Origin: Bacteroidota bacterium
Lineage (GTDB): Bacteria > Bacteroidota > Bacteroidia > Bacteroidales > CAIWKO01
Length of the DNA: 64,000 bases
Assembly: GCA_037128515.1 (NCBI GenBank)
Contig: JBAXWF010000002.1
Coordinates: forward strand, 49,586 to 113,585
Direction of reading: 5' to 3'
In this document: positions 1 through 64,000 of the stretch, one piece after another
Numbering within the stretch: the stretch's first letter is position 1
Layout: every line of letters begins with the position of its first letter
Program-made: the position numbers and the translations under genes
The notes under the pieces: generated by a model
Seen by the model: only the letters and a program-made list of their open reading frames with translations
Told to the model about the DNA's origin: nothing
Database searches by the model: none

Positions 1-2
1 TT

Positions 3-821
3 ACGGGTGATGGTTCAGCTTATATGGTGGCTCAAAAACAACCCATGAAATTGGCTGCTATGGAAGGTTTATATCAAGGGCAAAAAGGTGCCGACTTGGT
101 AGTTTTTGGGATATTGAGATCGGATGCTGATAAAGATCAGGATGATAATTTTAATATGCGATTCGGAATTCCCAAAATGTTGTCAATTCTGGGTTATAGA
201 AACAGTAACGCATTTGTGCCAGGTATAAAAGATTTGGTTGACGGAAATAAACAGGAAAATATTATGTCGGCTAGTGGAAAAATAGAAATGGGGAAAGTAG
301 CCATTGCTGCTCTCGCCTCATTTAAAAAATATAAGAAACTTAATGATAATGTAAAAGCTGATTCTTCGCTGGTAGTATTTAATGATAATTTCAAATTCAT
401 GGGTTATGGCTATTTCAATAAACCAGGGGATATTGTACCCAATGTTCCGCTGACATTTTATAGTTTCAGAATCATGATACTATTGGGATGCTTCTTTATT
501 TTACTATTTATAGTGGTATTGTTTTTTGCTTTGCGGAACAAACTTGAAAGCAAAAAACTGCTGCTATATGTTAGTATTATTTCGTTTCCACTAGCAATGA
601 TTGCATCGCAGTCCGGATGGATAGTAACTGAAGTGGGACGCCAACCGTGGGTTATTCAGGATTTGATGCCTACCTCGGTAGCCACCACACACATAAGTTC
701 ATCATCGGTGATGATCACGTTTGTATTATTTGCGGTATTATTTACGGCTTTATTAATTGCTGAAATCAAAATTATGATGAGTCAAATTAAAATAGGACCG
801 AAAGGAGGCGACAATGTTTGA
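3..821 (+). CDS. cydA: cytochrome bd ubiquinol oxidase subunit I, C-terminal part (5' end lies outside the window)
   Basis: The frame is open to the window edge. The translation carries the Q-loop signature KQPMKLAAMEG and C-terminal TM helices (GRQPWVIQDLMPT). It overlaps the next ORF by 8 nt. Confidence 0.9.
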   Translation, partial: TGDGSAYMVAQKQPMKLAAMEGLYQGQKGADLVVFGILRSDADKDQDDNFNMRFGIPKMLSILGYRNSNAFVPGIKDLVDGNKQENIMSASGKIEMGKVAIAALASFKKYKKLNDNVKADSSLVVFNDNFKFMGYGYFNKPGDIVPNVPLTFYSFRIMILLGCFFILLFIVVLFFALRNKLESKKLLLYVSIISFPLAMIASQSGWIVTEVGRQPWVIQDLMPTSVATTHISSSSVMITFVLFAVLFTALLIAEIKIMMSQIKIGPKGGDNV

Positions 822-1944
822 AACATATTCATATCTATTTTTACAACAATATTGGTGGGTTATAGGCTCATTGCTTGGTGGATTGCTTGTTTTTTTGATG
901 TTTGTTCAAGGCGGACAAACATTATTCAATACCATTGCCAAAAATTCAGAAGAAAAAACCATGCTAGTGAATTCGATGGGCCGAAAGTGGGAGTTTACTT
1001 TTACCACCCTGGTTACATTTGGCGGTGCCATGTTTGCTGCTTTCCCGAAGTTTTATTCAACCAGTTTCGGTGGTGCTTATTGGGTTTGGATTGCCATATT
1101 GTTTTGTTTTATTATTCAGGCTGTTTCTTATGAGTTTCGTAGTAAACCAAAAAATTTTTTAGGCGCTAAGACCTACGACGCATTCCTTTACATAAATGGA
1201 AGTCTGGGTGTTTTTCTAGTAGGAGCTGCTGTAGCAACCTTTTTTACAGGTTCGAATTTTAAAATTAACGACTACAATCAGGTGGAATGGCAAATGGCCA
1301 CACGTGGGTTGGAGGCTGTATTCAATATTCAAAATGTAGCACTTGGATTGGCTGTATTTTCATTGGCAAGAATATTGGGAGCCCAATACTTTATTAATAA
1401 TATTGATGACGAAAATATTTATATAAGGTCGCGTAAACAGGTAATGTACAACTCTATTATTTTTTTGGTGTTTTTCCTCACATTTGTCGGCTTTCTATTG
1501 ACGAATGCCGGTTATGCTTATAATCCACTCACCAAACAAGTAACCCTGGAAAGTTTTAAATATCTGCATAACTTTTTGCAAATGCCGATTGTATTAGGGC
1601 TCTTTATGGTGGGTGTTGTTTTCGTATTAGCCGGAATTTTTGTTACATTGTTTAAAACAAGCAAAAAGGGAATATGGTTTTCGGGCATAGGTACAGTATT
1701 AACTGTGTTTTCATTGTTTTTGGTTTCCGGATTAAATCATACATCATTTTACCCATCTACATTCGACATTCAAAGTTCATTAACCATTGAAAATAGTTCA
1801 TCGAGCCAGTATACTTTAACTGCTATGAGCTACGTTTCACTATTCGTACCTGTAGTATTACTGTATATTTATCTTGCCTGGAAGGCGCTAGACAAAAGCA
1901 AAATAGATAAACACGAAATGAAAGATAACGAGCACATTTATTAA
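814..1944 (+). CDS. cydB: cytochrome bd ubiquinol oxidase subunit II
   Basis: 376-aa polytopic membrane ORF translationally coupled to cydA. Size and position are typical of subunit II. Confidence 0.85.
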   Translation: MFETYSYLFLQQYWWVIGSLLGGLLVFLMFVQGGQTLFNTIAKNSEEKTMLVNSMGRKWEFTFTTLVTFGGAMFAAFPKFYSTSFGGAYWVWIAILFCFIIQAVSYEFRSKPKNFLGAKTYDAFLYINGSLGVFLVGAAVATFFTGSNFKINDYNQVEWQMATRGLEAVFNIQNVALGLAVFSLARILGAQYFINNIDDENIYIRSRKQVMYNSIIFLVFFLTFVGFLLTNAGYAYNPLTKQVTLESFKYLHNFLQMPIVLGLFMVGVVFVLAGIFVTLFKTSKKGIWFSGIGTVLTVFSLFLVSGLNHTSFYPSTFDIQSSLTIENSSSSQYTLTAMSYVSLFVPVVLLYIYLAWKALDKSKIDKHEMKDNEHIY

Positions 1945-1961
1945 TTTAATAACAAAACAAT

Positions 1962-2087
1962 ATGTACGAATCATTCACAGCTTCAGTAATATGGTATTTA
2001 AGTTGGCCGGTGCTTATATTTATTATGTATAAAGCCGTTCGCTTAGCACTTAACTATTTTGAGAAGAAACACACTAAAACCAACTAA
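1962..2087 (+). CDS. 41-aa single-TM peptide, possible bd-oxidase accessory subunit (assigned by position only)
   Basis: ATG 1962 to TAA 2085-2087 encodes MYESFTASVIWYLSWPVLIFIMYKAVRLALNYFEKKHTKTN. It starts 17 nt after cydB and is below the ORF-track size cut-off. Confidence 0.45.
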   Translation: MYESFTASVIWYLSWPVLIFIMYKAVRLALNYFEKKHTKTN

Positions 2088-2102
2088 TTTATACAATTTA
2101 TT

Positions 2103-2504
2103 ATGGGGCGAATCGTAGGTCTTTCTGAAGCGGCTTCAATAGCAATTCATGTTACGGTATTAATTGCAAAATCAGGCGAGGTAAACATGAATGTTATCAG
2201 GCTATCGGAGTTAACAGGGGCTTCAAAAAACCACATAGCTAAAGTAATGCAACATTTGGTTAAATTTAACTTTGTAAGATCAACCCGTGGCCCGGCAGGA
2301 GGGTTTGTTCTGAATAAAGCACCGTCTGAGATTTCTTTATTAGATGTTTATGAGGCTGTTGAAGGAGATATGGCATTGGCTGATTGCCCCTTCGACAAGC
2401 AAATTTGCCCCTTTAATAAATGTTTAATGAATGGTATAGTCCATCGAATAACAGATGAGCTTAAAGAATATTTTAAGAATCAAAAAATTAGTGATCTGAT
2501 TTAA
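2103..2504 (+). CDS. Rrf2/BadM-family transcriptional regulator (NsrR/IscR-like, putative Fe-S cluster ligands)
   Basis: The N-terminal wHTH (GASKNHIAKVMQHLVKFNFVRSTRGPAGGF) and the Cys triad CPFDKQICPFNKC are typical of cluster-binding Rrf2 proteins. Confidence 0.8.
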   Translation: MGRIVGLSEAASIAIHVTVLIAKSGEVNMNVIRLSELTGASKNHIAKVMQHLVKFNFVRSTRGPAGGFVLNKAPSEISLLDVYEAVEGDMALADCPFDKQICPFNKCLMNGIVHRITDELKEYFKNQKISDLI

Positions 2505-2721
2505 TTATTGTATTTATTTATAATTGTAATAAAAGGAATTTTAGTTAATCATTAGTGTTTTTGAGAAGATCCTTATACGGAATGTTGCCGGATTGCAGAA
2601 ATATGCCACAAAATAGTTACTTCCGTTTACTCTTTTATATAAATTAGTATTGTTTACAACTAATATTTAACGAATTATAATTTAGAATGGAATTATTTTG
2701 TTACAGTTCAATTTTTATTTA

Positions 2722-2729
2722 TATATTTG
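2722..2729 (+). promoter_or_regulatory. candidate Bacteroidota -7 promoter box (TATATTTG = TAnnTTTG) for the ferredoxin-like/hcp operon
   Basis: Exact match to TAnnTTTG, 38 nt upstream of ATG 2767, in an AT-rich 260-bp intergenic region. Confidence 0.45.
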
Positions 2730-2748
2730 TGTACTTAAATACATAAAT
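2725..2748. promoter_or_regulatory. 24-bp imperfect palindrome, candidate operator for the adjacent Rrf2 regulator
   Basis: ATTTGTGTACTT|AAATACATAAAT has 10 of 12 symmetric pairs. The right half contains AAATACAT, as in NsrR-type half-sites. The palindrome overlaps the -7 box. Confidence 0.4.
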
Positions 2749-2766
2749 AAAAAAAGATTGTTTCAA

Positions 2767-3626
2767 ATGAAACGGACAATCATAAAAATTGATAAAGATA
2801 AATGTACCGGTTGTGGGCATTGTGTGAGTGGATGCCACGAGGGAGCTTTACAGATTATAGATAAAAAGCGCGATTAATCAGCGAATTATTCTGCGATGGC
2901 TTGGGAGCATGCATTGGCGTGTGTCCCGAAGGTGCCATTATTCTTGAAGAGCGGGAAGCTGAAGCGTATAATGAAAATATAGTTATTGAACGTATTGCAA
3001 AAGAAGGACGAAATACTGTGTTGGCGCATTTGTGTCATCTTCGCGACCATAATGAACATGATTATGTAAAGCAAGCATTGCAATATTTAAACGATCAGGA
3101 AATCTATTCAGAAATTATAAATGAATTTAAAATGGAAAAAGAGAATAATCAAAACGAAAACCATCAATGCGGTTGTCTCGGTTCGAAAATGATGGATTTA
3201 AGACAAGATGAAACTACGAATGTAAACACAAATAATGTAGTCCAATCGCAATTACGTCAATGGCCTATTCAGCTGCATTTGGTAAACCCGGTTGCTCCGT
3301 ATTTCAAAAATGCAGATGTTGTTATTGCTGCCGATTGTGTTGCATTTTCGTACGGTAACTTTCACAACGACTTTTTGAAAGGAAAATCCTTGGTAATCGC
3401 TTGCCCGAAATTGGATTCGACTTTGGAGGTTTATGTTGAAAAGATCAGACAGATGATTGAAGATGCAAAGGTTAACACCATTACGGTTATGATAATGGAA
3501 GTGCCTTGTTGTGGCGGATTGTTGCAAATGACAAAAACGGCTATGCTGAAATCAAACCGAAAAGTTCCAATTAAAATTATAGTAATTGGTATTAGCGGAA
3601 AAGTTGTTCATGAAGAATGGAATTAA
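2767..3626 (+). pseudogene. 4Fe-4S dicluster (ferredoxin-like) domain protein, interrupted by a 1-nt frameshift in an A5 run (or an assembly indel)
   Basis: 2767-2877 encodes MKRTIIKIDKDKCTGCGHCVSGCHEGALQIIDKKRD*. The -1 frame continues as KARLISELFCDGLGACIGVCPEGA... to 3626. One extra A at 2863-2867 gives a single 286-aa ORF. Confidence 0.8.
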
Positions 3627-3663
3627 AAACAGTTAATAACTACTAAAAAAAGGAGAATAATTT

Positions 3664-5316
3664 ATGAGTATGTTTTGTTACCAATGCCAAGAAACAGCCA
3701 AGGGCACAGGATGCACTATTGGCGGTGTTTGTGGAAAAAAAGAAGATGTATCAAATTTGCAAGACATGTTGATTCATGTTTTGAAAGGTGTTTCGTTGTT
3801 CAGTAGTAAGGCCAGAATTGCCGGATATAAGGATACGAAACTAGATCGGTTTGTAATGGAGAGTTTATTCATGACCATTACAAATGCTAACTTCGATAAA
3901 AATGTATTTTACGACAGAATTCAAAAGGCTATCACTCTTCGCAATTCAATTAAAAGTATCTGCCTAGCAAAATGTATTGATATTTCTGAAATCGTGCACG
4001 ACTCGGCAGTTTGGACTGCAAGTCAGAATAGTGATATTGATAAAAAATCAACTACAGTTGGGATTCTTTCGTACGAAAATGAAGATATTCGGTCGTTAGT
4101 GCATCTAGTATTGTTTGGAATTAAAGGTATTGCAGCTTATGGGGAACATGCTTCGAATCTGGGTTTTGAAAAAGATGAGATTTCTGCATTTATTCAACAC
4201 GGATTGGCTGAAATTACGAGAATTGATTTAACTGTAGATTATTTGGTTTCATTAGTTTTGGAATGTGGAAAATTTGGAGTTGATGTTATGTCATTGCTTG
4301 ATACTGCCAATACTTCCCGATATGGAAATCCGGAAATTACAAAAGTAGACATTGGAGTTAAAAACAATCCTGGAATTATAATTAGTGGGCATGATTTGCG
4401 CGATTTGGAGGATTTGCTTGATCAAACAGAGGGTAGCGGCGTGGATGTTTATACACATAGCGAAATGTTGCCAGCTCATTATTATCCGTTTTTCAAAAAG
4501 TATACCTGCTTTGCCGGAAATTATGGAAATGCGTGGTGGAAGCAGCGCGAAGAATTCGAAACGTTTAACGGTCCCATTTTATTTACCACAAATTGTTTGG
4601 TACCACCGCATGCAAATGCAGGCTACCATGACAAAGTTTTTACAACCGGTGCGGCAGGCTTCAATGGGTTTAAACATATAGCCGATAGGCCTACTGATGG
4701 TAAAAAAGATTTTTCGGAGATTATAGCGTTAGCAAAAACATGTAAACCACCTGTTGAAATAGAGAAAGGCGAAATTGTTGGTGGGTTTGCTCATGCACAA
4801 GTAATAGCCTTGGCCGACCAGGTTGTAGATGCTGTAAAAAGTGGTGCCATTCGGAAATTTGTTGTAATGGCAGGATGCGATGGAAGAATGCAAGATAGAA
4901 ATTATTATACACAATTTGCTGAACAACTTCCAAAAGATACTATAATACTTACGGCAGGTTGTGCAAAATACCGCTATAACAAACTGCAATTAGGAGATAT
5001 TAATGGTATTCCAAGAGTTCTGGATGCAGGACAATGTAATGATTCATATTCGTTGGCAGTAATTGCTCTTAAACTTAAAGAAGTATTTCAATTGAATAAT
5101 ATTAATGAACTTCCTATAGTATATAACATTGCATGGTACGAGCAAAAGGCTGTGATTGTGCTATTAGCCTTACTTTATTTGGGTGTAAAGAACATTCATT
5201 TGGGGCCAACACTTCCCGCATTTTTATCACCAAATGTTGCAAAAGTACTAATCGAGAATTTTAATATTGGTGGCATTACAACCCCCGACGAAGATATCAA
5301 GGCTTTACTAAACTAA
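3664..5316 (+). CDS. hcp: hydroxylamine reductase / hybrid-cluster protein
   Basis: The N-terminal motif [23 protein letters not shown] and the 550-aa length are characteristic of Hcp. Confidence 0.95.
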
Positions 5317-5348
5317 ACTAAAAATCTGACTTTATACTTGATTTGGAT

Positions 5349-5371
5349 GCGGGGTGAGCCCCGCATTTTTT
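5349..5371 (+). terminator. rho-independent terminator after hcp
   Basis: GCGGGG-TGAG-CCCCGC stem-loop followed by ATTTTTT. Confidence 0.75.
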
Positions 5372-5518
5372 GTCATACATACTCTAAGCGTGAAATCAAT
5401 GTGTCATAAAATAATTGGATGATGATTACAATTTGTATTAAATTTCTTTAAAAACCATTTTTGCATTGAATATATTTATAAATTAGCGCAGTTTTCTTTA
5501 CTTAAAAAAACTTATTAT

Positions 5519-6541
5519 ATGTTAAACATTGATTGGAAAAACTTGCCTTTCGGTTATTTGAAAACCGATTATAATGTTCGTTGTTATTGGCGTAACGGAC
5601 AATGGGGCGAACTGGAAGTATCCTCTTCAGAAACAGTAAATATTCATATCGCCGCTACTTGTTTACACTACGGGCAAGAAGCTTTTGAAGGGTTAAAGGC
5701 CTTTCGTTGTATAGATGGCAAAGTTCGCGTTTTTCGTTGGGAAGAAAACGCAAAACGACTTAGAAAATCTGCTGATGGCATTTTGATGAAAGCAGTTCCC
5801 GATACTTTATTTAAAGAAGCGATGGAACTTGCCGTTAAATTAAACATGGATTTTGTTCCACCTCAGGAAACCGGTTCTTCACTTTATATTCGTCCTTTGT
5901 TAATTGGTTCAGGAGCTAAAGTTGGTGTTCAACCTGCTGATGAATATTTGTTTATGATTTTTGTTACACCAGTTGGGCCGTATTTTAAAGAAGGATTTAA
6001 GCCTGTAAACGTTCAGATTATTCGAGATTACGATCGTGCTGCTCCATTGGGAACCGGGCATATTAAGGTGGGTGGAAATTATGCTGCAAGTTTGATTGCT
6101 GGTGAACGAGCTCATCATGAAGGGTATTCAACTGCCATTTTTCTCGATGCTCACGAAAAGAAGTTTATTGATGAAGCCGGACCCGCAAATTTCTTTGCTA
6201 TAAAAGGGAATACCTATATCACACCACAATCAAAATCGATACTCCCTTCAATAACCAATATGAGTTTACGTGTATTGGCTGAAGATATGGGGATGAAAGT
6301 CGAATTACGATCGATTACGGTTGACGAATTGGCCGATTTTGATGAAGTTGGTGCATGTGGAACTGCAGCAGTTATTTCACCTATTAAGAAAATTCAGGAT
6401 CGTGATACCGGCAAAGTATATGAATACTGCAAGGATGGTAATGCAGGTCCTGTTTCAACAAAATTGTATAATCGTTTACGAGCTATTCAATCAGGTGAGG
6501 AACCTGATAAGTTTGGGTGGACTCATGTTATTGGTGAGTAA
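5519..6541 (+). CDS. ilvE: branched-chain-amino-acid aminotransferase
   Basis: 340-aa class-IV aminotransferase. Motifs seen: YGQEAFEGLKAF, LYIRPL, KVGGNYA, GTAAVI. Confidence 0.9.
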   Translation: MLNIDWKNLPFGYLKTDYNVRCYWRNGQWGELEVSSSETVNIHIAATCLHYGQEAFEGLKAFRCIDGKVRVFRWEENAKRLRKSADGILMKAVPDTLFKEAMELAVKLNMDFVPPQETGSSLYIRPLLIGSGAKVGVQPADEYLFMIFVTPVGPYFKEGFKPVNVQIIRDYDRAAPLGTGHIKVGGNYAASLIAGERAHHEGYSTAIFLDAHEKKFIDEAGPANFFAIKGNTYITPQSKSILPSITNMSLRVLAEDMGMKVELRSITVDELADFDEVGACGTAAVISPIKKIQDRDTGKVYEYCKDGNAGPVSTKLYNRLRAIQSGEEPDKFGWTHVIGE

Positions 6542-6547
6542 AAAAAA

Positions 6548-6577
6548 GGCTGTTGGAATTAATCAACAGCCTTTTTT
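6548..6577. terminator. bidirectional rho-independent terminator between convergent ilvE and the KAS-III gene
   Basis: GGCTGTTG-8 nt-CAACAGCC stem, flanked by an A-run upstream and a T-run downstream. Confidence 0.75.
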
Positions 6578-6596
6578 GTGTTTTTTAAAGATGGTT

Positions 6597-7541
6597 TTAT
6601 TTTTTGAGCAACATACACCCCGACGAATAACCTCCTCCAAAAACTGTGACTACTGCCAGGTTGTCCTTTTGAAGTTTATCCCAGGTTTGTGAAAGAGCTA
6701 TTGCAGAACTTGCACTACCTGTGTTGCCCAAATATTCGATATTGGTAACAACCGATCCATTGTGCAGACCCAATAGGTCGCCTACTTTGTTGATGATACG
6801 CATATTCGCCTGATGAGGAATGAGGTAGGTGAGATCTTTTATTGTAAAACCATTATGTTCTAATATGCTTTGCGTATTTGACGACATGAGTTTGCTGGCA
6901 TTTATAAATACATCTTTACCATCGCCCATCTGAATCCGATCTTCTAAAGGACGCAAATTAACAGCATGCATTGCTTTTGCAAAATGAGCATATCCTCTGG
7001 TTTCAATTTCAATAACTTCTACATCAAATTCTGTAAACCTTTCTTTGGTTACGCTCATAGCTGCAGCACCATCGCCCCATAAAAATCCGGAATAGGTGTT
7101 ATTCTCATCATTATATATAGTATTGTGTTCAGAAACAACCACCAAAGCTTTACTGGCTTTATTCATAGCAAAATAGCCTTCTACAATTTCCATTGCATTG
7201 ACAAAGGATGAACAAGCTGTTGAAACTGAAACAACTTGTGCATTTTCAATTTTAAAAAAATGTTGTAGCTGATGTGCAAGTGTTGCAACGGTATCGTGTG
7301 GCGAATAGGTAGCACCCACTATCAAATCCACATCTTTTATATCAAATGGAATTTTATGTTGCAATAGTTCAGCAGCTTTAACACTCATAGTGTTTGTGTT
7401 TTCACCGACACCCGTAACACGGCGTTGCTTGATTCCTGATTTCTTAAAAATGTCATCTTCTGTCAAACCAATAAGTTTCGAAAAGTGCTCATTTGTCAGA
7501 ATCTGTTCGGGTAAATAGTGTGCTATTGAATTAATGAACAT
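6597..7541 (-). CDS. 3-oxoacyl-ACP synthase III (FabH/KAS-III family)
   Basis: 314 aa. Cys-His-Asn triad contexts: STACSSF, IPHQANMRI, YLGNTGSAS. Confidence 0.85.
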   Translation of the reverse strand: MFINSIAHYLPEQILTNEHFSKLIGLTEDDIFKKSGIKQRRVTGVGENTNTMSVKAAELLQHKIPFDIKDVDLIVGATYSPHDTVATLAHQLQHFFKIENAQVVSVSTACSSFVNAMEIVEGYFAMNKASKALVVVSEHNTIYNDENNTYSGFLWGDGAAAMSVTKERFTEFDVEVIEIETRGYAHFAKAMHAVNLRPLEDRIQMGDGKDVFINASKLMSSNTQSILEHNGFTIKDLTYLIPHQANMRIINKVGDLLGLHNGSVVTNIEYLGNTGSASSAIALSQTWDKLQKDNLAVVTVFGGGYSSGCMLLKK

Positions 7542-7544
7542 GGT

Positions 7545-8138
7545 TTATTTTTTTATTGTTAGTATAAGCATTTCAGTTATTACGTTTTTCCGTTCTTGCA
7601 TAAATTGTTTAAAAGTATCTTCACTCATTTTGTTTTTTTCCATAATCACCTGCTTGATAGTGAAAGGAAATGTTATGAGTGAAAGCATATTGATAAAAAA
7701 TTGTGTTGGGTCAGTTCCTTTTATGTTTCCTTTTCGGACTTCCTCCGAAAATTGTTTAGAAAAATTTCCTGTATTGTAAAGACTTTGAAAAATTTTCATC
7801 TTTGTAATTTTATCAGGATTACGATGCAAAACCGAAAGTACAAAATAAGTGAGTTTCGGGTTTTCCAGAAGTATATCTATGTATTCTTCAACGTATAACT
7901 TAATTTTTTCTTCAATAGGCAGTGGCGAACTTAAAATGCTGTTTAATTCAGGTGTGTATTTGCCTAACAAACTTGAAAAAATTGAATTGAACAGATTTTC
8001 TTTACTACGGAAATAATAATTTAACAGGGCAATATTAATTTTAGCTTTAACGGATATCTCGCGGATACTCGTACGTTCAAATCCTTTTTCGAGGAAGAGC
8101 CCCAATGCTGTTTTCTTTATTTTGTCTTCCGTTGTCAT
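7545..8138 (-). CDS. TetR/AcrR-family transcriptional regulator
   Basis: The N-terminal HTH (KIKKTALGLFLEKGFERTSIREISVKAKINIALLNYYFRSKENLF) supports the call. Start chosen at ATG 8138 (MTTEDK). The gene ends 3 nt before the KAS-III gene. Confidence 0.85.
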   Translation of the reverse strand: MTTEDKIKKTALGLFLEKGFERTSIREISVKAKINIALLNYYFRSKENLFNSIFSSLLGKYTPELNSILSSPLPIEEKIKLYVEEYIDILLENPKLTYFVLSVLHRNPDKITKMKIFQSLYNTGNFSKQFSEEVRKGNIKGTDPTQFFINMLSLITFPFTIKQVIMEKNKMSEDTFKQFMQERKNVITEMLILTIKK

Positions 8139-8148
8139 TTTGAGTTTG

Positions 8149-8156
8149 CAAATGTA
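8149..8156 (-). promoter_or_regulatory. candidate -7 box TACATTTG for the TetR/KAS-III operon
   Basis: The reverse complement of CAAATGTA matches TAnnTTTG, 11 nt upstream of the ATG. Confidence 0.35.
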
Positions 8157-8313
8157 AACAATAATTTTAAACAAATGTTTAAAACGGGGTTTAATTATTT
8201 TGCATAATCTCACTAATACCAATATATACAGATGATTAAATGAAGGAAAAGTTGTGACATTTTTTCTAAATTAAAAACTAAAAAGTTAAAACTAAACGAT
8301 TTAGAAAACAGCC

Positions 8314-9261
8314 TTATTTTCTGAATAATTTACCTTGCCATGTATTGCGCAATTTCATTTGGTTTTCAATCTTTACCAATACCTGATCGGTACGTATTAA
8401 TCCCCATGAACTGTGGGTTAAGAATCGTGGGGGGACTTCGCCCGATAAGCGCTCAATTATAATATCAGGATGCAAAAGTTCAAGAAAATCCATAATGAAA
8501 TCAATATACTCGTCCAAACCAAATAAATGGAAACTTTTGGGGTTGGTTTTAAACTCAGATTCCATTGTTGTGTTTTTCAAAATCTGAAGTTGGTGAAGCT
8601 TAAGGCTGTTAATTGGCAATGCAGATAAAATGGCAGCTTCAGCCAACATTTGTAAACGACTTTCGCCGGGCAGCCCAAATATTATATGTGCACCAACAAA
8701 TAAATTTCGAGCGGCAGTTTGCCTGATGGCTTGTTTTGCCAATTCAAAACTATGTCCTCGGTTGATAGACGTTAAAGTGCGATTATAGCACGATTCAATA
8801 CCATATTCAACCGAGACGAAATGTGTTTTTGCTATTTCGGCTAAAAAATCAAGTTTTTTATCATCAACACAATCGGGGCGAGTGCCTATCGAGATACCCG
8901 AAATCATGGGATGTGCAAGTGCTTCGCCATAGATTTTTTTTAATTTTTCCAACTCCTTATATGTGTTAGAGTAGGGTTGAAAATAGGCTATGTACTTTGT
9001 TGCGCGCCGATAACGCGTTTTATGAAAATCAATACCTTCATCAATTTGTTGCGTTATGTTTTTTTCGGGTTGGCAGTAGGAAGGATTAAAAGCGTCGTTG
9101 CAGCAATAGGTACATCCGTTTCTCGCAATAGTTCCATCGCGGTTCGGACAAGTAAAACCGGCATCAATGCTGAGTTTTTGCAAACGGGTGCCATAGGTTT
9201 TTAGGCAATAAGCCGCAAAAGTATTGAATCTTCGGTTATTGAACATTTCCGGTGCGAACAT
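8314..9261 (-). CDS. radical SAM protein, TIGR01212 (YhcC-like) family
   Basis: The motif KLSIDAGFTCPNRDGTIARNGCTYC and the 315-aa length are typical of this family. Confidence 0.8.
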   Translation of the reverse strand: MFAPEMFNNRRFNTFAAYCLKTYGTRLQKLSIDAGFTCPNRDGTIARNGCTYCCNDAFNPSYCQPEKNITQQIDEGIDFHKTRYRRATKYIAYFQPYSNTYKELEKLKKIYGEALAHPMISGISIGTRPDCVDDKKLDFLAEIAKTHFVSVEYGIESCYNRTLTSINRGHSFELAKQAIRQTAARNLFVGAHIIFGLPGESRLQMLAEAAILSALPINSLKLHQLQILKNTTMESEFKTNPKSFHLFGLDEYIDFIMDFLELLHPDIIIERLSGEVPPRFLTHSSWGLIRTDQVLVKIENQMKLRNTWQGKLFRK

Positions 9262-9263
9262 GC

Positions 9264-10148
9264 TTAAATGCTATATTTCACCATGACAAATTTGCCGTCA
9301 GTGATGGAAATTTCGGGTATCGAAATTCGTTTTGAATTGAATGAAAATATTCCCGAAATTCTTTGATTAATTTTATCAATAGTTGTCAGATTCAAGCTGC
9401 CTTTTATTCCGTAATAGATTTCATCTGTTGTGGATATTGAATTGGGTTTCCACAAAGCATCAAACTCATGTAGGCTTAGCGAATCGTTCAGTGCATAATT
9501 TCCTGTTATCGTATCATGAATTTGAATGTTGAGCAGGTCGCCCGAGCTTGCCACTCCGGTGATATTATATCCGCTGCCTGATTTCACACTCATCTGGTTC
9601 ACCGACATCCAAGGTGTGGTATTGCTCATAGCGGTTATTGTACCACCTTTCATTCCCGATAAAAACGTGGTTTGTGTTTTGCCCAAGGTATAGTCAAGGT
9701 TGGTGAACACACCACTTGTAAAATTTTTATAATATAGCTGTGTTGAATTCGCTGTGAAATGAAATGTACCGTAAAGATATTTTAAATTTACGTCGATTTG
9801 CGAAAGGTTCAAGCTGCCGCTTTTTGCCGAGTAAACTATTTCGTTTGCCGTGCCAATGCCGCTTTTATAGGTTGCAGTAAATTCAAACACGCTATTACCA
9901 ACATCCAAGGTAAAAGTTTGGGGCATGCTGCCATGAATCACCATACTAAGTTCTTCATTGGGCTTGGTTGCCGTAATCGTATACGCACCGCTGCTATAAA
10001 CAGCAGAGAAATCGGAGGCAGTCCAAACGCTGCCGTTCAACGAAAAAGTTACACAGGGAACAACAGGTGTAACCTGATTATCATCATTCTTTTTGCACGA
10101 AGCTGCAAGTAAAATAGAAAGCACTACCAATACAACTAGTTTTTTCAT
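9264..10148 (-). CDS. lipoprotein of unknown function with an internal two-domain duplication
   Basis: Signal peptide plus lipobox (LLAASC). Two repeated modules end GSLNLSQIDV..GTFHF and GSLNLTTIDK..GIFSF. Confidence 0.7.
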   Translation of the reverse strand: MKKLVVLVVLSILLAASCKKNDDNQVTPVVPCVTFSLNGSVWTASDFSAVYSSGAYTITATKPNEELSMVIHGSMPQTFTLDVGNSVFEFTATYKSGIGTANEIVYSAKSGSLNLSQIDVNLKYLYGTFHFTANSTQLYYKNFTSGVFTNLDYTLGKTQTTFLSGMKGGTITAMSNTTPWMSVNQMSVKSGSGYNITGVASSGDLLNIQIHDTITGNYALNDSLSLHEFDALWKPNSISTTDEIYYGIKGSLNLTTIDKINQRISGIFSFNSKRISIPEISITDGKFVMVKYSI

Positions 10149-10160
10149 GATTCCCTATTT

Positions 10161-11297
10161 CTAACTTAACTCTTCAATGATTTCAATATAATTCACATTA
10201 CGTTTGCCAAGTTCTATTAGTAGATATTCTACGCAATCGGGGTATTGACCAATATATTCCGGAACCGACAAACCTTTTTTGGTATACAATCCGTTTGCAA
10301 TCATTCGCAGTGCACAAGTAGCCGTATAGCCTGTGGTACGTGCCATCGAATGGGTATGTGTTTCTTCGTCATAGCGGTCGAGGAGGTCGTAAGTATAGCG
10401 AAGTTTTTTATTGTTTTTTGTTCCTTCAACAATCACTTTCATTATAGTAAGGTCTCGCTCACCGGGTTTTAGTTCCCATAGCGGAAACAGCAACTTGGCA
10501 GTTATATCCATGGGTTTTACTTTCACACCATTTACATCAATTTCGTTCTGACTAAAGAAACCTGTTTCGCGCAGCACTTTTACCAAAGCCACATGCCCCG
10601 GGTAACGTAAGGTTTTTTCTTTGATGTTTGCTGCTTTAATGGTTTTCCCTAGCGACCGTATACCATCGCTATTGAACGATTCCAAGGTTCCAATGCCTGG
10701 AAAGTTCAATAATTCTGTATCCGATAGTGCTTCGCGTGTAATTTCTTTGAAATTTTCGATATAGCGAGCCGGTCGTGTATATTCTTCCACCACATCGATA
10801 GGAGAAAAACCGGCTTTATATTCATACGGATATTCACGTATTTCGGGCAAGCCACCCACGTAGGTGAGCGAAGTTTCAGTTTCGTCGAGCAAATGGGCCA
10901 CATAGCCTGTCAATATATGCATCATACCCGGAGCCACCCCGCAATCCATAATTGCAATCACATTGTTTTTCAGTGCCAGTTCGCTTAGTTCAAATGGGTC
11001 TTCGGGAAAAAAAGCAATATCAACAGTGTTTTTTTTAGCTTCAATTATTGCTTTCAATGTTTGAAATCCCATAAATCCGGGAACAGCGTTTATCACCATA
11101 TCATACCCTGCAACGAGCTTCTTTACGGTTTGGGGATTCGACAAATCCTGCATAATAGTTGTGATGCCAAATTTGTTTAAACGTGCAAACGATTTATTAC
11201 TAATATCGGCTATGGCAACTTCAAATTTACCATCTTTTGCCAAATCTATAGCCATAGGCCCACCAACCAAACCAGCTCCCAAAACAATAACTTTCAT
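10161..11297 (-). CDS. saccharopine dehydrogenase-family NAD(P)-binding protein
   Basis: Start chosen at MKVIVLGAGLVGGPMAIDLA (Rossmann GxGxxG). About 378 aa. The family is recognised from the N- and C-terminal domains. Confidence 0.75.
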   Translation of the reverse strand: MKVIVLGAGLVGGPMAIDLAKDGKFEVAIADISNKSFARLNKFGITTIMQDLSNPQTVKKLVAGYDMVINAVPGFMGFQTLKAIIEAKKNTVDIAFFPEDPFELSELALKNNVIAIMDCGVAPGMMHILTGYVAHLLDETETSLTYVGGLPEIREYPYEYKAGFSPIDVVEEYTRPARYIENFKEITREALSDTELLNFPGIGTLESFNSDGIRSLGKTIKAANIKEKTLRYPGHVALVKVLRETGFFSQNEIDVNGVKVKPMDITAKLLFPLWELKPGERDLTIMKVIVEGTKNNKKLRYTYDLLDRYDEETHTHSMARTTGYTATCALRMIANGLYTKKGLSVPEYIGQYPDCVEYLLIELGKRNVNYIEIIEELS

Positions 11298-11412
11298 ACT
11301 TTTTTTTATGTAAAAGTAGTAAAAAATCGGAAAAGTATGCTGCAAAATTCTGACATTTACATTTGATATTTTATTTTTGCAGGAAGAAATTTCTAAAAAT
11401 AAAAAGGGGATT

Positions 11413-11988
11413 ATGACATACCATCCTCCCTTCACCAACCGAAAATCGCAACGATTAAACCATTATGATTATTCAAAGGATAATCTGTATTTTGTAACGT
11501 CATGCGTTAAAGACCGCGTTTGTTGTTTTGGCGAAATTGTTGGTAAAAAAATGAAATTGAACGATCACGGAAAAATTGCCGAAAAACAATGGTTTTGGTT
11601 GGGCCAACAATATTCGTATGTTGTTTTGCATGCATTTACGGTGATGCCCAATCATATTCATAGCATTATTGAAATTGATCATAATCGCGTTATCGATATT
11701 GTAGGGACAGGTCGCGACCTGTCCCTACAATACGATCCGTCCAAACGAAATGATCCGTCAAAAAAACAAAAAATAAAATCCCTGTCCGAATTGATGGGTG
11801 CATACAAAACAACCGTTTCGAAACAAATACATTTGTCGGGCGATAAACATTTTGCATGGCAACGTTCCTTTCACGATCATATCATTCGCAACCACAATGA
11901 ATATCAGGCCATTTCTAATTATATCAATAACAACCCTGCAAAATGGAATGATGATATGTTTTTCAATTCCGATATTCCAACATTATAA
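11413..11988 (+). CDS. IS200/RAYT-like HUH (Y1) transposase-family protein, solitary
   Basis: HUH motif MPNHIHSII (HIH at 11653-11661). C-terminal WQRSFHDHIIRN...YINNNPAKW. No flanking IS ends are evident. Confidence 0.75.
   Translation: MTYHPPFTNRKSQRLNHYDYSKDNLYFVTSCVKDRVCCFGEIVGKKMKLNDHGKIAEKQWFWLGQQYSYVVLHAFTVMPNHIHSIIEIDHNRVIDIVGTGRDLSLQYDPSKRNDPSKKQKIKSLSELMGAYKTTVSKQIHLSGDKHFAWQRSFHDHIIRNHNEYQAISNYINNNPAKWNDDMFFNSDIPTL
11697..11732. repeat. perfect 36-bp palindrome inside the HUH gene
   Basis: TATTGTAGGGACAGGTCGCGACCTGTCCCTACAATA equals its own reverse complement. It encodes the linker IVGTGRDLSLQY. Confidence 0.95.
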
Positions 11989-12019
11989 AAAATAATTACA
12001 ACACAACGATAACAAAAAA

Positions 12020-12052
12020 AACAGGAACCCATTTTCATGCATTCCTGTTTTT
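12020..12052. terminator. stem-loop terminator between the HUH gene and the convergent orphan gene
   Basis: AACAGGAA...TTCCTGTT stem, preceded by an A-run and followed by TTT. Confidence 0.5.
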
Positions 12053-12073
12053 CAACATCCTTTGTGTTTTTTC

Positions 12074-12688
12074 TCATCTGATACCATACAGTATCGGTTT
12101 GCTTGCAGGCATCAGGCCTGCTTTTGTGAGCGGGCGAACCCTGAACCAACGCTTCGTATCGGGAGTGCCCGACAGATAGGTTTTGCGTTGCTTCGATACC
12201 CCTGCAAACAACCATGCACTGTCGCTTACGGGTAATTTATCATCTGCACTCACCTGCCAGAGATAACTTACTGCTTTCGGATATGCCACACATCCTATCA
12301 GGAATTCTCCGGGGCTCATGCCTGCCAGAATCCAGAAATCGTCGCGCTGCGACGCTTCAGGTTCTTTTGATAATTCAAAACCACTGCTGATGATGATGCC
12401 TTCATCATCATCAGCAGTGACATCAACATATTTGGCCAGTTTGCGCAATAGTTCGAGCAAACTTTTCTTCGAATTTTTCAGGTTCGAATGGTCAAGTTTA
12501 CTTCCGCCTTGTGCAAGTGCGGCTTTATCTTCCACATCGTCGATGGCCGCCGTTACGTCGACCAGTTTCGGACTGGGAGTTGTGAAATTAGGATTACCGG
12601 TCATTTTGTCTACGACAGAACGACTAAATACTATCAGCTTGTCTACTGAGTAGCGAACAAAGCTGAAAATTAATTTTCTAAGTCTCAT
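12074..12688 (-). CDS. hypothetical protein (GC-rich orphan)
   Basis: 204-aa ORF. Sampled 60-nt windows reach about 60% GC, against roughly 30-38% in the neighbouring sequence. No motif recognised. Confidence 0.65.
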   Translation of the reverse strand: MRLRKLIFSFVRYSVDKLIVFSRSVVDKMTGNPNFTTPSPKLVDVTAAIDDVEDKAALAQGGSKLDHSNLKNSKKSLLELLRKLAKYVDVTADDDEGIIISSGFELSKEPEASQRDDFWILAGMSPGEFLIGCVAYPKAVSYLWQVSADDKLPVSDSAWLFAGVSKQRKTYLSGTPDTKRWFRVRPLTKAGLMPASKPILYGIR

Positions 12689-13438
12689 TTCTTAAAAAAT
12701 TTAAGGGTTTATAAATAATATAACTAACACAAAGGATGTCCTTTTTTGAAATAAAAAACGGCAACAAGCACGTTGTCAATAAATAAGTAGTATAAGATTT
12801 GAATGTAATGCGGGCAGCATATATTGCTGCCAGCCAGTTAATAATGCCGTTTCTGGCAATGCAAACCAAAAACCAACGAATGCAAGCATGAAAACGTCGG
12901 AAAGTTGTTTGCAATGCTAAAATTAAGCTTGTAAAAAATGTTTTTGCGCTTAAATGAATTGAATTGCTGATAGTTTTGCTGCGAAAAATGCTACTGATGC
13001 TTTGTTTCGGCAGCGCGTGGATGAAAAACCTTGTATGTGAAACCCGAACCGGCATGATACACAAAATATTTTTTACTCTTTTTCGAAAAAAAAGTTTTTC
13101 GTTTAAAAACTTATATTTTCAGGGTAAAATCTATTTCATGTTTTGGTTCTTTTGGTTGATGTTGTTTGTGTGCTTAATTATAATAATAACGTTTCAGGAA
13201 TTGTATTATTTTACAGAAGTATAAATTTTTTTGATTTTTTTTAAGAAATCGAAAAAAAATTATTTTAAAATAATCGTATTCATGTGAATTTGTTTAAATT
13301 TGGAGGGTGAATTGAAATATTTTTAATTTTGAGGAGTTAAACAATTAAATCGGACGTTTTTGAGAAGTGGATATATATCCAAGGCACTCCGATTATAAAT
13401 CCGGGTAAACGAGGCGGATTAATAAAATTTGCATTTTC

Positions 13439-14764
13439 ATGTTTGGAATAACACATAAACTTAATGATCCATCACTTTATCTTTTGCATGATATTGCAGA
13501 AGGACAATTATTCCGGGCGGAGGAAAATCTCGCTTTATGTACTTTAGACCAAGTTGAAAAAATCACCCTATTAAAAGATCAGATAGCGAATTATAAGAAT
13601 GAAATAGCTGAATTTGAAAAGGAAGTTGCAAATCTAAAAAATGAAATGTTTCAATTTTCTTTAGAAGAACTATATTCTATGTATGGGCAATTCGAAAATA
13701 GGTTTGTTGGAATTGAATTTCATAAATTATCTGATTCTGCAAAAAAATTTGGTAGAAATATAGGAGGTATTATAGTCTACAAAAAATCTGAACGAGAAGA
13801 ATTAGATAAAATAATTAATTCCGGAAATATATCAAGAACAGATGGTCTAGTCAAGATGGAAGTAACATCAAATTATAACATGTCAAAAGAGCAATATGAT
13901 GAATTACTAAACAACGGGTTTAATTGCAGAGATATCTATCAAATTTCATCATCAAATATTCCTGTTCAAAAATCATTTAAGATAGAAGGATTAAAAGAAA
14001 TACCTCATACACTAAATATCAACATTGATCCTACTGGAATAGAACCACTAAAAATATTTATGGGCCTTTGCACTCGAAGGATCAAAATGGGGAAAAAATT
14101 AATCCATAATGAATGGTGTAAATTGTATGGATACCTATTATATTATGAACCTGAAATTATAAAATCTGAGTCAATAACTAAAAAATTTATTGACAAGAAT
14201 GGGAATAAAGATAGAAAAGTTAGATTTTATGAACTATTTGCAAAACTATTTAATAAAGACTTTAAAAAAGAAGAAGTATTAGAGTTTGGAGATTTGCTAT
14301 TAGAAAGAAGCGAAAATAGAATTGAGATAATCAAAGATGAGATTAAAAAGTCAATGAATATTTCTACTGATGAATTTTCCAAAAAACATCCTATTATTTG
14401 GGAATCTATTCGAAGTAGTGCTGCTATTTTTGAGGAAGAATCATTAGAATATCTTGAAACAATAATTCCGATTTATTGGGATTTTAGAGGTTATTTACAC
14501 ATTTATTTAAGACATTGTGAAGAACTTCAAATTGAAGGACACTTTGAAAATAAAACTAAATTTCAGTATAATCAAAAGGATATTAGAAATGTTTTAGAAA
14601 TTGCAATTCGCAAACTCTATAAAAGTATTAATGCCCGCCTTTCATCTGGTAAAGATTTTAGGATATATGGGGATCAATCACTTTATTTTAATGGGAATTA
14701 TTATGCTTTAAGAATTGAACCCGATGGAAGAATAGATTCATTTTTTCCGTATGAAATAAAATAA
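13439..14764 (+). CDS. hypothetical protein with an N-terminal coiled coil
   Basis: 441-aa ORF, AT-rich, with heptad-like LKDQIANYKNEIAEFEKEVANLKNEM. No catalytic motif recognised. Confidence 0.7.
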   Translation: MFGITHKLNDPSLYLLHDIAEGQLFRAEENLALCTLDQVEKITLLKDQIANYKNEIAEFEKEVANLKNEMFQFSLEELYSMYGQFENRFVGIEFHKLSDSAKKFGRNIGGIIVYKKSEREELDKIINSGNISRTDGLVKMEVTSNYNMSKEQYDELLNNGFNCRDIYQISSSNIPVQKSFKIEGLKEIPHTLNINIDPTGIEPLKIFMGLCTRRIKMGKKLIHNEWCKLYGYLLYYEPEIIKSESITKKFIDKNGNKDRKVRFYELFAKLFNKDFKKEEVLEFGDLLLERSENRIEIIKDEIKKSMNISTDEFSKKHPIIWESIRSSAAIFEEESLEYLETIIPIYWDFRGYLHIYLRHCEELQIEGHFENKTKFQYNQKDIRNVLEIAIRKLYKSINARLSSGKDFRIYGDQSLYFNGNYYALRIEPDGRIDSFFPYEIK

Positions 14765-14843
14765 ACTACATTTTACTTAAAGTTGTTTTACAAAGAAACA
14801 ATAACCTAAAAGAGAAAATGAATAAACACTAAATAATAAGCTA

Positions 14844-15602
14844 ATGAAAAAACTAATTATCCTCTGTGTATTATCCGTTATGATGTCATGCGGAGTAAGT
14901 ACTTATTATCAGATATATAAAGCGACTCCTGAAGGAGGAGTTTTGACAAAAGAGTATGTTCAGTTTGAAGATAATAACTGTATAGTTAATTATGATTTGT
15001 GGTCCAATGGCGGTTACATAGACTTTTATGTTTTTAATAAGACCGACAATGATCTTACAGTTGATTTGACAAAATCTTTTTTTGCTATGAATGGCGAATC
15101 TGTTCAGTATTTTCAAAACAGGGTATTCTCAAATTCCACTAATTATGGAACAACAGTAAGCAAATCATACTATTCCAATAGTTACTGGTCAAAGAGTGTA
15201 TCAAAACTTTCAGCAACCAGTTCTTCGATTTCTTACAATGAAAAACCGGAACTTATAATTCCTCCTAAAACAAGATCGAATATCTCCATTTACAACGTTA
15301 CAGATGAGCGTTATATTAATTGTGATTTGGCAGACTTTCCATCAAGTAGGGATAATGAGGTTCTAAAATTTGATAAAACGAATAGCCCATTCATATTTAA
15401 CAATATTATCACTTACTCTGCAAATGGAATGGTTAACCGGTTTGACAATAAATTCTATGTTTCTGAAATAGCAAATTATTCATCATCAAATGTAAAAGTA
15501 TTAATTAGTGTTACAGAATGTGGAAAGCATTTAGAATATCCTTATTCGGCATTTAAAGATGTATCTCCTGATAAATTTTACATTAAATACACGAATCAGT
15601 AA
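14844..15602 (+). CDS. hypothetical lipoprotein
   Basis: Signal peptide plus lipobox (SVMMSCG). Asn/Ser/Tyr-rich mature part. Confidence 0.7.
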   Translation: MKKLIILCVLSVMMSCGVSTYYQIYKATPEGGVLTKEYVQFEDNNCIVNYDLWSNGGYIDFYVFNKTDNDLTVDLTKSFFAMNGESVQYFQNRVFSNSTNYGTTVSKSYYSNSYWSKSVSKLSATSSSISYNEKPELIIPPKTRSNISIYNVTDERYINCDLADFPSSRDNEVLKFDKTNSPFIFNNIITYSANGMVNRFDNKFYVSEIANYSSSNVKVLISVTECGKHLEYPYSAFKDVSPDKFYIKYTNQ

Positions 15603-15667
15603 AGCCAGTTCTCCCCACTCACTGTAATTTATAATCACAGTACGATAAAACCAAAAGAGTAAAAGGA

Positions 15668-15802
15668 TGTCTGAACCGGGATTTAAGCAGATGAACAATG
15701 TCATAACAGGAATTAAGCAGATTAAGCAGATTACTCAGATGCCAGGTATTATGAAAACTCCTTCTGCGTAATCCATTAATCTGATAAATCGTGGTTCAGA
15801 CA
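15668..15802. repeat. 135-bp hairpin-forming repeat element with 9-mer tandem units, upstream of the GxxExxY gene
   Basis: The termini TGTCTGAACC and GGTTCAGACA are inverted repeats. Three tandem ATTAAGCAG-type 9-mers lie at 15712-15738, with complementary CTGCGTAAT-type units on the right arm. Confidence 0.85.
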
Positions 15803-15825
15803 ATGATTTCAAATACCTTATAAAC

Positions 15826-16233
15826 ATGATAACCGAGGAATACAAATATAAAGAAATAACCGGACGCATAATAGGTGCGGCAATGCGGGTTCATAAAGAA
15901 CTTGGTAATGGTTTTCAGGAGGTAATTTACCAACGTGCTCTGGAACTGGAATTACCTTTTTTTGATTTGAAATTTGAACGCGAATACGAAATGCCCATTT
16001 ATTACCGTAATCAACAGATTGGAAGTCGCAGGGTTGATTTTCTGGTTGAAGAATTGGTTTCAGTAGAGCTGAAAGCCATAATTAAACTCGAAGATGTACA
16101 TCTGGCTCAGGCCATAAATTATTTGGAAGCTTATAATATTGAAGTGGGATTATTAATTAATTTTGGAAGCAAGAGTATAGAAATAAAACGGCTGGTCAAT
16201 ACAAAGTTCGTTCTGCGTAATCCTTTAATCTGA
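15826..16233 (+). CDS. GxxExxY-family protein (PD-(D/E)XK nuclease-like fold)
   Basis: Motif GFQEVIY (GxxExxY) and core RVDFLVEELVSVELK. The last ~8 codons (VLRNPLI*) are supplied by the downstream repeat. Confidence 0.85.
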   Translation: MITEEYKYKEITGRIIGAAMRVHKELGNGFQEVIYQRALELELPFFDLKFEREYEMPIYYRNQQIGSRRVDFLVEELVSVELKAIIKLEDVHLAQAINYLEAYNIEVGLLINFGSKSIEIKRLVNTKFVLRNPLI

Positions 16234-16308
16234 TGAATCGTGGTTCAGACAAAGGATGCTAAGATGTCAGAACCGGGATGAAGCAGATTAATCAGATTGA
16301 GCAGATTA
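16211..16308. repeat. second copy of the repeat with arms in swapped order (tight hairpin), overlapping the GxxExxY 3' end
   Basis: 16211-16251 matches 15762-15802 at 39 of 41 nt. GGTTCAGACA, 13 nt, then TGTCAGAACC forms a hairpin. 9-mers ATGAAGCAG/ATTAATCAG/ATTGAGCAG lie at 16278-16304. Confidence 0.85.
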
Positions 16309-16418
16309 TTAAAAAGAGAAAAAGAATAAAAGCTTAAAAAAAGTGTGAAGTATTGATGCGACTGTTAAAATAATTAAATTTGATTTTTAAAAGTTACAAC
16401 CAATTAAAACCAAAAAAA

Positions 16419-16766
16419 ATGAAACAATTAGCCGTTGGCGACAGCGTAAAAATTAAACAGGGTGTAATGAAACCCTATTTTGGGAAATTAGATCTGAGCG
16501 GCTGGCAGGGTCGTATACTAAAAATATTTTATGAAGACCTAACGGACAGTGGGCATGAGAAAAAATACCTCACTATCGAATACGACAGTATCACACTCAA
16601 ACAAATGACTGAAGAATATATCCTGGGGATGACAGGAGAAGGATTCCCTTTTGCTGAAACTGAAATTTCATACAAGGATATTAACGTTGTTTCTCCCCGC
16701 GATTCGGAAGAAGAAACGACCTCTGTCAGGATGGAATTAAATAAAAAGTATAATTGGGATATTTAA
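16419..16766 (+). CDS. hypothetical protein (115 aa)
   Basis: ATG 16419 (MKQLAVGDSVKIK...). No recognised motif. Confidence 0.6.
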   Translation: MKQLAVGDSVKIKQGVMKPYFGKLDLSGWQGRILKIFYEDLTDSGHEKKYLTIEYDSITLKQMTEEYILGMTGEGFPFAETEISYKDINVVSPRDSEEETTSVRMELNKKYNWDI

Positions 16767-16858
16767 AGGGGGTTCAAAGTATAACCCACTCATTCCTACT
16801 GCTCCTTGTGTATGCAATATGGGTATGTTACACCCAAAAGAGTGAAAGGTAAAAAAAT

Positions 16859-17941
16859 ATGAAGACAAACAGTTTGTGGTTACTGCCTCTAATATTGATT
16901 CCTTTCAGTGCTTTTTCACAAAACCTTGTAAAAAACCCTGGTTTTGAGATTATTACAGACACAAACTTTAGTTTAGGATGGTATGACCAGAAATTAGATG
17001 GTAAAGTAAAATATTGGTCATCTCCTACCAGGTCCTCATCGGGTATTATAAAAAAAACAGGTCGAAAACCTTTATTTTATAATGATTTAGTATCCTACGA
17101 TAATACACCCAATGCACATTCCGGAAAGTTCATGTGTAAAATTACAATGTTCGGAACCATAGTAGATTTTGAGGACAGATCCTATCTTCAGGGAGAACTT
17201 TATAAACCCCTGATAAAAGGAAAAACATACCATATTGAATTCTGGATTGCTACAGGATTTATTAATACAGAACTGTTTACAAATAATATAGGGGTTGCAT
17301 TTCTGAAAAACGAATTTCACAGCACGGCTAATTCGGTTTTAAACCTGGCACCACTTCTTAATTATAGCGAAATACCTGACGCAAAACCAAAGGAATGGTA
17401 TAAAATCTCGTGGGATTTTGTAGCTCAGGATGCTTACGGGTATTTTATAATAGGGAATTTTTTTACTGACAAAAGAACAAAATCAAAGTTTGCCGGTCAT
17501 ACAGCTTTGCAACATGCTGTTTATTTAATTGACGATATTTCTCTAATTGAAGCTGATAGTTCCGGCCTATCATTGTTATTACAATCAGTTGAACTTAATA
17601 AACCAATACCTTTAAATAATGTTAATTTTGAAACTAACAAATCAGAGTTATTGGGAAGTTCTTTTGCTGAACTAAAGATTGTAATTGATTTCCTTCAAAA
17701 AAAACCGCAAACAAAAATTGAGATATCAGGGCATACGGATATTACGGGCAATGAAGAAGCTAATATTAAGCTATCCACAAACAGAGCCAAGGCAGTTTAT
17801 GATTATCTGATTACTCATGGTATTAGTTCAGGTAGATTAATTTACAAAGGTTATGGAAGCAGTATTCCAAAAGTAAGTAATGACACACCCGAAAACAGAG
17901 CAATAAATCGACGGGTTGAATTTAAAATTGTTAAACTGTAA
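16859..17941 (+). CDS. OmpA-family protein (N-terminal beta-sandwich-like domain plus C-terminal OmpA peptidoglycan-binding domain)
   Basis: Signal peptide. C-terminal motifs FETNKSEL...ISGHTDITGNEEANIKLSTNRAKAV...NRRVEF. Confidence 0.85.
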   Translation: MKTNSLWLLPLILIPFSAFSQNLVKNPGFEIITDTNFSLGWYDQKLDGKVKYWSSPTRSSSGIIKKTGRKPLFYNDLVSYDNTPNAHSGKFMCKITMFGTIVDFEDRSYLQGELYKPLIKGKTYHIEFWIATGFINTELFTNNIGVAFLKNEFHSTANSVLNLAPLLNYSEIPDAKPKEWYKISWDFVAQDAYGYFIIGNFFTDKRTKSKFAGHTALQHAVYLIDDISLIEADSSGLSLLLQSVELNKPIPLNNVNFETNKSELLGSSFAELKIVIDFLQKKPQTKIEISGHTDITGNEEANIKLSTNRAKAVYDYLITHGISSGRLIYKGYGSSIPKVSNDTPENRAINRRVEFKIVKL

Positions 17942-18009
17942 CTCAACTCGCTCAGATTTACAGATAAGAGTAACTAAACCCCAAATAGTAAAAGAATAAA
18001 ACCAAAAAT

Positions 18010-19251
18010 ATGGAAAACAATATTAAATGCCCTGCATGCGGTCATGAATTTCAGGTAGAAGATGCCTTTTTCAACCAAGCTGAAGAAAAGATTAAAAAAG
18101 ATTATGAAAAGAAGTTTTCTCAGCAAGCTGCCATATTTTATAAAAAGACTGAGGCTTTAGAGAAAGAAAAAGAAGAGTTTGAAAAGAAAAAAGAAAAGGA
18201 AAATGAGCTTTTTAAGGAAAGACTGGATAAGAAAATAGAAGAGGAAAAGGTTAAACTTCAAAAGTCAACTGCAGAAGAATTTGAACTCAAGATAAAAGAA
18301 CTGCAAAGTGAGAACGAAAAAAGAAAGGCTGAGAATAAGGAATTAAAAGAAAAAGAATTAAGCATTCTCAAAAGAGAAGCACAACTGAAAGAAAAGCAGG
18401 AAGAAATGGAATTGGAATTCCAGAAAAAAATGCTTGAAAAGAGAGATGAAATAGCTGCAGAAGTTAGAAAAACTGAGCATGAAAAGAATGAATTAAAATT
18501 TAAGGACTTCGAAAAGAAATTTGAGGATCAAAAAAAACTGATAGAAGAAATGCAGCGCAAGGCCGAACAAGGTTCCATGCAATTGCAGGGAGAAGTTCTG
18601 GAACTTGCTATTGAAGAATGGCTGGCAGCTCAATTTCCATTAGATACCATTGAAGAAATTAAAAAAGGCGCCAGGGGTGGCGATTGTATTCAGATTGTAA
18701 ATACACGCACGCATCAAAACTGCGGTACCATTTATTATGAAAGCAAAAGAACCAAAGATTTTCAGGCGGGTTGGATAGACAAATTTAAGAATGATATTCG
18801 GGAGAAAAGTGCCAATGTGGGCGTCATTGTTACAGAGGCAATGCCCAATGATATGGAAAGAATGGGGTTAAAAGACGGCATTTGGATCTGCTCTTATGAA
18901 GAGTTTAAAGGGTTATGCACTGTTCTAAGAGAATCCATCATACAAATAAGCAATGCAGTTTCTTCCCAGGAAAACCGTGGAGACAAGATGCACATGCTGT
19001 ATGATTACCTAACAAGTAATACATTTCGTTTGCAGGTAGAAGCCATTGTAGATGGGTTTACTCAAATGCGCATCGATCTGGACAGTGAGAAACGAGCCAT
19101 GCAAAGCATTTGGAAAAAACGTGAAAAACAAATTGAAAAGGTTACTATTAACACCATTGATATGCATAGTTCTATAAAGGGGATCGCAGGGAATGCGATA
19201 CAAGCGGTTAAATTGATGGAGTTGCCGGAAATAAATCAAGAAGAAGAATAA
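18010..19251 (+). CDS. DUF2130-like protein (Zn-ribbon, long Lys/Glu coiled coil, C-terminal PD-(D/E)XK-like module)
   Basis: N-terminal KCPACGHEFQVEDAF and about 190 aa of E/K-rich coil. C-terminal GEVLELAIEEWL...GGDCIQIV...YESKRTKDF. Family assignment is from memory. Confidence 0.65.
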   Translation: MENNIKCPACGHEFQVEDAFFNQAEEKIKKDYEKKFSQQAAIFYKKTEALEKEKEEFEKKKEKENELFKERLDKKIEEEKVKLQKSTAEEFELKIKELQSENEKRKAENKELKEKELSILKREAQLKEKQEEMELEFQKKMLEKRDEIAAEVRKTEHEKNELKFKDFEKKFEDQKKLIEEMQRKAEQGSMQLQGEVLELAIEEWLAAQFPLDTIEEIKKGARGGDCIQIVNTRTHQNCGTIYYESKRTKDFQAGWIDKFKNDIREKSANVGVIVTEAMPNDMERMGLKDGIWICSYEEFKGLCTVLRESIIQISNAVSSQENRGDKMHMLYDYLTSNTFRLQVEAIVDGFTQMRIDLDSEKRAMQSIWKKREKQIEKVTINTIDMHSSIKGIAGNAIQAVKLMELPEINQEEE

Positions 19252-19277
19252 ATAGTTATTATACTAAGAAAGTAGTC

Positions 19278-19760
19278 ATGGATATCCCCAAGTTCATAGC
19301 AACACTCAGCAAAGAGGAACTGAAAGAACTGGAAGATTTTTTGCACCAGAAAAAAGTTGCCGATAATATTGATGAGCAGGAGTGGTATCACATTCAATTT
19401 CTGGCACTAAAAGAAAAACAAAAACAGCAGGCATGGGATGCTCTGAAAAATAGAGAAACAGGTGCGGTACCCATTATTGATTTTATTGATATTGTTGAAC
19501 TACCCTGCAAACTGAAGTGGGTGCTGAAAAAGTTGTGGGACGATCGTATAGCGTATTATCTGGATGATATAAGCCGGAAGAAGTTTCTAAAGATACGACA
19601 TGCAGGGGTTGGCACCTGGAATATATTAATGGATATCATAAAAACCTTGCTACAGGGAACCCGCTTTCAAGCACAGCAACCCCGTTCGGCGGCAGGCTAT
19701 GCCTCCGTCGTATTATTAATCGAAACTCCGCCTCAATCCCCATTTGAAAATTCCTGCTAA
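19278..19760 (+). CDS. small MDIPKF-family paralog A (alpha-CTD-like helix-hairpin-helix inferred; divergent C-terminus)
   Basis: The first 402 nt are collinear with paralog C at about 92-93% identity. The tail from 19680 is unrelated. Confidence 0.7.
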   Translation: MDIPKFIATLSKEELKELEDFLHQKKVADNIDEQEWYHIQFLALKEKQKQQAWDALKNRETGAVPIIDFIDIVELPCKLKWVLKKLWDDRIAYYLDDISRKKFLKIRHAGVGTWNILMDIIKTLLQGTRFQAQQPRSAAGYASVVLLIETPPQSPFENSC

Positions 19761-19864
19761 TTGTGCTAAGTTTACAACTTAATTTTTAAATTTGCTCTTT
19801 GCCCCAACAATCACTAACTTTGTCTTTCCGTTTATTTGAATTTATTATTAAAAAATAAAGTCTT

Positions 19865-20299
19865 ATGGATATCCCAAAATTTGTATCATCGCTCACCGAA
19901 AATGAGTTAAAACAATTGAGAAAATATTTAAAAAATGAAAACATAGTAAGTCATATTGATGAACATGAACAATATCGATTAGATTGTGAGGCGAAAAAGG
20001 AAAAAGAAACACAGGAGGCGTGGGAAGCCATGAAAAGCAGAACTACGGGAGTGATACCCGTTATCGATTTTTTTGATAATTTGGAATTGCCGTCAAGAAT
20101 AAGATACATAGTTAAAGGTTTATGGGACGATCGTGTTGCTTATTATATGGATGATATTACGAAAAAGAAATTCTTTACCAGAAGAAATGCAGGCAAATTG
20201 AGTTGGGTTAAAATGATAGATTTTATAAAGTCCTCGCTGAAAGGAACCATTTATGAAGCTCATCAAGAAGCATTGTTAAAGCATTTTGAAGATCAGTAA
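19865..20299 (+). CDS. small MDIPKF-family paralog B (divergent copy)
   Basis: Same architecture: MDIPKF..., ...LPSRIRYIVKGLWDDRVAYYMDDITKKKFFTRRNAGKLSW... About half of residues match A and C. Confidence 0.7.
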   Translation: MDIPKFVSSLTENELKQLRKYLKNENIVSHIDEHEQYRLDCEAKKEKETQEAWEAMKSRTTGVIPVIDFFDNLELPSRIRYIVKGLWDDRVAYYMDDITKKKFFTRRNAGKLSWVKMIDFIKSSLKGTIYEAHQEALLKHFEDQ

Positions 20300-20317
20300 C
20301 CAAAACCCAATCCCAAA

Positions 20318-20782
20318 ATGGATATCCCCAAGTTCATAGCAACACTCACCAAGGTGGAACTGAAAGAACTGGAAGATTTTTTACATGTGAAAAAAGTTGC
20401 CGATAATATAGATGAGCAGGAGTGGTACCACATTCAATTTCTGGCACTAAAAGAAAAACAAAAACAGCAGGCATGGGATGCTCTGAAAAACAGGGAAACA
20501 GGGGCAATACCCATCATTGATTTTATTGATACTGTTGAACTGCCCTGCAAACTGAAGTGGGTGCTGAAAAAGTTGTGGGACGATTGTATAGCGTATTATC
20601 TGGATGATATAAGCCGGAAGAAGTTTCTAAAGATACGTCATGCAGGGGTTGCCACCTGGAATATATTAATGGATAGTATAAAAACCTCGCTGAAAGGAAC
20701 CCGATTTGAAGTTCAGCAAGCAAAGCTGACGAAGCATTTCGAGTGGCAGGAATCGTTGAAAGGTATTAAAGGCGTCAATTAA
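20318..20782 (+). CDS. small MDIPKF-family paralog C
   Basis: Near-duplicate of paralog A, offset by exactly 1040 nt. Confidence 0.7.
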   Translation: MDIPKFIATLTKVELKELEDFLHVKKVADNIDEQEWYHIQFLALKEKQKQQAWDALKNRETGAIPIIDFIDTVELPCKLKWVLKKLWDDCIAYYLDDISRKKFLKIRHAGVATWNILMDSIKTSLKGTRFEVQQAKLTKHFEWQESLKGIKGVN

Positions 20783-20811
20783 TTACTTCGGACTCCGGTC
20801 TTCTCCCCGGA

Positions 20812-23103
20812 TCAATTCACAATCTTCAACTTGGCATATTGCAACAACAATTGTTTTGAACCTACACCATCGAACAACACGGTAGTTTTTTTGTTGGGTC
20901 CGTTGCCTTCAACGGTCATCACTTTTCCGCGGCCAAAGCGCTGATGTTCTACGGTCATGCCTATGCGTATGTCGTCGATGTCGGATGGAGAGAAGGGTTC
21001 CGAAAGGGTGTTGTTGGTTTCGCTTAGCTTTTTCAGGTTCAGCGGTTTTTTCTGCAGAGGTTGAACCATGGGTTTCTGCAGCCAGGGATTGTCGAGTTTT
21101 TGTTGCGGTGTTTTGCGCGGCACATCGATAAATTTCGGGTCGATCTCGTCGATGAAGCGGCTCACCTCGCTGAATATCATCTCGCCGTATTTGTAACGGT
21201 TTTCGGCATAGGACAAGGTCAGGCGTTTCATGGCCCGTGTGATGGCCACATAGAACAGGCGGCGTTCTTCTTCCAGGTCGTCGCGGCTGTGGAGCGACTG
21301 CATGGAAGGAAAGAGATTTTCTTCCAACCCGCTTACGAAGACATAAGGAAACTCAAGGCCTTTGGCCTGATGTATGGTCATTAAAGATACACGGTCGGTA
21401 TTATTCTTATCTTCGGTGTCGGCATCGGTGAGCAGGGCAATGTCCTGCATAAAGATGTCGAGCGACTTGATGGAGTTTTCTATCAGGGTGCCGTCGGGGG
21501 CAAAAATATGTTCTTTTTCGGTAAACTCTTTGATGGCGTTGAGCAGTTCGTCTATATTTTCCAACCGAGCCACACCTTCGGGCGACTCGTCTTGTTTCAG
21601 TTCCTTGAAAATACCGCAAGCCAGAGCAATTTTTTTTGCCAGTTCGTAAGCATCTTTTATAGGCACTTGCACTGTAAAACTACGTATCATGGTAGTAAAA
21701 TCCTGTAGCCGCTGCATAATGCCTGAGTTTAACTGCAAATTAAACATTGCAGCCTGACTAATGATTTCCCACGAACTTTTTTTCAAAGCATTTGAAGCCA
21801 GCACCACCTTTTGTAGAGTGGTATCGCCAATGCCGCGCGCCGGGTAGTTGATACAGCGAAACAAGGCTTCTTCATCGTTGTTATTAATCACCAAACGGAA
21901 ATAGGCAAGCAAGTCTTTTATTTCTTTGCGTTTATAAAACGAAAGTCCTCCATAAATTTTATAGGGGATGTTTAACCGCCGCATGGCTTCTTCAATAGAG
22001 CGCGATTGTGCATTGGTGCGATACAACACTGCGAAATCGGAATTCGGCAATTGGTTATTCATTTTAATTTCGAACACCGAATTGGCAATCATGGAACCTT
22101 CTTCGTTATCAGAAGATGCTTTGAGCAACACAATTTTGTTGCCTTCTTCGTTTTCGGTCCAAATTTCTTTGAAATATTGTTTTTTATTTTTTTGTATTAC
22201 GCTGTTGGCAGCATTCACAATATTTTGTGTTGAACGATAGTTTTGTTCCAGTTTCACAGTTCTAGCATCAGGATAATCGCTTTTAAAGTTTAAAATATTC
22301 TGAATATTGGCTCCGCGAAAACCGTAAATACTTTGAGCATCGTCGCCCACAACACACAAATTTTCGTTATCGGCAGCCAGTTTTTTTATAATCATGTATT
22401 GGGCATAATTGGTATCCTGATACTCGTCAACCAATATATATTTAAACTTTCGCTGGTACTTATATAATATTTCGGGAAAATCGCGCAGAACCAAATTCAT
22501 ATTGTAGAGCAAATCGTCAAAATCCATAGCAAAAGCCCTTTTGAGTTTGTTCTGATAAATAGTAAAAAGTTGTCCGATTTGTGGTTTGCCCGAGGCTTTG
22601 TCATAATCCACCAACTCCACATTCCGATTGTAATCTTCCTGCGACATCAGATTGTTTTTTGCAGTCGATATCCGATGCAATACATAGGCAGGTGGATATT
22701 GTTTCACTTCCAAATTTTGTTCTTTCAATATGGCTTTCATGATACTTTTGGTGTCGTCGGTATCATAAATAGTGAAATTTTGCGGGTAGCCCAACACATG
22801 GCCATCAACACGAAGCACACGGGCAAAAACAGAGTGAAAGGTACCCATCCAAACATTCATTGCATCGGAAGAACCTACCAAACGTGTGATGCGGTCTTTC
22901 ATTTCGCGGGCTGCCTTGTTGGTGAATGTGAGCGAAAGTATATTAAAAGGGTCAACACCTTGATTTAACAAATGAGCAACTCTGTATGTCAGAACTCGGG
23001 TTTTACCCGAACCAGCCCCTGCCAATACCATAATTGGGCCGTTGATACATTCAACAGCATGTCGTTGGGTTTCGTTAAGATCAGCGAGAATATCTTTTTT
23101 CAT
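20812..23103 (-). CDS. ATP-dependent DNA helicase, UvrD/PcrA/Rep (SF1) family
   Basis: Start at MKKDILADLNETQ. Walker A AGAGSGKT, DEYQDTN, and QNYRS plus later SF1 motifs. Confidence 0.9.
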   Translation of the reverse strand: MKKDILADLNETQRHAVECINGPIMVLAGAGSGKTRVLTYRVAHLLNQGVDPFNILSLTFTNKAAREMKDRITRLVGSSDAMNVWMGTFHSVFARVLRVDGHVLGYPQNFTIYDTDDTKSIMKAILKEQNLEVKQYPPAYVLHRISTAKNNLMSQEDYNRNVELVDYDKASGKPQIGQLFTIYQNKLKRAFAMDFDDLLYNMNLVLRDFPEILYKYQRKFKYILVDEYQDTNYAQYMIIKKLAADNENLCVVGDDAQSIYGFRGANIQNILNFKSDYPDARTVKLEQNYRSTQNIVNAANSVIQKNKKQYFKEIWTENEEGNKIVLLKASSDNEEGSMIANSVFEIKMNNQLPNSDFAVLYRTNAQSRSIEEAMRRLNIPYKIYGGLSFYKRKEIKDLLAYFRLVINNNDEEALFRCINYPARGIGDTTLQKVVLASNALKKSSWEIISQAAMFNLQLNSGIMQRLQDFTTMIRSFTVQVPIKDAYELAKKIALACGIFKELKQDESPEGVARLENIDELLNAIKEFTEKEHIFAPDGTLIENSIKSLDIFMQDIALLTDADTEDKNNTDRVSLMTIHQAKGLEFPYVFVSGLEENLFPSMQSLHSRDDLEEERRLFYVAITRAMKRLTLSYAENRYKYGEMIFSEVSRFIDEIDPKFIDVPRKTPQQKLDNPWLQKPMVQPLQKKPLNLKKLSETNNTLSEPFSPSDIDDIRIGMTVEHQRFGRGKVMTVEGNGPNKKTTVLFDGVGSKQLLLQYAKLKIVN

Positions 23104-23348
23104 AATCGGGACTGCAAAGTTACAACTAAAAAAAAACAAAACAGAAATTGTGGAAAATAATGTAATAATATAATAAGGTATAAAATGAAGGTTAAAGTAA
23201 ACTTTGGTATGTTTTTTATTGCAAAAATTAAAAGGAGCATTTTCAAATATTTAAGTTTTTAATAAGGGTACTTACGAACTTAAAAATTGAAGAGATTAAA
23301 TTAAATTAATTTTTTTTTAAAAACTCTTGCTAATATCAAATTAAGTTT

Positions 23349-23356
23349 TACCTTTG
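23349..23356 (+). promoter_or_regulatory. candidate -7 box TACCTTTG for the ribosomal str/S10 cluster
   Basis: TAnnTTTG match, 47 nt upstream of the rpsL ATG. Confidence 0.45.
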
Positions 23357-23402
23357 CAGTCCGAAAAAAAATGACTTGAATTAATGATAAAAAACGGTTG
23401 AT

Positions 23403-23783
23403 ATGCCTACAATACAGCAATTGGTTCGTAAAGGACGCACGAAATTAACGGAGAAAAGCAAATCACGTGCTCTTGATTCATGCCCACAAAGACGTGGCGT
23501 GTGCACCAGAGTATACACAACAACTCCCAAGAAACCTAATTCTGCCATGCGTAAAGTTGCCAGAGTAAGACTTACAAACGGAAAAGAAGTGAATGCTTAT
23601 ATCCCGGGCGAAGGACATAATTTGCAGGAACACTCTATTGTATTAATAAGAGGTGGCAGGGTAAAAGATTTGCCGGGCGTTCGTTATCATATCATTCGCG
23701 GAGCTTTAGATACATCTGGTGTTGATGGAAGAAACCAACGACGCTCAAAATACGGAACGAAACGTCCGAAAGTAAAAAAATAG
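23403..23783 (+). CDS. rpsL: 30S ribosomal protein S12
   Basis: Conserved S12 sequence ([18 protein letters not shown]). Confidence 0.97.
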
Positions 23784-23818
23784 AATTTAATACAGACAAA
23801 GAAATTTTTTAGTATAAA

Positions 23819-24286
23819 ATGAGAAAGTCGACCCCAAAGAAGAGAATTATTCTTCCCGACCCAAAGTATAACGATCAGTTGGTGACAAAGTTTGTCAACA
23901 ATCTTATGCTTACAGGTAAGAAGAATATTGCATTTAATGTTTTTTACGATGCTATGGATATAGTATCTGAAAAAACAGGCGAAAACGGCCTTGAAGTATT
24001 CAAAAAAGCACTGGCAAATGTAACTCCAGCAGTGGAAGTTCGCAGTCGTCGTATTGGTGGTGCTACCTTCCAGATTCCTTCGGAGATCAGAGCTGGAAGA
24101 AAAATGTCTATAGGTATGAAAAACCTGATAAAATACGCCCGTTCACGCCACGAAAAGTCGATGTGCCAAAAATTAGCTTCAGAAATTATGGCCGGTTACA
24201 AAGAAGAAGGTGCTGCTTTTAAGAAAAAAGAAGATACCCACCGTATGGCCGAAGCTAATAAAGCATTTTCACATTTTAAGTTTTAA
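23819..24286 (+). CDS. rpsG: 30S ribosomal protein S7
   Basis: Conserved S7 sequence and str-operon position. Confidence 0.97.
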
Positions 24287-24323
24287 TAACTTAATGCGGA
24301 ACGGGATATAATATAATTAATTA

Positions 24324-26432
24324 ATGTCAGAGAAGTTAGAAAATATTAGAAATATTGGCATTATGGCGCACATAGACGCGGGCAAAACCACGACTACGGA
24401 GCGTATACTATATTATACCGGTATCAATCACCGCATGGGCGAAGTGCACGAAGGCAACGCCACTATGGATTGGATGCAGCAAGAACAAGAAAGAGGAATT
24501 ACAATCACCTCAGCTGCTACCACCGTTTATTGGAAAACAAATAATACACCTTTTAAAATTAACATCATCGACACACCCGGTCATGTTGATTTTACTGTTG
24601 AAGTGGAACGCAGCTTGCGAGTTCTTGATGGCGCAGTGGCTTTATTTTGTGCTGTGGGCGGTGTAGAACCTCAATCTGAAACTGTTTGGCATCAGGCCGA
24701 CAAATATCACGTGCCCCGTATTAGTTTTGTAAATAAAATGGATAGGGCAGGTGCCGATTTCTACGAAGTAATTAATCAGATTAAAAATAAACTTCATGCC
24801 AATCCGGTTGTAATACAAATACCGATAGGTGAAGAAGACGGATTTAGAGGAATAGTTGATTTGGTTAAAAACAAGGCGTATGAATGGGACGAAGAATCAT
24901 TAGGATTAACATTTACTGAGATTCCCATTCCTGAAGAAATAAAAGATATTGTACACGAATACCGCACCAAAATTATTGAAGGTGTTGCTGAAGAAAATGA
25001 TGCGTTGCTTGAAAAGTTTCTGCACGATGCCGATTCAATTTCAAGCGAAGATATAATTGGAGCATTGCGTAAAGCAACAATCGAATTGCGTATCACGCCT
25101 GTTTTATGTGGTTCATCATTTAGAAATAAAGGTGTTCAAACATTATTAGACGCTATTGTTTTATATCTGCCAAGTCCGCTTGATATTCCATCCATAGAAG
25201 GTATTAATCCGTTTACTGAAAAAGCAGAACTACGTCATTCAGATGTTACAGAGCCGTTTAGCGGATTGGCATTTAAAATTGCCACCGATACCTATGTCGG
25301 CAAATTGGCATTCTTTAGAGTATATTCAGGTACATTGACTACGGGCTCTTTTATTTATAATTCGAATACAGGTAAAAAAGAGCGTATTTCGAAAATATTA
25401 CGCATGCATGCCAACAAGCAGATTCAGATCAACGAAATTGAAGCAGGAGATATTGGCGCATTGGTTGGTTTTAAAGAAATCAGAACCGGCGATACCTTGT
25501 GCGATGAAAAACATCCTATAGTATTAGAAACTATAACATTTCCAGAGCCGGTTATCAATATTGCTGTTGAACCAAAAACAACTGCGGATATTGAAAAACT
25601 TATCACCTGTTTGAATAAAATTGCAGAAGAAGACCCCACATTCAGAATTAGAATAAATGAAGAAACCGGTCAAACCATCATAAGTGGTATGGGCGAACTT
25701 CATCTCGAAATTATACTCGACCGTCTTAGAAGAGAACATAAAGTTGAATGCAATCACGGTGCACCGCAGGTTGCATACAAAGAAGCTATCAAAGGCAGGT
25801 TTCGTCACAGAGAAATCTATAAAAAGCAAACAGGCGGAAAAGGTCGTTTTGCTGATTTGGATTTTGAAATTTCGCCAGCAGATGCAGGATGTAAAGGATT
25901 ACAATTTGTGGATGAAATTAAAGGCGGCACCTTGCCAAAAGAATTTGTAAAAGCGGCAGAAAAAGGGTTTAAAGCAGCATTGCAAAATGGTGTTATTGCT
26001 GGATTTCCTTTCGAATCGGCAAAAGTTCGTTTAATTGATGGTTCTTTTCACACTGTGGATTCAGATGCTATGGCATTTGAAATAGCAGCGCGTTTTGCAT
26101 TTAAGGAAGCTTGCAAAAAAGCCAATTGTGTATTAATGGAACCGGTTATGAAACTCGAAGTGGTTACACCAGAAGAGTATGTCGGAGATGTTACTGGAGA
26201 TTTGAATAAAAGAAGAGCACATTTAGAAAATATTGCAGCAAAGATTGGGTTCCAAATTGTAAGAGCAACTGTCCCTTTGTCTGAAATGTTTGGATACATT
26301 ACTGCATTACGAACTATTACGTCAGGTCGTTCCACTTCATCAATGGAATTTTCGCATTATGAAGAAGTACCAAAGGAAATAGCTGATAATGTAATTTTTA
26401 AAATTAAAGGATATTTACCTATTTTATCATAA
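24324..26432 (+). CDS. fusA: elongation factor G
   Basis: GTPase motifs AHIDAGKTT and DTPGHVDF. 702 aa. Confidence 0.97.
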
Positions 26433-26451
26433 CAAATAAAACTATAAAAAA

Positions 26452-26757
26452 GTGAGTCAAAGGATTAGAATAAAGTTGAAATCATACGATCACAATTTGG
26501 TTGATAAATCGGCAGAAAAAATTGTTAAAACTGTCAAATCAACTGGTGCAGTGGTATGCGGACCAATTCCCTTGCCATCAAACAAAAAGATCTATACTGT
26601 ATTAAAATCACCTTTTGTAAACAAAAAATCGCGCGAACAATTTGAATTGTCGACATACAAGAGATTATTGGATATTTACAGTACTACTTCAAAAACCATA
26701 GATGCTTTAATGAAATTAGAGCTGCCAAATGGGGTTGAAGTAGAAATAAAAGTGTAG
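26452..26757 (+). CDS. rpsJ: 30S ribosomal protein S10 (GTG start)
   Basis: Conserved S10 sequence ([14 protein letters not shown]). Confidence 0.95.
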
Positions 26758-26789
26758 TCAGTTTTTACAATAGTTAAAAAAAAGTAACG

Positions 26790-27419
26790 ATGTCAGGGTT
26801 AATAGGAAAGAAGATTGGAATGACCAGTATTTTCGATGAAGCAGGGAAAAATATCCCATGCACGGTTATTGAAGCTGGTCCTTGCGTTGTAACGCAGGTA
26901 TTAACAAAAGAAATAAATGGCTATGATGCAATTCAGTTGTCTTTTGATGAAAAGAAGGAACGCCGAACCAACAAACCAATGAAAGGTCATTTTGCAAAAG
27001 CCGGTACGACTCCTAAAAAAGTACTTGCCGAATTTTCGAGGTTTGAAGAAGACCATCGGAAAACTTTTGGAGAGGTTTTAACTGTAGAGGTTTTTAATGA
27101 AGGTGAATATATTGATGTGGTAGGAACATCCAAAGGCAAAGGTTTTCAAGGCGTGGTAAAACGTCATGGTTTTGGTGGTGTTGGTGAAAAAACTCACGGA
27201 CAACATGACCGTTTGAGAGCTCCCGGTTCAATTGGTGCATCATCTTATCCTTCACGCGTTTTTAAAGGATTAAGAATGGCTGGAAGAATGGGTAATGATA
27301 GAGTAAAAGTTATCAATAGTCAGGTAATAAAACTTATTCCTGAAAAAAACCTTATTTTAGTTAAAGGGTCCGTTCCAGGCGCAAAAGGTTCATATTTAAA
27401 GATTGAGAGATGGAGTTAG
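26790..27419 (+). CDS. rplC: 50S ribosomal protein L3
   Basis: Conserved L3 sequence and S10-operon order. Confidence 0.95.
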
Positions 27420-28039
27420 TAGTATATAAAACAGACGGTAGCAAAACTACCAAAAAAGTGGCTTTAGACGATACCATATTTGGTATTGATCCGAATGATC
27501 ATGCAATTTATCTTGATGTAAAACAATTTTTGGCAAACAGACGTCAAGGAACTCATAGTTCAAAAGAGCGTTCACAAATGTCGGGAAGTACAAAAAAATT
27601 GAAACGTCAAAAAGGTACAGGTGGAGCACGTTCAGGTGATATTAATTCTCCTGTATTTGTTGGTGGCGCAAGGGCTTTCGGTCCGCATCCAAGAGTGTAT
27701 AATTTTAAATTGAATAAAAAAGTAAAGCAACTTGCTCGTAAGTCGGCTTTGACTTACAAAGCAAAAGAAAACCAAATAATGGTTCTCGAAGATTTCACTT
27801 TTGAAGAAGTAAAAACAAAAAGCTACTTGGAATTATTAAGCAAATTGAATTTGGCTGATAAAAAAACTTTGATGATACTTCCTTATGTTGACAATAATGT
27901 GTATTTATCATCACGGAATATTCAAAATTCAAAAGTTTTAACAGCTGCATCCATAAACACCTACGAAATTCTGAATGCATCAAATCTATTAATAATAGAA
28001 AGTTCCGTTCAGAAGATTAATGAAATGTTTCAAAAATAA
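27410..28039 (+). CDS. rplD: 50S ribosomal protein L4
   Basis: Conserved L4 sequence. Overlaps the rplC stop. Confidence 0.95.
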
Positions 28040-28056
28040 TTAAAAAAAGCAGAACA

Positions 28057-28347
28057 ATGAGTATGATTATAAAGCCGGTAATTACAGAAAAAATGACGCA
28101 TTTGGGTGAAACACTCAATCGTTATGCTTTTCTGGTTGATAAAAAGGCCAATAAGCTACAGATTAAAAAAGCTGTTGAAGAATTTTACGAAGTGAAAGTT
28201 GAATCCGTAAATACGCTGAATTCAATGGGGAAATTAAAATCCCGTTATACAAAAGCAGGATACATTTCCGGACGTAAATTATCAACAAAAAAAGCTATAG
28301 TTACGTTAGCAAAAGGTGAAACAATAGATTTTTATAGCAATATTTAA
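28057..28347 (+). CDS. rplW: 50S ribosomal protein L23
   Basis: Conserved L23 sequence and operon order. Confidence 0.93.
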
Positions 28348-28352
28348 TAAAA

Positions 28353-29177
28353 ATGGCATTAAAGAAACTAAAACCGACAACACCTAGTCAACGCTTCAAA
28401 GTAATAAGTACTTTTGACGAGATTACTACAAACAGACCAGAAAAGAGTTTATTGGTAAGTACCAAGAGATCGGGAGGTAGAGACAATACAGGAAAAATGA
28501 CCATGCGTTATATCGGTGGTGGTCATAAAAAACAATACAGAATTATTGATTTTAAACGCGATAAGGAAAATATACCAGCATCGGTTGTTTCAATTGAATA
28601 CGATCCAAACAGAAGTGCACGTATAGCATTACTATCATATGCTGATGGTGAGAAACGATACATCATTGCTGCTCAAGGAATGAAAGTTGGACAAAAGGTT
28701 GCATCAGGTAAAGGTGTTGCTCCTGAAGTAGGTAATTCTTTATATTTGAGTGAGATTCCTTTTGGAACAATCATTCATAATATTGAGCTTCGCCCCGGGG
28801 AGGGTGGAAAGATGGCTCGAGGAGCCGGTACTTTTGCTCAGTTGATGTCAAGAGATGGAAAATATGCTGTGGTCAAATTACCTTCGAGTGAAACACGATT
28901 GATCTTACAATCATGCAAAGCTACTGTGGGTATGGTTTCAAATCCCGATCATAATCTTGAAGTATCAGGAAAAGCTGGAAGATCAAGATGGCTTGGCCGT
29001 CGCCCAAGAAACAGAGGCGTTTCAATGAATCCGGTTGATCATCCCATGGGTGGTGGTGAAGGAAAAGCATCTGGTGGTTTGCCTAGAACAAGGAAAGGTA
29101 CACCTTCAAGAGGCTACAAAACCAGAGACAACAAGAAGATGTCGAATAAATACATTATCGAAAGAAGAAAGAAATAA
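28353..29177 (+). CDS. rplB: 50S ribosomal protein L2
   Basis: Conserved L2 sequence ([13 protein letters not shown]). Confidence 0.97.
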
Positions 29178-29202
29178 ATAAGAACCAGTATAGTTTAAAA
29201 AT

Positions 29203-29475
29203 ATGAGTCGTTCGTTAAAAAAAGGTCCGTACATAAATTTCAAGCTGGAGAAAAAAATTCTTCAGATGACAGAATCAAATAAAAAAACATCTATCAAAAC
29301 TTGGTCGAGAGGTTCAATAATTTCTCCTGATTTTGTTGGGTTAACAGTATTGGTTCATAATGGAAATAAATTTATTCCGGTTTATGTGACGGAAAACATG
29401 GTAGGCCATAAATTAGGGGAATTTTCACCCACACGTATTTTTAGAGGTCATGCCGGTAACAAATCAAAAAAATAA
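29203..29475 (+). CDS. rpsS: 30S ribosomal protein S19
   Basis: Conserved S19 sequence ([10 protein letters not shown]). Confidence 0.96.
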
Positions 29476-29502
29476 ACAAACAGCTTCAAAATAGATAATA
29501 TC

Positions 29503-29961
29503 ATGGGAGAAAGAAAACGAATAAGTGCAAACAAAGCAAAAGAAGCTAGTAAGAAAAAATACTTTGCTCGTTTGGTAAATTGCCCCACATCACCAAGAAA
29601 AATGCGGTTGGTTGCAGATCAAATCAGACATATGAATGTGGATAAAGCATTGTTTTTGTTAAAAACATCACCAAAAGAAGCGTCTGGACGTTTGCACAAA
29701 CTTTTATTGTCGGCAATTTCAAATTGGCAAACTAAAAATGAAGGTGTTCGCATTGAAGATAGTAATTTATATGTAAAAGAAATTTTTGTTGATAGCGGAC
29801 GCCAATTAAAAAGAATTCAAGCTGCACCTCAAGGTCGTGCACATCGTGTAAAAAAACGCTCGAATCATGTTACCTTAGTTGTTGATAGTAGAGTTGCAGA
29901 GGTAACTCCTGTAGCTGAAGAGATCATTGTAAAAGCAAATAAAAAAGAAAAAACTAAATAA
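29503..29961 (+). CDS. rplV: 50S ribosomal protein L22 (with C-terminal extension)
   Basis: Conserved L22 core and operon order. Confidence 0.93.
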
Positions 29962-29979
29962 TAAATAAATTTATACCAG

Positions 29980-30699
29980 ATGGGACAAAAAACAAATCCA
30001 ATAGGAATCAGATTAGGTATAATCAAAGGATGGGATTCTAATTGGTTCGGTGGAAAAAGTTTTGAAAGTAAACTGATTGAAGATAAAAAAATCAGAACGT
30101 ATTTAAATGCCCGTTTAGCAAAAGCCAGCATTTCAAAAATTATTATTGAGCGTACGTTGAAGCTTATCACTGTAACCATACATACTGCACGTCCAGGTAT
30201 CATTATTGGAAAAGGTGGTCAGGAAGTTGATAAACTGAAAGAAGAGTTGAAGAAGATCACCAATAAAGAAATTCAAATTAATATTAATGAAATTAAACGT
30301 CCGGAACTGGATGCAGTTTTAGTTGCACAGAATATTGCAAAACAAATTGAAGGCAGAATTTCATATCGTCGTGCTGTAAAAACCAGTGTAGCTTCTTCAA
30401 TGAGAATGGGTGCTGAAGGTATTAAAGTTCAATGTTCAGGGCGTATTGGAGGTGCTGAAATGGCTCGTACGGAAATTCATAAGGAAGGTCGTATTCCATT
30501 GCATACTTTACGTGCTGACATTGATTATGCTCTTGTTGAGTCTCACACTACCTACGGTCGCATTGGCGTAAAAGTTTGGATTTGTAAAGGGGAGATTTAT
30601 GGAAAAAGAGAAATCGTCCCCACATCAAACACCTTGAAGGTAAATAATCAAGATAATTCCGGTGGTAAAGACCAAGGAAGAAGAAGAAAAAGAAAATAG
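29980..30699 (+). CDS. rpsC: 30S ribosomal protein S3
   Basis: Conserved S3 sequence ([13 protein letters not shown]). Confidence 0.97.
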
Positions 30700-30738
30700 T
30701 TTAAGAAAATTAGTGGTTAATTTTTAATACATACTGTA

Positions 30739-31161
30739 ATGTTACAGCCTAAAAAAACGAAATACAGGAAAATGCAAAAGCAACGCATGAAAGGTACTGC
30801 TCACCGTGGTCACCAAATTTCATTCGGCTCTTTTGCGATAAAAACTCTTGAAGAATATTGGATTACTGGTCGCCAGATTGAAGCAGCTCGTCAGGCCATC
30901 ACGCGTTATATGAAACGTGAAGGACAATTATGGATTAGAATATTTCCGGATAAACCGGTTACTAAAAAACCAGCCGAAGTTCGTATGGGAAAAGGTAAAG
31001 GTGCTTTGGAATATTATGTTGCCCGTGTTACACCCGGTAGAATTCTATTCGAAATTGATGGAGTTCCTTTTGATATTGCGAAAGAAGCATTACGTCTGGG
31101 TGCGCAAAAAATGCCAGTAGATACCAAATTTGTAATAAGAAGAGATTACGTAGAAGAATAA
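30739..31161 (+). CDS. rplP: 50S ribosomal protein L16
   Basis: Conserved L16 sequence ([11 protein letters not shown]). Confidence 0.96.
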
Positions 31162-31173
31162 AAAAATAAATCA

Positions 31174-31413
31174 ATGAAACATCAAGTAGTCAGAGAGCTT
31201 TCTACGATTGAACTTCGTGAAAGATTAGTGGAAGAAAAAAAGCAGTTTTTGAAACTTAAAATGAACCATGCGGTTTCTCCACTTGAAAATCCTATGAAAA
31301 TAAAGGATTATCAAAAAACAATTGCTCGTATGAATACAGAGCTTCGCAATAGAGTAATTCATGGGGAACCAAACATTGTTGAAGAAAGTACCAAGAAAAA
31401 CAACAAAAAGTAA
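31174..31413 (+). CDS. rpmC: 50S ribosomal protein L29 (extended C-terminus)
   Basis: L29-like helical N-terminal part and operon order. Confidence 0.88.
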   Translation: MKHQVVRELSTIELRERLVEEKKQFLKLKMNHAVSPLENPMKIKDYQKTIARMNTELRNRVIHGEPNIVEESTKKNNKK

Positions 31414-31422
31414 TAATTTGTT

Positions 31423-31677
31423 ATGGAACGTAATTTAAGAAAAGAAAAAACAGGTGTTGTTGTCAGCAATAAAATGCAAAATACGATTGTGGTTAATGTT
31501 GAAAGAAAGGTAATGCATCCTAAATATGGTAAGTTTGTGAAAAAAAATACCAAATTTATGGCTGATGATGAAAAGAACCAATGCAATATAGGCGACACCG
31601 TGCTTATTGCTGAGACGAAACCATTGAGTAAAAATAAATGTTGGCGCTTAGTAGAAATCATTGAAAGAGTAAAATAA
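31423..31677 (+). CDS. rpsQ: 30S ribosomal protein S17
   Basis: Conserved S17 sequence and operon order. Confidence 0.94.
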
Positions 31678-31679
31678 CT

Positions 31680-32048
31680 ATGATACAGCAAGAATCAAGA
31701 TTAATTGTAGCAGACAACAGTGGTGCCAAAGAGGTGCTCTGTATCAGGGTGCTCGGCGGAACAAAAAGAAGATATGCTTCAGTAGGTGATAAAATTATCG
31801 TTACTGTTAAAAGTGCAATCCCCGCTGGTAATATAAAAAAAGGGACAGTAAGTAAAGCTGTGGTTGTTAGAACGAAAAAAGAAGTAAGACGAAATGACGG
31901 TTCTTATATTCGCTTTGACGATAATGCTGTTGTATTGTTAACAGCTACTGACGAATTGCGAGGAACACGTATTTTCGGACCCGTTGCTCGAGAACTTAGA
32001 GAAAAACAATACATGAAAATTGTATCACTAGCACCTGAAGTGCTTTAA
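31680..32048 (+). CDS. rplN: 50S ribosomal protein L14
   Basis: Conserved L14 sequence ([17 protein letters not shown]). Confidence 0.97.
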
Positions 32049-32059
32049 AAAATAATTAT

Positions 32060-32389
32060 ATGCGACCGAAATTACATATTAAAAAAGGCGATACAGTAAC
32101 TGTTATAGCCGGAGATTCGAAAGGTCAACAAGGCAAGGTGCTTAAAGTATTAATCGAAAAAAACAAAGCTATTGTTGAAGGTGTTAACCTGATTTCGAAA
32201 CATACTAAACCCAATGCTAAAAATACCAAAGGTGGTATCTTGAAAAAGGAATCTTTTATACATGCATCAAATCTTATGGTTCATGATTCTTCTGGGAAAC
32301 CTACACGGATTGGAAGAAAGATTGATGAAAAAACGGGTAAATTAGTTAGATATTCAAAAAAATCTGAAAAAAAGGAGACAATTAAGTGA
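32060..32389 (+). CDS. rplX: 50S ribosomal protein L24
   Basis: KOW motif ([16 protein letters not shown]). Confidence 0.94.
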
Positions 32390-32943
32390 TGGACTATCAA
32401 CCAAGGCTCAAAGGAAAATATCACAAAGAAATTGTTCCAGCTTTAACACAACAATTTCAATATAAAAATCAAATGCAAGTGCCAAAATTGCTGAAAATTT
32501 GTCTGAATCAAGGAGTTGGCGGAGCTATTGCTGATAAAAAGATAATTGATGTTGCAGTGGATGAAATGGCAATGATTACTGGTCAAAAAGCTGTTCAAAC
32601 AAAATCGAAAAAAGATATTTCGAATTTTAAACTCAGAAAAGGTATGCCTATTGGCGTTAGAGTTACTCTTCGAAGTGAAAAAATGTACGAATTTCTTGAT
32701 CGGTTGATTTCAGTTACCATTCCTCGTATCCGCGATTTTCGTGGAATAAATGATAAAGGATTTGACGGAAGAGGCAATTTTTCATTCGGAATAACTGAAC
32801 AAATTATTTTTCCTGAAATTAATATTGATAAAATAAACAAAATTAATGGATTGGATATAACCTTTGTAACATCTGCTCCAACCGATAAAGAAGCATATGC
32901 ATTATTAAAAGAATTTGGCTTACCATTTAAAAATCAAAAATAG
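32389..32943 (+). CDS. rplE: 50S ribosomal protein L5 (start ATG 32389, or GTG 32386)
   Basis: Conserved L5 sequence. Overlaps the rplX stop. Confidence 0.94.
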
Positions 32944-32944
32944 C

Positions 32945-33214
32945 ATGGCAAAAGAATCAATTAAAGCACGTGAACTGAAAAGAGAAAAACTTCACGAACA
33001 ATATAAAGAGAAAAGACTTGAATTAAAGAAGGCAGGTGATTATATAGCGTTACAAAAATTACCTAAAAATTCTTCGCCGGTACGTTTACACAACAGATGT
33101 CAAATTACGGGTCGTCCGAAAGGATATATGCGCCAATTTGGAATTTCTCGTATTAACTTTCGCGAGATGGCTTTAGCTGGTCTTATCCCTGGTGTTAAAA
33201 AAGCAAGTTGGTAA
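32945..33214 (+). CDS. rpsN: 30S ribosomal protein S14 (long, Zn-independent type)
   Basis: Start at [10 protein letters not shown]. Conserved C-terminal [14 protein letters not shown]. Confidence 0.93.
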
Positions 33215-33251
33215 AAAAAAAGAGTAGTAATAACAGAAAAAATATAAAGCA

Positions 33252-33650
33252 ATGAATACTGATCCTATTTCAGATTATTTAACCAGAATTAGAAATGCTG
33301 TGATGGCAAACCATAGAATGGTTGAAATACCTGCTTCAAATCTGAAAAAAAGTATGACAAAAATTCTTTTTGAAAAAGGATATATCCTGAACTATAAATT
33401 TGAGGATGAAACAAAACCCGGAACTATAAAAATTGCATTAAAATATCATCCAACATCCAAAGTATCTGCTATTTCAAACTTGCAAAGAGTAAGTAGCCCC
33501 GGATTGAGACAATATGTTAATGCAGATGAAATGCCTAGAGTGCTTAATGGACTCGGAATAGCTATTATTTCGACTTCAAAAGGTGTAATGACAGATAAAG
33601 AAGCCAGAACATTAAAAGTGGGTGGTGAAGTAATTTGCTACATTAGTTAA
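33252..33650 (+). CDS. rpsH: 30S ribosomal protein S8
   Basis: Conserved S8 sequence ([13 protein letters not shown]). Confidence 0.96.
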
Positions 33651-33668
33651 TATTGAGGAGAAAATAGA

Positions 33669-34220
33669 ATGTCACGTATAGGAAAATTACCAATCGCACT
33701 GCCTAAACAAGTAAACATCAGTATCTCTGATGAGAATCTTGTAACTGTTAAAGGTCCAAAAGGCGAATTACAACAAATAGTTAATCCAAATATCACTGTT
33801 AGAGTTGAATCGGAAAATATTATTGTGGAAAGAGCAAACGATAATGTAAAAGCAGAACATGGCTTATATCGGTCGCTAATTGCTAACATGGTTCATGGGG
33901 TTTCGGAAGGATTTAAAATTGAGCAGGAGCTTATTGGGGTGGGATATAAAGCAGATGCTCAAAATAATGTTTTAGAATTGGCATTGGGTTATTCTCACAA
34001 CTTTTTCATTGAATTACCTTCAGAAGTAAAAGTATCAACAATCAATGAGAGAGGAAAACCTCCAACAATTATATTAGAATCAAACGATAAACAACTTATT
34101 GGTCAAGTTGCTGCAAAAATTCGTTCTCTAAGAAAACCTGAACCATACAAAGGTAAAGGTATACGTTTTAAAAATGAAATTATTAGAAAGAAAGCCGGCA
34201 AATCAGCCGTTCAGAAATAA
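33669..34220 (+). CDS. rplF: 50S ribosomal protein L6
   Basis: Conserved L6 sequence (MSRIGKLPI). Confidence 0.96.
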   Translation: MSRIGKLPIALPKQVNISISDENLVTVKGPKGELQQIVNPNITVRVESENIIVERANDNVKAEHGLYRSLIANMVHGVSEGFKIEQELIGVGYKADAQNNVLELALGYSHNFFIELPSEVKVSTINERGKPPTIILESNDKQLIGQVAAKIRSLRKPEPYKGKGIRFKNEIIRKKAGKSAVQK

Positions 34221-34247
34221 ATGTTAAAAATTAAAACTCTTTGAGTA

Positions 34248-34610
34248 ATGGCAATAAAAGATTTCAAAGAATACAGACGGTTAAGGATCAAACAGAGGAT
34301 CAGGAAGATCGTAAAAGGTACTGCAGAACGTCCGAGAATGTCGGTTTTTAGAAGCAATACCAATATATATGTTCAATTAATTGACGATGAAGCAAAAAAA
34401 ACGATTATTGCAGCATCATCAGTGGAACCGGAAATTGCATCTGCAAAAGTGACTAAAATTGAAAAGGCAAAATTAGTTGGTAAAATTTTTGCACAAAAAG
34501 CAATCGAAGCCGGTATCTCTGCCGTTGTATTCGACAGAGGTGGATACTTGTATCATGGTAGAATAAAATCATTAGCTGATTCAGCCAGAGAAGCTGGTTT
34601 AAAATTTTAA
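34248..34610 (+). CDS. rplR: 50S ribosomal protein L18
   Basis: Conserved L18 sequence ([26 protein letters not shown]). Confidence 0.95.
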
Positions 34611-34616
34611 TAATAT

Positions 34617-35135
34617 ATGTCAAACGCAAATATAAAAAGAGTTAAGTCAAGCGAAATCGAGTTTAAGGACAGATTAGTTAGCATCCAAAGAGTAACAAAA
34701 GTTACTAAAGGAGGTAGAACATTCAGCTTTTCAGCTATCGTTGTTGTTGGAAACGAAAATGGAGTTGTTGGATATGGTTTGGGGAAAGCAAAAGAAGTTA
34801 CGGCTGCAATTGCAAAAGGGATTGATGATGCCAAGAAGAATCTGATAAAAGTGCCTGTTTTCAATGGAACAGTTCCCCATGAACAATATGGTAAATACAG
34901 TGGTGCTTATATCTTTCTAAAACCTGCTGCTCCAGGTACCGGTGTCATTGCCGGCGGTGCTATGCGCGCAGTTTTGGAAAGTGTTGGAGTTAAGAACGTT
35001 TTGGCAAAATCAAAAGGTTCTTCAAATCCTCATAGTGTTGTAAAAGCTACCATGGATGCTTTGATTAAAATGAAAGATCCATATACGGTTGCTCAATTAA
35101 GAGGTTTGTCATTAAGCAGAGTTTTTAACGGATAA
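34617..35135 (+). CDS. rpsE: 30S ribosomal protein S5
   Basis: Conserved S5 sequence ([15 protein letters not shown]). Confidence 0.96.
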
Positions 35136-35155
35136 TTGCTTTGAAAAAGAAAAAT

Positions 35156-35335
35156 ATGAAGAAAATAAGAGTTACCCAAATTAAAAGTGGTATTGATAGA
35201 AATGCTGATCAGAAAAGAACGCTGATAGCATTAGGACTAAAAAAAATGCATCAAACAATTGAAGTTGAAGCTACACCACAAATCGAAGGAATGATTAGAA
35301 AGATTAGTCATTTATTATCAGTTGAAGAAATTTAA
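35156..35335 (+). CDS. rpmD: 50S ribosomal protein L30
   Basis: Start chosen at MKKIRVTQIKS. Operon order fits. Confidence 0.9.
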   Translation: MKKIRVTQIKSGIDRNADQKRTLIALGLKKMHQTIEVEATPQIEGMIRKISHLLSVEEI

Positions 35336-35361
35336 TTTTAAGATATTTAATCATACATACA

Positions 35362-35808
35362 ATGGACTTAAGTAATCTGAAACCGGCAAAGGGATCAACA
35401 AAAAAATGCAAACGAATCGGAAGAGGTCAAGGCTCTGGTAGAGGTGGTACTTCAACAAGAGGAAATAAGGGTGCACAATCTAGATCTGGTTATTCTAGAA
35501 AATTAGCTTTTGAAGGCGGTCAAATGCCGTTAATCAGAAGAATTCCTAAATTTGGATTCACTAATTTTAATAGAGTTGAATATAGCGGTATCAACATAGA
35601 TACGCTTCAAAAACTTGCTGAAACAAAAAACCTAAATACAATTGATATAAGTGTTCTTATTGACAACGGACTAGCTTCAAAAAACGATTTAATAAAAATT
35701 CTTGGCAGAGGTGCTTTAACTATCAAACTTGATGTTACGGCGCATGCATTTTCAGCTACTGCAATAAAGATTATCGAAGGACAAGGTGGAACAGCAACAA
35801 AACTTTAA
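35362..35808 (+). CDS. rplO: 50S ribosomal protein L15
   Basis: Conserved L15 sequence (GRGQGSGRGGTSTRG). Confidence 0.95.
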   Translation: MDLSNLKPAKGSTKKCKRIGRGQGSGRGGTSTRGNKGAQSRSGYSRKLAFEGGQMPLIRRIPKFGFTNFNRVEYSGINIDTLQKLAETKNLNTIDISVLIDNGLASKNDLIKILGRGALTIKLDVTAHAFSATAIKIIEGQGGTATKL

Positions 35809-35811
35809 TTA

Positions 35812-37179
35812 ATGAAACGGCTAATTGAAACAATAAAGAATATATATAGGATTGAGGATCTTCGTAAAAGGATAATTTTTACTTTAGGTATTATCTTGAT
35901 TTACCGCCTAGGTTCTTATATAGTTTTGCCCGGTATTGACCCTCATATGTTAGACGCTTTGAAAAAACAAAGCAATGATGGTTTGCTTGGATTACTAAAT
36001 ATGTTTTCAGGTGGAGCATTTTCGAATGCATCTATTTTTGCTTTGGGTATTATGCCGTATATCTCAGCATCTATTGTTGTTCAATTATTAGGAATGGCAA
36101 TACCTTATTTCCAAAAACTTCAAAAAGAAGGTGAATCAGGGAGGAAGAAAATTAATCAAATTACACGTTTCTTGACAGTCATCATTACTGCTGCTCAGGC
36201 ACCTGCATATATTGGAAATATTACAAATCAGTTGCCAAGTGAAGCTGTATATCCATTTATGCCTGAAACTGCTCCATCATTATTTTTCTGGGTTTCCTCG
36301 GTTGTTATTCTCGTTTCAGGAACTATGTTTGTTATGTGGCTTGGTGAGAAGATAACAGACAAGGGTGTTGGTAACGGAATTTCGCTAATTATTATGATTG
36401 GTATCATTGCTCGTTTGCCTTTTGCTCTTGTTGGAGAATTTGTATCACGAATGGAGCAGCAAGGAGGAGGGTTGATAATTTTTGTATTGGAATTGGTAGT
36501 TTTAGTGGTAGTTATTTTAGTTTGTATATTGTTAGTTCAAGGGACAAGAAGAATTCCTGTGCAGTATGCTAAACGAATTGTAGGTAATAAACAATATGGA
36601 GGTGTTCGTCAATACATTCCTTTAAAGGTAAATGCTGCAGGAGTAATGCCTATTATTTTTGCTCAAGCAATTATGTTTATTCCAATAACATTAGCTGGTT
36701 TTACCAACATTGAAGCGTTATCTGGAATTGCAAGAACATTTTCTGATTTTAACGGATTTTGGTATAATTTTACTTTTGCTTTATTTATTATTGCTTTTAC
36801 ATACTTCTATACGGCCATAACAATTAATCCAAATCAAATGGCCGATGATATGAAAAAAAATGGAGGTTTCATTCCGGGCATAAAACCTGGTAAGAAAACG
36901 GCCGAGTTTATTGATAATGTTATGTCAAGAATTACATTACCAGGTTCGATTTTTCTAGCATTTGTTGCTATAATGCCTTCTATTGTGAAACTTATGGGCG
37001 TTAATTCACAGTTTGCACAGTTTTTTGGTGGTACATCGCTTTTAATATTGGTTGGTGTTGTACTTGATACTTTGCAACAAATAGAGAGTTATTTATTAAT
37101 GCGTCATTATGATGGATTAACAAAATCTGGGAGGATTAAAGGTCGTAGTTCGGCAGGATATGGTCAGGCATCGTTATAA
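35812..37179 (+). CDS. secY: preprotein translocase subunit SecY
   Basis: 455-aa, 10-TM protein with conserved SecY motifs, at the end of the spc operon. Confidence 0.96.
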   Translation: MKRLIETIKNIYRIEDLRKRIIFTLGIILIYRLGSYIVLPGIDPHMLDALKKQSNDGLLGLLNMFSGGAFSNASIFALGIMPYISASIVVQLLGMAIPYFQKLQKEGESGRKKINQITRFLTVIITAAQAPAYIGNITNQLPSEAVYPFMPETAPSLFFWVSSVVILVSGTMFVMWLGEKITDKGVGNGISLIIMIGIIARLPFALVGEFVSRMEQQGGGLIIFVLELVVLVVVILVCILLVQGTRRIPVQYAKRIVGNKQYGGVRQYIPLKVNAAGVMPIIFAQAIMFIPITLAGFTNIEALSGIARTFSDFNGFWYNFTFALFIIAFTYFYTAITINPNQMADDMKKNGGFIPGIKPGKKTAEFIDNVMSRITLPGSIFLAFVAIMPSIVKLMGVNSQFAQFFGGTSLLILVGVVLDTLQQIESYLLMRHYDGLTKSGRIKGRSSAGYGQASL

Positions 37180-37197
37180 CAATTATTGTGTTATAAG

Positions 37198-37989
37198 ATG
37201 ATACATCTTAAATCTGAAAAGGAAATAGAATTAATAAAAAATAGTTCTTTGCTTGTTGGAAAAACTTTAGCTGAAGTAGCTAATTATCTGAAACCAGGTG
37301 TGAAAACGAAATTTCTTGATGGAATTGCTGAAGATTATATTAGAGCAAATGATGCAATTCCAGGGTTTAAATATTATAAGGGATATTCTGCAACTCTTTG
37401 CATTTCGGTTAATGATCAGGTAGTGCATGGTATTCCTGGAAATAATGAAGTTTTCGATGGAGACATTGTTTCTATAGATTGTGGAGTTATTAAAGATGGA
37501 TATTATGGTGATTCTGCTTATACTTTTGCTCTTGGCGAAGTAGACCCCAAAGTTTTACAGCTTCTCCGAATTACAAAAGAATCGTTGTATAAAGGAATTG
37601 AAATGGCAGTTGTTGGAAATCGAGTGGGTGATATTAGTTTTGCTATCCAAAAATATGTTGAAAAAAATGGATATACTGTGGTAAGGGAATTAGTTGGACA
37701 TGGAATTGGGAAGAGCTTGCATGAAGATCCTCAAGTGCCGAATTTTGGTTCTCGAGGTACTGGGGCGAAATTGTCGGAAGGTTTGGTAATTTGTATTGAA
37801 CCCATGATTAACCTTGGAAAAAAAGAAATAGTTCAGGAGAGAGATGGATGGACAATCAGAACTAAGGATGCGAAACCATCAGCTCATTTCGAACATCAGG
37901 TTGTTGTAAGAAAAAACCATTGTGAAGTTTTATCAACATTTGAGTACATTGAAAAAAATAAAAATGAATATATTCAAGTAATTTATTAA
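37198..37989 (+). CDS. map: type I methionyl aminopeptidase
   Basis: Start at [11 protein letters not shown]. Metal-ligand contexts [13 protein letters not shown] and CIEPM. Confidence 0.93.
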
Positions 37990-37997
37990 TTAATAAT

Positions 37998-38216
37998 ATG
38001 TCAAAACAGAGTTCAATACAACAAGACGGAACGGTTCTAGAATCGCTAGGCAATGCCATGTTTCGTGTTGAACTGGAGAATGGTCATGTTATTATAGCAC
38101 ATATCTCAGGGAAAATGCGGATGCATTATATTAAAATATTACCGGGTGATAAAGTTCGTGTTGAAATATCACCATATGATTTAACAAAAGGAAGAATTAC
38201 ATTCAGATATAAATAA
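37998..38216 (+). CDS. infA: translation initiation factor IF-1
   Basis: Conserved IF-1 sequence ([16 protein letters not shown]). Confidence 0.96.
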
Positions 38217-38224
38217 TTATAGAG

Positions 38225-38340
38225 ATGAAAGTACGTGTATCAGTAAAAAAAAGAACCCCTGATTGCAAGATCATCAGAAGAAATGGAAGGGTTTATGTTA
38301 TCAATAAAAAAAACCCTAAATATAAACAAAGACAGGGTTG
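38225..38340 (+). pseudogene. rpmJ: 50S ribosomal protein L36, reading frame broken by an apparent 1-nt deletion (probable assembly indel)
   Basis: Frame 1 gives [19 protein letters not shown] up to 38281. The -1 frame gives [19 protein letters not shown], ending TGA 38338-38340. The span is 116 nt, and one extra A would give a canonical 38-aa L36. Confidence 0.85.
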
Positions 38341-38370
38341 ATATTTTTGAACAATATTAAAAAGTAATAT

Positions 38371-38751
38371 ATGGCAAGAATTGCAGGTATTGATTTACCA
38401 AAAAACAAAAGAGGAGTTATTGGGTTGACCTATATTTTCGGTATTGGCAGTAGCACTGCTCAGAAAATTTTAGTAGAAGCCGAAATTGATTTTAATAAAA
38501 AAGTAAGCGATTGGACTGATGCCGACCAAACCGCAATTCGTAATATCATTAACGAAAAGTATAAGGTTGAAGGTAACCTGAGATCTGAAGTTCAGATGAA
38601 TATTAAGCGATTGATGGATATTGGTTGTTATAGAGGTGTGAGGCATCGTGCAGGGTTACCTACAAGAGGACAAAGTACCAAAAACAATGCACGTACTCGT
38701 AAAGGAAAAAGAAAAACAGTAGCAAACAAGAAAAAAGCTGCTAAAGGTTAA
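38371..38751 (+). CDS. rpsM: 30S ribosomal protein S13
   Basis: Conserved S13 sequence ([10 protein letters not shown]). Confidence 0.96.
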
Positions 38752-38791
38752 AAATTAATTATTATATAATAACAGAAATCTATAATAAATT

Positions 38792-39184
38792 ATGGCAAAA
38801 ACTTCTGCTAAATCAGCAAAGAAAAGAGTAGTTAAGGTAGACCCAATCGGTAAGGCTTATGTCTTTGCATCGTTCAATAACATTATTATTTCGCTGACAA
38901 ATATGAATGGTCAGGTAATTTCATGGTCGTCGGCTGGTAAAATGGGATTCAAAGGGTCAAAAAAGAATACTCCGTATGCAGGTCAAATGGCTGCTGGCGA
39001 TTGTGCTAAGGTTGCCTATGATTTCGGCTTGCGAAAAGTTAAAGTATATGTAAAAGGACCCGGAGCAGGTAGGGAATCATCTATCAGGTCAATCAGTGCT
39101 GCTGGTATAGAAGTGACAGAAATTATTGACGTTACTCCAATGCCACATAACGGTTGCCGTCCACCAAAAAGAAGAAGAGTTTAA
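38792..39184 (+). CDS. rpsK: 30S ribosomal protein S11
   Basis: Conserved S11 sequence ([16 protein letters not shown]). Confidence 0.96.
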
Positions 39185-39208
39185 ATTTTATCGAAAATAT
39201 AATTAGAT

Positions 39209-39814
39209 ATGGCAAGATATATTGGTCCAAAGACAAAGATTGCAAGAAAGTTTAAAGATGCCATTTATGGCCCTGATAAATCTTTTGAAAAAAAGAACTA
39301 TCCTCCAGGGCAACATGGTCAAACTAAAAAAAGGAAAAAACAATCAGAATACGGCGTTCAGTTACAAGAAAAACAGAAAGCAAAATATACATACGGAATT
39401 CTTGAAAAACAATTTAAGATTACTTTCGAGAAAGCAAGTCGTAAAAAAGGAATAACTGGTGAAGTGTTATTACAACTTATCGAAGCTCGATTAGATAATG
39501 TTGTGTATCGCTTTGGTATTTCACCTTCGCGTAACGGAGCACGTCAATTGGTTTCTCATGGACATATTGAAGTGAACGGAAAAGTTGTTAATATCCCATC
39601 GTATAGTTTGAAAGCAAATGATATTGTTTCTGTTAGAGAAAAATCAAAATCGCTCGAAGTAATTAATGAAGCATTGTTAAAACATTCTAACCGTTTTAAT
39701 TGGTTAGAATGGGATCAGGAGAAAATGATTGGTAAATTTATGAGTTATCCAGAACGCGATCAGATTCCTGAAAATATCAATGAACAACTTATCGTCGAAT
39801 TGTACTCGAAATAA
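39209..39814 (+). CDS. rpsD: 30S ribosomal protein S4
   Basis: Conserved S4 sequence ([15 protein letters not shown]). Confidence 0.96.
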
Positions 39815-39844
39815 GATTTAAAATTAATAATTGAAAAAATATAT

Positions 39845-40837
39845 ATGGCAATATTAGCTTTTCAAAAACCGGATAAGGTTGTAATGTTGGAGTCTGACGA
39901 TTTCTTCGGAAAATTCGAATTTCGTCCACTCGAACCTGGATATGGGACAACTGTTGGCAATTCCTTAAGAAGAATATTACTTTCTTCTCTTGAAGGATTT
40001 GCAATTACCAATATAAAGATTAATGGTGTTGAACAGGAGTTCTCATCCATAGAGGGTGTGTTGGAAGATGTACCTGAAATCATCCTTAATTTAAAAAAAA
40101 TCTGTTTTAAGAGACAGATTGAATCGATTACTAATGAAAAGGTTGTTGTTACACTTTCTGGTAAAGATGTTATTAAAGCAGGTGAAATGAATGCATTTCT
40201 TTCAGGATTTCAGGTGTTGAACACGGAAGAAGTAATTTGCCACCTAGAGCCCGAAGTGATTTTGGTAATGGAAATTACTATTGACAAAGGAAGAGGTTAT
40301 GTTCCCGCTGAGGATAATAAAATACTTAATGGTGCGCTTGGAACTATTGCTATAGACTCAATTTTTACACCGATTCGGAATGTGAGATTTGTTGTGGAAA
40401 ACTATCGTGTTGAGCAGAAAACCGATTATGAGAAACTAGTGCTCGATATTACCACAAACGGTTCTATTCATCCTAAAGAAGCATTAAAAGAAGCTGCAAA
40501 AATATTGATACACCACTTCTTACTTTTTTCAGATGAAAAGATTACGATGGATACTGAAGAAAAAGCAGTTGTTGAGGAATTTGACGAAACTTCGTTGCAT
40601 ATGCGCCAATTATTGAAAACAAAACTTGTTGACCTTGATTTGTCAGTAAGAGCGCTTAATTGTTTGAAAGCTGCTGATGTTGAAACTCTGGGAGACCTAG
40701 TTTCATATAACAAAAATGATTTGCTTAAATTTAGAAATTTTGGTAAAAAATCATTAACGGAATTAGAAGAACTTGTAAAAGCAAAAAATCTACAATTCGG
40801 AATGAATATTTCCAAATACAAATTAGATAAGGATTAA
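39845..40837 (+). CDS. rpoA: DNA-directed RNA polymerase subunit alpha
   Basis: 330 aa. NTD motifs and a C-terminal HhH ([20 protein letters not shown]). Confidence 0.96.
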
Positions 40838-40842
40838 AAGAG

Positions 40843-41451
40843 ATGAGACACAACAAAACCATTAATCAATTAGGAAGAACAACTTCACATAGAAAAGCGA
40901 TGCTTGCCAATATGGCCTCATCGTTAATATTACACAAGCGCATTGCTACTACGGTTGCAAAAGCAAAAGTTCTGAGAGGTTATGTGGAGCCTTTAATTAC
41001 CAAATCAAAAGAGGATTCTACTCATTCGCGCAGAACTGTGTTTAGTTATTTAGGAAATAAAGAAGCTGTAACAGAACTTTTTAGAGATATCTCGAAGAAA
41101 ATTGCTGATCGTCCGGGTGGATATACGCGTATTCTTAAAACCGGTGCACGTTTGGGTGATAACGCTGAAATGTGTATCATTGAATTGGTTGATTACAACC
41201 AAATCATGTTAGGCGAAAAAGAAGCCAAGGCTGCAAAATCAGGAACTAGAAGACGTCGTTCGAGTGGAACGAAAAAAACTACTGAAAATGTAGCTGTAGC
41301 AAAAGAAGAAAAGAAAACAGTAGCACCTAAAGCTAAAAAAACCACTGAGCTGGAAGCTAAAATTAAACCGGAACCTGAAGTAGCTGTAGAACCAGAAGTT
41401 GTTGAAGAGCCTGAAAAAGGCGAAGATAAAGTTACTGATAAAGAAGAATAA
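40843..41451 (+). CDS. rplQ: 50S ribosomal protein L17 (Lys/Glu-rich C-terminal extension)
   Basis: Conserved L17 N-terminal 120 aa ([21 protein letters not shown]). Confidence 0.94.
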
Positions 41452-41472
41452 TTCTAACAGAAAAATTGAAAA

Positions 41473-41507
41473 GGGATAAGGTTTTTGATAACTTTATCCC
41501 TTTTTTT
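41473..41507 (+). terminator. rho-independent terminator after rplQ
   Basis: GGGATAAGGTT...AACTTTATCCC stem (1 mismatch) followed by T7. Confidence 0.75.
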
Positions 41508-41522
41508 ATTAAAAAATAGTAA

Positions 41523-42845
<1,323 letters not shown>

Positions 42846-42862
42846 ATTTTATATCGAATAAA

Positions 42863-42898
42863 AAGATAGGGATGCGAATTTTCGCATCCCTATCTTTT
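42863..42898. terminator. bidirectional terminator between convergent eno and the MTAP gene
   Basis: 15-bp perfect stem AAGATAGGGATGCGA/TCGCATCCCTATCTT, 4-nt loop, flanked by A-run and T-run. Confidence 0.85.
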
Positions 42899-42919
42899 AT
42901 TTAAAAAACGAAGGTAATT

Positions 42920-43672
42920 CTATTGTTTTGTTAAGATAGTAACGATTTTGATAAGCAGTTGTTTTACGTTTTCTGCGTTTTTTTGAAATACCTCCAAGAT
43001 GGCTTCCCAGGTAACAGGTTCTTCATCGGTTTTCCAACAATCGTAATCAGTGCTTAAAGCAATTGCAGCATAGGGAATGCCTGCTTCGTTAGCCAACATG
43101 CATTCGGGGGCGGTACTCATGTTGATGACGTCGGCACCAAACAATCGAAACATGTGTGATTCGGCACGGGTTGAAAAACGCGGTCCTTCGATGGTTATAA
43201 CTGTACCCGTTTTGCGAAAAGGAATTGCTGTTTCGTCTGCCGATTGTATGATGATATTGCGCAATTCATCGGAAAATGGAGTGGCCATAGGCGTGTGAAT
43301 GGGTTGATGCGGTTGGAAGGTATCGTGAAAAGTGTTTTTGCGGAAGCGAGTGAAATCGATAAACTGATCTAAAATTACCATGTGCCCACGACCGATATCT
43401 TCGCGCAAGCTGCCACAAGCTGTGGTAGCAATGATGTGGGTGCACCCGATTTGTTTCAACGCCCAAATGTTTGCTCGATTGTTGACATGCGTGGGAGAAA
43501 TGGTGTGCTGTTTGCCGTGGCGCGAGAGAAACACCACATCTAATCCGTGCATGCTGCCTTGGAGTAGGGTGGAACTTGTTTCGCCGTAGGGTGTTGTGAT
43601 AGTTTTCTCAACAGGATTTTTAAAAATATCGAGGGTTTCCAGGCCTGAGCCGCCTATAAATGCTAATTTCAT
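42920..43672 (-). CDS. S-methyl-5'-thioadenosine phosphorylase / purine nucleoside phosphorylase family
   Basis: Motifs MKLAFIGGSG, FLSRHG, NIWALKQIGCTHIIATTACGSL. Confidence 0.85.
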   Translation of the reverse strand: MKLAFIGGSGLETLDIFKNPVEKTITTPYGETSSTLLQGSMHGLDVVFLSRHGKQHTISPTHVNNRANIWALKQIGCTHIIATTACGSLREDIGRGHMVILDQFIDFTRFRKNTFHDTFQPHQPIHTPMATPFSDELRNIIIQSADETAIPFRKTGTVITIEGPRFSTRAESHMFRLFGADVINMSTAPECMLANEAGIPYAAIALSTDYDCWKTDEEPVTWEAILEVFQKNAENVKQLLIKIVTILTKQ

Positions 43673-43734
43673 GGTGTGTTGTTTGTTTTATGGGTGTTTG
43701 TATGGGTATGATTTGATTTTAAATTACTTTGATG

Positions 43735-44106
43735 TTATTGGTTTAATTGTCGGGGGTGATTTTCGTCTTTCTTAATAAAACCATTTAATATGCTGCTGAC
43801 AAAGGAAACTATAATACTAAACAATAGAGCCCACCAAAAACTTTCGACTCGGAAGGAAGGGACAATTTTTGCGGCAAGCATAACTATTAAAGCGTTTATG
43901 ACAAAAATAAACAAACCCAAAGTGAGCACCGTGGCTGGAATACTGATAAAAACCATTATGGGTCGCACTATGGCGTTTAAAATTGCCAGGGTGAAGGCAA
44001 CCAAAATTCCCGTAAGGAAATTGTCGACTTGAATGTGGGACGACATTAGCCAAGCAGCTACCATAACCGCACAGGCCGTGAAAAAAACTTTTATAATGAA
44101 TCGCAT
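43735..44106 (-). CDS. small 4-TM membrane protein (holin superfamily IV / DUF360-like)
   Basis: Start at MRFIIKVFF. The motif LNAIVRPIMVFISIPATVLTLGLF is typical of this family. Confidence 0.65.
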   Translation of the reverse strand: MRFIIKVFFTACAVMVAAWLMSSHIQVDNFLTGILVAFTLAILNAIVRPIMVFISIPATVLTLGLFIFVINALIVMLAAKIVPSFRVESFWWALLFSIIVSFVSSILNGFIKKDENHPRQLNQ

Positions 44107-44205
44107 GAGGAGAATTTTTAACAAAGTTACGTTTTTTTAGTGTGGAATTAATCGTTTTTTAATCCAATATTTATGGGTTTAAGTAACTTTGCACATATTT
44201 GGTGC

Positions 44206-47037
44206 ATGAAAAAATTAATTTTTGTCGTTTTCATTTTTTTGTCGGTTCAATTGCAGGCGCAGTTTTACGATTTGGGTCAAGACCCGGCTGGGGTGACATG
44301 GCGGTGCATAAATACCACGCATTTTAAAATTATTTTTCCGTCCGAACTAGAAATACAGGCACAACATGTAGCCAACATGCTTGAAACAGCATACTTGCCT
44401 TTAAGCGCTTCGCTGAAATCAAAGGTGGTGCGAATTCCCGTGGTGTTGCACAATAGGGCTGTGATTTCGAACGCGGAAGTGCCCTGGGCACCGAAAAGAA
44501 TTGAGTTATACACCTGTCCCGCTCAGGACGATTATGCGCAACCTTGGCTGGACCAGTTGGTGGTTCACGAGTTTCGACATGTGGCGCAGTATTCTAAAAT
44601 CAACTCGGGTTTCACCAAAGTGCTTTCATATTTGTTCGGACAGCAAATTACGGCAGGTGTGATGGGGGTGTTTGTGCCATTTTGGTTTATTGAGGGCGAT
44701 GCTGTGTGCATGGAAACTGCTTTTAGCCAGTCGGGTAGGGGAAGGGTTCCGTCGTTTGAAATGGAGCTTCGCACTCAAGTAATGCAAAAAGGAATGTATG
44801 GCTACAACAAAGCGGTGTTCGGCTCTTATTCAACCTACACCGCCGACCGCTACATATTGGGCTACAATTTGGTGGCTATGGGTCGATTGTATTTTACGCC
44901 TGCGCTGTGGGAACAAGCTATGAACCGTTCAGCTAAAATGCCTTTTATGATTGTGCCCTTTAGCAGCGGCTTGAAAAAAGTGAGCGGGTTGCGTAAAGTT
45001 AAGTTGTATAAGTATTTTATAACTCAACTTGATAGCATGTGGAGAGCGCAGGACGCCGCCACGCCAAAAACCAGCCTGACTCTTGTTTCGACAAAGAATA
45101 ATAAATTGTATACCAACTATACCAAAGGAAATCTTGGTACTAGCGGTGCATATTTTACTGTAAAATCGGGCATGAACGATATTACGCGTTTTGTTTTGAT
45201 TGACAGTGCCGGCAACGAACACCGCTTGTTTACGCCGGGTTCCTATATGGCTTTGTCGCTTTCGTGTCGTGGAAATAAGATGGTGTGGGCCGAAAATTCG
45301 TACGATGTACGATGGGAAAATCGCACCTACAGCGTGATTAAATCATACGACGCCAAAACACATCGTTTTAGACAATTAACGCATCGCAGCCGATTTTTTG
45401 CTCCTGCTTTGAACCACAAAGGCGACCGGATTGTGTGTATGGAACAATCGACCACCCAAATGTCGTATGTGGTGGTGCTGGATGCCCGAAATGGTGAGGT
45501 GTTGCGTTGCTTTGCTGTGGATACGGGCGATTTTGTGCAAATGCCCTCCTGGGCCGACAACGATAAAGATATTGTGTTTGTGGCACTGAACCGATTTGGT
45601 AAAAGAATTTGCTTGCTGGATTCGACCGATAATTTGCATGAGCTCACTACGGCATCTTTCATGGAAATAAGTCAGCCACAAAAAATAAAAAATCGTGTGT
45701 ATTTTGTGGGCGCTTATTCAGGTATCGATAATATTTATGTGTTGAATACCACCTCGAATCAAATTTTTCAGGTTACTTCGTCGCAATTTGGGGCTACCAA
45801 TCCTTGCGTTTCGGACGATGAAACCCAGTTGCTGTATTCGGATTATACGGCTAACGGCTATAGGCTGGTAAGGGCAGTCATCGATTCATTGAAATGGGTT
45901 CCTATTGAAAATGTGGCCAACAACGCAGCAAAACTATATGAAGGCCTCGCTAAAAGCGAGTCGGGGGTGCTGGATTTTTATAAACAGGGCAAAACCCAAT
46001 TTCGCGTGAAGCGGTACTCAAAAGCGTTAAATTTATTCAATTTTCATAGCTGGGGACCGATTTCGGTTGATGCCGACAACACTTCGGTGAAACCAGGCTT
46101 TGAAATTATGTCGCAAAACCCATTGAGCACTATGGTGATAAGTGCAGGTTACGCGCACCAGTGGCTGAAACCCACACAAGAATTGTATGCAAAAATTAGC
46201 TACACAGGTTGGTTTCCGAAAATAGATTTAACGTTCAAATATCAATTCAACAAGCAAGATGAAATACGTTACGACGAAATTTCTGCACAACTGGCCATTC
46301 GGTTGCCGCTAAAACTCACAAAAGGAAAATATTCGTTTATGGTTCAACCGCAGGTGGCTTTGGCTTTTTACGACGTGATGGGTCGAAGCAATTATCCCGA
46401 AAATGCGTTTTCGGGCTACTTTCAGACCTTAGAATACCGCCTAGTGGCCTACGGTTTGTTAAAAATGTCGGCACGCGATATCAATTCGCGTTGGGGGCAG
46501 ATGCTGGATATCAATTACCGTCATACACCTTTTGGAGGTGCGAATTTAGGAAACATTTTTTCGGCCGAGGCGCTGTTGTATTTCCCCGGCATTGGCAAGC
46601 ACCACAGTTTGAACGCGTATGTGGGTTGGCAACAAAACAAGGCAGTTGATTTTGCTTTTAGCGATTTGATTACGATGCCACAGGGTATTGATTTGAGTGG
46701 GAAGCGGCAAACTTTGGTGGGCAAGTTTGCCTACGAAATGCCATTGTTTTACCCCGATTGGAGTTTGGGTGGGGTGCTTTATATTAAACGTTTTCGCGCG
46801 GGCTTGTACTACGACCAGGCTTTTGCTCAAGATTTTGAGCGCAACATTTACCATGTCAACTCGGTGGGGGCTTCGTTGATTGCTGATTTTCACGTTTTGC
46901 GTTTTTTGGCACCGCTGAGCATGGGGGTGCGGGCCACCTATGTTTTCGGCACCGGTCGGCTGGTTCCCGAGTTTGTTTACAGCGTAAATTTCAATCAGCT
47001 ATACTTTAAACCAACCTTTTCGCGTTTTAACAACTAA
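44206..47037 (+). CDS. large secreted protein with an HExxH motif, a repeat-rich middle and a beta-barrel-like C-terminal part
   Basis: Signal peptide MKKLIFVVFIFLSVQLQAQ. HEFRH lies in LVVHEFRHVAQY. About 943 aa. Domain calls beyond the motif are inferred. Confidence 0.7.
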   Translation: MKKLIFVVFIFLSVQLQAQFYDLGQDPAGVTWRCINTTHFKIIFPSELEIQAQHVANMLETAYLPLSASLKSKVVRIPVVLHNRAVISNAEVPWAPKRIELYTCPAQDDYAQPWLDQLVVHEFRHVAQYSKINSGFTKVLSYLFGQQITAGVMGVFVPFWFIEGDAVCMETAFSQSGRGRVPSFEMELRTQVMQKGMYGYNKAVFGSYSTYTADRYILGYNLVAMGRLYFTPALWEQAMNRSAKMPFMIVPFSSGLKKVSGLRKVKLYKYFITQLDSMWRAQDAATPKTSLTLVSTKNNKLYTNYTKGNLGTSGAYFTVKSGMNDITRFVLIDSAGNEHRLFTPGSYMALSLSCRGNKMVWAENSYDVRWENRTYSVIKSYDAKTHRFRQLTHRSRFFAPALNHKGDRIVCMEQSTTQMSYVVVLDARNGEVLRCFAVDTGDFVQMPSWADNDKDIVFVALNRFGKRICLLDSTDNLHELTTASFMEISQPQKIKNRVYFVGAYSGIDNIYVLNTTSNQIFQVTSSQFGATNPCVSDDETQLLYSDYTANGYRLVRAVIDSLKWVPIENVANNAAKLYEGLAKSESGVLDFYKQGKTQFRVKRYSKALNLFNFHSWGPISVDADNTSVKPGFEIMSQNPLSTMVISAGYAHQWLKPTQELYAKISYTGWFPKIDLTFKYQFNKQDEIRYDEISAQLAIRLPLKLTKGKYSFMVQPQVALAFYDVMGRSNYPENAFSGYFQTLEYRLVAYGLLKMSARDINSRWGQMLDINYRHTPFGGANLGNIFSAEALLYFPGIGKHHSLNAYVGWQQNKAVDFAFSDLITMPQGIDLSGKRQTLVGKFAYEMPLFYPDWSLGGVLYIKRFRAGLYYDQAFAQDFERNIYHVNSVGASLIADFHVLRFLAPLSMGVRATYVFGTGRLVPEFVYSVNFNQLYFKPTFSRFNN

Positions 47038-47039
47038 CA

Positions 47040-47693
47040 ATGGCAGCAACTTTGAAACGGGCATGTATTTTTGGCATCATTCTGTGGGTGTTTGTGATGC
47101 ATGCCATCGGGCAAACCGACACAAAGGGTGCTATGGTGAAATATTCGCGCGAGTTTAAATTTCGCGATGGAATTTATGCCACGTTGGGCGAATGGAAGCG
47201 GAACAGCCCGGAGATAGTGCAATTTGAAGCGCTGAAGGAACAAGGAAATAGGGGTATCGACAATTTTGTGCTGAAATACACCAGCCCAGATTCGAACGGG
47301 CTTATGCAAACTTTTTACGTGAAAAAATGTTTCGCCTTTGTAAAAAACGGCGTTTTGTACTTTTCGCAGGGCGATTATGGCTACTATCGCATGTTTATTG
47401 TGGGCGCGTTGAGCCATTATATGAAATACAAACGCAGTACCAACCCGCAATACAGCTCGTTTAACGACCCTGGCAGCATGTTGTGGTCAACCGAAGAATA
47501 CACTGAATTTTTGATGGATTTTAAATCGGGCGAAAGTTTTGAATTTACGTTTCTGAATTTCAGAGAATTTTTAAAACAACATGACCCCGAGTTGTCGGTT
47601 GAATTGGAAAAAGCAAAAAACAAACGCGACATGATTCACCATTATCTGTTGCTGTATAACGAAAAACACCCCATTTTCTTTCCTGCTGACTAA
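47040..47693 (+). CDS. hypothetical secreted protein
   Basis: Starts 2 nt after the preceding stop. N-terminal signal-like segment. Confidence 0.65.
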   Translation: MAATLKRACIFGIILWVFVMHAIGQTDTKGAMVKYSREFKFRDGIYATLGEWKRNSPEIVQFEALKEQGNRGIDNFVLKYTSPDSNGLMQTFYVKKCFAFVKNGVLYFSQGDYGYYRMFIVGALSHYMKYKRSTNPQYSSFNDPGSMLWSTEEYTEFLMDFKSGESFEFTFLNFREFLKQHDPELSVELEKAKNKRDMIHHYLLLYNEKHPIFFPAD

Positions 47694-47739
47694 AAAGCGT
47701 ATTTGTGGTTTGTAACTTGGTGTTTGTAATTTTTCGCAA

Positions 47740-48444
47740 TTATCTTTCGTGCAGTCCGCATTCCTTATGATTGGCATCTTCCCACCACCAGCGGCCTGCG
47801 CGGGCGTTTTCGCCTTCGGCAACGGCCCGAGTGCAGGGTTGGCAGCCGATGGATTTGTAGTTTTTGTCGTGCAATTTGTTGTAGGGCACGTGCATGGCGC
47901 GTATAAAAGCCCATACATCGATCTCGGTGAGCTGTAAGAGCGGATTTACCTTCAAAATCTCAAACTCCAAGTCCCATTCAAACAATTGCATATCGGCGCG
48001 GTATTCCGACTGTTCAGCACGCAATCCTGTAATCCAGCAGTGCTTCCCGTTGAGGGCTTTTTTCAGCGGCTCAATTTTGCGAATGTGGCAGCACAGTTTG
48101 CGGTTGTCAACGCTTTCGTAAAACAAATTGATTCCTTTCAAATTCACCATAGCCTCCACCTGCGCTGCATCGGGAAACAAAATACGGATGCTGATACCGT
48201 AGCGTTCGCGAGTGCGTTCCATCAGGCTGTAGGTATCGGCAAAAAGGCGTCCCGTGTCGAGCGTAACAATTTCTATAGGCATTTTTTCTGAGCCAATCAG
48301 GTGCGTTAGCATTTGGTCTTCTGCACCCATACTTGTGGATAGCAGTAACTTACCGGGAAAGCGCACCGTGCAGGCTTTCAAAATTTGGGCGGGTGTGCCT
48401 GTAGCAAATTGTTGGTTCAGTTGGTCAATTTCCGTTGCTAACAT
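47740..48444 (-). CDS. cysH: phosphoadenylyl-sulfate/adenylyl-sulfate reductase (thioredoxin-dependent, Fe-S type motifs)
   Basis: C-terminal ECGLH motif, plus Cys pair CC (KLCCHIRK) and CxxC (GCQPCT). Confidence 0.88.
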   Translation of the reverse strand: MLATEIDQLNQQFATGTPAQILKACTVRFPGKLLLSTSMGAEDQMLTHLIGSEKMPIEIVTLDTGRLFADTYSLMERTRERYGISIRILFPDAAQVEAMVNLKGINLFYESVDNRKLCCHIRKIEPLKKALNGKHCWITGLRAEQSEYRADMQLFEWDLEFEILKVNPLLQLTEIDVWAFIRAMHVPYNKLHDKNYKSIGCQPCTRAVAEGENARAGRWWWEDANHKECGLHER

Positions 48445-48453
48445 GATTAAAAA

Positions 48454-49299
48454 TTAGGATGACAAAAAATGTTCGAGCGAATCAATTTCTTTAACACGCA
48501 CGCCTTTGTCGGTGTGTTGCACCGAGCAACATTCGTTTAAAGCATCATGTTGAAACATCAAAATATAGTTTTTGTTGGCGGCTTCGTTCAAAAAGCGTTC
48601 TTTTTCTTCGGCCGAAATCAGCGGACGGGTATCGAAGCTTGCAATGTAGGGTAGCCCGATGTGCGCGGCCGTGGGGATAAAATCGGCCATAAAAACCAGC
48701 GTTTTGTGTTTAAATTTCAGCATAGGAATCACTTGGCCATCGGTGTGCCCGTTTTTGAGTGATAGCCAAATGTTGGGCGTTAGCGCACCTTCTTTTTCAA
48801 TAAATTTTAGCTTGCTCGAATGGATGATGGGGTTCAAATTTTCGGGCAAGTACGATGCTTTTTCTCTTACATTTGCATTTTGTGCCCAGTTCCATTGTGC
48901 TTTGGAGCACCAATAGGTGGCTTTTTTAAACACGGCCACAGCTTGGTTTTTATCGTTTAAACGGAAAGCACCCCCACAATGATCGAAATGCAGGTGTGTG
49001 AAAACCACATCGGTAACCTGCAATGGCGAAAAACCTTTAGCGCGGATTGATTTGGGCAAATTGTCGGGGTTCGAAACACAAAAATTGTTTCTAAACCGCT
49101 CGTTTTGTTTGTTGCCAATGCCTGTATCAAAAAGTATCAACCGTTCGCCGTCTTGCACCAGCAAATTTCGCAAGGCGCAGTTCAGCATATTGTTTTCGTC
49201 GGCAACAAACAGCTTGCCCCACATTGATTTTGGTACCACACCAAAACAGGCACCTCCGTCTAGTTTGAAACGTTCGGCATGCACAAAATTTATTTCCAT
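48454..49299 (-). CDS. MBL-fold metallo-hydrolase
   Basis: THLHFDHCGG motif. Start chosen at MEINFVHAERF. Lies 9 nt upstream of cysH. Confidence 0.8.
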   Translation of the reverse strand: MEINFVHAERFKLDGGACFGVVPKSMWGKLFVADENNMLNCALRNLLVQDGERLILFDTGIGNKQNERFRNNFCVSNPDNLPKSIRAKGFSPLQVTDVVFTHLHFDHCGGAFRLNDKNQAVAVFKKATYWCSKAQWNWAQNANVREKASYLPENLNPIIHSSKLKFIEKEGALTPNIWLSLKNGHTDGQVIPMLKFKHKTLVFMADFIPTAAHIGLPYIASFDTRPLISAEEKERFLNEAANKNYILMFQHDALNECCSVQHTDKGVRVKEIDSLEHFLSS

Positions 49300-49326
49300 A
49301 GTTGAGCCATAGTTTTTTAAGAAATG

Positions 49327-49334
49327 CAAAATTA
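49327..49334 (-). promoter_or_regulatory. candidate -7 box TAATTTTG for the MBL-cysH operon
   Basis: TAnnTTTG match on the minus strand, 28 nt upstream of the start. Confidence 0.4.
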
Positions 49335-49403
49335 CGATAATTTTCAAAAACAGAGGCTGCCTCTATCAGAAACAGACTCGCTTTGTTACACATCAACTGT
49401 GTT

Positions 49404-51617
49404 TTATTGCACAAGCGTCATTTCGTCTACTAAATATTTGGCTCCGGCATATTTGTCGATAACAAACAACACGTAGCGAATATCTACACAAATGGTGCGT
49501 TGCACATCGGGTTCGTAAGCAATATCGCCGCTCATAGCTTCCCAATTGCCATCAAAAGCAATGCCAATGAGTTGTCCGTTGCCGTTAATCACTGGACTCC
49601 CCGAGTTGCCTCCCGTAATATCTAAATTGGCCGTAAAACAAACATGCATCACGCCATCTTGCCCATAGCGGCCATAATCTTTATCGTTATAGAGTTGTTT
49701 GAGTTTCGTGGGCACTATAAATTCGTCGTTGGTGGGGTCTTCTTTTTCCATAACACCTTTTAAGGTAGTGAAATAGTTGTAATGCACGGCGTCGGCTGCA
49801 TCATAATCCAGCACCTTTCCGTAAGTCATGCGCATGGTTGAGTTGGCATCGGGGTAGTACTTTTTGTTGGGATTCATTTCGCGCAAACCGGCAACAAACA
49901 GCCGATTGCCTTTATCAATTTTCGATTGCAAGTCGCCCATCGATTTGTACAAACCGCGTATGCACGTTACCATCGACAAGGTAATTTTAAAACCGGGGTC
50001 GCTCATAAGAATTTTGTAAGATGGTTTATCCAAAAATGCCGTTAAGCGAACTTTGTCAACAAAAATAGATTTGCCATACACCTCGTCGGCCCATTTGTTA
50101 AAGTCGCCTTTAAACTTTTTGTCCACCTCGTTGGTAAAAACATCGGGCCATTGTTCTTTTGCCACGTTGTCGTAATACATTTTGAGCAAAGCCACAAATA
50201 ATTTGCGGTCAGTCGGTTGGTTATAGTCTTTAAAGAACTTATCCAATTCGGGTTTAAAAGTTTCGGCAAGCGTTTTCACATCCGAGTTTAGCAGTTCTTT
50301 TGCTTTTTTATCTTTTGTATCGTTTTGCGATTTTAGTTTCATGTACAATTGAAATGCGCCAAACGAAAAGTAAACAAATTCGGGCCCTTGAAAAACGGCT
50401 TCTTCCAAATACTTCATACTCAAATTATATTTTTTCATATCCGAATATCCCTCGGCAATAAGTTTCAAAGCATCTCCATAGTTCTCTTTGCGTGCGTTAT
50501 CGGCATTCACCCAAGTTTCAAACTCATTTTCTATTCGTTTCTTTTTATCGTAAACGTCCAAACGTTTCAAACCCTTTGACTGACCAATAAAATATTTCCA
50601 ATAGTTGGCCGAACTCGCATATTTTGAAGCATATTGAAGTTTTACCTTCGGATCAGCATCCATATCTTCTTTCATGATACCCAGTTTCTTTGTGCGAACC
50701 GCAACAGTGGTCGGATTTGATTGGTCTAACGCCAATTGCACTCCGTACGAAGTCAAATAGCGGTCGGTGGAACCTGGATAGCCCCAAATCATAGAAAAGT
50801 CATCTTTTTTCACTCCTTTAAGTGATACAGGCAAATGATATTTAGGTGTTAGCGGAACGTTGTTTTCCGAATAATCGGCAGGCGAGCCATCCGCGGCCGT
50901 ATAAATTCTGAGCATAGAGAAATCGCCCGTATGCCTTGGCCACATCCAATTGTCGGTGTCGCCGCCAAATTTTCCGATAGAGGAAGGTGGAGCGCCGCAC
51001 AGCCGTACATCTTTGTATACCGTGTAAACAAACATGTAGAACTCATTGTTATTATAAAAACCGTTCACGTCAACCACGTATTTTCCTTTTTCCGAAGCTT
51101 CTTTTTCCAATTTCGACGAAGCTTTTTTAATGGCAGCTCCGCGTTCGTCTTCGGTCATTTTTGCAGTAACCTCGGCAAGCACTTTGGATGTAACATCTTC
51201 CATACGAACCAAAATAGCTGCTGTTACACCTTCGCAACGCAGTTCTTCGCTTTGTTTCATGGCCCAAAAACCATTGGTTAAATAATCATGTTCAATCGTA
51301 CTCTGACTTTGAATAGCATCAAACCCGCAATGGTGGTTGGTTAACAACAAACCCTTGTCGGAAACAATTTCTGCAGTACAAAAATGCATACTGGGGTTTT
51401 CGGTATTGCCTAGGCCAACAATAGCATCTTTCAGCGAAGCATTGTTCACGTTATAAAGTTCGTCGGCGGTTAAATGCATGCCCATTTTTTGCATATCCAC
51501 ATAATTCAGCCTGTCGATAAGCATCGGAAGCCACATACCCTCATCGGGCGGATTGGTTGCAAACACCCGAACACCCAATGTCAAGCATATCATTAAAGAA
51601 ACAAGTAGTTTTTTCAT
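49404..51617 (-). CDS. S46-family dipeptidyl-peptidase (DPP7/DPP11-like)
   Basis: Signal peptide. Motifs DEGMWLP, TNHHCG and GGNSGSPV (His/Ser catalytic contexts). Confidence 0.88.
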   Translation of the reverse strand: MKKLLVSLMICLTLGVRVFATNPPDEGMWLPMLIDRLNYVDMQKMGMHLTADELYNVNNASLKDAIVGLGNTENPSMHFCTAEIVSDKGLLLTNHHCGFDAIQSQSTIEHDYLTNGFWAMKQSEELRCEGVTAAILVRMEDVTSKVLAEVTAKMTEDERGAAIKKASSKLEKEASEKGKYVVDVNGFYNNNEFYMFVYTVYKDVRLCGAPPSSIGKFGGDTDNWMWPRHTGDFSMLRIYTAADGSPADYSENNVPLTPKYHLPVSLKGVKKDDFSMIWGYPGSTDRYLTSYGVQLALDQSNPTTVAVRTKKLGIMKEDMDADPKVKLQYASKYASSANYWKYFIGQSKGLKRLDVYDKKKRIENEFETWVNADNARKENYGDALKLIAEGYSDMKKYNLSMKYLEEAVFQGPEFVYFSFGAFQLYMKLKSQNDTKDKKAKELLNSDVKTLAETFKPELDKFFKDYNQPTDRKLFVALLKMYYDNVAKEQWPDVFTNEVDKKFKGDFNKWADEVYGKSIFVDKVRLTAFLDKPSYKILMSDPGFKITLSMVTCIRGLYKSMGDLQSKIDKGNRLFVAGLREMNPNKKYYPDANSTMRMTYGKVLDYDAADAVHYNYFTTLKGVMEKEDPTNDEFIVPTKLKQLYNDKDYGRYGQDGVMHVCFTANLDITGGNSGSPVINGNGQLIGIAFDGNWEAMSGDIAYEPDVQRTICVDIRYVLFVIDKYAGAKYLVDEMTLVQ

Positions 51618-51665
51618 AGTTTTTTTGATTAATATTAGTAATTGATAAATAAAAATTTCATAGTG

Positions 51666-51673
51666 CAAAGTTA
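51666..51673 (-). promoter_or_regulatory. candidate -7 box TAACTTTG for the S46 peptidase gene
   Basis: TAnnTTTG match on the minus strand, 49 nt upstream of the start. Confidence 0.4.
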
Positions 51674-51781
51674 ATTTATTGAAGCAGGGAAATTCAAATT
51701 TCCACTAATCCGAAAAATTGGCTGGCTGGCAAAAATATAATTAAAACCGCTTCGCGCGATTCAAATGTGGTTACTGCAAAG

Positions 51782-54145
51782 CTACGTCTTTTTCTTATAC
51801 GAAAAACGTTTAACTACCGAAATTATTATTCCAATAAAAAAGATAAATCCGCCCAGCCACATGACCCAAATAAATGGATATTCGTAAACTTTAATGATAA
51901 CGAAATCGGTTTTCTTCTGAAAAACATACAATCGACACGATGCCTCATCGGCATATACCAATTCTATTTTCAAATTGGTTTCTGGAATTTCAATACTTTT
52001 GGGTTTACGCGAGTCGTTCGAAAGCACCATGTCAAATTTTTCGCCATCCATATAAGCAAATTGCAAATAAACATTAAAAACCGAATCCTGAACCGATTTG
52101 CCGCGTTCAATACCATTCGTAATTATTTTGCCCATGCGAGTATTTATGGTATCAATGCTTTTCATTATAATGCTGTCTGCATTTTTGTATTCATCGCCTG
52201 TAATTTCGGCATACGTCAAAAAAACCTGAACATCTTTTTTGAAATAGTGCACTATATCAGGAAAAAAAACAGTATTCATTTGTTCACTGCTTTCAACCGA
52301 AGGAAACATGGAGTTGGTCATATAATACTTCCCGTCTTTTTGTAGCAAAAAGTCGATTTGGTAATAAACTCTTTTTTCTTTAATTGTTCGGTTGCTATAT
52401 GATATAAACCGTTTGTTCGAAAGCGGAATAATTTTGCCTTTCACCGCCATAATCCCCTCCTGATTCATGTTTCGTTGTGGTGTTTTACTGTCAATTTCTT
52501 GCTTCAGTGTAAATGTGATTAACACCCCCAACAGAAAAATAGCCAATCCCACATGCGAAATAATAGCAGCATTGTTTTTTTTGCCATTTTTCAGGCGCAG
52601 TCTATTGTCTAAAGTCCCCAAAATGCAAAACAGCATACTGAACAAAAACACGGTTCGGATTAAACTCAAATCCAATAGGGTAAAATAGATAATAACGGTT
52701 GCAAGCATTGCGGCTATTGCCACAAACAGCATGCTGAATAAACTTTGCTTCGATATTTTTACTTTAAACGGAAAATATTGCGATAATCCAATGAGTAGTA
52801 AAACAACACTTGCAAAACCCATTTGCCAGGCGTTATAAAAAGTTTCGGTATCGATAGGAGCTGCTAAGTTGATACCAAAAATTTTGTTTATCAGTGGCAA
52901 CGAAGTAATAAATATGATTTGAAAAGCCGACAAAATCAAAACTATAGCACCAATGTATAACAAAATTTCTTTAGTGATGTTATTTTGGTTTTTTACTTCT
53001 TCAGGCGCTGCATGGGTTTCCTCAGCCCGATTTTTAGAGTTATTTTTTGATTTTAGAAGCAAAATGAGGCACGGAAACAAAAGAAAAATAAAGGCAATAA
53101 TTCCAAACGTATATAAAGTAGTCGACCCTGAAAATGAATGAACAGAAGAATTTTGCAGCACACCACTTCGTGTCAAAAATGCCGCATACAGCACAAAACA
53201 AAAAGGTAAAAAATTAAATACCTGAGCTATGGTAGCAATAGGCTTATTTTTAATGAGCACCAAATTAAAATGCAAAGCTGCAACCAAAACAATCCAAGGA
53301 ATCAAAGATGCGTTTTCCACGGGGTCCCACGCCCAGAACCCGCCAAAAGTTAAATCCTGATAGGCCCAAACTCCACCCAGCAATAATCCGGCACTCATAA
53401 AAACCATGGCTGTAACATTCCAGGGGAGCACTTTTCTGACAAAGCCGGTAACTTTTACTTTCAACAAAAATGCAATGGTATAGGCATAAGGTACCATGCA
53501 TAATGCATATCCCAGAAATAATAAGGGTGGATGCGAAACCATCCAAGGGTTTTTTAATAGCGGATTCAAACCATTGCCATTGGCTATCAAACTAGCATAG
53601 TTGGGCATACGAAAGAAATTAAGATTTGCATAGTTTGGATTGTTTCGTAAGAGCTCAAAAGGACTGTTACCAAAACTAAAATTGCCAAAATTGAATCCCA
53701 ACAATAGAAATGAAAATACAAAAACAACTGCTGAATAGGTCAGCAGCAATTCGGCTTTTAAAGGTTTTTCTATAATCAAATTAATCATTCCCACCAATCC
53801 AATCAGAAAAAGCCAAAGCAACAAACTTCCTTCCTGACCTGCCCACAGGCTAGAAATTAGATAATGCAAAGGCAATTCAACAGAAGAATATCGGTACACA
53901 TAACTATATTCAAAATAGTGGTTAAAAATATTGGTATAAAGCATAGCGAGTGCAACGCTTATCATAATAAAACAAAGTGCAAACAAAGGATTTACCCATT
54001 TGTAAAATCGAAATTTATTATTCTTTGCTTTAATTAAATACACACTGAATAGAAACAGGCATCCTGCCAAAAACATGGCAATAAAAAGGCTTGTATTTCC
54101 GGTTATGCCGGTGGCTAAATGTTCTCCTTGAAAAATTCCTTTCAT
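51782..54145 (-). CDS. CcmF/NrfE-type cytochrome c heme lyase-family membrane protein with a C-terminal extracytoplasmic extension
   Basis: Trp-rich heme-handling motif WGGFWAWDPVENASLIPW. 787 aa, polytopic. Confidence 0.8.
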   Translation of the reverse strand: MKGIFQGEHLATGITGNTSLFIAMFLAGCLFLFSVYLIKAKNNKFRFYKWVNPLFALCFIMISVALAMLYTNIFNHYFEYSYVYRYSSVELPLHYLISSLWAGQEGSLLLWLFLIGLVGMINLIIEKPLKAELLLTYSAVVFVFSFLLLGFNFGNFSFGNSPFELLRNNPNYANLNFFRMPNYASLIANGNGLNPLLKNPWMVSHPPLLFLGYALCMVPYAYTIAFLLKVKVTGFVRKVLPWNVTAMVFMSAGLLLGGVWAYQDLTFGGFWAWDPVENASLIPWIVLVAALHFNLVLIKNKPIATIAQVFNFLPFCFVLYAAFLTRSGVLQNSSVHSFSGSTTLYTFGIIAFIFLLFPCLILLLKSKNNSKNRAEETHAAPEEVKNQNNITKEILLYIGAIVLILSAFQIIFITSLPLINKIFGINLAAPIDTETFYNAWQMGFASVVLLLIGLSQYFPFKVKISKQSLFSMLFVAIAAMLATVIIYFTLLDLSLIRTVFLFSMLFCILGTLDNRLRLKNGKKNNAAIISHVGLAIFLLGVLITFTLKQEIDSKTPQRNMNQEGIMAVKGKIIPLSNKRFISYSNRTIKEKRVYYQIDFLLQKDGKYYMTNSMFPSVESSEQMNTVFFPDIVHYFKKDVQVFLTYAEITGDEYKNADSIIMKSIDTINTRMGKIITNGIERGKSVQDSVFNVYLQFAYMDGEKFDMVLSNDSRKPKSIEIPETNLKIELVYADEASCRLYVFQKKTDFVIIKVYEYPFIWVMWLGGFIFFIGIIISVVKRFSYKKKT

Positions 54146-54164
54146 AAAGCAAAATAAATGATAA

Positions 54165-54911
54165 TTAGTTGTTTTTAGCGATTGAACTGTCGTTTGCTTT
54201 TTTTTCTTTCAGATCGGTACCTGTAAGTGTGATTCCTATTTTTTTGGAAGTGTATTTCGAATACATATTACCTCCCAAATGGGTTGCATTTTCGAGCGAT
54301 GAATTCGACTCCCGTATCAAATAAATATTGACTAAACCTGAAACGATGTTTTTCAATGCAGATGGTTTGATAGATAACGAAGTCGTTCCTACAATATTTG
54401 TATAATCTGAGCACGTATTGTGCGCATTGTCTTCAACATAAAGTGTTATATTCTCATTATTACGCAAAGGCAAAACCCATTCAACACCAATTCCTTTACT
54501 TTTGTCGGCTGTTACCGGAAATTTTGATATTTCAACAGGCACAATACAGGCAGTATTCGCGTATTTATTTTTGTCGCAATCCCCATAAACAAAGGAATAA
54601 AAAGGTTTGTAATTGGTTTGACGAAAAATTTGATAAAAAGCTCCTGAAAAGAAATTTTGTTCTTGAGGCATTTGTTCATTATCAAAAGTCACATCAGCTG
54701 GTTTTGTGAGCAAAAGCGTTGTGCCACTTGATCCTCCGAAACGGAAAGTGGCAGTAGCGGTTAACTCTTTTTCGCCGGAATCATAACTCACACTGTATGA
54801 TTGATAAATTTCCGATTGTTTCACTGTGTCAGAATTTGCAACTTCATTTGAAACGCATGAGGCAAGAAAAATTATTAATACTAAAACAAATGAATAAAAA
54901 AATGTTTTCAT
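54165..54911 (-). CDS. hypothetical lipoprotein
   Basis: Signal peptide plus lipobox (IFLASC). Lies 19 nt upstream of the CcmF-like gene. Confidence 0.7.
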   Translation of the reverse strand: MKTFFYSFVLVLIIFLASCVSNEVANSDTVKQSEIYQSYSVSYDSGEKELTATATFRFGGSSGTTLLLTKPADVTFDNEQMPQEQNFFSGAFYQIFRQTNYKPFYSFVYGDCDKNKYANTACIVPVEISKFPVTADKSKGIGVEWVLPLRNNENITLYVEDNAHNTCSDYTNIVGTTSLSIKPSALKNIVSGLVNIYLIRESNSSLENATHLGGNMYSKYTSKKIGITLTGTDLKEKKANDSSIAKNN

Positions 54912-54970
54912 CTTTTATAGAATATAAGTTTTACCAAAATTATTAAAAAAAAACGAATAAATTACTTTTG

Positions 54971-55765
54971 TCAAAAACAACCATCAACAAACGTTTTTAC
55001 TGCATAATACGTTTTTTCTTTTGCTTCAATGTAGCCCATGTGAGCAATATCGCCCAGCAATAATGCAACGGTATCATTCGGCATGGCAATTTGCTCAAGA
55101 ACTTTATCGAACGGTATGCGACTGTCAAGCTTTCCAGCAATAAATAATACAGGAATTTTTAAATTCTTTAATACGTGACATCTATCGCTACGTTTTGCCA
55201 TGCCGCAATTGCATGCTATAACACCATCGGCCGACATTTTCTTTGAACTGTCAACAAGAGCTGCAATTTCAGATGCATATTTTTCCTGATTTTTTGGAGC
55301 AAATAAGGAAGGAATAAAGCTACTTAAAAAATTTTGGTGATGTTCTTTAATAACTTCATTTGTACGATAGCGGTTTTGTTTTACTTCACTATTGTCAGCA
55401 TAGGCCGATGAATGAAACAAGCATAATCCTTTCAGCATTTCCGAAAACTTTTCGGCAAAAGCCAATGATACATACCCTCCCATTGAATGACCAACAATAA
55501 CAGATTTATTTATTTTTAAACTTTCTAGAATCGTAACAACACATTCGGCCATCAATTCCATTGTATGTATTTCAGCAACACAATCGCTCAAACCATGACC
55601 GGGCAAGTCGATACATACAACCTGATAGTTTTCAGAAAGCCTTTTTGAAAATTCATTCCAAATGGCTAAAGATTCAGTAAAGCCATGCACTAATACAATT
55701 GCCTCGCCTTTACCATCTGCAGTATAATGTATTTTTTTACCACGAAAATTAATGTATTGGTTCAT
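54971..55765 (-). CDS. alpha/beta-fold hydrolase
   Basis: Nucleophile elbow VGHSMGG and an HG oxyanion motif (VLVHGF). Confidence 0.85.
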   Translation of the reverse strand: MNQYINFRGKKIHYTADGKGEAIVLVHGFTESLAIWNEFSKRLSENYQVVCIDLPGHGLSDCVAEIHTMELMAECVVTILESLKINKSVIVGHSMGGYVSLAFAEKFSEMLKGLCLFHSSAYADNSEVKQNRYRTNEVIKEHHQNFLSSFIPSLFAPKNQEKYASEIAALVDSSKKMSADGVIACNCGMAKRSDRCHVLKNLKIPVLFIAGKLDSRIPFDKVLEQIAMPNDTVALLLGDIAHMGYIEAKEKTYYAVKTFVDGCF

Positions 55766-55836
55766 AATATTATTTTTTTTGTAAAATTAAAAATTAATTC
55801 CTTTCGGGAATTTTAAAATTATTGTCATTAATATAA

Positions 55837-55844
55837 TATTTTTG
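55837..55844 (+). promoter_or_regulatory. candidate -7 box TATTTTTG for the permease gene
   Basis: TAnnTTTG match, 17 nt upstream of GTG 55862. Confidence 0.35.
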
Positions 55845-55861
55845 CAGAAACATACTTTTTC

Positions 55862-57088
55862 GTGTTCAGAAAAAAACTATATTTAAGTTCAGGTTCCCTT
55901 TCAAAATTAGCGTTTCGGAAAGTATTGCAGAATCGTTTTGCACTCGTATCAATTGTTTTTGTCATATTCTTGATTCTCGTTGCATTATTAGGTTATTTAA
56001 TCACACCCGATTCAACGCCATATGCAAATTCACAATTTTTGGAATTAAATAAAAAGAAACCCGGGTTTGCTATACAAATGCTCAAAGTGCGCAAAAATGA
56101 ACCCGAGCACCACACCAATTTTTTTAAGCAAATGATTTCGGGTGCTGAGTCAAATTATACTTATATTCCTATCTTTAGTTATTATTTTAAGAATTGGGAA
56201 ATAGTAATTGAAGAATACACGGGTATGTCTCCAAATGAAGGCGAAATAAAATCGTTCAATTTAGCGGATGTTATCTATTCTATTCAACAGGATAAGCCGG
56301 TAAAGGTTGATGGGGATTTATTAAAATTTATTGACTATGCAGGAGAAACAAAAAATGTCGCCATTTCAGACATGGTGGCTAAAGTTAAAAACGAGAATAT
56401 CGTTAAGAAATATTTTTTATTTGGAACCGACCGTTTTGGAAGAGATATTTTAAGCCAGATCATGATAGGTGCGCGTGTGAGTTTGTCGGTTGGCTTTATT
56501 TCTGTCTTTATTTCGTTGGTTATTGGAATATTGCTTGGTGCTTTGTCCGGCTACTACAGAGGTTGGGTTGATAATTTAATAATGTGGTTTATTAATGTAG
56601 TGTGGTCAATACCAACATTGTTATTGGTAATCGCCATAACATTTGTCTTAGGTAAAGGTTTTTGGCAAGTTTTTATTGCCATCGGTTTAACTATGTGGGT
56701 TGAGGTTGCAAGAGTAGTGAGGGGGCAGATATTAAGTATTCGCGAAAAAGAATTTGTTGAAGCCGGAGTTGCCTTAGGTTATAAATCGGGTCGAATTATC
56801 TTCAGACATATATTACCAAATGTTATGTCGCCTGTTATAGTGATTTCAGCTGCAAATTTTGCATCGGCAATTTTAATCGAATCGGGTTTGAGTTTTCTAG
56901 GTATAGGAGTACAGCCTCCCATGCCATCATGGGGTTCAATGATTAAAGAACACTATGGATATATTATTCTTGACTCTGCTTATTTGGCAGTCATACCCGG
57001 AATTGCTATAATGCTAACTGTTTTAGCATTTATGCTTACCGGAAATGCTTTGCGCGATGCACTTGATGTGAAGATGGTAAATAAGTAA
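55862..57088 (+). CDS. ABC transporter permease (OppC/DppC-like), no partner genes adjacent
   Basis: Large loop after TM1 and a C-terminal MetI-like permease domain (SIREKEFVEAGVALGY). GTG start. Confidence 0.8.
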   Translation: MFRKKLYLSSGSLSKLAFRKVLQNRFALVSIVFVIFLILVALLGYLITPDSTPYANSQFLELNKKKPGFAIQMLKVRKNEPEHHTNFFKQMISGAESNYTYIPIFSYYFKNWEIVIEEYTGMSPNEGEIKSFNLADVIYSIQQDKPVKVDGDLLKFIDYAGETKNVAISDMVAKVKNENIVKKYFLFGTDRFGRDILSQIMIGARVSLSVGFISVFISLVIGILLGALSGYYRGWVDNLIMWFINVVWSIPTLLLVIAITFVLGKGFWQVFIAIGLTMWVEVARVVRGQILSIREKEFVEAGVALGYKSGRIIFRHILPNVMSPVIVISAANFASAILIESGLSFLGIGVQPPMPSWGSMIKEHYGYIILDSAYLAVIPGIAIMLTVLAFMLTGNALRDALDVKMVNK

Positions 57089-57126
57089 GAAAAAATTGTT
57101 TTTATTTGCAATTTAATTTATTTGTG

Positions 57127-57134
57127 TATATTTG
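57127..57134 (+). promoter_or_regulatory. candidate rho promoter (-7 TATATTTG, with TTTG at 57105-57108 as a -33-like element)
   Basis: TAnnTTTG with an upstream TTTG 18 nt away. This leaves a ~125-nt leader before the rho ATG. Confidence 0.4.
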
Positions 57135-57260
57135 CATCGATTTTCCTAGTTAGTATAAGTTTCAGCAGCATTCGTTTGTTGAAAATTTCAGAAAATAAAT
57201 CTAAAAATTTCAAATTATTGTTTATTTAAACAAATAATACCTTAACCCAAATTAACCTTT

Positions 57261-59093
57261 ATGTACAACATCATTGACCTTAATGGAATGACTATTCCCG
57301 AACTACGCGAAATCGCTGACAAACTTAGTATTCCGGATTCCGAAGACCTAAGAAAAAAAGACCTTATCCATAAAATTCTGGATGTCCAAGCTATTAAACC
57401 CGATGAATTAAAAAAAGAGTCAAGACCTGTTGAAGAAAACGGAAAAAATCGTAGAAAAGTAACGCAACGACGCACACGTATTGATAACCCAGAATTAAAA
57501 ACCAATTCGGTTACAGAAAATCAACTATCCCAACCTGAAAAAGTTTTTTCTAAAAACTTAAAGTTTGCATACGGCACAAGAAATAATAATAAAAGACATG
57601 ATGCACCTAGTGTAGAAAACAAACAAAGTGTCCCAAAAAAGATTGAAACACCTTCTCCCGATATGATTTATAAGAAAGAATTATTTGAAGAAGAAGCAAA
57701 AAAATTTGATTTTATTTTGCCTTCACTCGATGATGAACCAATAACTGTGAATGAAGTTTCGGGTGCACAAGATGAAACGACCACAATAGCTGTTGTCGAA
57801 TCGGTTAATAGCGAAGAAAATCAGGTAAAACTGGATGCCGAAAAAGAAAGCATCGTTTCTACTTTAAATGAAGAAATTAAGGTAATTGATCAAGAGCCTC
57901 CAACTCGTGAATTACAGCATAAACATCGCACACCACAACCACAACGTGAAAAACAGCCTGAATATGCTTTTGAATTTGAAGGAATTGTTTCTAGCGAAGG
58001 CGTTTTGGAAATTATGCCCGATGGATACGGATTTTTACGTTCTTCAGATTATAATTATCTGAATTCGCCCGACGATATTTATGTATCCCAATCACAAATA
58101 AAACTTTTTGGTCTAAAAACCGGTGATACATTGAAAGGAAGAATTAGGCCACCGAAGGAAGGCGAAAAATATTTCCCTTTAATTAAAGTTGAACATATTA
58201 ATGGACGTAGCCCCGAAATAGTTCGAGACCGCGTAAATTTTGACCATCTCACTCCTTTGTTCCCTGAAAAGAAATTAAAACTAACAGGACATCCAAGCAT
58301 GACCATGACTACACGCATCATGGATATGTTTACGCCCATTGGCAAAGGTCAAAGAGGTTTGATTGTGGCACAACCAAAAACCGGTAAAACCATGATATTA
58401 AAAGAAATCGCCAATGCGGTTGCATTCAATCATCCTGAAGTTTACTTAATTATTTTACTTGTTGACGAGCGCCCCGAAGAAGTTACAGACATGCAGCGTA
58501 GTGTAAATGCCGAAGTGATTGCTTCAACTTTTGATGAGCCGGCTGATAGACATGTGAAAATTGCGAACATTGTTCTTGAAAAAGCAAAACGTTTAGTAGA
58601 ATGCGGTCATGATGTGATGATTTTACTCGATTCTATCACCCGTTTGGCGCGCGCATACAATACGGTGGCACCGGCTTCCGGAAAAGTGCTTTCAGGAGGG
58701 GTTGAAGCGTCTGCACTTCAAAAACCTAAAAAATTCTTTGGCGCCGCCCGACAAATCGAAAATGGTGGTTCACTCACAATTATTGCAACAGCATTAACCG
58801 AAACAGGTTCCAAAATGGATGAAGTAATTTTCGAGGAATTTAAAGGTACAGGCAATATGGAACTTCAATTGGAGCGTAAACTTTCGAACAAACGTATTTT
58901 TCCTTCAATTGATATTGTTGCTTCAAGTACACGTCGCGATGATTTGTTGCATGATAAGGAATCGCTGCAACGTATTTGGGTGCTACGTAATCACCTTGCA
59001 GATATGAATCCTTTAGAAGCAATGGAATTCTTAAAAGACAAAATGAAATTTGCGCAAACCAATGAAGAATTTTTGGTTTTCATGAATGGATAA
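57261..59093 (+). CDS. rho: transcription termination factor Rho with a ~195-aa N-terminal insertion domain
   Basis: N-terminal [13 protein letters not shown], a CSD-like segment, Walker A PKTGKT, and the C-terminal RecA core. 610 aa. Confidence 0.95.
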
Positions 59094-59112
59094 AATACTT
59101 CGGAGAAAAAAA

Positions 59113-59146
59113 ACGCCCTGAAAAATATTTTTCAGGGCGTTTTTTT
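59113..59146. terminator. bidirectional terminator between convergent rho and the DUF1573 gene
   Basis: ACGCCCTGAAAAA/TTTTTCAGGGCGT stem followed by T6. Confidence 0.8.
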
Positions 59147-59161
59147 ATGAAATAAAATTTA

Positions 59162-60298
59162 TCAATGTGTAGGCTGTGTAGTATTTTGATTGGTGTCAGG
59201 TGTTGTCGCTGCTGGTTTTTCAACAGTGCCCTGTATGGTTAACATAACGGATGAATTTGCTGGATCGTTACAAGTAACGGTAATATTTTTATACTGTTTA
59301 CCTTCTTTTCCTGCTGTGTTGAATGTTGCATTTATTTTGCTGCTTTCACCTGGTTTCAATAAAGTCTTTTCAGGATTAGTTGCTGTGCATCCGCATGAAG
59401 CTTTTACCTTGCGAATTGTCAAATCGCTTTTTCCCTCATTTGTGAATGTAAAGGTGCATTCAACTTTATCGCCTTGTTTTGCTGTTCCAAAATCGAATGA
59501 AGGACTTTCAAATTTTATTTTTGGAGCATCAGCAAGTTGTTGAGGAGTTAGTTTCGAAAAATCTTCAACAATATTCATGCTGATATTTAAATTTTTATCA
59601 GGCTGCAAGCTATCGTTTGTTTGCAACAACATTCTGTCATAAATATAACCGTAATCATTTCGTTTACTAACATCATAGGTAATGATTATCAAACCGGCAG
59701 TCGATGGTTTTAATACCTCAGGAACAGCTTTAGCAGTCATATAGGTTTGTAAATCTTTAAACCCAATATTCATGGGTTTGTTCCAACTGTTATATATTTT
59801 CAATGTATCACTTCGTACTTCTGTATTCTTTGCATTTGAGAAATTAAATTGTGATGTAACCATTCGCAAATTCCCAATAGTTATGGGATACAAATCAGTT
59901 ACCGCTTTTGGTTTTGGCGTAACATTGCCTTTTATTGTTAGTGTAACAACCGATTGTGCAACATCGTTCGAAGTTATGGTGATACCTTTACTAAAAACTC
60001 CGGGGCGTTGTGTTGGATCAAATTCTGCATCAATATATCCAGTTTTTTTTGGCAAAACTCCTGTCTTTGTCCATTCTGAAGTAATGCAACCACAACCTGG
60101 CTTAACACTTAATATTTTCAAAGTATCATTACCATCATTCCTAAATGTAAAACGACATTTAACTTTGCCTGCCTCTTCTTTGATAGTTCCGAAATCGTTT
60201 TCGAGTTTTTCAAATTTAAGCACTGCTTTTTTTTGACCAAAGGTGTTGCCATAACAAACAAACGCAATCAAAATAGAAAGAAATAGAACTTTTTTCAT
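59162..60298 (-). CDS. DUF1573-type secreted protein (two DUF1573 domains flanking a central region)
   Basis: Signal peptide. The repeated module F.FG....G......F.F.N.G...L.I..V..SCGCT occurs at both ends. Confidence 0.8.
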   Translation of the reverse strand: MKKVLFLSILIAFVCYGNTFGQKKAVLKFEKLENDFGTIKEEAGKVKCRFTFRNDGNDTLKILSVKPGCGCITSEWTKTGVLPKKTGYIDAEFDPTQRPGVFSKGITITSNDVAQSVVTLTIKGNVTPKPKAVTDLYPITIGNLRMVTSQFNFSNAKNTEVRSDTLKIYNSWNKPMNIGFKDLQTYMTAKAVPEVLKPSTAGLIIITYDVSKRNDYGYIYDRMLLQTNDSLQPDKNLNISMNIVEDFSKLTPQQLADAPKIKFESPSFDFGTAKQGDKVECTFTFTNEGKSDLTIRKVKASCGCTATNPEKTLLKPGESSKINATFNTAGKEGKQYKNITVTCNDPANSSVMLTIQGTVEKPAATTPDTNQNTTQPTH

Positions 60299-60370
60299 AA
60301 AAGATTAATTTTAAGATTAAACAATAAAAGATTTTGCAAATTTACAAAGATAAACGTGTGCCATAAAAAA

Positions 60371-60886
60371 TTATTGGGTATTTGTGCAAATTTCTTTAAA
60401 TCCGTTGGCAATTATTTTATTTAGTTCAACGGTATCTCTTGAACAATCACACAGGTAGATTTCCAATACTGGATTAAAATCAATAATCATTTTTATTAAA
60501 CTTTCGGCTGTTGGCGTAGTTCCAAGCTTACTGTATTCTTCATACGAATAGTGTAAAAACGCCACATTTTTATTTATCCCTCTGTTATCTAGCAAATAAC
60601 CTTTTTTTAATCGTGTTGGATATGCCAATGATCCGTTATACGAAACATCCTTTACATCTGGGTACGAAACGATCTTCGTTTTATTTTCAGAAAGTATTAC
60701 GGGTACATTGTTGAAATAATCTGAGGTAGTTTTATAAATCACAACTTTCGGGCGTGAAATTCTATAGCCATTTGTTTTATTTATTTGGGTATTCTTTTCA
60801 ATGCTTTTACAACCCAAAAATAATTGAAAAATAACCACCATGCTAAAAGCAAAATAACCAGAAAAGCTAAAGGTTTTTTTATGCAT
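60371..60886 (-). CDS. hypothetical lipoprotein
   Basis: Signal peptide plus lipobox (LFLGC). Confidence 0.65.
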   Translation of the reverse strand: MHKKTFSFSGYFAFSMVVIFQLFLGCKSIEKNTQINKTNGYRISRPKVVIYKTTSDYFNNVPVILSENKTKIVSYPDVKDVSYNGSLAYPTRLKKGYLLDNRGINKNVAFLHYSYEEYSKLGTTPTAESLIKMIIDFNPVLEIYLCDCSRDTVELNKIIANGFKEICTNTQ

Positions 60887-60956
60887 AGTTTCTATCTTTT
60901 GAATTGCTTGCTTGCATTGCAGTTATTATGCCAAACAAAAAGTAAATAATATTTTA

Positions 60957-60964
60957 TACTTTTG
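60957..60964 (+). promoter_or_regulatory. candidate -7 box TACTTTTG for cysC-cysD-cysN
   Basis: TAnnTTTG match, 28 nt upstream of ATG 60992. Confidence 0.4.
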
Positions 60965-60991
60965 CACCTTGAACCCGAAAGTTGATTATTG

Positions 60992-61615
60992 ATGAAGATG
61001 CGGATACTAACCGATTTTAATAGTTATATACGTCGAAACCGTAAACGTTTTTTAGTGCGTCAGGACCCCAAGGTTATTTGGTTAACTGGCTTGTCCGGTG
61101 CAGGCAAAACTACGATTGCGGTTGCTTTAGAAAAAGAAATTCAGCGCAAAGGCTATTTTACCAAGACATTTGATGGTGACATTATCCGCAATGGAATTAA
61201 CAAGGATTTGGGGTTTTCAGATGCCGACCGCATGGAAAATATCCGCCGAACCGCCGAAATTGCTCGACTCTTTGTCGATCACGGCTTGGTCGTAATTTGT
61301 AGCTTCATTTCTCCGCAAAAAGCAATGCGCGATTTAGCACGTGAGATTATCGGTAAAGAAAAATTTATTGAAGTTTTTGTCGATTGCCCTTTGGCAGTCT
61401 GCGAACAGCGCGATGTAAAAGGCTTGTACAAAAAAGCCCGGGCTGGCATGATTAAAGATTTTACCGGTATTGGTTCCCTATACGAAAACCCGGAACATGC
61501 CGATATTGTTTTACGCACCGACTTATGGACCATAAAAAAAACAGCAAAATACCTCATGCGTAAAATTTTACCTCAAATAAGATATCAAAAAAGAAAATGG
61601 TTAACTATCATTTAA
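60992..61615 (+). CDS. cysC: adenylyl-sulfate kinase
   Basis: Motif VIWLTGLSGAGKTT...DGDIIRNGINKDLGFSDADRMENIRR. Confidence 0.92.
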   Translation: MKMRILTDFNSYIRRNRKRFLVRQDPKVIWLTGLSGAGKTTIAVALEKEIQRKGYFTKTFDGDIIRNGINKDLGFSDADRMENIRRTAEIARLFVDHGLVVICSFISPQKAMRDLAREIIGKEKFIEVFVDCPLAVCEQRDVKGLYKKARAGMIKDFTGIGSLYENPEHADIVLRTDLWTIKKTAKYLMRKILPQIRYQKRKWLTII

Positions 61616-62502
61616 ATCATATTAAGCTGCTCGAAGCCGAATCCATCTTTATTATTCGCGAAGTGGCCGCGCAGTTCGAGCGCCCGGCATTGTTGTTTTC
61701 CGGTGGAAAAGATTCTATTGTCATGTTGCATTTGGCACGCAAGGCTTTTTGGCCAGCACCAATTCCATTCCCATTAATGCACATCGATACGGGTCATAAT
61801 TTTGTTGAAACCTTGGTATATCGCGATGAGTTGGTCGAAAAAATTGGAGCTCGGTTAATAGTGGGTTCTGTGCAGGAAGCTATCGATAAGGGCCGCGTAA
61901 CCGAAGAAACAGGAATCAATGCCAGTCGCAATATATTGCAAACTGTTTCTTTGCTCGACGCTATTGAAATAAATAAAATAGATGTGGCAATGGGTGGCGC
62001 AAGGCGCGACGAAGAAAAAGCACGCGCTAAAGAACGCTTCTTTTCCCATCGCGATGAGTTTGGGCAATGGGACCCCAAAAATCAACGACCCGAATTGTGG
62101 AATCTTTTCAACGGCAAAAAACGTATAGGCGAGCATTTTCGAGTTTTTCCACTTAGCAATTGGACAGAAATGGATATCTGGCAATATATTTATCACGAGC
62201 AAATTGAAATACCTTCTTTATATTTTTCCCACGATCGCCAGTGTTTTATTCGCGACGGGGTAATCTACGCTTTTTCCGATTTTATGAAATTGAAACCTAC
62301 CGAAACAGTCGAAAACATGCATGTGCGATTCAGAACCATTGGCGATATGACTTGCACTGGGGCAACCCTGTCGCATGCCAACAATTTGCAAGATATTATT
62401 GCCGAAGTGGCTGCAACTCGCGTAACCGAGCGCGGAAGCCGTATCGACGATAAACGTTCGGAAGCAGCCATGGAAGACCGAAAAAAAGAAGGATATTTTT
62501 AA
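61597..62502 (+). CDS. cysD: sulfate adenylyltransferase subunit 2
   Basis: PAPS-reductase-like fold motif LLFSGGKDS. 301 aa. Overlaps cysC by 19 nt. Confidence 0.93.
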   Translation: MVNYHLNHIKLLEAESIFIIREVAAQFERPALLFSGGKDSIVMLHLARKAFWPAPIPFPLMHIDTGHNFVETLVYRDELVEKIGARLIVGSVQEAIDKGRVTEETGINASRNILQTVSLLDAIEINKIDVAMGGARRDEEKARAKERFFSHRDEFGQWDPKNQRPELWNLFNGKKRIGEHFRVFPLSNWTEMDIWQYIYHEQIEIPSLYFSHDRQCFIRDGVIYAFSDFMKLKPTETVENMHVRFRTIGDMTCTGATLSHANNLQDIIAEVAATRVTERGSRIDDKRSEAAMEDRKKEGYF

Positions 62503-62524
62503 ACTGGCAACTTGTAACTTCACT

Positions 62525-63799
62525 ATGGCAACAAATGTAAAAGATGGATACCTCGATATGGAACTGCTTCGTTTCACCACTGCCGGCAGTGTGGATGATG
62601 GCAAAAGCACGTTAATCGGACGATTGTTATACGACTCCAAGTCTATTTTCGAAGACCAATACAACGCTATCAAGCAAGCAAGCGAACAACGCGGCGAAAC
62701 CCAAGTAAATTTGGCATTGCTAACCGATGGCTTGCGAGCCGAACGCGAACAAGGTATCACAATTGATGTAGCCTATCGCTATTTCGCAACCCCAAAACGA
62801 AAATTCATTATTGCCGATACACCGGGACACATTCAATATACCCGAAATATGGTAACAGGGGCTTCAACCGCAAATTTGGCACTCATTTTAATTGATGCCC
62901 GAAAAGGAGTAATCGAGCAATCCCGTCGCCATTCCTTCATTGCTTCTTTATTAAAAATTCCGCATGTGGTCGTGTGCATCAACAAAATGGATTTGGTCGA
63001 TTATTCCGAAACCGTTTTCGAACAAATTAAAAAAGACTATAAAAACTTTGCCACAAAACTTGAAGTTCACGACATTCGTTTTATTCCTATCAGTGCGTTA
63101 AAAGGAGATAATGTCGTCACTTCGTCCCAAAATATGCCATGGTACAAAGACGGACCTTTGTTGCACCTTTTAGAAACCATCCACATCAGCAGCGACGAAA
63201 ACCTCGTCGATTGCCGCTTTCCCGTCCAATATGTCATTCGGCCAAACAACAACCAGTATCACGATTTTCGAGGTTATGCAGGTAGGGTGGCTAGTGGCAT
63301 TTTCAAAAAAGGCGACAAAGTATTAATTCTGCCATCAGGATTTTCAACCACCATAAAAGAAATCCAGTCCTTCGACGGACTCGTCCAAGAAGCTTTTTCG
63401 CCCATGTCCGTCACTATTTTGTTAAACGACGACATCGATATTAGTCGCGGCGATATGATTGTCCGCGAAAACAATCTGCCCACAACAGCACAAGATTTTG
63501 ATGTCATGCTTTGCTGGATGAACGAAAAAAAACTCCTCAACGGTGGCAAATACACCATAAAACACACCACAAAAGATGCCCGTTGTGTCATCAAAGATAT
63601 TCGCTATAAAGTCGATATTGATACCCTCCACCGCAACGAAACCGACAAAACCGTCGGTCTCAACGATATTGCACGCGTGGCCATTCGCACCACCCAACCT
63701 TTCTTCTTCGATAAATATAAAATGAACCGAACCACAGGCAGCATCATTCTAATCGACGAAGCCACCAACGAAACCCTGGGCGCAGGCATGATAATTTAA
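62525..63799 (+). CDS. cysN: sulfate adenylyltransferase subunit 1 (GTPase)
   Basis: G-motifs GSVDDGKST, DTPGH and NKMD. 424 aa. Confidence 0.93.
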   Translation: MATNVKDGYLDMELLRFTTAGSVDDGKSTLIGRLLYDSKSIFEDQYNAIKQASEQRGETQVNLALLTDGLRAEREQGITIDVAYRYFATPKRKFIIADTPGHIQYTRNMVTGASTANLALILIDARKGVIEQSRRHSFIASLLKIPHVVVCINKMDLVDYSETVFEQIKKDYKNFATKLEVHDIRFIPISALKGDNVVTSSQNMPWYKDGPLLHLLETIHISSDENLVDCRFPVQYVIRPNNNQYHDFRGYAGRVASGIFKKGDKVLILPSGFSTTIKEIQSFDGLVQEAFSPMSVTILLNDDIDISRGDMIVRENNLPTTAQDFDVMLCWMNEKKLLNGGKYTIKHTTKDARCVIKDIRYKVDIDTLHRNETDKTVGLNDIARVAIRTTQPFFFDKYKMNRTTGSIILIDEATNETLGAGMII

Positions 63800-63827
63800 A
63801 AAAACGCAACACCAACCACCACCAAAC

Positions 63828-64000
63828 GTGAAAAACGTACTCCTCATAATAGCAAAACTCATAATATTCTGGATGCTTTTGTTCGCTGTCCAGCACACCC
63901 TATTCTTGGTTTACAATCACACCGAACTAAAACCCGTCGCCTTTTCCCAAATCCTGTGGTCCTACTACTTCGCTTTGGCCATGGATTTTTCCGCCACCTC
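63828..64000 (+). CDS. 5' end of a membrane protein ORF (runs off the window)
   Basis: GTG 63828, then hydrophobic helices (VKNVLLIIAKLIIFWMLLFAV...). Resemblance to the N-termini of LTA-synthase/sulfatase-family membrane proteins is only an impression. Confidence 0.35.
   Translation, partial: MKNVLLIIAKLIIFWMLLFAVQHTLFLVYNHTELKPVAFSQILWSYYFALAMDFSAT

Follow-up and report, generated by a model that had tools for sequence, protein, structure and literature searches.

A perfect double-foot REP palindrome in frame within a candidate TnpA-REP subclass 2.4 gene of a Bacteroidota bacterium, probably the cognate REP of its own subfamily

Introduction

The closest described systems are the TnpA-REP proteins of subclass 2.4, which were defined by Quentin, Siguier, Chandler and Fichant (BMC Genomics 2018, 19:475; PMC6006769) and correspond to RAYT group 4 of Bertels et al. 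In the passages of that article dealing with this subclass, the signatures NH[IFV]H, WQ and YIxNNP and a mean length of 194 amino acids are given, and the insertion of REPs in frame between the HuH motif and the Tyr motif is presented as its unique feature. According to the same passages, the REPs of this subclass often have a "double foot", with GT[AG]G at the 5' end and C[TC]AC at the 3' end, and REPs are called species-specific; Table S1 of that work gives the REP GTAGGGACAGGTCGTGACCTGTCC for the Paludibacter propionicigenes subclass 2.4 gene ADQ78812.1. In other TnpA-REP systems, proteins with perfect-palindrome REPs were found to bind and cleave them in vitro (Corneloup et al. 2021; PMC8266576), the enzymes assayed being those of E. 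coli, Stenotrophomonas maltophilia and Marinomonas, none of them from subclass 2.4. With these three, binding and cleavage of the folded REP as single-stranded DNA is strand-specific and is accompanied by strand transfer. GTAG REPs located in frame inside unrelated genes have also been described (Di Nocera et al. 2013; PMC3733652).

The gene analysed here is located at positions 11413-11988 of a 64-kb stretch of DNA from a Bacteroidota bacterium, the whole of which is referred to as the window. Its product resembles the subclass 2.4 proteins, as these are characterized in the passages mentioned of PMC6006769, in its length (191 amino acids versus the mean of 194), its motifs, its variable insertion after the HuH motif and its Bacteroidetes origin, and the tabulated Paludibacter REP and the REP of the window differ by one base. 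However, REPtrons are also part of that description, and the window gene has no flanking REPs in the window, so it is not a classical REPtron. The presence of REPs inside genes of this subclass was already described in 2018, as the text of PMC6006769 on subclass 2.4 makes clear, and the window gene is a clean further example. The earlier note on this DNA, made from the sequence alone, had missed that description.

Other known systems share some traits with this locus. The E. coli TnpA-REP protein (4ER8; subclass 2.2, RAYT group 2) has the HUH-Y1 fold, is the best match among solved structures and conserves the W/Q/H/R residues that contact GTAG, its substrate being a 5' GTAG hairpin; however, it is only about 17% identical to the window protein and has a regulatory C-terminal tail. 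In addition, E. coli has hundreds of REPs, which are extragenic, imperfect and bulged and have a single foot, whereas the window palindrome is perfect, two-footed and intragenic. The Pseudomonas REPIN-RAYT systems (Bertels and Rainey) are similar in that a domesticated Y1 transposase, present in single copy, goes with a palindromic repeat family of the GTAG type. REPINs, in contrast, are inverted REP doublets, extragenic and vertically inherited, with hundreds of copies per genome, whereas the REP of the window consists of one compact palindrome, and other copies near it are few or absent. For group 4 RAYTs, low-abundance flanking 16-mers are the only ones described. The catalytic fold is also that of IS200/IS605 TnpA proteins (IS608, ISDra2), and the logic of IS608 and ISDra2, in which subterminal hairpins on single-stranded DNA are recognized with a 5' tetranucleotide guide, may apply by analogy to the window protein. 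Nevertheless, IS200/IS605 elements are autonomous and multi-copy, have distinct left and right ends and often carry tnpB, and none of these traits was found at the window locus. Intragenic REPs and Rickettsia palindromic elements (PMC3733652) are likewise short in-frame palindromes tolerated in loops or linkers, but there the host genes are unrelated, notably DNA repair genes, and here the host gene encodes the presumed mobilising enzyme.

Results and discussion

Identity of the host gene

The gene (11413-11988, forward strand) is an intact open reading frame of 191 codons plus stop in which all family-invariant residues are kept, and from its sequence motifs the product is assigned to the HUH-Y1 single-strand DNA endonucleases, TnpA-REP subclass 2.4 (RAYT group 4). 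The HUH motif N80-H81-I82-H83 (NHIH, 11650-11661, forward strand, with HIH at 11653-11661) is found at the end of beta strand 81-88 and agrees with the subclass signature NH[IFV]H, and N80, H81 and H83 are invariant across the 34 homologs aligned. The block W149-Q150-R-S-F-H-D155-H156-I-I-R159 (11857-11889, forward strand) aligned to the GTAG-contacting block of E. coli TnpA-REP and includes the WQ pair of subclass 2.4; in the alignment with 4er8_A, W149, Q150 and R159 correspond to E. coli W94, Q95 and R104, H156 to H101, D155 to E100 and H154 to W99. The residues through which the E. coli protein contacts GTAG are given in PMC6006769, where they are described as conserved in subclass 2.4. 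The presumed catalytic tyrosine belongs to the motif Y170-I-N-N-N-P175 (11920-11937, forward strand; helix 161-180), which has the YIxNNP form of the subclass and aligns with YIYINP of E. coli, with Y170 and N174 invariant in the homolog alignment.

The score of the gene was 52.7 bits (E 4e-14) with the NCBIfam model REP_Tyr_transpos (NF047646), below its cutoff of 80, and 20.2 bits (E 7e-4) with Pfam Y1_Tnp (PF01797), below its cutoff of 23, and the Pfam alignment was restricted to the half of the gene downstream of the palindrome. The REP-derived extra length makes such genes fall below the thresholds of both Pfam and NCBIfam. A database search carried out with the 191-aa protein has revealed 1221 homologs of 157-251 amino acids, mostly from Bacteroidota and metagenomes. 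When a profile derived from homologs was compared with the solved structures by hmmsearch, the sole match was E. coli TnpA-REP 4er8_A (E 0.005), with AWQRSFHDHIIR...NYINNNP paired with IWQPRFWEHAIR...DYIYINP.

The gene is flanked by a saccharopine-dehydrogenase-like gene and a conserved hypothetical one, and tnpB was not found next to it. Neither a second homologous gene (paralog) nor IS ends around the gene were found within the 64-kb window. Directly past the stop codon there is an A/T-flanked inverted repeat (12017-12052) with no GTAG foot, in which searches for REP arms detected none; it is probably the terminator between convergent genes, with a sequence unrelated to the REP.

The palindrome and the adjoining repeat

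A perfect 36-bp palindrome, TATTGTAGGGACAGGTCGCGACCTGTCCCTACAATA, which is its own reverse complement, extends from 11697 to 11732 and begins 36 nt past the HIH codons. It has 18-nt arms without spacer and codes for I96-Y107 (IVGTGRDLSLQY), preceded by D. Within it, a 28-bp "double-foot" REP, GTAGGGACAGGTCGCGACCTGTCCCTAC (11701-11728), is extended by 4 bp on each side (TATT and AATA). Either strand of this REP has GTAG at its 5' end, and the stem is rich in G+C, with CGCG in the centre. The GTAG...CTAC ends of this REP at 11701-11728 are those expected for a cognate REP of subclass 2.4 (GT[AG]G foot, C[TC]AC 3' end), and its length and GTAG foot also place it among the GTAG-tagged REPs of 20-40 bp defined by Di Nocera et al. 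in 2013. Two frames of the 28-bp REP are open (VGTGRDLSL and RDRSRPVP) and the third has TAG. The G+C content is 64% in the 28-bp core, compared with 36% in the rest of the gene and 37% in the window. The number of perfect 18-bp-arm palindromes expected by chance in 64 kb is about 9e-7, assuming uniform composition, and none of 100 shuffles matched the 28-mer at up to 3 mismatches. Folded as single-stranded DNA, the palindrome reaches -20.2 kcal/mol (z = -7.5), and an equal fold was obtained in 0 of 200 shuffles. The coordinates and the translation given in the earlier note were thus confirmed, together with its description of a GC-rich 28-bp core in an AT-rich gene and its opinion that a chance origin is very unlikely.

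The palindrome is followed by a DPSK-coding repeat, and the earlier note was right in that GATCCGTC is present twice (11734-11741 and 11752-11759) but it missed the nature of the repeat, which would be that of decayed REP arms. The segment 11715-11768 can be divided into three 18-nt units, CGACCTGTCCCTAC+AATA (11715-11732), CGATCCGTCCAAAC+GAAA and TGATCCGTCAAAAA+AACA, the last two corresponding to the putative decayed right-arm units CGATCCGTCCAAACGAAA and TGATCCGTCAAAAAAACA (11733-11768, forward strand), which keep to the 18-nt period set by the intact right arm and its spacer. The first decayed unit matches the right arm at 10 of 16 positions, a level seen in about 2% of random 60-nt windows, and the statistical support of decay taken alone is modest. 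The TATT/AATA extension is shared by close relatives: L125, one of the metagenomic loci described below, has ATATTGTAGGG...CCCTACAATAT, and the homologs P0002-P0007 encode IVGTGRDLSL[QR]Y.

Elsewhere in the 64-kb window there is neither a second 28-mer (up to 3 mismatches) nor a GTAGGG...CCCTAC pattern, and no further 14-nt arm at up to 3 mismatches was found in the 64 kb or flanking the gene. The earlier description of a solitary gene, with no IS ends and no flanking REPs, therefore holds within the window. With a lone copy in the window there is no sign of current activity, and this copy may be no more than a relic that was inherited along with the gene.

The AlphaFold model of the 191-aa protein was of moderate quality (mean pLDDT 70). 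It contains a loop at residues 89-123, between strand 81-88 and helix 124-141, in which residues 97-107 have a pLDDT below 50, so that the palindrome-encoded segment is predicted as a disordered loop of low confidence, which joins the HUH strand to the next helix. This loop, which holds one intact REP and two decayed arms, coincides with the variable insertion of subclass 2.4 (beta3-alphaC). The best PDB match found by Foldseek was TnpA-REP 4er8_A, with a probability of 1.00 and TM scores of 0.48/0.55 at an E value of only 1.7e-3, followed by the IS200, IS608 and ISDra2 transposases.

REP copies inside and around homologous genes

At least one REP-derived peptide copy, and up to six, was present in 101 of the best 120 (84%) of the 1221 homologs. 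These copies are located in the N-terminal beta-hairpin loop, in the HUH-helix loop, in a later loop and at the termini. In most of the 34 aligned homologs VGTGRDLSL appears at the same loop as in the window protein, often two to four times, and the alignment indicates that the extra length of homologs consists mostly of REP-derived segments at the HUH-helix loop; four homologs of 157-159 amino acids have no REP segment. Most genes translate the 28-mer as VGTGRDLSL, and others (L015, L106, P0019, P0058 and P0103) use the frame that gives RDRSRPVPT. Because the same DNA is read in two frames, the REP is a DNA-level unit and not a peptide motif.

A set of 80 metagenomic homolog loci was picked by peptide patterns located far from the palindrome, which makes the sample independent of the REP. 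In this sample, close homologs (45-64% identity) have the same REP in the gene, in the flanks or in both, and homologs below 45% identity have other GTAG-footed palindromes in the gene, often with the same one in a flank. Loci with other palindromes include L165, L167, L174, L176, L160 and L154, and sequences of this kind from distant homologs include GGGCGGGTT...AACCCGCCC, GGGCGAATTGCAATTCGCCC, GAGACGCCCAA...TTGGGCGTCTC and GGACAGCTCGCGAGCTGTCC. The REP sequence, as judged from these comparisons, co-varies with the protein across the family. Third-codon identity of the conserved blocks to the window gene is only about 0.55, and nonetheless the exact 28-mer is present in 10 of the 80 loci, which indicates that the REP is maintained or renewed at the DNA level.

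Among the loci having at least one arm, the density of REP arms was 4.5 per kb in the gene, 2.9 in the flanks at 0-300 bp, 0.23 at 300-1000 bp and 0.07 at 1-3 kb, about 60 times higher within genes than 1-3 kb off. Flanking copies are common in the subfamily, though not universal: a G+C-rich hairpin was found within 600 bp of the gene in 36 of the 80 homolog loci, and 24 of the 80 had no hairpin at all. Arrays made of one arm were also detected, with right-arm units in L010 (six) and L050 (three) at an 18-nt period and in L108 at a 33-nt period, and left-arm units in L089 at a 27-nt period. Palindromy past the core is frequent, as in L125 (ATATT/AATAT) or in L157, where (TTG)4/(CAA)4 extensions lead to a 56-bp perfect palindrome.

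Several proposals of the earlier note find support in these comparisons. Its suggestion of a hairpin element inserted in a variable loop is sustained by the short homologs without the segment and by most others with one to six copies. The alignment of homologs that it had called for shows the same loop with varied copy number, with different frames or with none, and the position does not carry an ordinary sequence in homologs; in the structural model, the segment was likewise located in a predicted loop, as the note had anticipated. Its proposal that the hairpin is the type of substrate of the enzyme itself is favoured by the different GTAG-footed palindromes of distant homologs and by the subfamily pattern in the subclass 2.4 passages of PMC6006769, and would hold to that extent. 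The palindrome is not absent elsewhere either, since it is dispersed outside homologous genes in many genomes.

Dispersal across genomes

In a collection of species-representative genomes, the 22-mer core is represented by at least 131 exact copies, which are distributed in at least 120 blocks of 8 kb. Among the matches listed, both GTA/TAC feet are present in 89 of 131 copies, and the blocks range from 30 to 67% G+C and have labels of many phyla: Bacteroidota, including Pontibacter, Segetibacter and Xanthomarina isolates, Patescibacteria, Nitrospinota, Gammaproteobacteria, Fibrobacter, Spirochaetia, Calditrichia, Ignavibacteria, Aminicenantes and others, with the non-Bacteroidota labels coming mostly from metagenome bins. 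At least 10 exact copies each were found in OZ243042.1 and in the CAYTSP01 bin. The homologous gene is present in 13 of the 120 blocks among the matches listed, and most of the listed copies outside homologous genes are not in long open reading frames. In-frame copies in other genes were observed in a Ser/Thr kinase domain, a KDO transferase and YchF. Phages were considered as a vector and this idea was set aside, the 28-mer being present in only 4 of 2.9 million viral contigs.

Proposed explanation and alternatives

We consider it very probable that this subclass 2.4 TnpA-REP gene carries the cognate REP of its own subfamily, in frame, in a disordered loop. The REP would have been inserted, or locally duplicated, in frame in the loop that leads from the HUH strand to the DNA-binding helix after it, where the insertion comprises 36 nt plus two 18-nt units. 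By analogy with the biochemistry of the E. coli, S. maltophilia and Marinomonas TnpA-REP proteins and with IS608, the protein would bind the folded hairpin on single-stranded DNA, with the GTAG foot read by the W149/Q150/H156/R159 block, and cleavage and rejoining would take place nearby via Y170 and the HUH-bound metal. New REP copies may accumulate beside or inside the gene because the enzyme, on the same analogy, would prefer to act near its production site. Intragenic copies would survive because two of the three frames are open, the total length is a multiple of three and the loop is peripheral to the active site. Hairpin-templated correction (template switching) of a quasi-palindrome would best explain both the perfect symmetry and the TATT/AATA extension, which is specific to the lineage, and the palindromic flanks beyond the core fit such a correction.

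A further idea, that the intragenic REP is a heritable seed copy and that gene and hairpin form a self-contained unit, maybe with feedback on enzyme expression, is put forward tentatively and is on balance unlikely. If true, it would explain the core shared across phylum labels, the in-gene density peak and the perfect copy of a lone gene, and horizontal gene transfer would also bring the substrate founding a new REP population.

The hairpin could instead be kept for regulation, either as an RNA or DNA structure throttling transcription, translation or mRNA half-life, or as an autoregulatory protein-binding site. The high stability of the hairpin agrees with this, as do the REP-derived segment in 84% of the best 120 of 1221 homologs, the exactness of the element amid nearly saturated synonymous sites and the known effects of REPs on mRNA stability and termination, which are mentioned in the relevant part of PMC6006769. 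Nevertheless, copy number (0-6), position (loops, termini or flanks) and frame vary freely, four apparently intact homologs of 157-159 amino acids have no copies, unrelated housekeeping genes and intergenic DNA contain the element too, and one-arm arrays, which are unable to form the hairpin, are also kept; regulation as the reason for the element is for us rather improbable. It is very improbable that the gene is an autonomous transposase gene of the IS200/IS605 type with a displaced end hairpin, despite the Y1 HUH fold, the weak Pfam Y1_Tnp match and the IS200, IS608 and ISDra2 transposases as next-best structural matches. In the 64 kb the gene is present once, neither tnpB nor subterminal hairpins flanking the gene were found, the motifs agree with TnpA-REP subclass 2.4 and not with TnpA-IS200, TnpA-REP 4er8 is the best match by both structure and sequence, and the hairpin bears the GTAG foot of REPs.

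Selection on the peptide VGTGRDLSL, with the palindrome as a by-product, might be thought of on account of its recurrence at the same loop in most homologs; but some genes translate this DNA in a second frame (RDRSRPVPT), the element is also found in unrelated proteins and outside long open reading frames, its codons are fixed though neighbouring synonymous sites vary, and the segment is predicted to be disordered. A palindrome arising by chance, with an expectation of about 1e-6, or by an assembly artefact, with the same element in hundreds of independent assemblies, is no better an account, and we give this whole group of readings practically no credence.

With the cognate-REP reading, VGTGRDLSL, RDRSRPVPT and the extra length of these transposases should be regarded as footprints of a mobile DNA hairpin and not as protein features, and subclass 2.4 would be the sole RAYT group with a physical nesting of enzyme and substrate. 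Some of the present observations go beyond what the passages of PMC6006769 on this subclass describe, namely the exact 22-mer core (for the most part within a complete 28-mer) across many phylum labels and from 30 to 67% G+C, the two open frames and one stop frame of the REP, the one-arm tandem arrays and the in-gene density peak. The cross-phylum identity of one REP, if the labels hold, is relevant to the question of whether inheritance of REP-RAYT systems is always vertical. A 191-aa enzyme and a 28-nt hairpin symmetric on both strands would also make a simple test pair, possibly for uses in the style of HUH-tags.

Other hairpins in the window and covariation among REP variants

The neighbouring gene contains a perfect 17-bp-arm hairpin (12382-12419), which was considered as a second inserted element and rejected, as it is not related to the REP; it is not an insertion because ten homologs have the same length there (IAxGDENILISS versus TADDDEGIIISS). 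A search of Rfam at a permissive threshold in the region 11200-12200 gave only sub-threshold noise from eukaryotic miRNA and snoRNA families, and the scan for promoters and terminators was uninformative, with promoter-like matches within the palindrome that are consensus noise.

A covariation count carried out with 22 REP variants gave 59 double-sided changes, and 0 of 500 shuffles was as high, a count which is not independent proof of structure because the sequences were chosen as perfect inverted repeats. In this set many different palindromes occupy genes and flanks, and the GTAG/CTAC feet, which were not selected for, persist.

Inverted repeats and antisense reading in the window

Since the REP (the 28-bp double-foot GTAG palindrome within the tnpA-REP gene) is its own reverse complement, an antisense ORF across it (11690-11857, minus strand) yields the same IVGTGRDLSLQY peptide as the sense strand. 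A tblastn search of the window with the tnpA-REP protein gave an additional minus-strand match at 11690-11857, which is spurious because this antisense ORF encodes an identical IVGTGRDLSLQY.

At 12382-12419, in the neighbouring CDS 12074-12688 (minus strand), lies another perfect hairpin, whose 17-bp arms enclose a loop of 4 nt. This hairpin, CACTGCTGATGATGATG-CCTT-CATCATCATCAGCAGTG, encodes the peptide TADDDEGIIISS, and its origin as an inserted element was ruled out because the homologs, which read IAxGDENILISS, have an identical length at this site. The upstream codons of the hairpin look as though the conserved codons for ILISS had been copied over them in reverse-complement form, and such a conversion is a template-switch signature.

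Two further long perfect inverted repeats flanked by A/T runs, one at 42861-42898 (AAAAGATAGGGATGCGAA/TTCGCATCCCTATCTTTT) and a 40-bp palindrome at 59107-59146 (AAAAAAACGCCCTGAAAAATATTTTTCAGGGCGTTTTTTT), are probably bidirectional terminators. The REP shows no relation to either of them.

Occurrence of the REP in other genomes

The exact 28-mer was present in only four of the approximately 2.9 million viral contigs of IMG/VR (L201-L204), and phages therefore appear not to be an important carrier of the REP.

A tandem array with a period of 44 bp was observed in a Bacteroidetes MAG (JADKIC010000002.1, L011:1940-2240), with at least 7 units without spacers and the REP core GTAGGGACAGGTCGCGACCTGTCCCGGGAAAACAATCCACGTAT in every unit. 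In eight loci from Nitrospinota and unclassified MAGs (L112, L030, L040, L065, L097, L064, L059 and L012), a shared ACGAACAAAACCGCACCGCC-like stretch of about 20 nt precedes the REP, so that the repeated unit in these genomes exceeds the 28-mer; this longer unit may be a composite, MITE-like element.

Among the palindromes extended into their flanks, the most extreme case is the 56-bp perfect palindrome (TTG)4-GTAGGG...CCCTAC-(CAA)4 found within a homologous gene at L157:3245-3300, with a predicted translation consisting of a valine run, GTGRDLSL and a glutamine run. In Candidatus Poriferihabitaceae (Gammaproteobacteria; L055:7164-7680), two frames share what corresponds to the homologous gene, and the break between them coincides exactly with a cluster of one partial and one full REP; either an out-of-frame REP insertion has inactivated the gene or the break is a long-read assembly error.

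In two Ser/Thr kinase genes (L007:~1859 and L101:~5788), from bins labelled as Patescibacteria and Aminicenantes, the REP occupies an identical position of the kinase domain, in the context …EG.TLK[ED][IT][IV]S-VGTGRDLSL-PLN…. This common site could be due to a shared insertion in related genes, to gene transfer or to mis-binning.

Follow-up and report, generated by a model that had tools for sequence, protein, structure and literature searches.

Gene content of the nine-gene stretch

The window analysed here, 64 kb of DNA from an uncultured freshwater Bacteroidales genome, contains between positions 13439 and 20782 a run of nine genes (g1 to g9), which an earlier note had described as an AT-rich, cassette-like array of unrelated genes with recurring junction motifs. 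All nine ORFs were confirmed on the plus strand at the coordinates reported there, and their annotations hold. The genes and their surroundings are as follows:

11377-11988, same strand, 1.4 kb upstream of the array: weak RAYT-like Y1 transposase gene (52 bits against a cutoff of 80)
12999-13248, no strand assigned: conserved left flank of a replaceable island (blastn against L002 18748-18998, 87.5%)
13249-19676, plus: island of 6.4 kb, found in this genome and not in L002, which carries other 5.3-kb cargo between the same flanks
13299-13331, plus: candidate Bacteroidetes-type promoter (TTTG-N21-TAnnTTTG) upstream of g1, consensus match only
13439-14764, plus: g1, orphan ORF, 441 aa, 27.8% GC
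14844-15602, plus: g2, lipoprotein (lipoprotein signal)
15826-16233, plus: g3, GxxExxY/PDDEXK_3 gene (5e-37)
16419-16766, plus: g4, orphan, 115 aa, with homologs in L040 (85%) and L035 (about 30% over the C-terminal half)
16859-17941, plus: g5, OmpA family, with a C-terminal OmpA domain (6e-21)
18010-19251, plus: g6, DUF2130 (2e-75), PD-(D/E)XK superfamily
19278-19760, plus: g7, truncated chimeric paralog, 41.8% GC
19791-19822, plus: candidate Bacteroidetes-type promoter upstream of g8, consensus match only
19865-20782, plus: g8 and g9, paralogs of each other and of g7, a pair from a rare family

The description as AT-rich applies mainly to g1 and g2 (31.0% GC); GC averages 33.8% over the array and 37.0% over the window, the latter value being exceeded by g7 and g9. 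The orphan g1 has no family, structure or plasmid match, while the family of g6 is also present on plasmids of other phyla; both g3 and g6 belong to the PD-(D/E)XK group. Full matches to the promoter consensus on the plus strand between 12.6 and 21 kb number only two, those upstream of g1 and g8.

A replaceable island in a hypervariable slot

The gene content of the slot between the saccharopine-dehydrogenase-like and helicase genes, for which the earlier note had proposed a check of variability, is different in each of the relatives examined. In L002, the nearest relative, the slot contains a PDC-M60 A/B/C candidate defence system (E-values down to 1e-108), L003 and L004 an ABC-F ATPase, L008 an AAA_15/DUF3696 ATPase, and L005 to L009 Kelch-type secreted proteins. 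The whole slot is thus hypervariable and replaceable. Such exchange of cargo between two core genes, including candidate defence genes and ATPases of this kind, is reminiscent of defence and other flexible islands at genomic hotspots. In contrast to defence islands, however, the cargo in the window includes no PADLOC match for g1-g4 or g6-g8, and it is divided into internal, repeat-bounded modules, which are normally missing from hotspot islands.

The junction element J

Two short motifs had been noted at several junctions, a box just after stop codons and a purine-rich box ahead of the next start. Both are present at the positions reported, yet each is weak when taken alone: CCCACTCA has 3 exact copies in the 64 kb, which is not above chance, and the purine 16-mer has 2 exact copies and, with up to 3 mismatches, 6 matches against 1.9 expected. 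Together they form the ends of one element of about 55-75 nt, hereafter J, which consists of a left part (CCCCACTCGCTGTGATTTGTAATCAAAGTGCGATAAAACC; J-left) and the purine box (AAAAGAGGAAAAGAATAAAAGCT). An iterated nhmmer profile recovers three strong copies in the window (15613-15668, 16799-16849 and 17942-17997; E-values 1e-8 to 1e-11). The copies are placed as follows:

14802-14829, plus: weak J of the g1/g2 junction, where the purine box alone matches, weakly, and J-left is degenerate
15612-15666, plus: J of the g2/g4 junction (J-left and the first half of the purine box), matching at 47 of 55 positions the J that precedes the g2 homolog of L035
16785-16849, plus: J of the g4/g5 junction, CCCACTCA to CCAAAAGAGTGAAAGG, from motif positions and the nhmmer profile
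17942-18001, plus: J of the g5/g6 junction, from the nhmmer profile

The motifs therefore recur at half of the junctions of the stretch (4/8), but not throughout it, since g6/g7, g7/g8 and g8/g9 carry no J.

Across the window and L035, an independent metagenomic array, the profile finds five copies with E-values of 1e-8 to 1e-12. Nothing comparable was detected in about 570 kb of other loci, relatives included, or in a further stretch of about 16 kb from this genome (about 590 kb in total), and a profile of the box alone gave no match above 5 bits outside the arrays. J is thus a real sequence family specific to these arrays and not an effect of composition. Its absence from this other DNA shows that it is not a generic leader, and the scenario that the earlier note had named as refuting its proposal, identical gene content in relatives with the motifs ahead of many ordinary genes, as in a generic translation-initiation or promoter context, is excluded because the motifs were not found upstream of ordinary genes. 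J was found in only three places, namely this genome and the loci L040 and L035; when JGI metagenomes were scanned for exact matches to the combined motifs, this same genome alone was returned, and viral contigs gave no match. At least 12 copies of J or its box were collected, and all point in the same direction.

The J of the g2/g4 junction and its L035 counterpart are 85% identical, compared with 78% overall, and 61% at third codon positions, for the neighbouring g2 coding sequence, so that J is better conserved than neutral sites. As for structure, RNAalifold predicts no stable or covarying fold and single folds have z near 0; a small inner hairpin is weakly supported (73.6% of cells paired versus 26-43% in slid controls, 6 sequences).

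Layers of insertion and acquisition

Although it had been described as a single array, the nine-gene stretch is composite: to a J-cassette block are added an independent insertion of the hairpin/GxxExxY element, the truncated paralog g7, which sits where the island ends, and the g8-g9 pair. The insertion, already suspected in the earlier note, is laid out as follows:

15667-16305, plus: inserted hairpin/GxxExxY element, splitting the purine box of J
15668-15802, plus: long hairpin of the element
16212-16305, plus: second hairpin of the element
16306-16334, plus: second half of the purine box after the interruption (AAAAGAGAAAAAGAATAAAAGCT), which runs on from 15612-15666 in the uninterrupted L035 version

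That this element was inserted into one J is evident because the corresponding junction in L035 is uninterrupted; copies of an imperfect 14-nt duplication lie on either side of it (15653-15666 and 16306-16319).

The first 402 nt of g7 (19278-19679) are 93-94% identical to the 5' end of its paralog g9 and are joined, near position 19677, to ancestral DNA of non-coding origin. As the remainder of g7 reads from this ancestral DNA, which is shared with L002, the gene marks the right edge of the island. The DNA of g8 and g9 is 98-100% identical to L002 within a background of 77-90%, pointing to recent lateral exchange; this pair was acquired separately, with its own promoter-like site.

Modules in related arrays

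Three gene families are common to the window and L035 but stand in a different order, separated by the same family of J: g1, g2, g4, g5 and g6 in the window, against a 154-aa ORF, a 208-aa ORF, g2, ADH, a g8-like gene and, after further genes, a g4-like gene and MNT-HepT in L035. Accordingly, g2, g4 and the g8-like gene have other neighbours in L035 than in the window. The L035 gene order was found again in two further samples, and the array carries toxin-antitoxin and defence-type genes; the contig may be partly chimeric, since GC jumps from 70% to 30% at its left end. In L040, a close relative, g4 (91% nucleotide identity) is followed directly by g6 (84%), so that g5, absent from between them, behaves as a single-module presence/absence difference. 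The L040 junction resembles the J-left of the g4 side joined to the box of the g6 side in the window; the crossover position is read from this one presence/absence event, and the L040 junction has diverged (z 3.8).

Gene content therefore differs at J between relatives. Variable slot content, array-specific motifs, single modules that differ at J and the insertion of the GxxExxY element into a junction together support the cassette-like architecture, and suggest that these unrelated accessory genes are swappable modules split by a conserved junction, possibly assembled by an undescribed route.

A competing view is that J serves expression only, as a leader, RNA-processing site or translation-initiation region that travels with horizontally acquired genes, and that ordinary recombination in a hotspot, whether illegitimate or homologous, produced the module differences. 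Indeed, the 3' half of J is rich in A and G and stops 6-21 nt ahead of start codons, and in L035 two boxes have a terminal AAGGAGG at Shine-Dalgarno distance (6-7 nt) from an ATG. J also lacks the Bacteroidetes promoter pattern, so that downstream genes need read-through, and no recombinase is linked to it, either in the window or in L035; the latter has just an IS110 transposase in the vicinity. On the other hand, two segments of L035 that lie between boxes contain genes on the reverse strand (a 281-aa ORF in one, a HATPase_c-like ORF plus a 100-aa ORF in the other), whose 3' ends face boxes in array direction; because such genes sit between same-direction boxes, J is not merely the 5' UTR of the next gene. 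Nor does a leader role explain the conserved J-left (CCCCACTCGCTGTGATTTGTAATCA...), which is not A-rich, and the absence of J from the roughly 590 kb of other DNA, which includes relatives and more of this genome, shows that it is not the general initiation context of the lineage. We therefore consider a purely expressive role somewhat unlikely, although it is the strongest of the competing explanations.

Comparison with known systems

The earlier note had drawn an analogy with integrons and rAID-type clusters, of which the architectural part stands and membership does not: the array is integron- and rAID-like, yet belongs to neither family. As in integrons and CALINs, unrelated and mostly promoterless modules are tightly packed in one direction with one oriented junction site between them, cassettes are occasionally reversed, empty or composed of two genes (toxin-antitoxin), and relatives differ by single cassettes. 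The g2 family is moreover a bona fide mobile cassette elsewhere, occurring as a textbook cassette within the true attC array of L036 and as part of a recombinase-led repeat array in L043. One could thus regard the array as a decayed integron (CALIN) with J as a degenerate attC, and the toxin-antitoxin and defence content of L035 would suit this view. However, no window junction contains an attC-type inverted repeat of at least 10 nt or RYYYAAC/GTTRRRY cores, whereas the L036 junctions, analysed for comparison, have these cores and arms of 18-20 nt with 85-94% complementarity. What is conserved in J is its sequence, not an imperfect palindrome with R''/R' cores; its composition is leader-like, and the next ORF follows directly after it. 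The array genes, the flanking genes and 10 further candidate ORFs gave no Phage_integrase match, and hence no tyrosine recombinase or IntI (which a CALIN can lack), in agreement with the earlier note, and none was called in the adjoining 16 kb or so outside the window. Integron membership is rejected for want of an attC-type inverted repeat and IntI, and a decayed origin is very improbable.

The clusters known as rAID-1 combine a 5' XerD-like recombinase, a conserved intergenic motif and mostly Imm families (Ross et al. 2019, bioRxiv 10.1101/471110; PMC12247911), and their biogenesis is still unknown (PMC12247911). The present array could be a member whose recombinase lies outside the window: its host is likewise one of the Bacteroidales, its genes are short and co-oriented with low GC (nine plus-strand genes in an array of 33.8% GC, where the class calls for at least two co-directional downstream genes at or below 41%; only g7 is slightly over, at 41.8%), and conserved motifs lie between them. 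Upstream of g1, however, no tyrosine recombinase, XerD-like or other, was found among the ORFs checked, and the array starts instead with the conserved flank and its promoter-like site, while none of the nine products matches an Imm/SUKH-type Pfam family, the kind dominant in rAID-1 clusters. It is these two features, rather than motif sequence, that set the array apart and on which membership is rejected; the source also differs, a freshwater/environmental MAG as opposed to a gut isolate. A rAID-1 affiliation is accordingly highly doubtful.

J might also be a small non-autonomous REP/MITE-type repeat that occupies the intergenic spaces of these clusters; the enzyme moving it could be a Y1 (RAYT/IS200-like) transposase, for instance the product of the gene at 11377-11988. 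Like a REP or BIME, J is short, repeated and intergenic, contains a small imperfect hairpin and has a RAYT-like gene nearby on the same strand; a Y1_Tnp gene also lies near the g2 homolog in L044, and a strand-specific single-strand mechanism would yield a single orientation. REP sequences, in contrast, are GTAG-headed hairpins that occur in both orientations, flanking or scattered around the RAYT gene, whereas J has no GTAG-type head, terminal inverted repeats or target duplication and occurs in one orientation, once per junction and in arrays only. The RAYT-like gene of the window carries a different palindrome of its own (11697-11732) and no J in its flanks, and L035 contains J yet no Y1 gene within 20 kb. 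This origin is quite unlikely, if less so than membership of either cassette family.

A model for J-type cassettes

We propose, with a probability of roughly 0.5, that positions 13249-19676 are a block of J-type gene cassettes that landed as one island in the hotspot between the helicase and saccharopine-dehydrogenase-like genes. A module would run from the purine box through a 6-21-nt spacer, the cargo and a 0-26-nt spacer to J-left; the cargo would comprise 0-2 genes in either orientation, the complete J always pointing in one direction. J would then be the boundary at which modules join and are exchanged, either by a recombinase encoded elsewhere or with J acting as portable homology. Its A/G-rich 3' half may furthermore provide an unstructured, sometimes Shine-Dalgarno-like leader for the next ORF, a role that would allow cargo genes lacking promoters to be read together from one lying further upstream, in this case the candidate at 13299-13331. 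Three components would be later, separate additions: the hairpin element with its GxxExxY gene, the truncated g7 and the g8-g9 pair.

More tentatively, J-type arrays might represent, next to integrons and rAID, a third and undescribed system of cassette capture in Bacteroidota, in which a sequence-defined, orientation-fixed J of about 75 nt, rather than a folded attC, would be both the site where a recombinase encoded elsewhere strings together accessory and defence genes and the translation leader of the next gene. To our knowledge, integrons are the only well-understood bacterial route to arrays of swappable genes. Should there be another kind of junction, a second or a third, that is defined by its sequence and also acts as a leader, cassette arrays would have arisen repeatedly in evolution. 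For this genome, the nine-gene array is better annotated as layered mobile DNA than as an operon. If the proposal is correct, J would provide a searchable signature for libraries of accessory and defence genes in uncultured Bacteroidota, and could serve as bait to identify the enzyme involved.

A variable slot between the dehydrogenase and helicase genes

The nine ORFs g1-g9 (13439-20782) all lie on the plus strand, as the earlier note had described, and its annotations of them are upheld by Pfam and NCBIfam, which place g3, g5 and g6 in known families and find no family for g1, g2, g4 or g7-g9. The genes that border the region and the annotated members are the following:

10161-11300, minus strand, saccharopine-dehydrogenase-like gene, one border of the region
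15826-16233, plus strand, g3, GxxExxY/PDDEXK_3 gene
16859-17941, plus strand, g5, C-terminal OmpA domain
18010-19251, plus strand, g6, DUF2130 gene
20812-23103, minus strand, UvrD/PcrA-type helicase gene, the other border, followed by rpsL, rpsG and fusA

In a species-level genome collection, the nearest relatives are freshwater Bacteroidales MAGs. The earlier note had proposed comparing the gene content between the two border genes across relatives, and synteny comparison shows that it varies. For the closest relative, L002 (CAIWKO010000010; helicase protein 92% identical), collinearity with the window runs from 33063 to 19677, and homology returns at 13248-12999. Between these breaks L002 carries three genes that match PDC-M60 A/B/C, a candidate defence system, with E values as low as 1e-108; the system is complete at L002 13525-18591 and includes a receiver + PNP_UDP_1 effector, a receiver protein and a 1137-aa protein. 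The gap between the helicase and dehydrogenase genes is just 2-4.5 kb long in more distant relatives and holds different cargo: an ABC-F ATPase (L003, L004 and L032), Kelch-repeat secreted proteins (L005 to L009), a DUF4143 ATPase (L006) or an AAA_15/DUF3696 ATPase with a partner gene (L008). None of g1-g7 was found in any relative compared at the slot and the cargo differs between relatives, which makes the region a replacement hotspot; within it, 13249-19676 is an island private to this genome.

A DUF6252 lipoprotein gene (9264-10148) lies between the saccharopine-dehydrogenase-like and radical-SAM genes; the latter two are adjacent in L003 to L009, so that the DUF6252 gene represents another small insertion close to the hotspot. 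In non-coding DNA beside the variable slot or g4-like genes there are tandem arrays of 21-nt period whose sequence differs per genome (L002 19113-19386, the L003 and L004 gaps, and 2780-3010 of L041, another locus with a g2- or g4-family gene); there are none in the window. Iteron-like binding sites are one possibility for these arrays.

A composite of nine genes

The nine genes are a composite rather than one array. Their description as AT-rich holds moderately (33.8% GC vs 37.0% for the window), and does not extend to g7 and g9, which exceed 40% GC; only g1 (27.8%) and g2 (31.0%) are so low as to lie under the 5th percentile for windows of 1.3 kb. Bases 19278-19679 of g7 are a copy of the 5' 402 nt of g9 (93-94% identity), fused at ~19677 to DNA that is shared with L002, where it is non-coding and lies upstream of g8; this rules out g7 as an intact paralog and places the island's right edge at g7. 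The g8-g9 DNA (19865-20782; L002 12348-13265) is 98-100% identical to L002 across 19900-20700, the adjoining helicase gene being 77-90% identical, which indicates that g8-g9 are a patch of recent lateral exchange. On the plus strand of 12.6-21 kb, just two sites have the Bacteroidetes promoter pattern TTTG-N17-23-TAnnTTTG, one before g1 (13299-13331) and one before g8 (19791-19822); with this consensus match as the sole basis, two putative transcription units, g1-g7 and g8-g9, are suggested.

Searches with the individual genes were largely negative. No match to g1 was detected in Pfam, NCBIfam, PADLOC, PHROGs, PDB or plasmids; the beta-rich AF2 model of g2 (pLDDT 83) had no match in the PDB, and no immunity-protein assignment was possible. 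A word index returned no g8 homolog other than g8 itself, and profile search showed the g8-g9 family to be rare, with 38 clusters among 1.84 billion representatives and no Pfam assignment for the g8-family clusters. The AF2 model of g8 is all-helical and confident (pLDDT 91.7); a by-eye resemblance of g7-g9 to the C-terminal domain of RNA polymerase alpha found no support, as a Foldseek search with the AF2 model gave no PDB match. When the array DNA was compared with plasmids and phages, the only matches were to DUF2130, on plasmids.

The junction element J

Both junction motifs were recovered at the positions reported earlier. Taken singly they are weak: CCCACTCA is not enriched in the window, and the 16-mer purine motif has two exact copies in 64 kb and, at up to 2 mismatches, just one match elsewhere (2 mismatches, in L011) within 540 kb that include 32 related loci. 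An independent metagenomic contig, L035, encodes a g2 homolog (75% identical), and the junction upstream of it (CCCCCACTCGCTGTGATTTGTAATCAAAGTGCGATATAACCAAAAAAGAGTAAAAG) is identical to window 15612-15666, downstream of g2, at 47 of 55 positions. The two motifs are the ends of a single longer element, here called J. A profile seeded with three copies and iterated with nhmmer retrieved five strong copies (E 1e-8 to 1e-12), and nothing significant in ~570 kb of other loci or in ~16 kb more of the same genome:

15613-15668, window, strong J copy
16799-16849, window, strong J copy
17942-17997, window, strong J copy
9921-9976, L035, strong J copy
14363-14417, L035, strong J copy
J-left, ~45 nt, consensus CCCCACTCGCTGTGATTTGTAATCAAAGTGCGATAAAACC
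Purine box of J, ~30 nt, AAAAGAGGAAAAGAATAAAAGCT

A profile of the purine box only added further box copies in L035 and a weak window copy (14802-14829), all in its training set, and nothing above 5 bits elsewhere. J is thus found at four of the eight junctions (g1/g2, weakly, g2/g4, g4/g5 and g5/g6) and is not present at g6/g7, g7/g8 or g8/g9. It was not found in the other g2 or g4 contexts (L041, L044, L045, L049 and L050), its exact patterns do not occur in viral contigs, and the combined motif was retrieved from JGI metagenomes in the same genome only; J is known from three sources, namely this genome, its close relative L040, and L035. The copy downstream of g2 and its L035 counterpart are 85% identical, vs 78% overall and 61% at third codon positions for the g2 coding sequence beside it, a difference suggestive of constraint or of recent exchange.

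J as a proposed boundary of exchangeable modules

The L035 array and the window have three gene families in common, in a different order: g2 (75%), one gene resembling g4, and one of 112 aa resembling g8 (E 1e-13). Other L035 array genes include those for an alcohol dehydrogenase, a MNT/HepT toxin-antitoxin pair and a HATPase_c-like protein, and each boundary has a J or a box. Two other samples show the core gene order of L035 again, with Mrr and TIR-domain genes further upstream on the same strand. At L035 8557, where the J array begins, composition switches abruptly from ~70% to ~30% GC; the contig may be partly chimeric at its left end, or this may be a real junction, the array order itself being replicated in other samples.

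The one clean presence/absence event behind the module reading comes from L040, in which g4 (91% nucleotide identity), preceded by the same hairpin remnant, is followed directly by g6 (84%), the OmpA gene g5 being missing. The left part of the L040 junction resembles the g4-side J-left of the window, and the right part the g6-side box and leader, by modest margins (z 3.8 and 2.6). This difference fits the gain or loss, near the start of the box, of a putative unit composed of leader, ORF and J-left. The modules are also packed tightly and regularly: stop codons precede J-left by 0-26 nt, and the box precedes the cargo start by 6-21 nt, or by 68-94 nt where the cargo has a promoter-like site of its own (distances read off the junctions). 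Alternatively, such modules could be swapped by homologous exchange between copies of J.

The main rival is that J serves expression only. All J or box copies (12 or more) have the same orientation, and yet genes on the reverse strand lie in two L035 segments bounded by boxes (12527-13372 and 13585-14260), which would not be expected if J were simply the 5' leader of the gene that follows. Against a purely expressional role there further stand the conservation of J-left, which is not A-rich, and the lack of J at other genes, and we regard this explanation as rather unlikely. To the reading in which J bounds exchangeable modules and the island derives from a J-type array, as a fragment of it, we assign a probability of about 0.5.

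A hairpin-bounded element within a J box

The earlier note suspected an insertion at 15666/15667, and comparison with L035, which has the uninterrupted version, confirms it: upstream of its g4-like gene, J and the leader read CCCAAAAGAGGAAAAAAATAAAAGCTGAAAAAAAAG, and the matching string of the window is split by 15667-16305. On either side of the insert, 14 nt of the target are imperfectly duplicated, as AAAAGAGTAAAAGG (15653-15666) and AAAAGAGAAAAAGA (16306-16319); in L040 the right-side sequence at this junction is AAAAGAGTAAAGG. The insert consists, in order, of:

15668-15802, long hairpin (z -5.0)
the PDDEXK_3 gene (g3)
16212-16305, second hairpin (z -4.5), overlapping the 3' end of the PDDEXK_3 gene

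Both hairpins are long and highly stable. The hairpin arm motif GTCWGAACCNNGAT occurs nowhere else in the window, and a hairpin of the same type without the gene lies at 8167-8792 of L044, a further locus of the g2 or g4 families. To judge from its sequence, 15667-16305 looks like a hairpin-bounded mobile element whose mobility is not known to have been described; it would constitute an independent mobile layer that landed by chance in a J box.

Relationship to known mobile systems

The window array resembles an integron array or a rAID-1 cluster in being oriented and tightly packed, with unrelated cargo, conserved junctions and varying content. Unlike integrons, it has neither attC sites nor IntI; unlike rAID-1 clusters, it lacks a 5' XerD-like recombinase and Imm-family content. 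Because the defining features of each are missing, it is neither, the separation from rAID-1 being one of recombinase and Imm content. J as attC was rejected, there being no inverted repeat of at least 10 nt at the window junctions and no RNAalifold consensus structure; single-sequence RNA and DNA folds gave z near 0, a 9-bp imperfect inner hairpin is weakly supported, and an Rfam scan of 11-24 kb (E<=1) returned no match at J. Nor is J a promoter, since it lacks the TTTG/TAnnTTTG pattern. That no tyrosine recombinase is linked to J, as already observed, holds for the ORFs checked in the window and ~16 kb beyond. A decayed integron, like membership of rAID-1, fits worse and appears very improbable.

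REP/MITE-like spread of J is also a worse fit and improbable. The RAYT-like Y1 transposase gene at 11377-11988 (NF047646, 52 bits vs a cutoff of 80) was rejected as the mover of J, its flanks holding only a terminator-like hairpin and no J. This gene contains, within its own reading frame, a perfect 36-nt (18+18) palindrome with a GTAG head (11697-11732), which looks as if it were a REP doublet inside its own transposase gene; no RAYT-like gene was found in L002 within the fetched 10-kb flank.

Homologs of g2 are found in arrays of other kinds. Eleven same-strand genes of L036 (1-9917), including a g2 homolog, are separated by junctions with 18-20-nt inverted-repeat arms and RYYYAAC/GTTRRRY cores, and by these features L036 is a textbook integron cassette array with attC sites; no integrase is encoded on the 11.9-kb contig. 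In L043 (4106-11786), from an environmental metagenome, a short gene of the Phage_integrase family (219 aa) stands ahead of a low-GC array that runs in the same direction and contains a g2 homolog and four copies of a 116-nt intergenic repeat, a layout like that of rAID. The g2 family is thus mobile outside the window, which counts in favour of the module reading of J.

For the island itself we propose, at even odds, an origin as part of a larger J-type cassette array, of which it would be a fragment and in which modules would be exchanged at J, their boundary. The purine-rich half of J would act as the leader of the next ORF, so that promoterless cargo could be read from an upstream promoter, and the enzyme acting on J would be encoded away from the locus.

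Follow-up and report, generated by a model that had tools for sequence, protein, structure and literature searches.

A conserved DUF2130 gene and a rare αCTD-like small-protein family as probable chance neighbours in one Bacteroidota genome

Introduction

The window analysed here, a 64,000-nucleotide stretch of DNA from a Bacteroidota metagenome-assembled genome (MAG), carries a nuclease-like gene of the DUF2130 family that is followed, on the same strand and at a short distance, by three small related genes. The question raised by this locus is whether these genes form one functional system or are neighbours without a common role. The first-pass annotation had read them as an operon-like unit and kept fortuitous adjacency as a fallback. 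A nuclease-based system of the kind first proposed would have been new, but the evidence speaks against it. The conserved DUF2130 gene and the rare αCTD-like small family are most probably two unrelated things, which became neighbours by chance in one genome.

Results

Layout of the locus

The rechecked ORFs and gaps of the array are exactly as first described. The gaps from the DUF2130 gene to copy 1, from copy 1 to copy 2 and from copy 2 to copy 3 measure 26, 104 and 18 nt, and the stop codons of copy 3 and the helicase lie 29 nt apart. The features of the region are as follows.

15826..16233, + strand: GxxExxY / PDDEXK_3 gene, in a repeat-flanked cassette
16380..16766, + strand: KOW/SH3-like small ORF, probable start 16416
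16859..17941, + strand: OmpA-family protein with signal peptide (Pfam OmpA, E 5.7e-21), between the KOW-like ORF and the DUF2130 gene
18010..19251, + strand: DUF2130 gene, 413 aa, Pfam PF09903
19278..19760, + strand: small paralog copy 1, 160 aa; 19278-19679 (134 codons) homologous to copy 3, 19680-19760 an unrelated 26-codon tail
19680..19864, + strand: junction and region upstream of copy 2, with homology to contig L001 from about 19677-19681
19865..20299, + strand: small paralog copy 2, 144 aa, divergent B type
20318..20782, + strand: small paralog copy 3, 154 aa, A type, full length
20812..23139, - strand: PcrA/UvrD helicase, convergent on the array, with UvrD-helicase, UvrD_C and PcrA_UvrD_tudor domains
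39845-40837: genuine rpoA

The helicase is indeed a UvrD-type SF1 enzyme (TIGR01073, E 1e-238), as had been annotated, but it cannot be counted to the island, being the housekeeping pcrA/uvrD gene that adjoins the rpsL-rpsG-fusA operon. The GxxExxY/PDDEXK_3 gene is present as reported and lies outside the proposed unit of DUF2130 and small genes. No integrase or mobile-element gene was seen in the island, and an Rfam scan of 11.5-23.5 kb gave no credible RNA family.

The DUF2130 protein

The assignment of the 413-aa protein to DUF2130 was borne out by its match to PF09903, which reached 254.1 bits (cut-off 26.7; E 1.6e-75) and covered model positions 2-253 of 255. The protein has the DUF2130 layout, that is an N-terminal CxxC (C7, C10), the Glu/Lys-rich coiled coil already recognised in the first reading (about 170-190 aa) and, at the C-terminus, a PD-(D/E)XK module. 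In an alignment of ten sequences with 64-69% identity, the residues E195/E198/E202, D225 and E244-S245-K246 are invariant. These would correspond to the helix-1 acidic residues, the strand-2 D and the strand-3 (D/E)-x-K by which members of the PD-(D/E)XK superfamily are recognised. DUF2130 has been classed as a PD-(D/E)XK family of unknown function (PMC3424549). The N-terminal CPACGHEF motif had also been described as zinc-ribbon-like, and this part of the description did not hold. In the ten-sequence alignment C7 and C10 are the sole invariant Cys pair and H12 is not conserved, while the NCBIfam CxxC match stays below its cut-off (15.8 vs 37 bits). With a single conserved CxxC pair, the N-terminus lacks the four Zn ligands of a zinc ribbon and is not one.

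The relatives of DUF2130 number more than 8000, and across Bacteroidota hundreds of orthologs are 56-71% identical, among them that of Flavobacterium johnsoniae (L089) at 58%. It is an ordinary Bacteroidota gene, stand-alone and conserved by vertical descent, with an intact predicted PD-(D/E)XK active site. None of the four proteins (DUF2130 and the three copies) gave a significant match to PADLOC-DB v2, where the sole match was LmuB on the DUF2130 coiled coil (E 0.062, 9.4 bits), or to PHROG models.

Genomic context of DUF2130

Co-occurrence of DUF2130 with genes of the small (MDIPKF) family had been set beforehand as the test of a functional unit, and none was observed from either side. A profile search (E<=1) in flanks of up to 10 kb found a small-family ORF beside DUF2130 at 0/80 loci of other Bacteroidota, and DUF2130 was found beside the small family at 0/9 loci from organisms outside the window's lineage. 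The 80 loci yielded no conserved DUF2130 partner: no neighbour from the window was kept, and synteny was of genus level only. RecQ was rejected as a partner, its adjacency having come from one locus, and the other recurrent neighbours were explained by Flavobacterium genus synteny. The closest DUF2130 homolog with available context (L097, 71% identity) is followed by a LytTR gene. In the window, the 26-nt gap between DUF2130 and copy 1 contains no terminator-like site; therefore, the two genes are probably co-transcribed in this strain.

The small family and its αCTD-like core

The family of the small genes is rare and undescribed. Its members are all-helical proteins of 100-170 aa, and it comprises 37 clusters among 1.84 billion representatives, one spurious cluster having been dropped. 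P0017, a 1505-aa eukaryotic plakin-repeat-like protein, was excluded as a family member. No model for the family exists in Pfam, NCBIfam, PADLOC or PHROG, and the three copies of the window gave no significant match to any of these; PDB searches with the small proteins, both direct and profile-based, returned noise apart from a weak match of the family profile to RpoA, the top PDB sequence hit.

The AF2 model of copy 3 (pLDDT 92) is all-helical, with an αCTD-like core at approximately residues 66-124. With the full-length model, Foldseek found nothing meaningful in PDB or BFVD, the long helices being dominant. The domain-only model (pLDDT 87.5) retrieved αCTD/alpha subunits as its top four matches (3k4g, 4mex, 8wa0, 6flq). 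The best of them was E. coli αCTD 3k4g, with probability 0.90, TM 0.51 and rmsd 2.7-3.2 Å over 65 columns, at weak E-values of 0.2-4. Moreover, hhalign of the small family against PF03118 gave a probability of 87% (E 4e-6). PF03118 itself matches 3/31 family members, one of them, P0013, above the gathering score (24.3 bits, cut-off 23.8) and two weakly, and the window's three copies not at all in the Pfam search. By predicted model and profile comparison the small-family core is thus αCTD-like, and the earlier description of the small proteins as DNA- or RNAP-binding-like gains support from it.

In E. coli αCTD, DNA is contacted by the '265 determinant', formed by R265, N268, G296, K298 and S299. 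The core pattern of the family, S-x-R-L-x-N-x-L ... R-N-x-G-K-K-S-W-x-E-L (helix-hairpin-helix, HhH), has equivalents of these residues in part of its members: R in 24/31, N in 13/31, G in 27/31, K in 20/31 and S/T in 22/31. At the same positions copy 3 has K, W, G, A and T, and copy 2 has R, Y, G, L and S. The equivalents of N268 and K298 are replaced in the window's copies; therefore, it is doubtful, as far as the residues tell, that they bind DNA as αCTD does.

Elsewhere, small-family members adjoin T9SS cargo genes. In P0008 a KOW-like N-terminus, which matches the ORF at 16380 (BLASTP E 1e-22), is fused to a small-family domain (C-terminus against the family profile, E 9.5e-17). Short distant members lie beside a conjugative coupling-protein-like gene, so read from its sequence, and also in contexts (L100, L101) that are phage-like by judgement on unannotated ORFs. 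Apart from one 25-aa match, relatives were absent from 50,697 phage records, 72,556 plasmids and IMG/VR. Family-wide locus scans with broad alignments failed, there being no conserved stretch of 7-10 residues; of the metagenome locus scans, the first found nothing and the second 4 loci.

Copies, junction and exchange between strains

The three genes had been described as tandem paralogs of one small family. Their relatedness was confirmed, but copy 1 is not a full member. It is 92.5% identical to copy 3 in nt and 86% in aa (dS 0.24, omega 0.17), while copy 2 shares 46-51% of its aa with copies 1 and 3. The homology of copy 1 stops at nt 19679 (codon 134), so that the last helix of the family is missing, and the 26 codons that follow lie in DNA corresponding to an intergenic region of a related strain. 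The alignments mark 19679/19680 as a rearrangement junction that truncates copy 1. The 160-aa form is recorded solely for this MAG (two contigs, NCBI and ENA), and other genomes each have one gene of 154 aa and one of 144 aa, according to the cluster look-up. Copies 1 and 2 were not retrieved from the gene-position index by an exact-product look-up; the cluster look-up shows both in the collection.

In three related strains, copy 3 is the anchor gene beside the 3' end of pcrA. Small-gene copy number among strains is 1, 2 or 3, and in two related strains one or two small genes beside pcrA are preceded by other upstream DNA. One of them, L001 (pcrA 90% identical in aa), aligns to the window only from 19677 onward; in the other, L095, a single small gene is preceded by a terminator hairpin with a 10-bp stem and a TAATTTTG motif. 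Both are short metagenome contigs, and this upstream comparison reaches to the contig ends only. Within this reach, even close relatives lack the adjacency of DUF2130 and small genes.

Between genomes, copies 2 and 3 as a pair reach 98-100% identity, whereas the identity of the flanks, in bins of 100 nt, ranges from 68 to 97% and mostly falls at 80-92%. The dS values point the same way, being 0.025-0.054 for the cassette (0.025 for copy 2 and its L001 ortholog) vs 0.80 for the flanking pcrA. A near-identical pair (P0172/P0174) is carried on a 234,789-bp contig and on 8 further contigs. Omega of the small genes is about 0.2.

Promoter architecture is unusual in Bacteroidota. Upstream of copy 2, two Bacteroidota-type -7 motifs (TAnnTTTG) are found at 19787-19794 and 19815-19822 as consensus matches only. 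This motif is not enriched window-wide (109 vs 94 expected); therefore, the promoter calls are positional hints only. A scan for σ70-type promoters, the consensus of which does not cover Bacteroidota promoters, gave 12 sites vs 8.9 expected.

Discussion

The fallback of fortuitous adjacency is the better reading of this locus, given that DUF2130 and the small family do not co-occur at the 80 and 9 loci compared and that their adjacency is absent in close relatives. The ancestral site would have held one A-type gene or an A+B pair at the pcrA 3' end, with its own promoter, and the copy 2-copy 3 pair has probably undergone recent exchange between genomes that had diverged. A rearrangement in this MAG probably put a third copy, of A type and truncated at its 3' end, 26 nt behind DUF2130 and so created the operon-like look. 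The small proteins themselves are likely to be transcription-associated, binding DNA or an RNAP-associated partner through the αCTD-like domain.

That the DUF2130 protein and the small paralogs make up one system, for example in defence or DNA processing, with the small proteins targeting or regulating the nuclease, is highly improbable. The common strand, the 26-nt gap and the lack of a terminator-like site in it agree with such a unit, as does the prediction that both parts plausibly bind nucleic acid, and the distant member P0046 adjoins a different PD-(D/E)XK gene (DUF1016/YhcG). However, the functional unit first proposed finds no counterpart at the 80 and 9 loci or in L001 and L095, the gene that touches DUF2130 is the truncated copy, PADLOC gave no significant match, and DUF2130 is evenly conserved across the phylum, unlike defence genes. 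Given the probable co-transcription, a lineage-specific functional link between DUF2130 and copy 1 is conceivable, and P0046 leaves some slight room for a loose link of the small family with nucleases. It is also very unlikely that the third copy and the 19679/19680 junction result from metagenome mis-assembly over a repeated gene, in which case the real genome would hold the A+B pair only and nothing directly behind DUF2130. An independent Logan assembly (L002) does break 30 nt into copy 1, where this is identical to copy 3, and the 160-aa product is known from the records of this MAG alone. The same assembly, however, independently shows DUF2130 and then the start of copy 1, and at the junction no long k-mer is seen to be shared. 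Since 7.5% of its positions differ from copy 3, with an omega of 0.17, copy 1 is a distinct real gene, not a collapsed duplicate.

Somewhat more room is left for the small genes being a conflict-type or selfish cassette, spread by recombination between strains, whose products would be αCTD mimics diverting RNA polymerase, UP-element DNA or αCTD-binding activators, and to which DUF2130 is irrelevant. This is still an unlikely reading. The almost identical cassette amid diverged flanks (dS 0.03-0.05 vs 0.8), the varying copy number, the predicted fold and the surroundings of the short distant members would all suit it. Against it stand the near-complete absence of relatives from the phage, plasmid and IMG/VR collections, the lack of a mobile-element gene in the island, an omega that reflects ordinary purifying selection, and the reliance of the phage reading on judged ORFs.

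Chance neighbourhood thus being the preferred reading, the case shows that rearrangement can give an operon-like appearance. It also provides a clean negative for DUF2130, which is solitary, phylum-wide and without a fixed partner; this argues for housekeeping DNA metabolism and against defence. What is newly identified is a rare, unannotated stand-alone αCTD-like family with unusual copy-number change and near-identical cassettes in diverged genomes, and its adjacency to T9SS cargo genes and its KOW-like fusion offer leads. Should RNA polymerase or promoter DNA be their target, the small proteins would be a new kind of small regulator for Bacteroidota. A bolder and unlikely proposal is that they are free-standing αCTD mimics, which would act on transcription by occupying UP-element-like DNA or by capturing partners that bind αCTD. 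The KOW/Tudor-like protein at 16380, a homolog of which is joined to a small-family domain in P0008, might be a second RNAP-directed module; strains would exchange the pair as an adaptive cassette, which perhaps tunes the expression of neighbouring T9SS cargo genes. If true, this would reveal a class of small Bacteroidota transcription modulators that has not been described before.

Among known systems, the small proteins come closest to αCTD (PF03118), with which they have the helix-hairpin-helix core pattern in common. In contrast to αCTD, the small protein stands alone, and it has an additional helical hairpin at the N-terminus, a long helix and a further helix at the C-terminus; the dimerisation domain that forms the N-terminal part of alpha is absent from these 144-160-aa proteins, which are thus not RpoA members. 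ComEA, whose profile match is weak (E 1.6), and the C-terminal domain of TfoX/Sxy, which surfaced solely in a literature search on HhH and alpha, are also short HhH domains, but their matches are far weaker than that of αCTD, with none at the family level. The DUF2130 protein is an ordinary member of PF09903/COG4487, full length, far above the cut-off and with conserved PD-(D/E)XK residues, and nothing notable sets it apart. RmuC, a recombination-limiting protein, likewise begins with a long coiled coil and ends in a PD-(D/E)XK domain. Both families appear in one PD-(D/E)XK superfamily survey (PMC3424549). DUF2130 differs from RmuC in its N-terminal CxxC, and the RmuC HMM (PF02646) did not match it at E<=0.1 in the Pfam scan, so that the likeness is an analogy for mechanism and not for membership. 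By this analogy, DUF2130 would be a dimeric, structure-specific DNA nuclease in recombination or repair. Its single N-terminal CxxC may pair between subunits in a zinc-hook-like manner.

Organization of the locus

All ORF coordinates and gaps of the first-pass annotation were re-found, and the locus (tags WCQ95_00875 to WCQ95_00890 in the source Bacteroidota MAG) is arranged as follows:

18010-19251, DUF2130 gene, 413 aa (Pfam DUF2130, E 1.6e-75)
19278-19760, small ORF, copy 1
19865-20299, small ORF, copy 2
20318-20782, small ORF, copy 3
20812-23139, PcrA/UvrD helicase gene, convergent on the array (TIGR01073, E 1e-238; PcrA_UvrD_tudor domain included)

Successive gaps from DUF2130 to copy 3 measure 26, 104 and 18 nt, and 29 nt remain to the helicase stop codon. 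The UvrD-type helicase named in the first-pass annotation is convergent and is assigned to PcrA/UvrD by TIGR01073; it is a housekeeping gene standing directly beside rpsL-rpsG-fusA. The upstream flank carries core-metabolism genes (cytochrome bd, Rrf2 regulator, hybrid-cluster protein, saccharopine dehydrogenase). GC content is 43% over pcrA (20001-22000) versus 30-36% across the orphan-gene stretch at 12-20 kb, in which no integrase or other mobile-element gene was found.

Test for an association of DUF2130 with the small family

The first-pass annotation had proposed a functional unit of the DUF2130 protein and the small proteins, with fortuitous adjacency as the fallback and a neighbourhood comparison of DUF2130 homologs as one of the checks. 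This comparison used one genome per species and gave 593 confirmed loci; the best 80 were retrieved together with flanking DNA of up to 10 kb either way. No small-family member (small-family profile, E<=1) lay near DUF2130 in these best 80 of 593 loci, and none of the other window neighbours was conserved beside DUF2130 in the same set. The closest DUF2130 homolog with available context (71% identity) has unrelated neighbours, and clustering of all ORFs neighbouring DUF2130 revealed only genus-level synteny inside Flavobacterium. An apparent link to RecQ came down to a single locus and was discarded.

The opposite direction gave the same picture. A word-indexed search with the small family returned near-identical sequences only, and a profile search run exhaustively over 1.84 billion cluster representatives gave 38 clusters (E<=1e-3), including a spurious one, a eukaryotic plakin-like protein. 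Context was obtained for nine small-family loci outside this lineage (P0004, P0005, P0008, P0045, P0046 and L098-L101), and none contained DUF2130 (0/9). The two families were not found together at any of the loci from either side; chance is the best explanation of their adjacency in the window, and the reading as a system is not supported.

Related strains agree with this for the pcrA site itself. The metagenome contig L095 has one A-type gene (the type of copies 1 and 3) adjoining pcrA and lacks copy 2 at this locus; upstream of its gene lie a hairpin of -18.4 kcal/mol (z -3.95), with a 10-bp stem and a U-rich tail, and the TAATTTTG motif. In a cluster look-up, a 154-aa gene and a 144-aa gene, one of each, are recorded for other genomes, and the 160-aa form for this MAG only. 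Together with the related contig L001, these patterns mean that one, two or three small genes occupy the pcrA site per genome and that, among the genomes compared, the DUF2130 adjacency is specific to the source MAG; both comparison contigs, L001 and L095, are short.

Rearrangement and probable exchange within the array

The three tandem genes do belong to one small family, as had been described: copies 1 and 3 are 92.5% identical over 402 nt of DNA, and the copy 2 protein (B type) is about 50% identical to both. They are not equivalent paralogs, however. Homology of copy 1 ends at nt 19679 (codon 134); nothing in the small family corresponds to its last 26 codons, and it is without the final helix, placed by the AF2 model at residues 131-150. 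Between copies 1 and 3 dS is 0.24 and omega 0.17, about the same distance as to the L095 ortholog; judged by this, copy 1 did not arise by a recent duplication. The alignment of L001, whose pcrA fragment is 90% identical in protein, starts only at 19677, the same place as the end of copy 1/copy 3 homology, and the 103 nt left of the L001 breakpoint match nothing in the 64-kb window. A rearrangement junction lies in the window at 19679/19680. Copy 1 is probably co-transcribed with DUF2130, which would be a by-product of this rearrangement.

Copies 2 and 3 (19877-20776) are 97-100% identical to L001 291-1208, versus 82-85% in the left intergenic DNA and 68-97% in pcrA on the right.

Synonymous divergence between the window and L001
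Copy 2: dS 0.025
Copy 3: dS 0.054
pcrA: dS 0.80

On the simplest reading, diverged genomes have recently exchanged the two-gene cassette laterally; a sweep of the cassette is the other explanation named. Both genes are probably transcribed from around 19787-19822. Two TAnnTTTG motifs occur in this interval, but since the motif is not enriched overall, they are a positional hint only.

A further cassette (15655-16320) surrounds the GxxExxY/PDDEXK_3 gene (15826-16233), and its flanks carry 45-77-nt direct repeats (15754-15830, 16203-16279) and inverted repeats, the upstream flank forming a long predicted hairpin (-44 kcal/mol, z -4.5). In the related contig L096 (1725-2510) this cassette is found immediately upstream of DUF2130; in front of it stands a second, 79-nt copy of the 5' end of DUF2130, and the locus has neither the KOW-like nor the OmpA gene. 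These features suggest that the cassette is mobile. Homology of the L096 DUF2130 ortholog (88% aa identity) breaks off at window position 18975, and the protein ends at residue 324; the DNA after the break (L096 3440-3556) resembles the cassette repeat (CAGATAAATCGTCGTACAGA versus CTGATAAATCGTGGTTCAGA), and the gene may have been disrupted by the same element.

Small-family genes at other loci

A gene for a T9SS C-terminal sorting domain (Por_Secre_tail) stands immediately beside the small-family gene in four of six usable non-window loci (L003 8132-8644, L093 8420-9883, L099 4275-5309 and the P0008 contig). A home-made profile detected 23 ORFs of this kind in a 1.37-Mb Bacteroidota background (about 1.7% of genes), and binomial tails range from 2e-5 to 9e-3 by the rate assumed. 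The 64-kb window contains no such gene. In the 309-aa P0008 protein, followed by three T9SS cargo genes on a 9751-bp contig (JGI sample 3300075153), a small-family domain is fused to a homolog (E 1e-22) of the KOW/SH3-like ORF 16380-16766. This Rosetta-stone fusion hints that the two may work together; the KOW-like family has no match in Pfam, NCBIfam or PDB.

The source MAG encodes a fourth, divergent member (WCQ95_10185; L093/L094 10001-10504), which lies 3' of a T9SS cargo gene and converges on the gene for a SNF2 helicase of 1289 aa. A family gene convergent on a helicase is therefore seen at two loci, here and in the window. The orphan 204-aa ORF at 12074-12688 (-) has a strong homolog (E 2e-76) at L003 2030-2656 (-), 4.6 kb upstream of P0004 in another organism. 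This points to loose synteny, between the window and L003, of a variable region with a small-family gene at its end. Short (~100 aa), distant members occur on termite-gut contigs (L007 171-1676; L008-L012). They begin 12 nt after a gene with a C-terminus that we read as conjugative-coupling-protein-like, and one of them precedes a DUF1016/YhcG PD-(D/E)XK gene by 40 nt.

Nature of the encoded proteins

More than 8000 proteins in the collection are related to the DUF2130 protein. The best matches span its full length at 60-71% identity and belong to several lineages of Bacteroidota and to one Chloroherpetonaceae MAG. In a 10-sequence alignment drawn from homologs 64-69% identical to the window protein, E195/E198/E202, D225 and E244-S-K246 are invariant, a classical PD-(D/E)XK signature that bears out the C-terminal pattern noticed earlier; DUF2130 is listed as a PD-(D/E)XK family of unknown function (PMC3424549). 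The proposed N-terminal zinc ribbon is not supported, because conservation at the N-terminus is confined to C7 and C10; conceivably, subunits might share a Zn site. The protein may act as a coiled-coil dimeric nuclease on DNA recombination or repair intermediates.

The earlier guess of RNAP-binding-like small proteins is sound at the level of fold: their core, about residues 66-124, has a fold like that of the C-terminal domain of the RNA polymerase alpha subunit (αCTD). The full-length AF2 model is all-helical (pLDDT 92, pTM 0.71), and with the domain-only model (pLDDT 87.5) αCTD structures take the top four Foldseek places (3k4g, probability 0.90, TM 0.51). Pfam RNA_pol_A_CTD matches 3 of 31 members (P0013, 24.3 bits against a cut-off of 23.8), hhalign of the family profile with the host RpoA CTD gives E 1.3e-4, and the domain profile matches an αCTD profile, three of whose four sequences were entered by hand, with 87% probability (E 4e-6). 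Among PDB sequences, the best match of the domain profile (E 0.3) is an RNAP alpha subunit. The family consensus retains counterparts of the residues with which αCTD contacts DNA (R in 24/31, G in 27/31, K in 20/31), but those of N268 and K298 are replaced in the window's copies; DNA binding in the manner of αCTD is therefore plausible for the family and doubtful for these three proteins. The small proteins may act in transcription through the αCTD-like surface.

Summarizing, nothing sets the window's DUF2130 protein apart from the rest of its family, which is known but uncharacterised; the protein has no RmuC HMM match and resembles RmuC in architecture only. In the small family the αCTD fold occurs as an undescribed stand-alone variant whose evolutionary behaviour is in part unusual, and the family represents a moderate lead in its own right.
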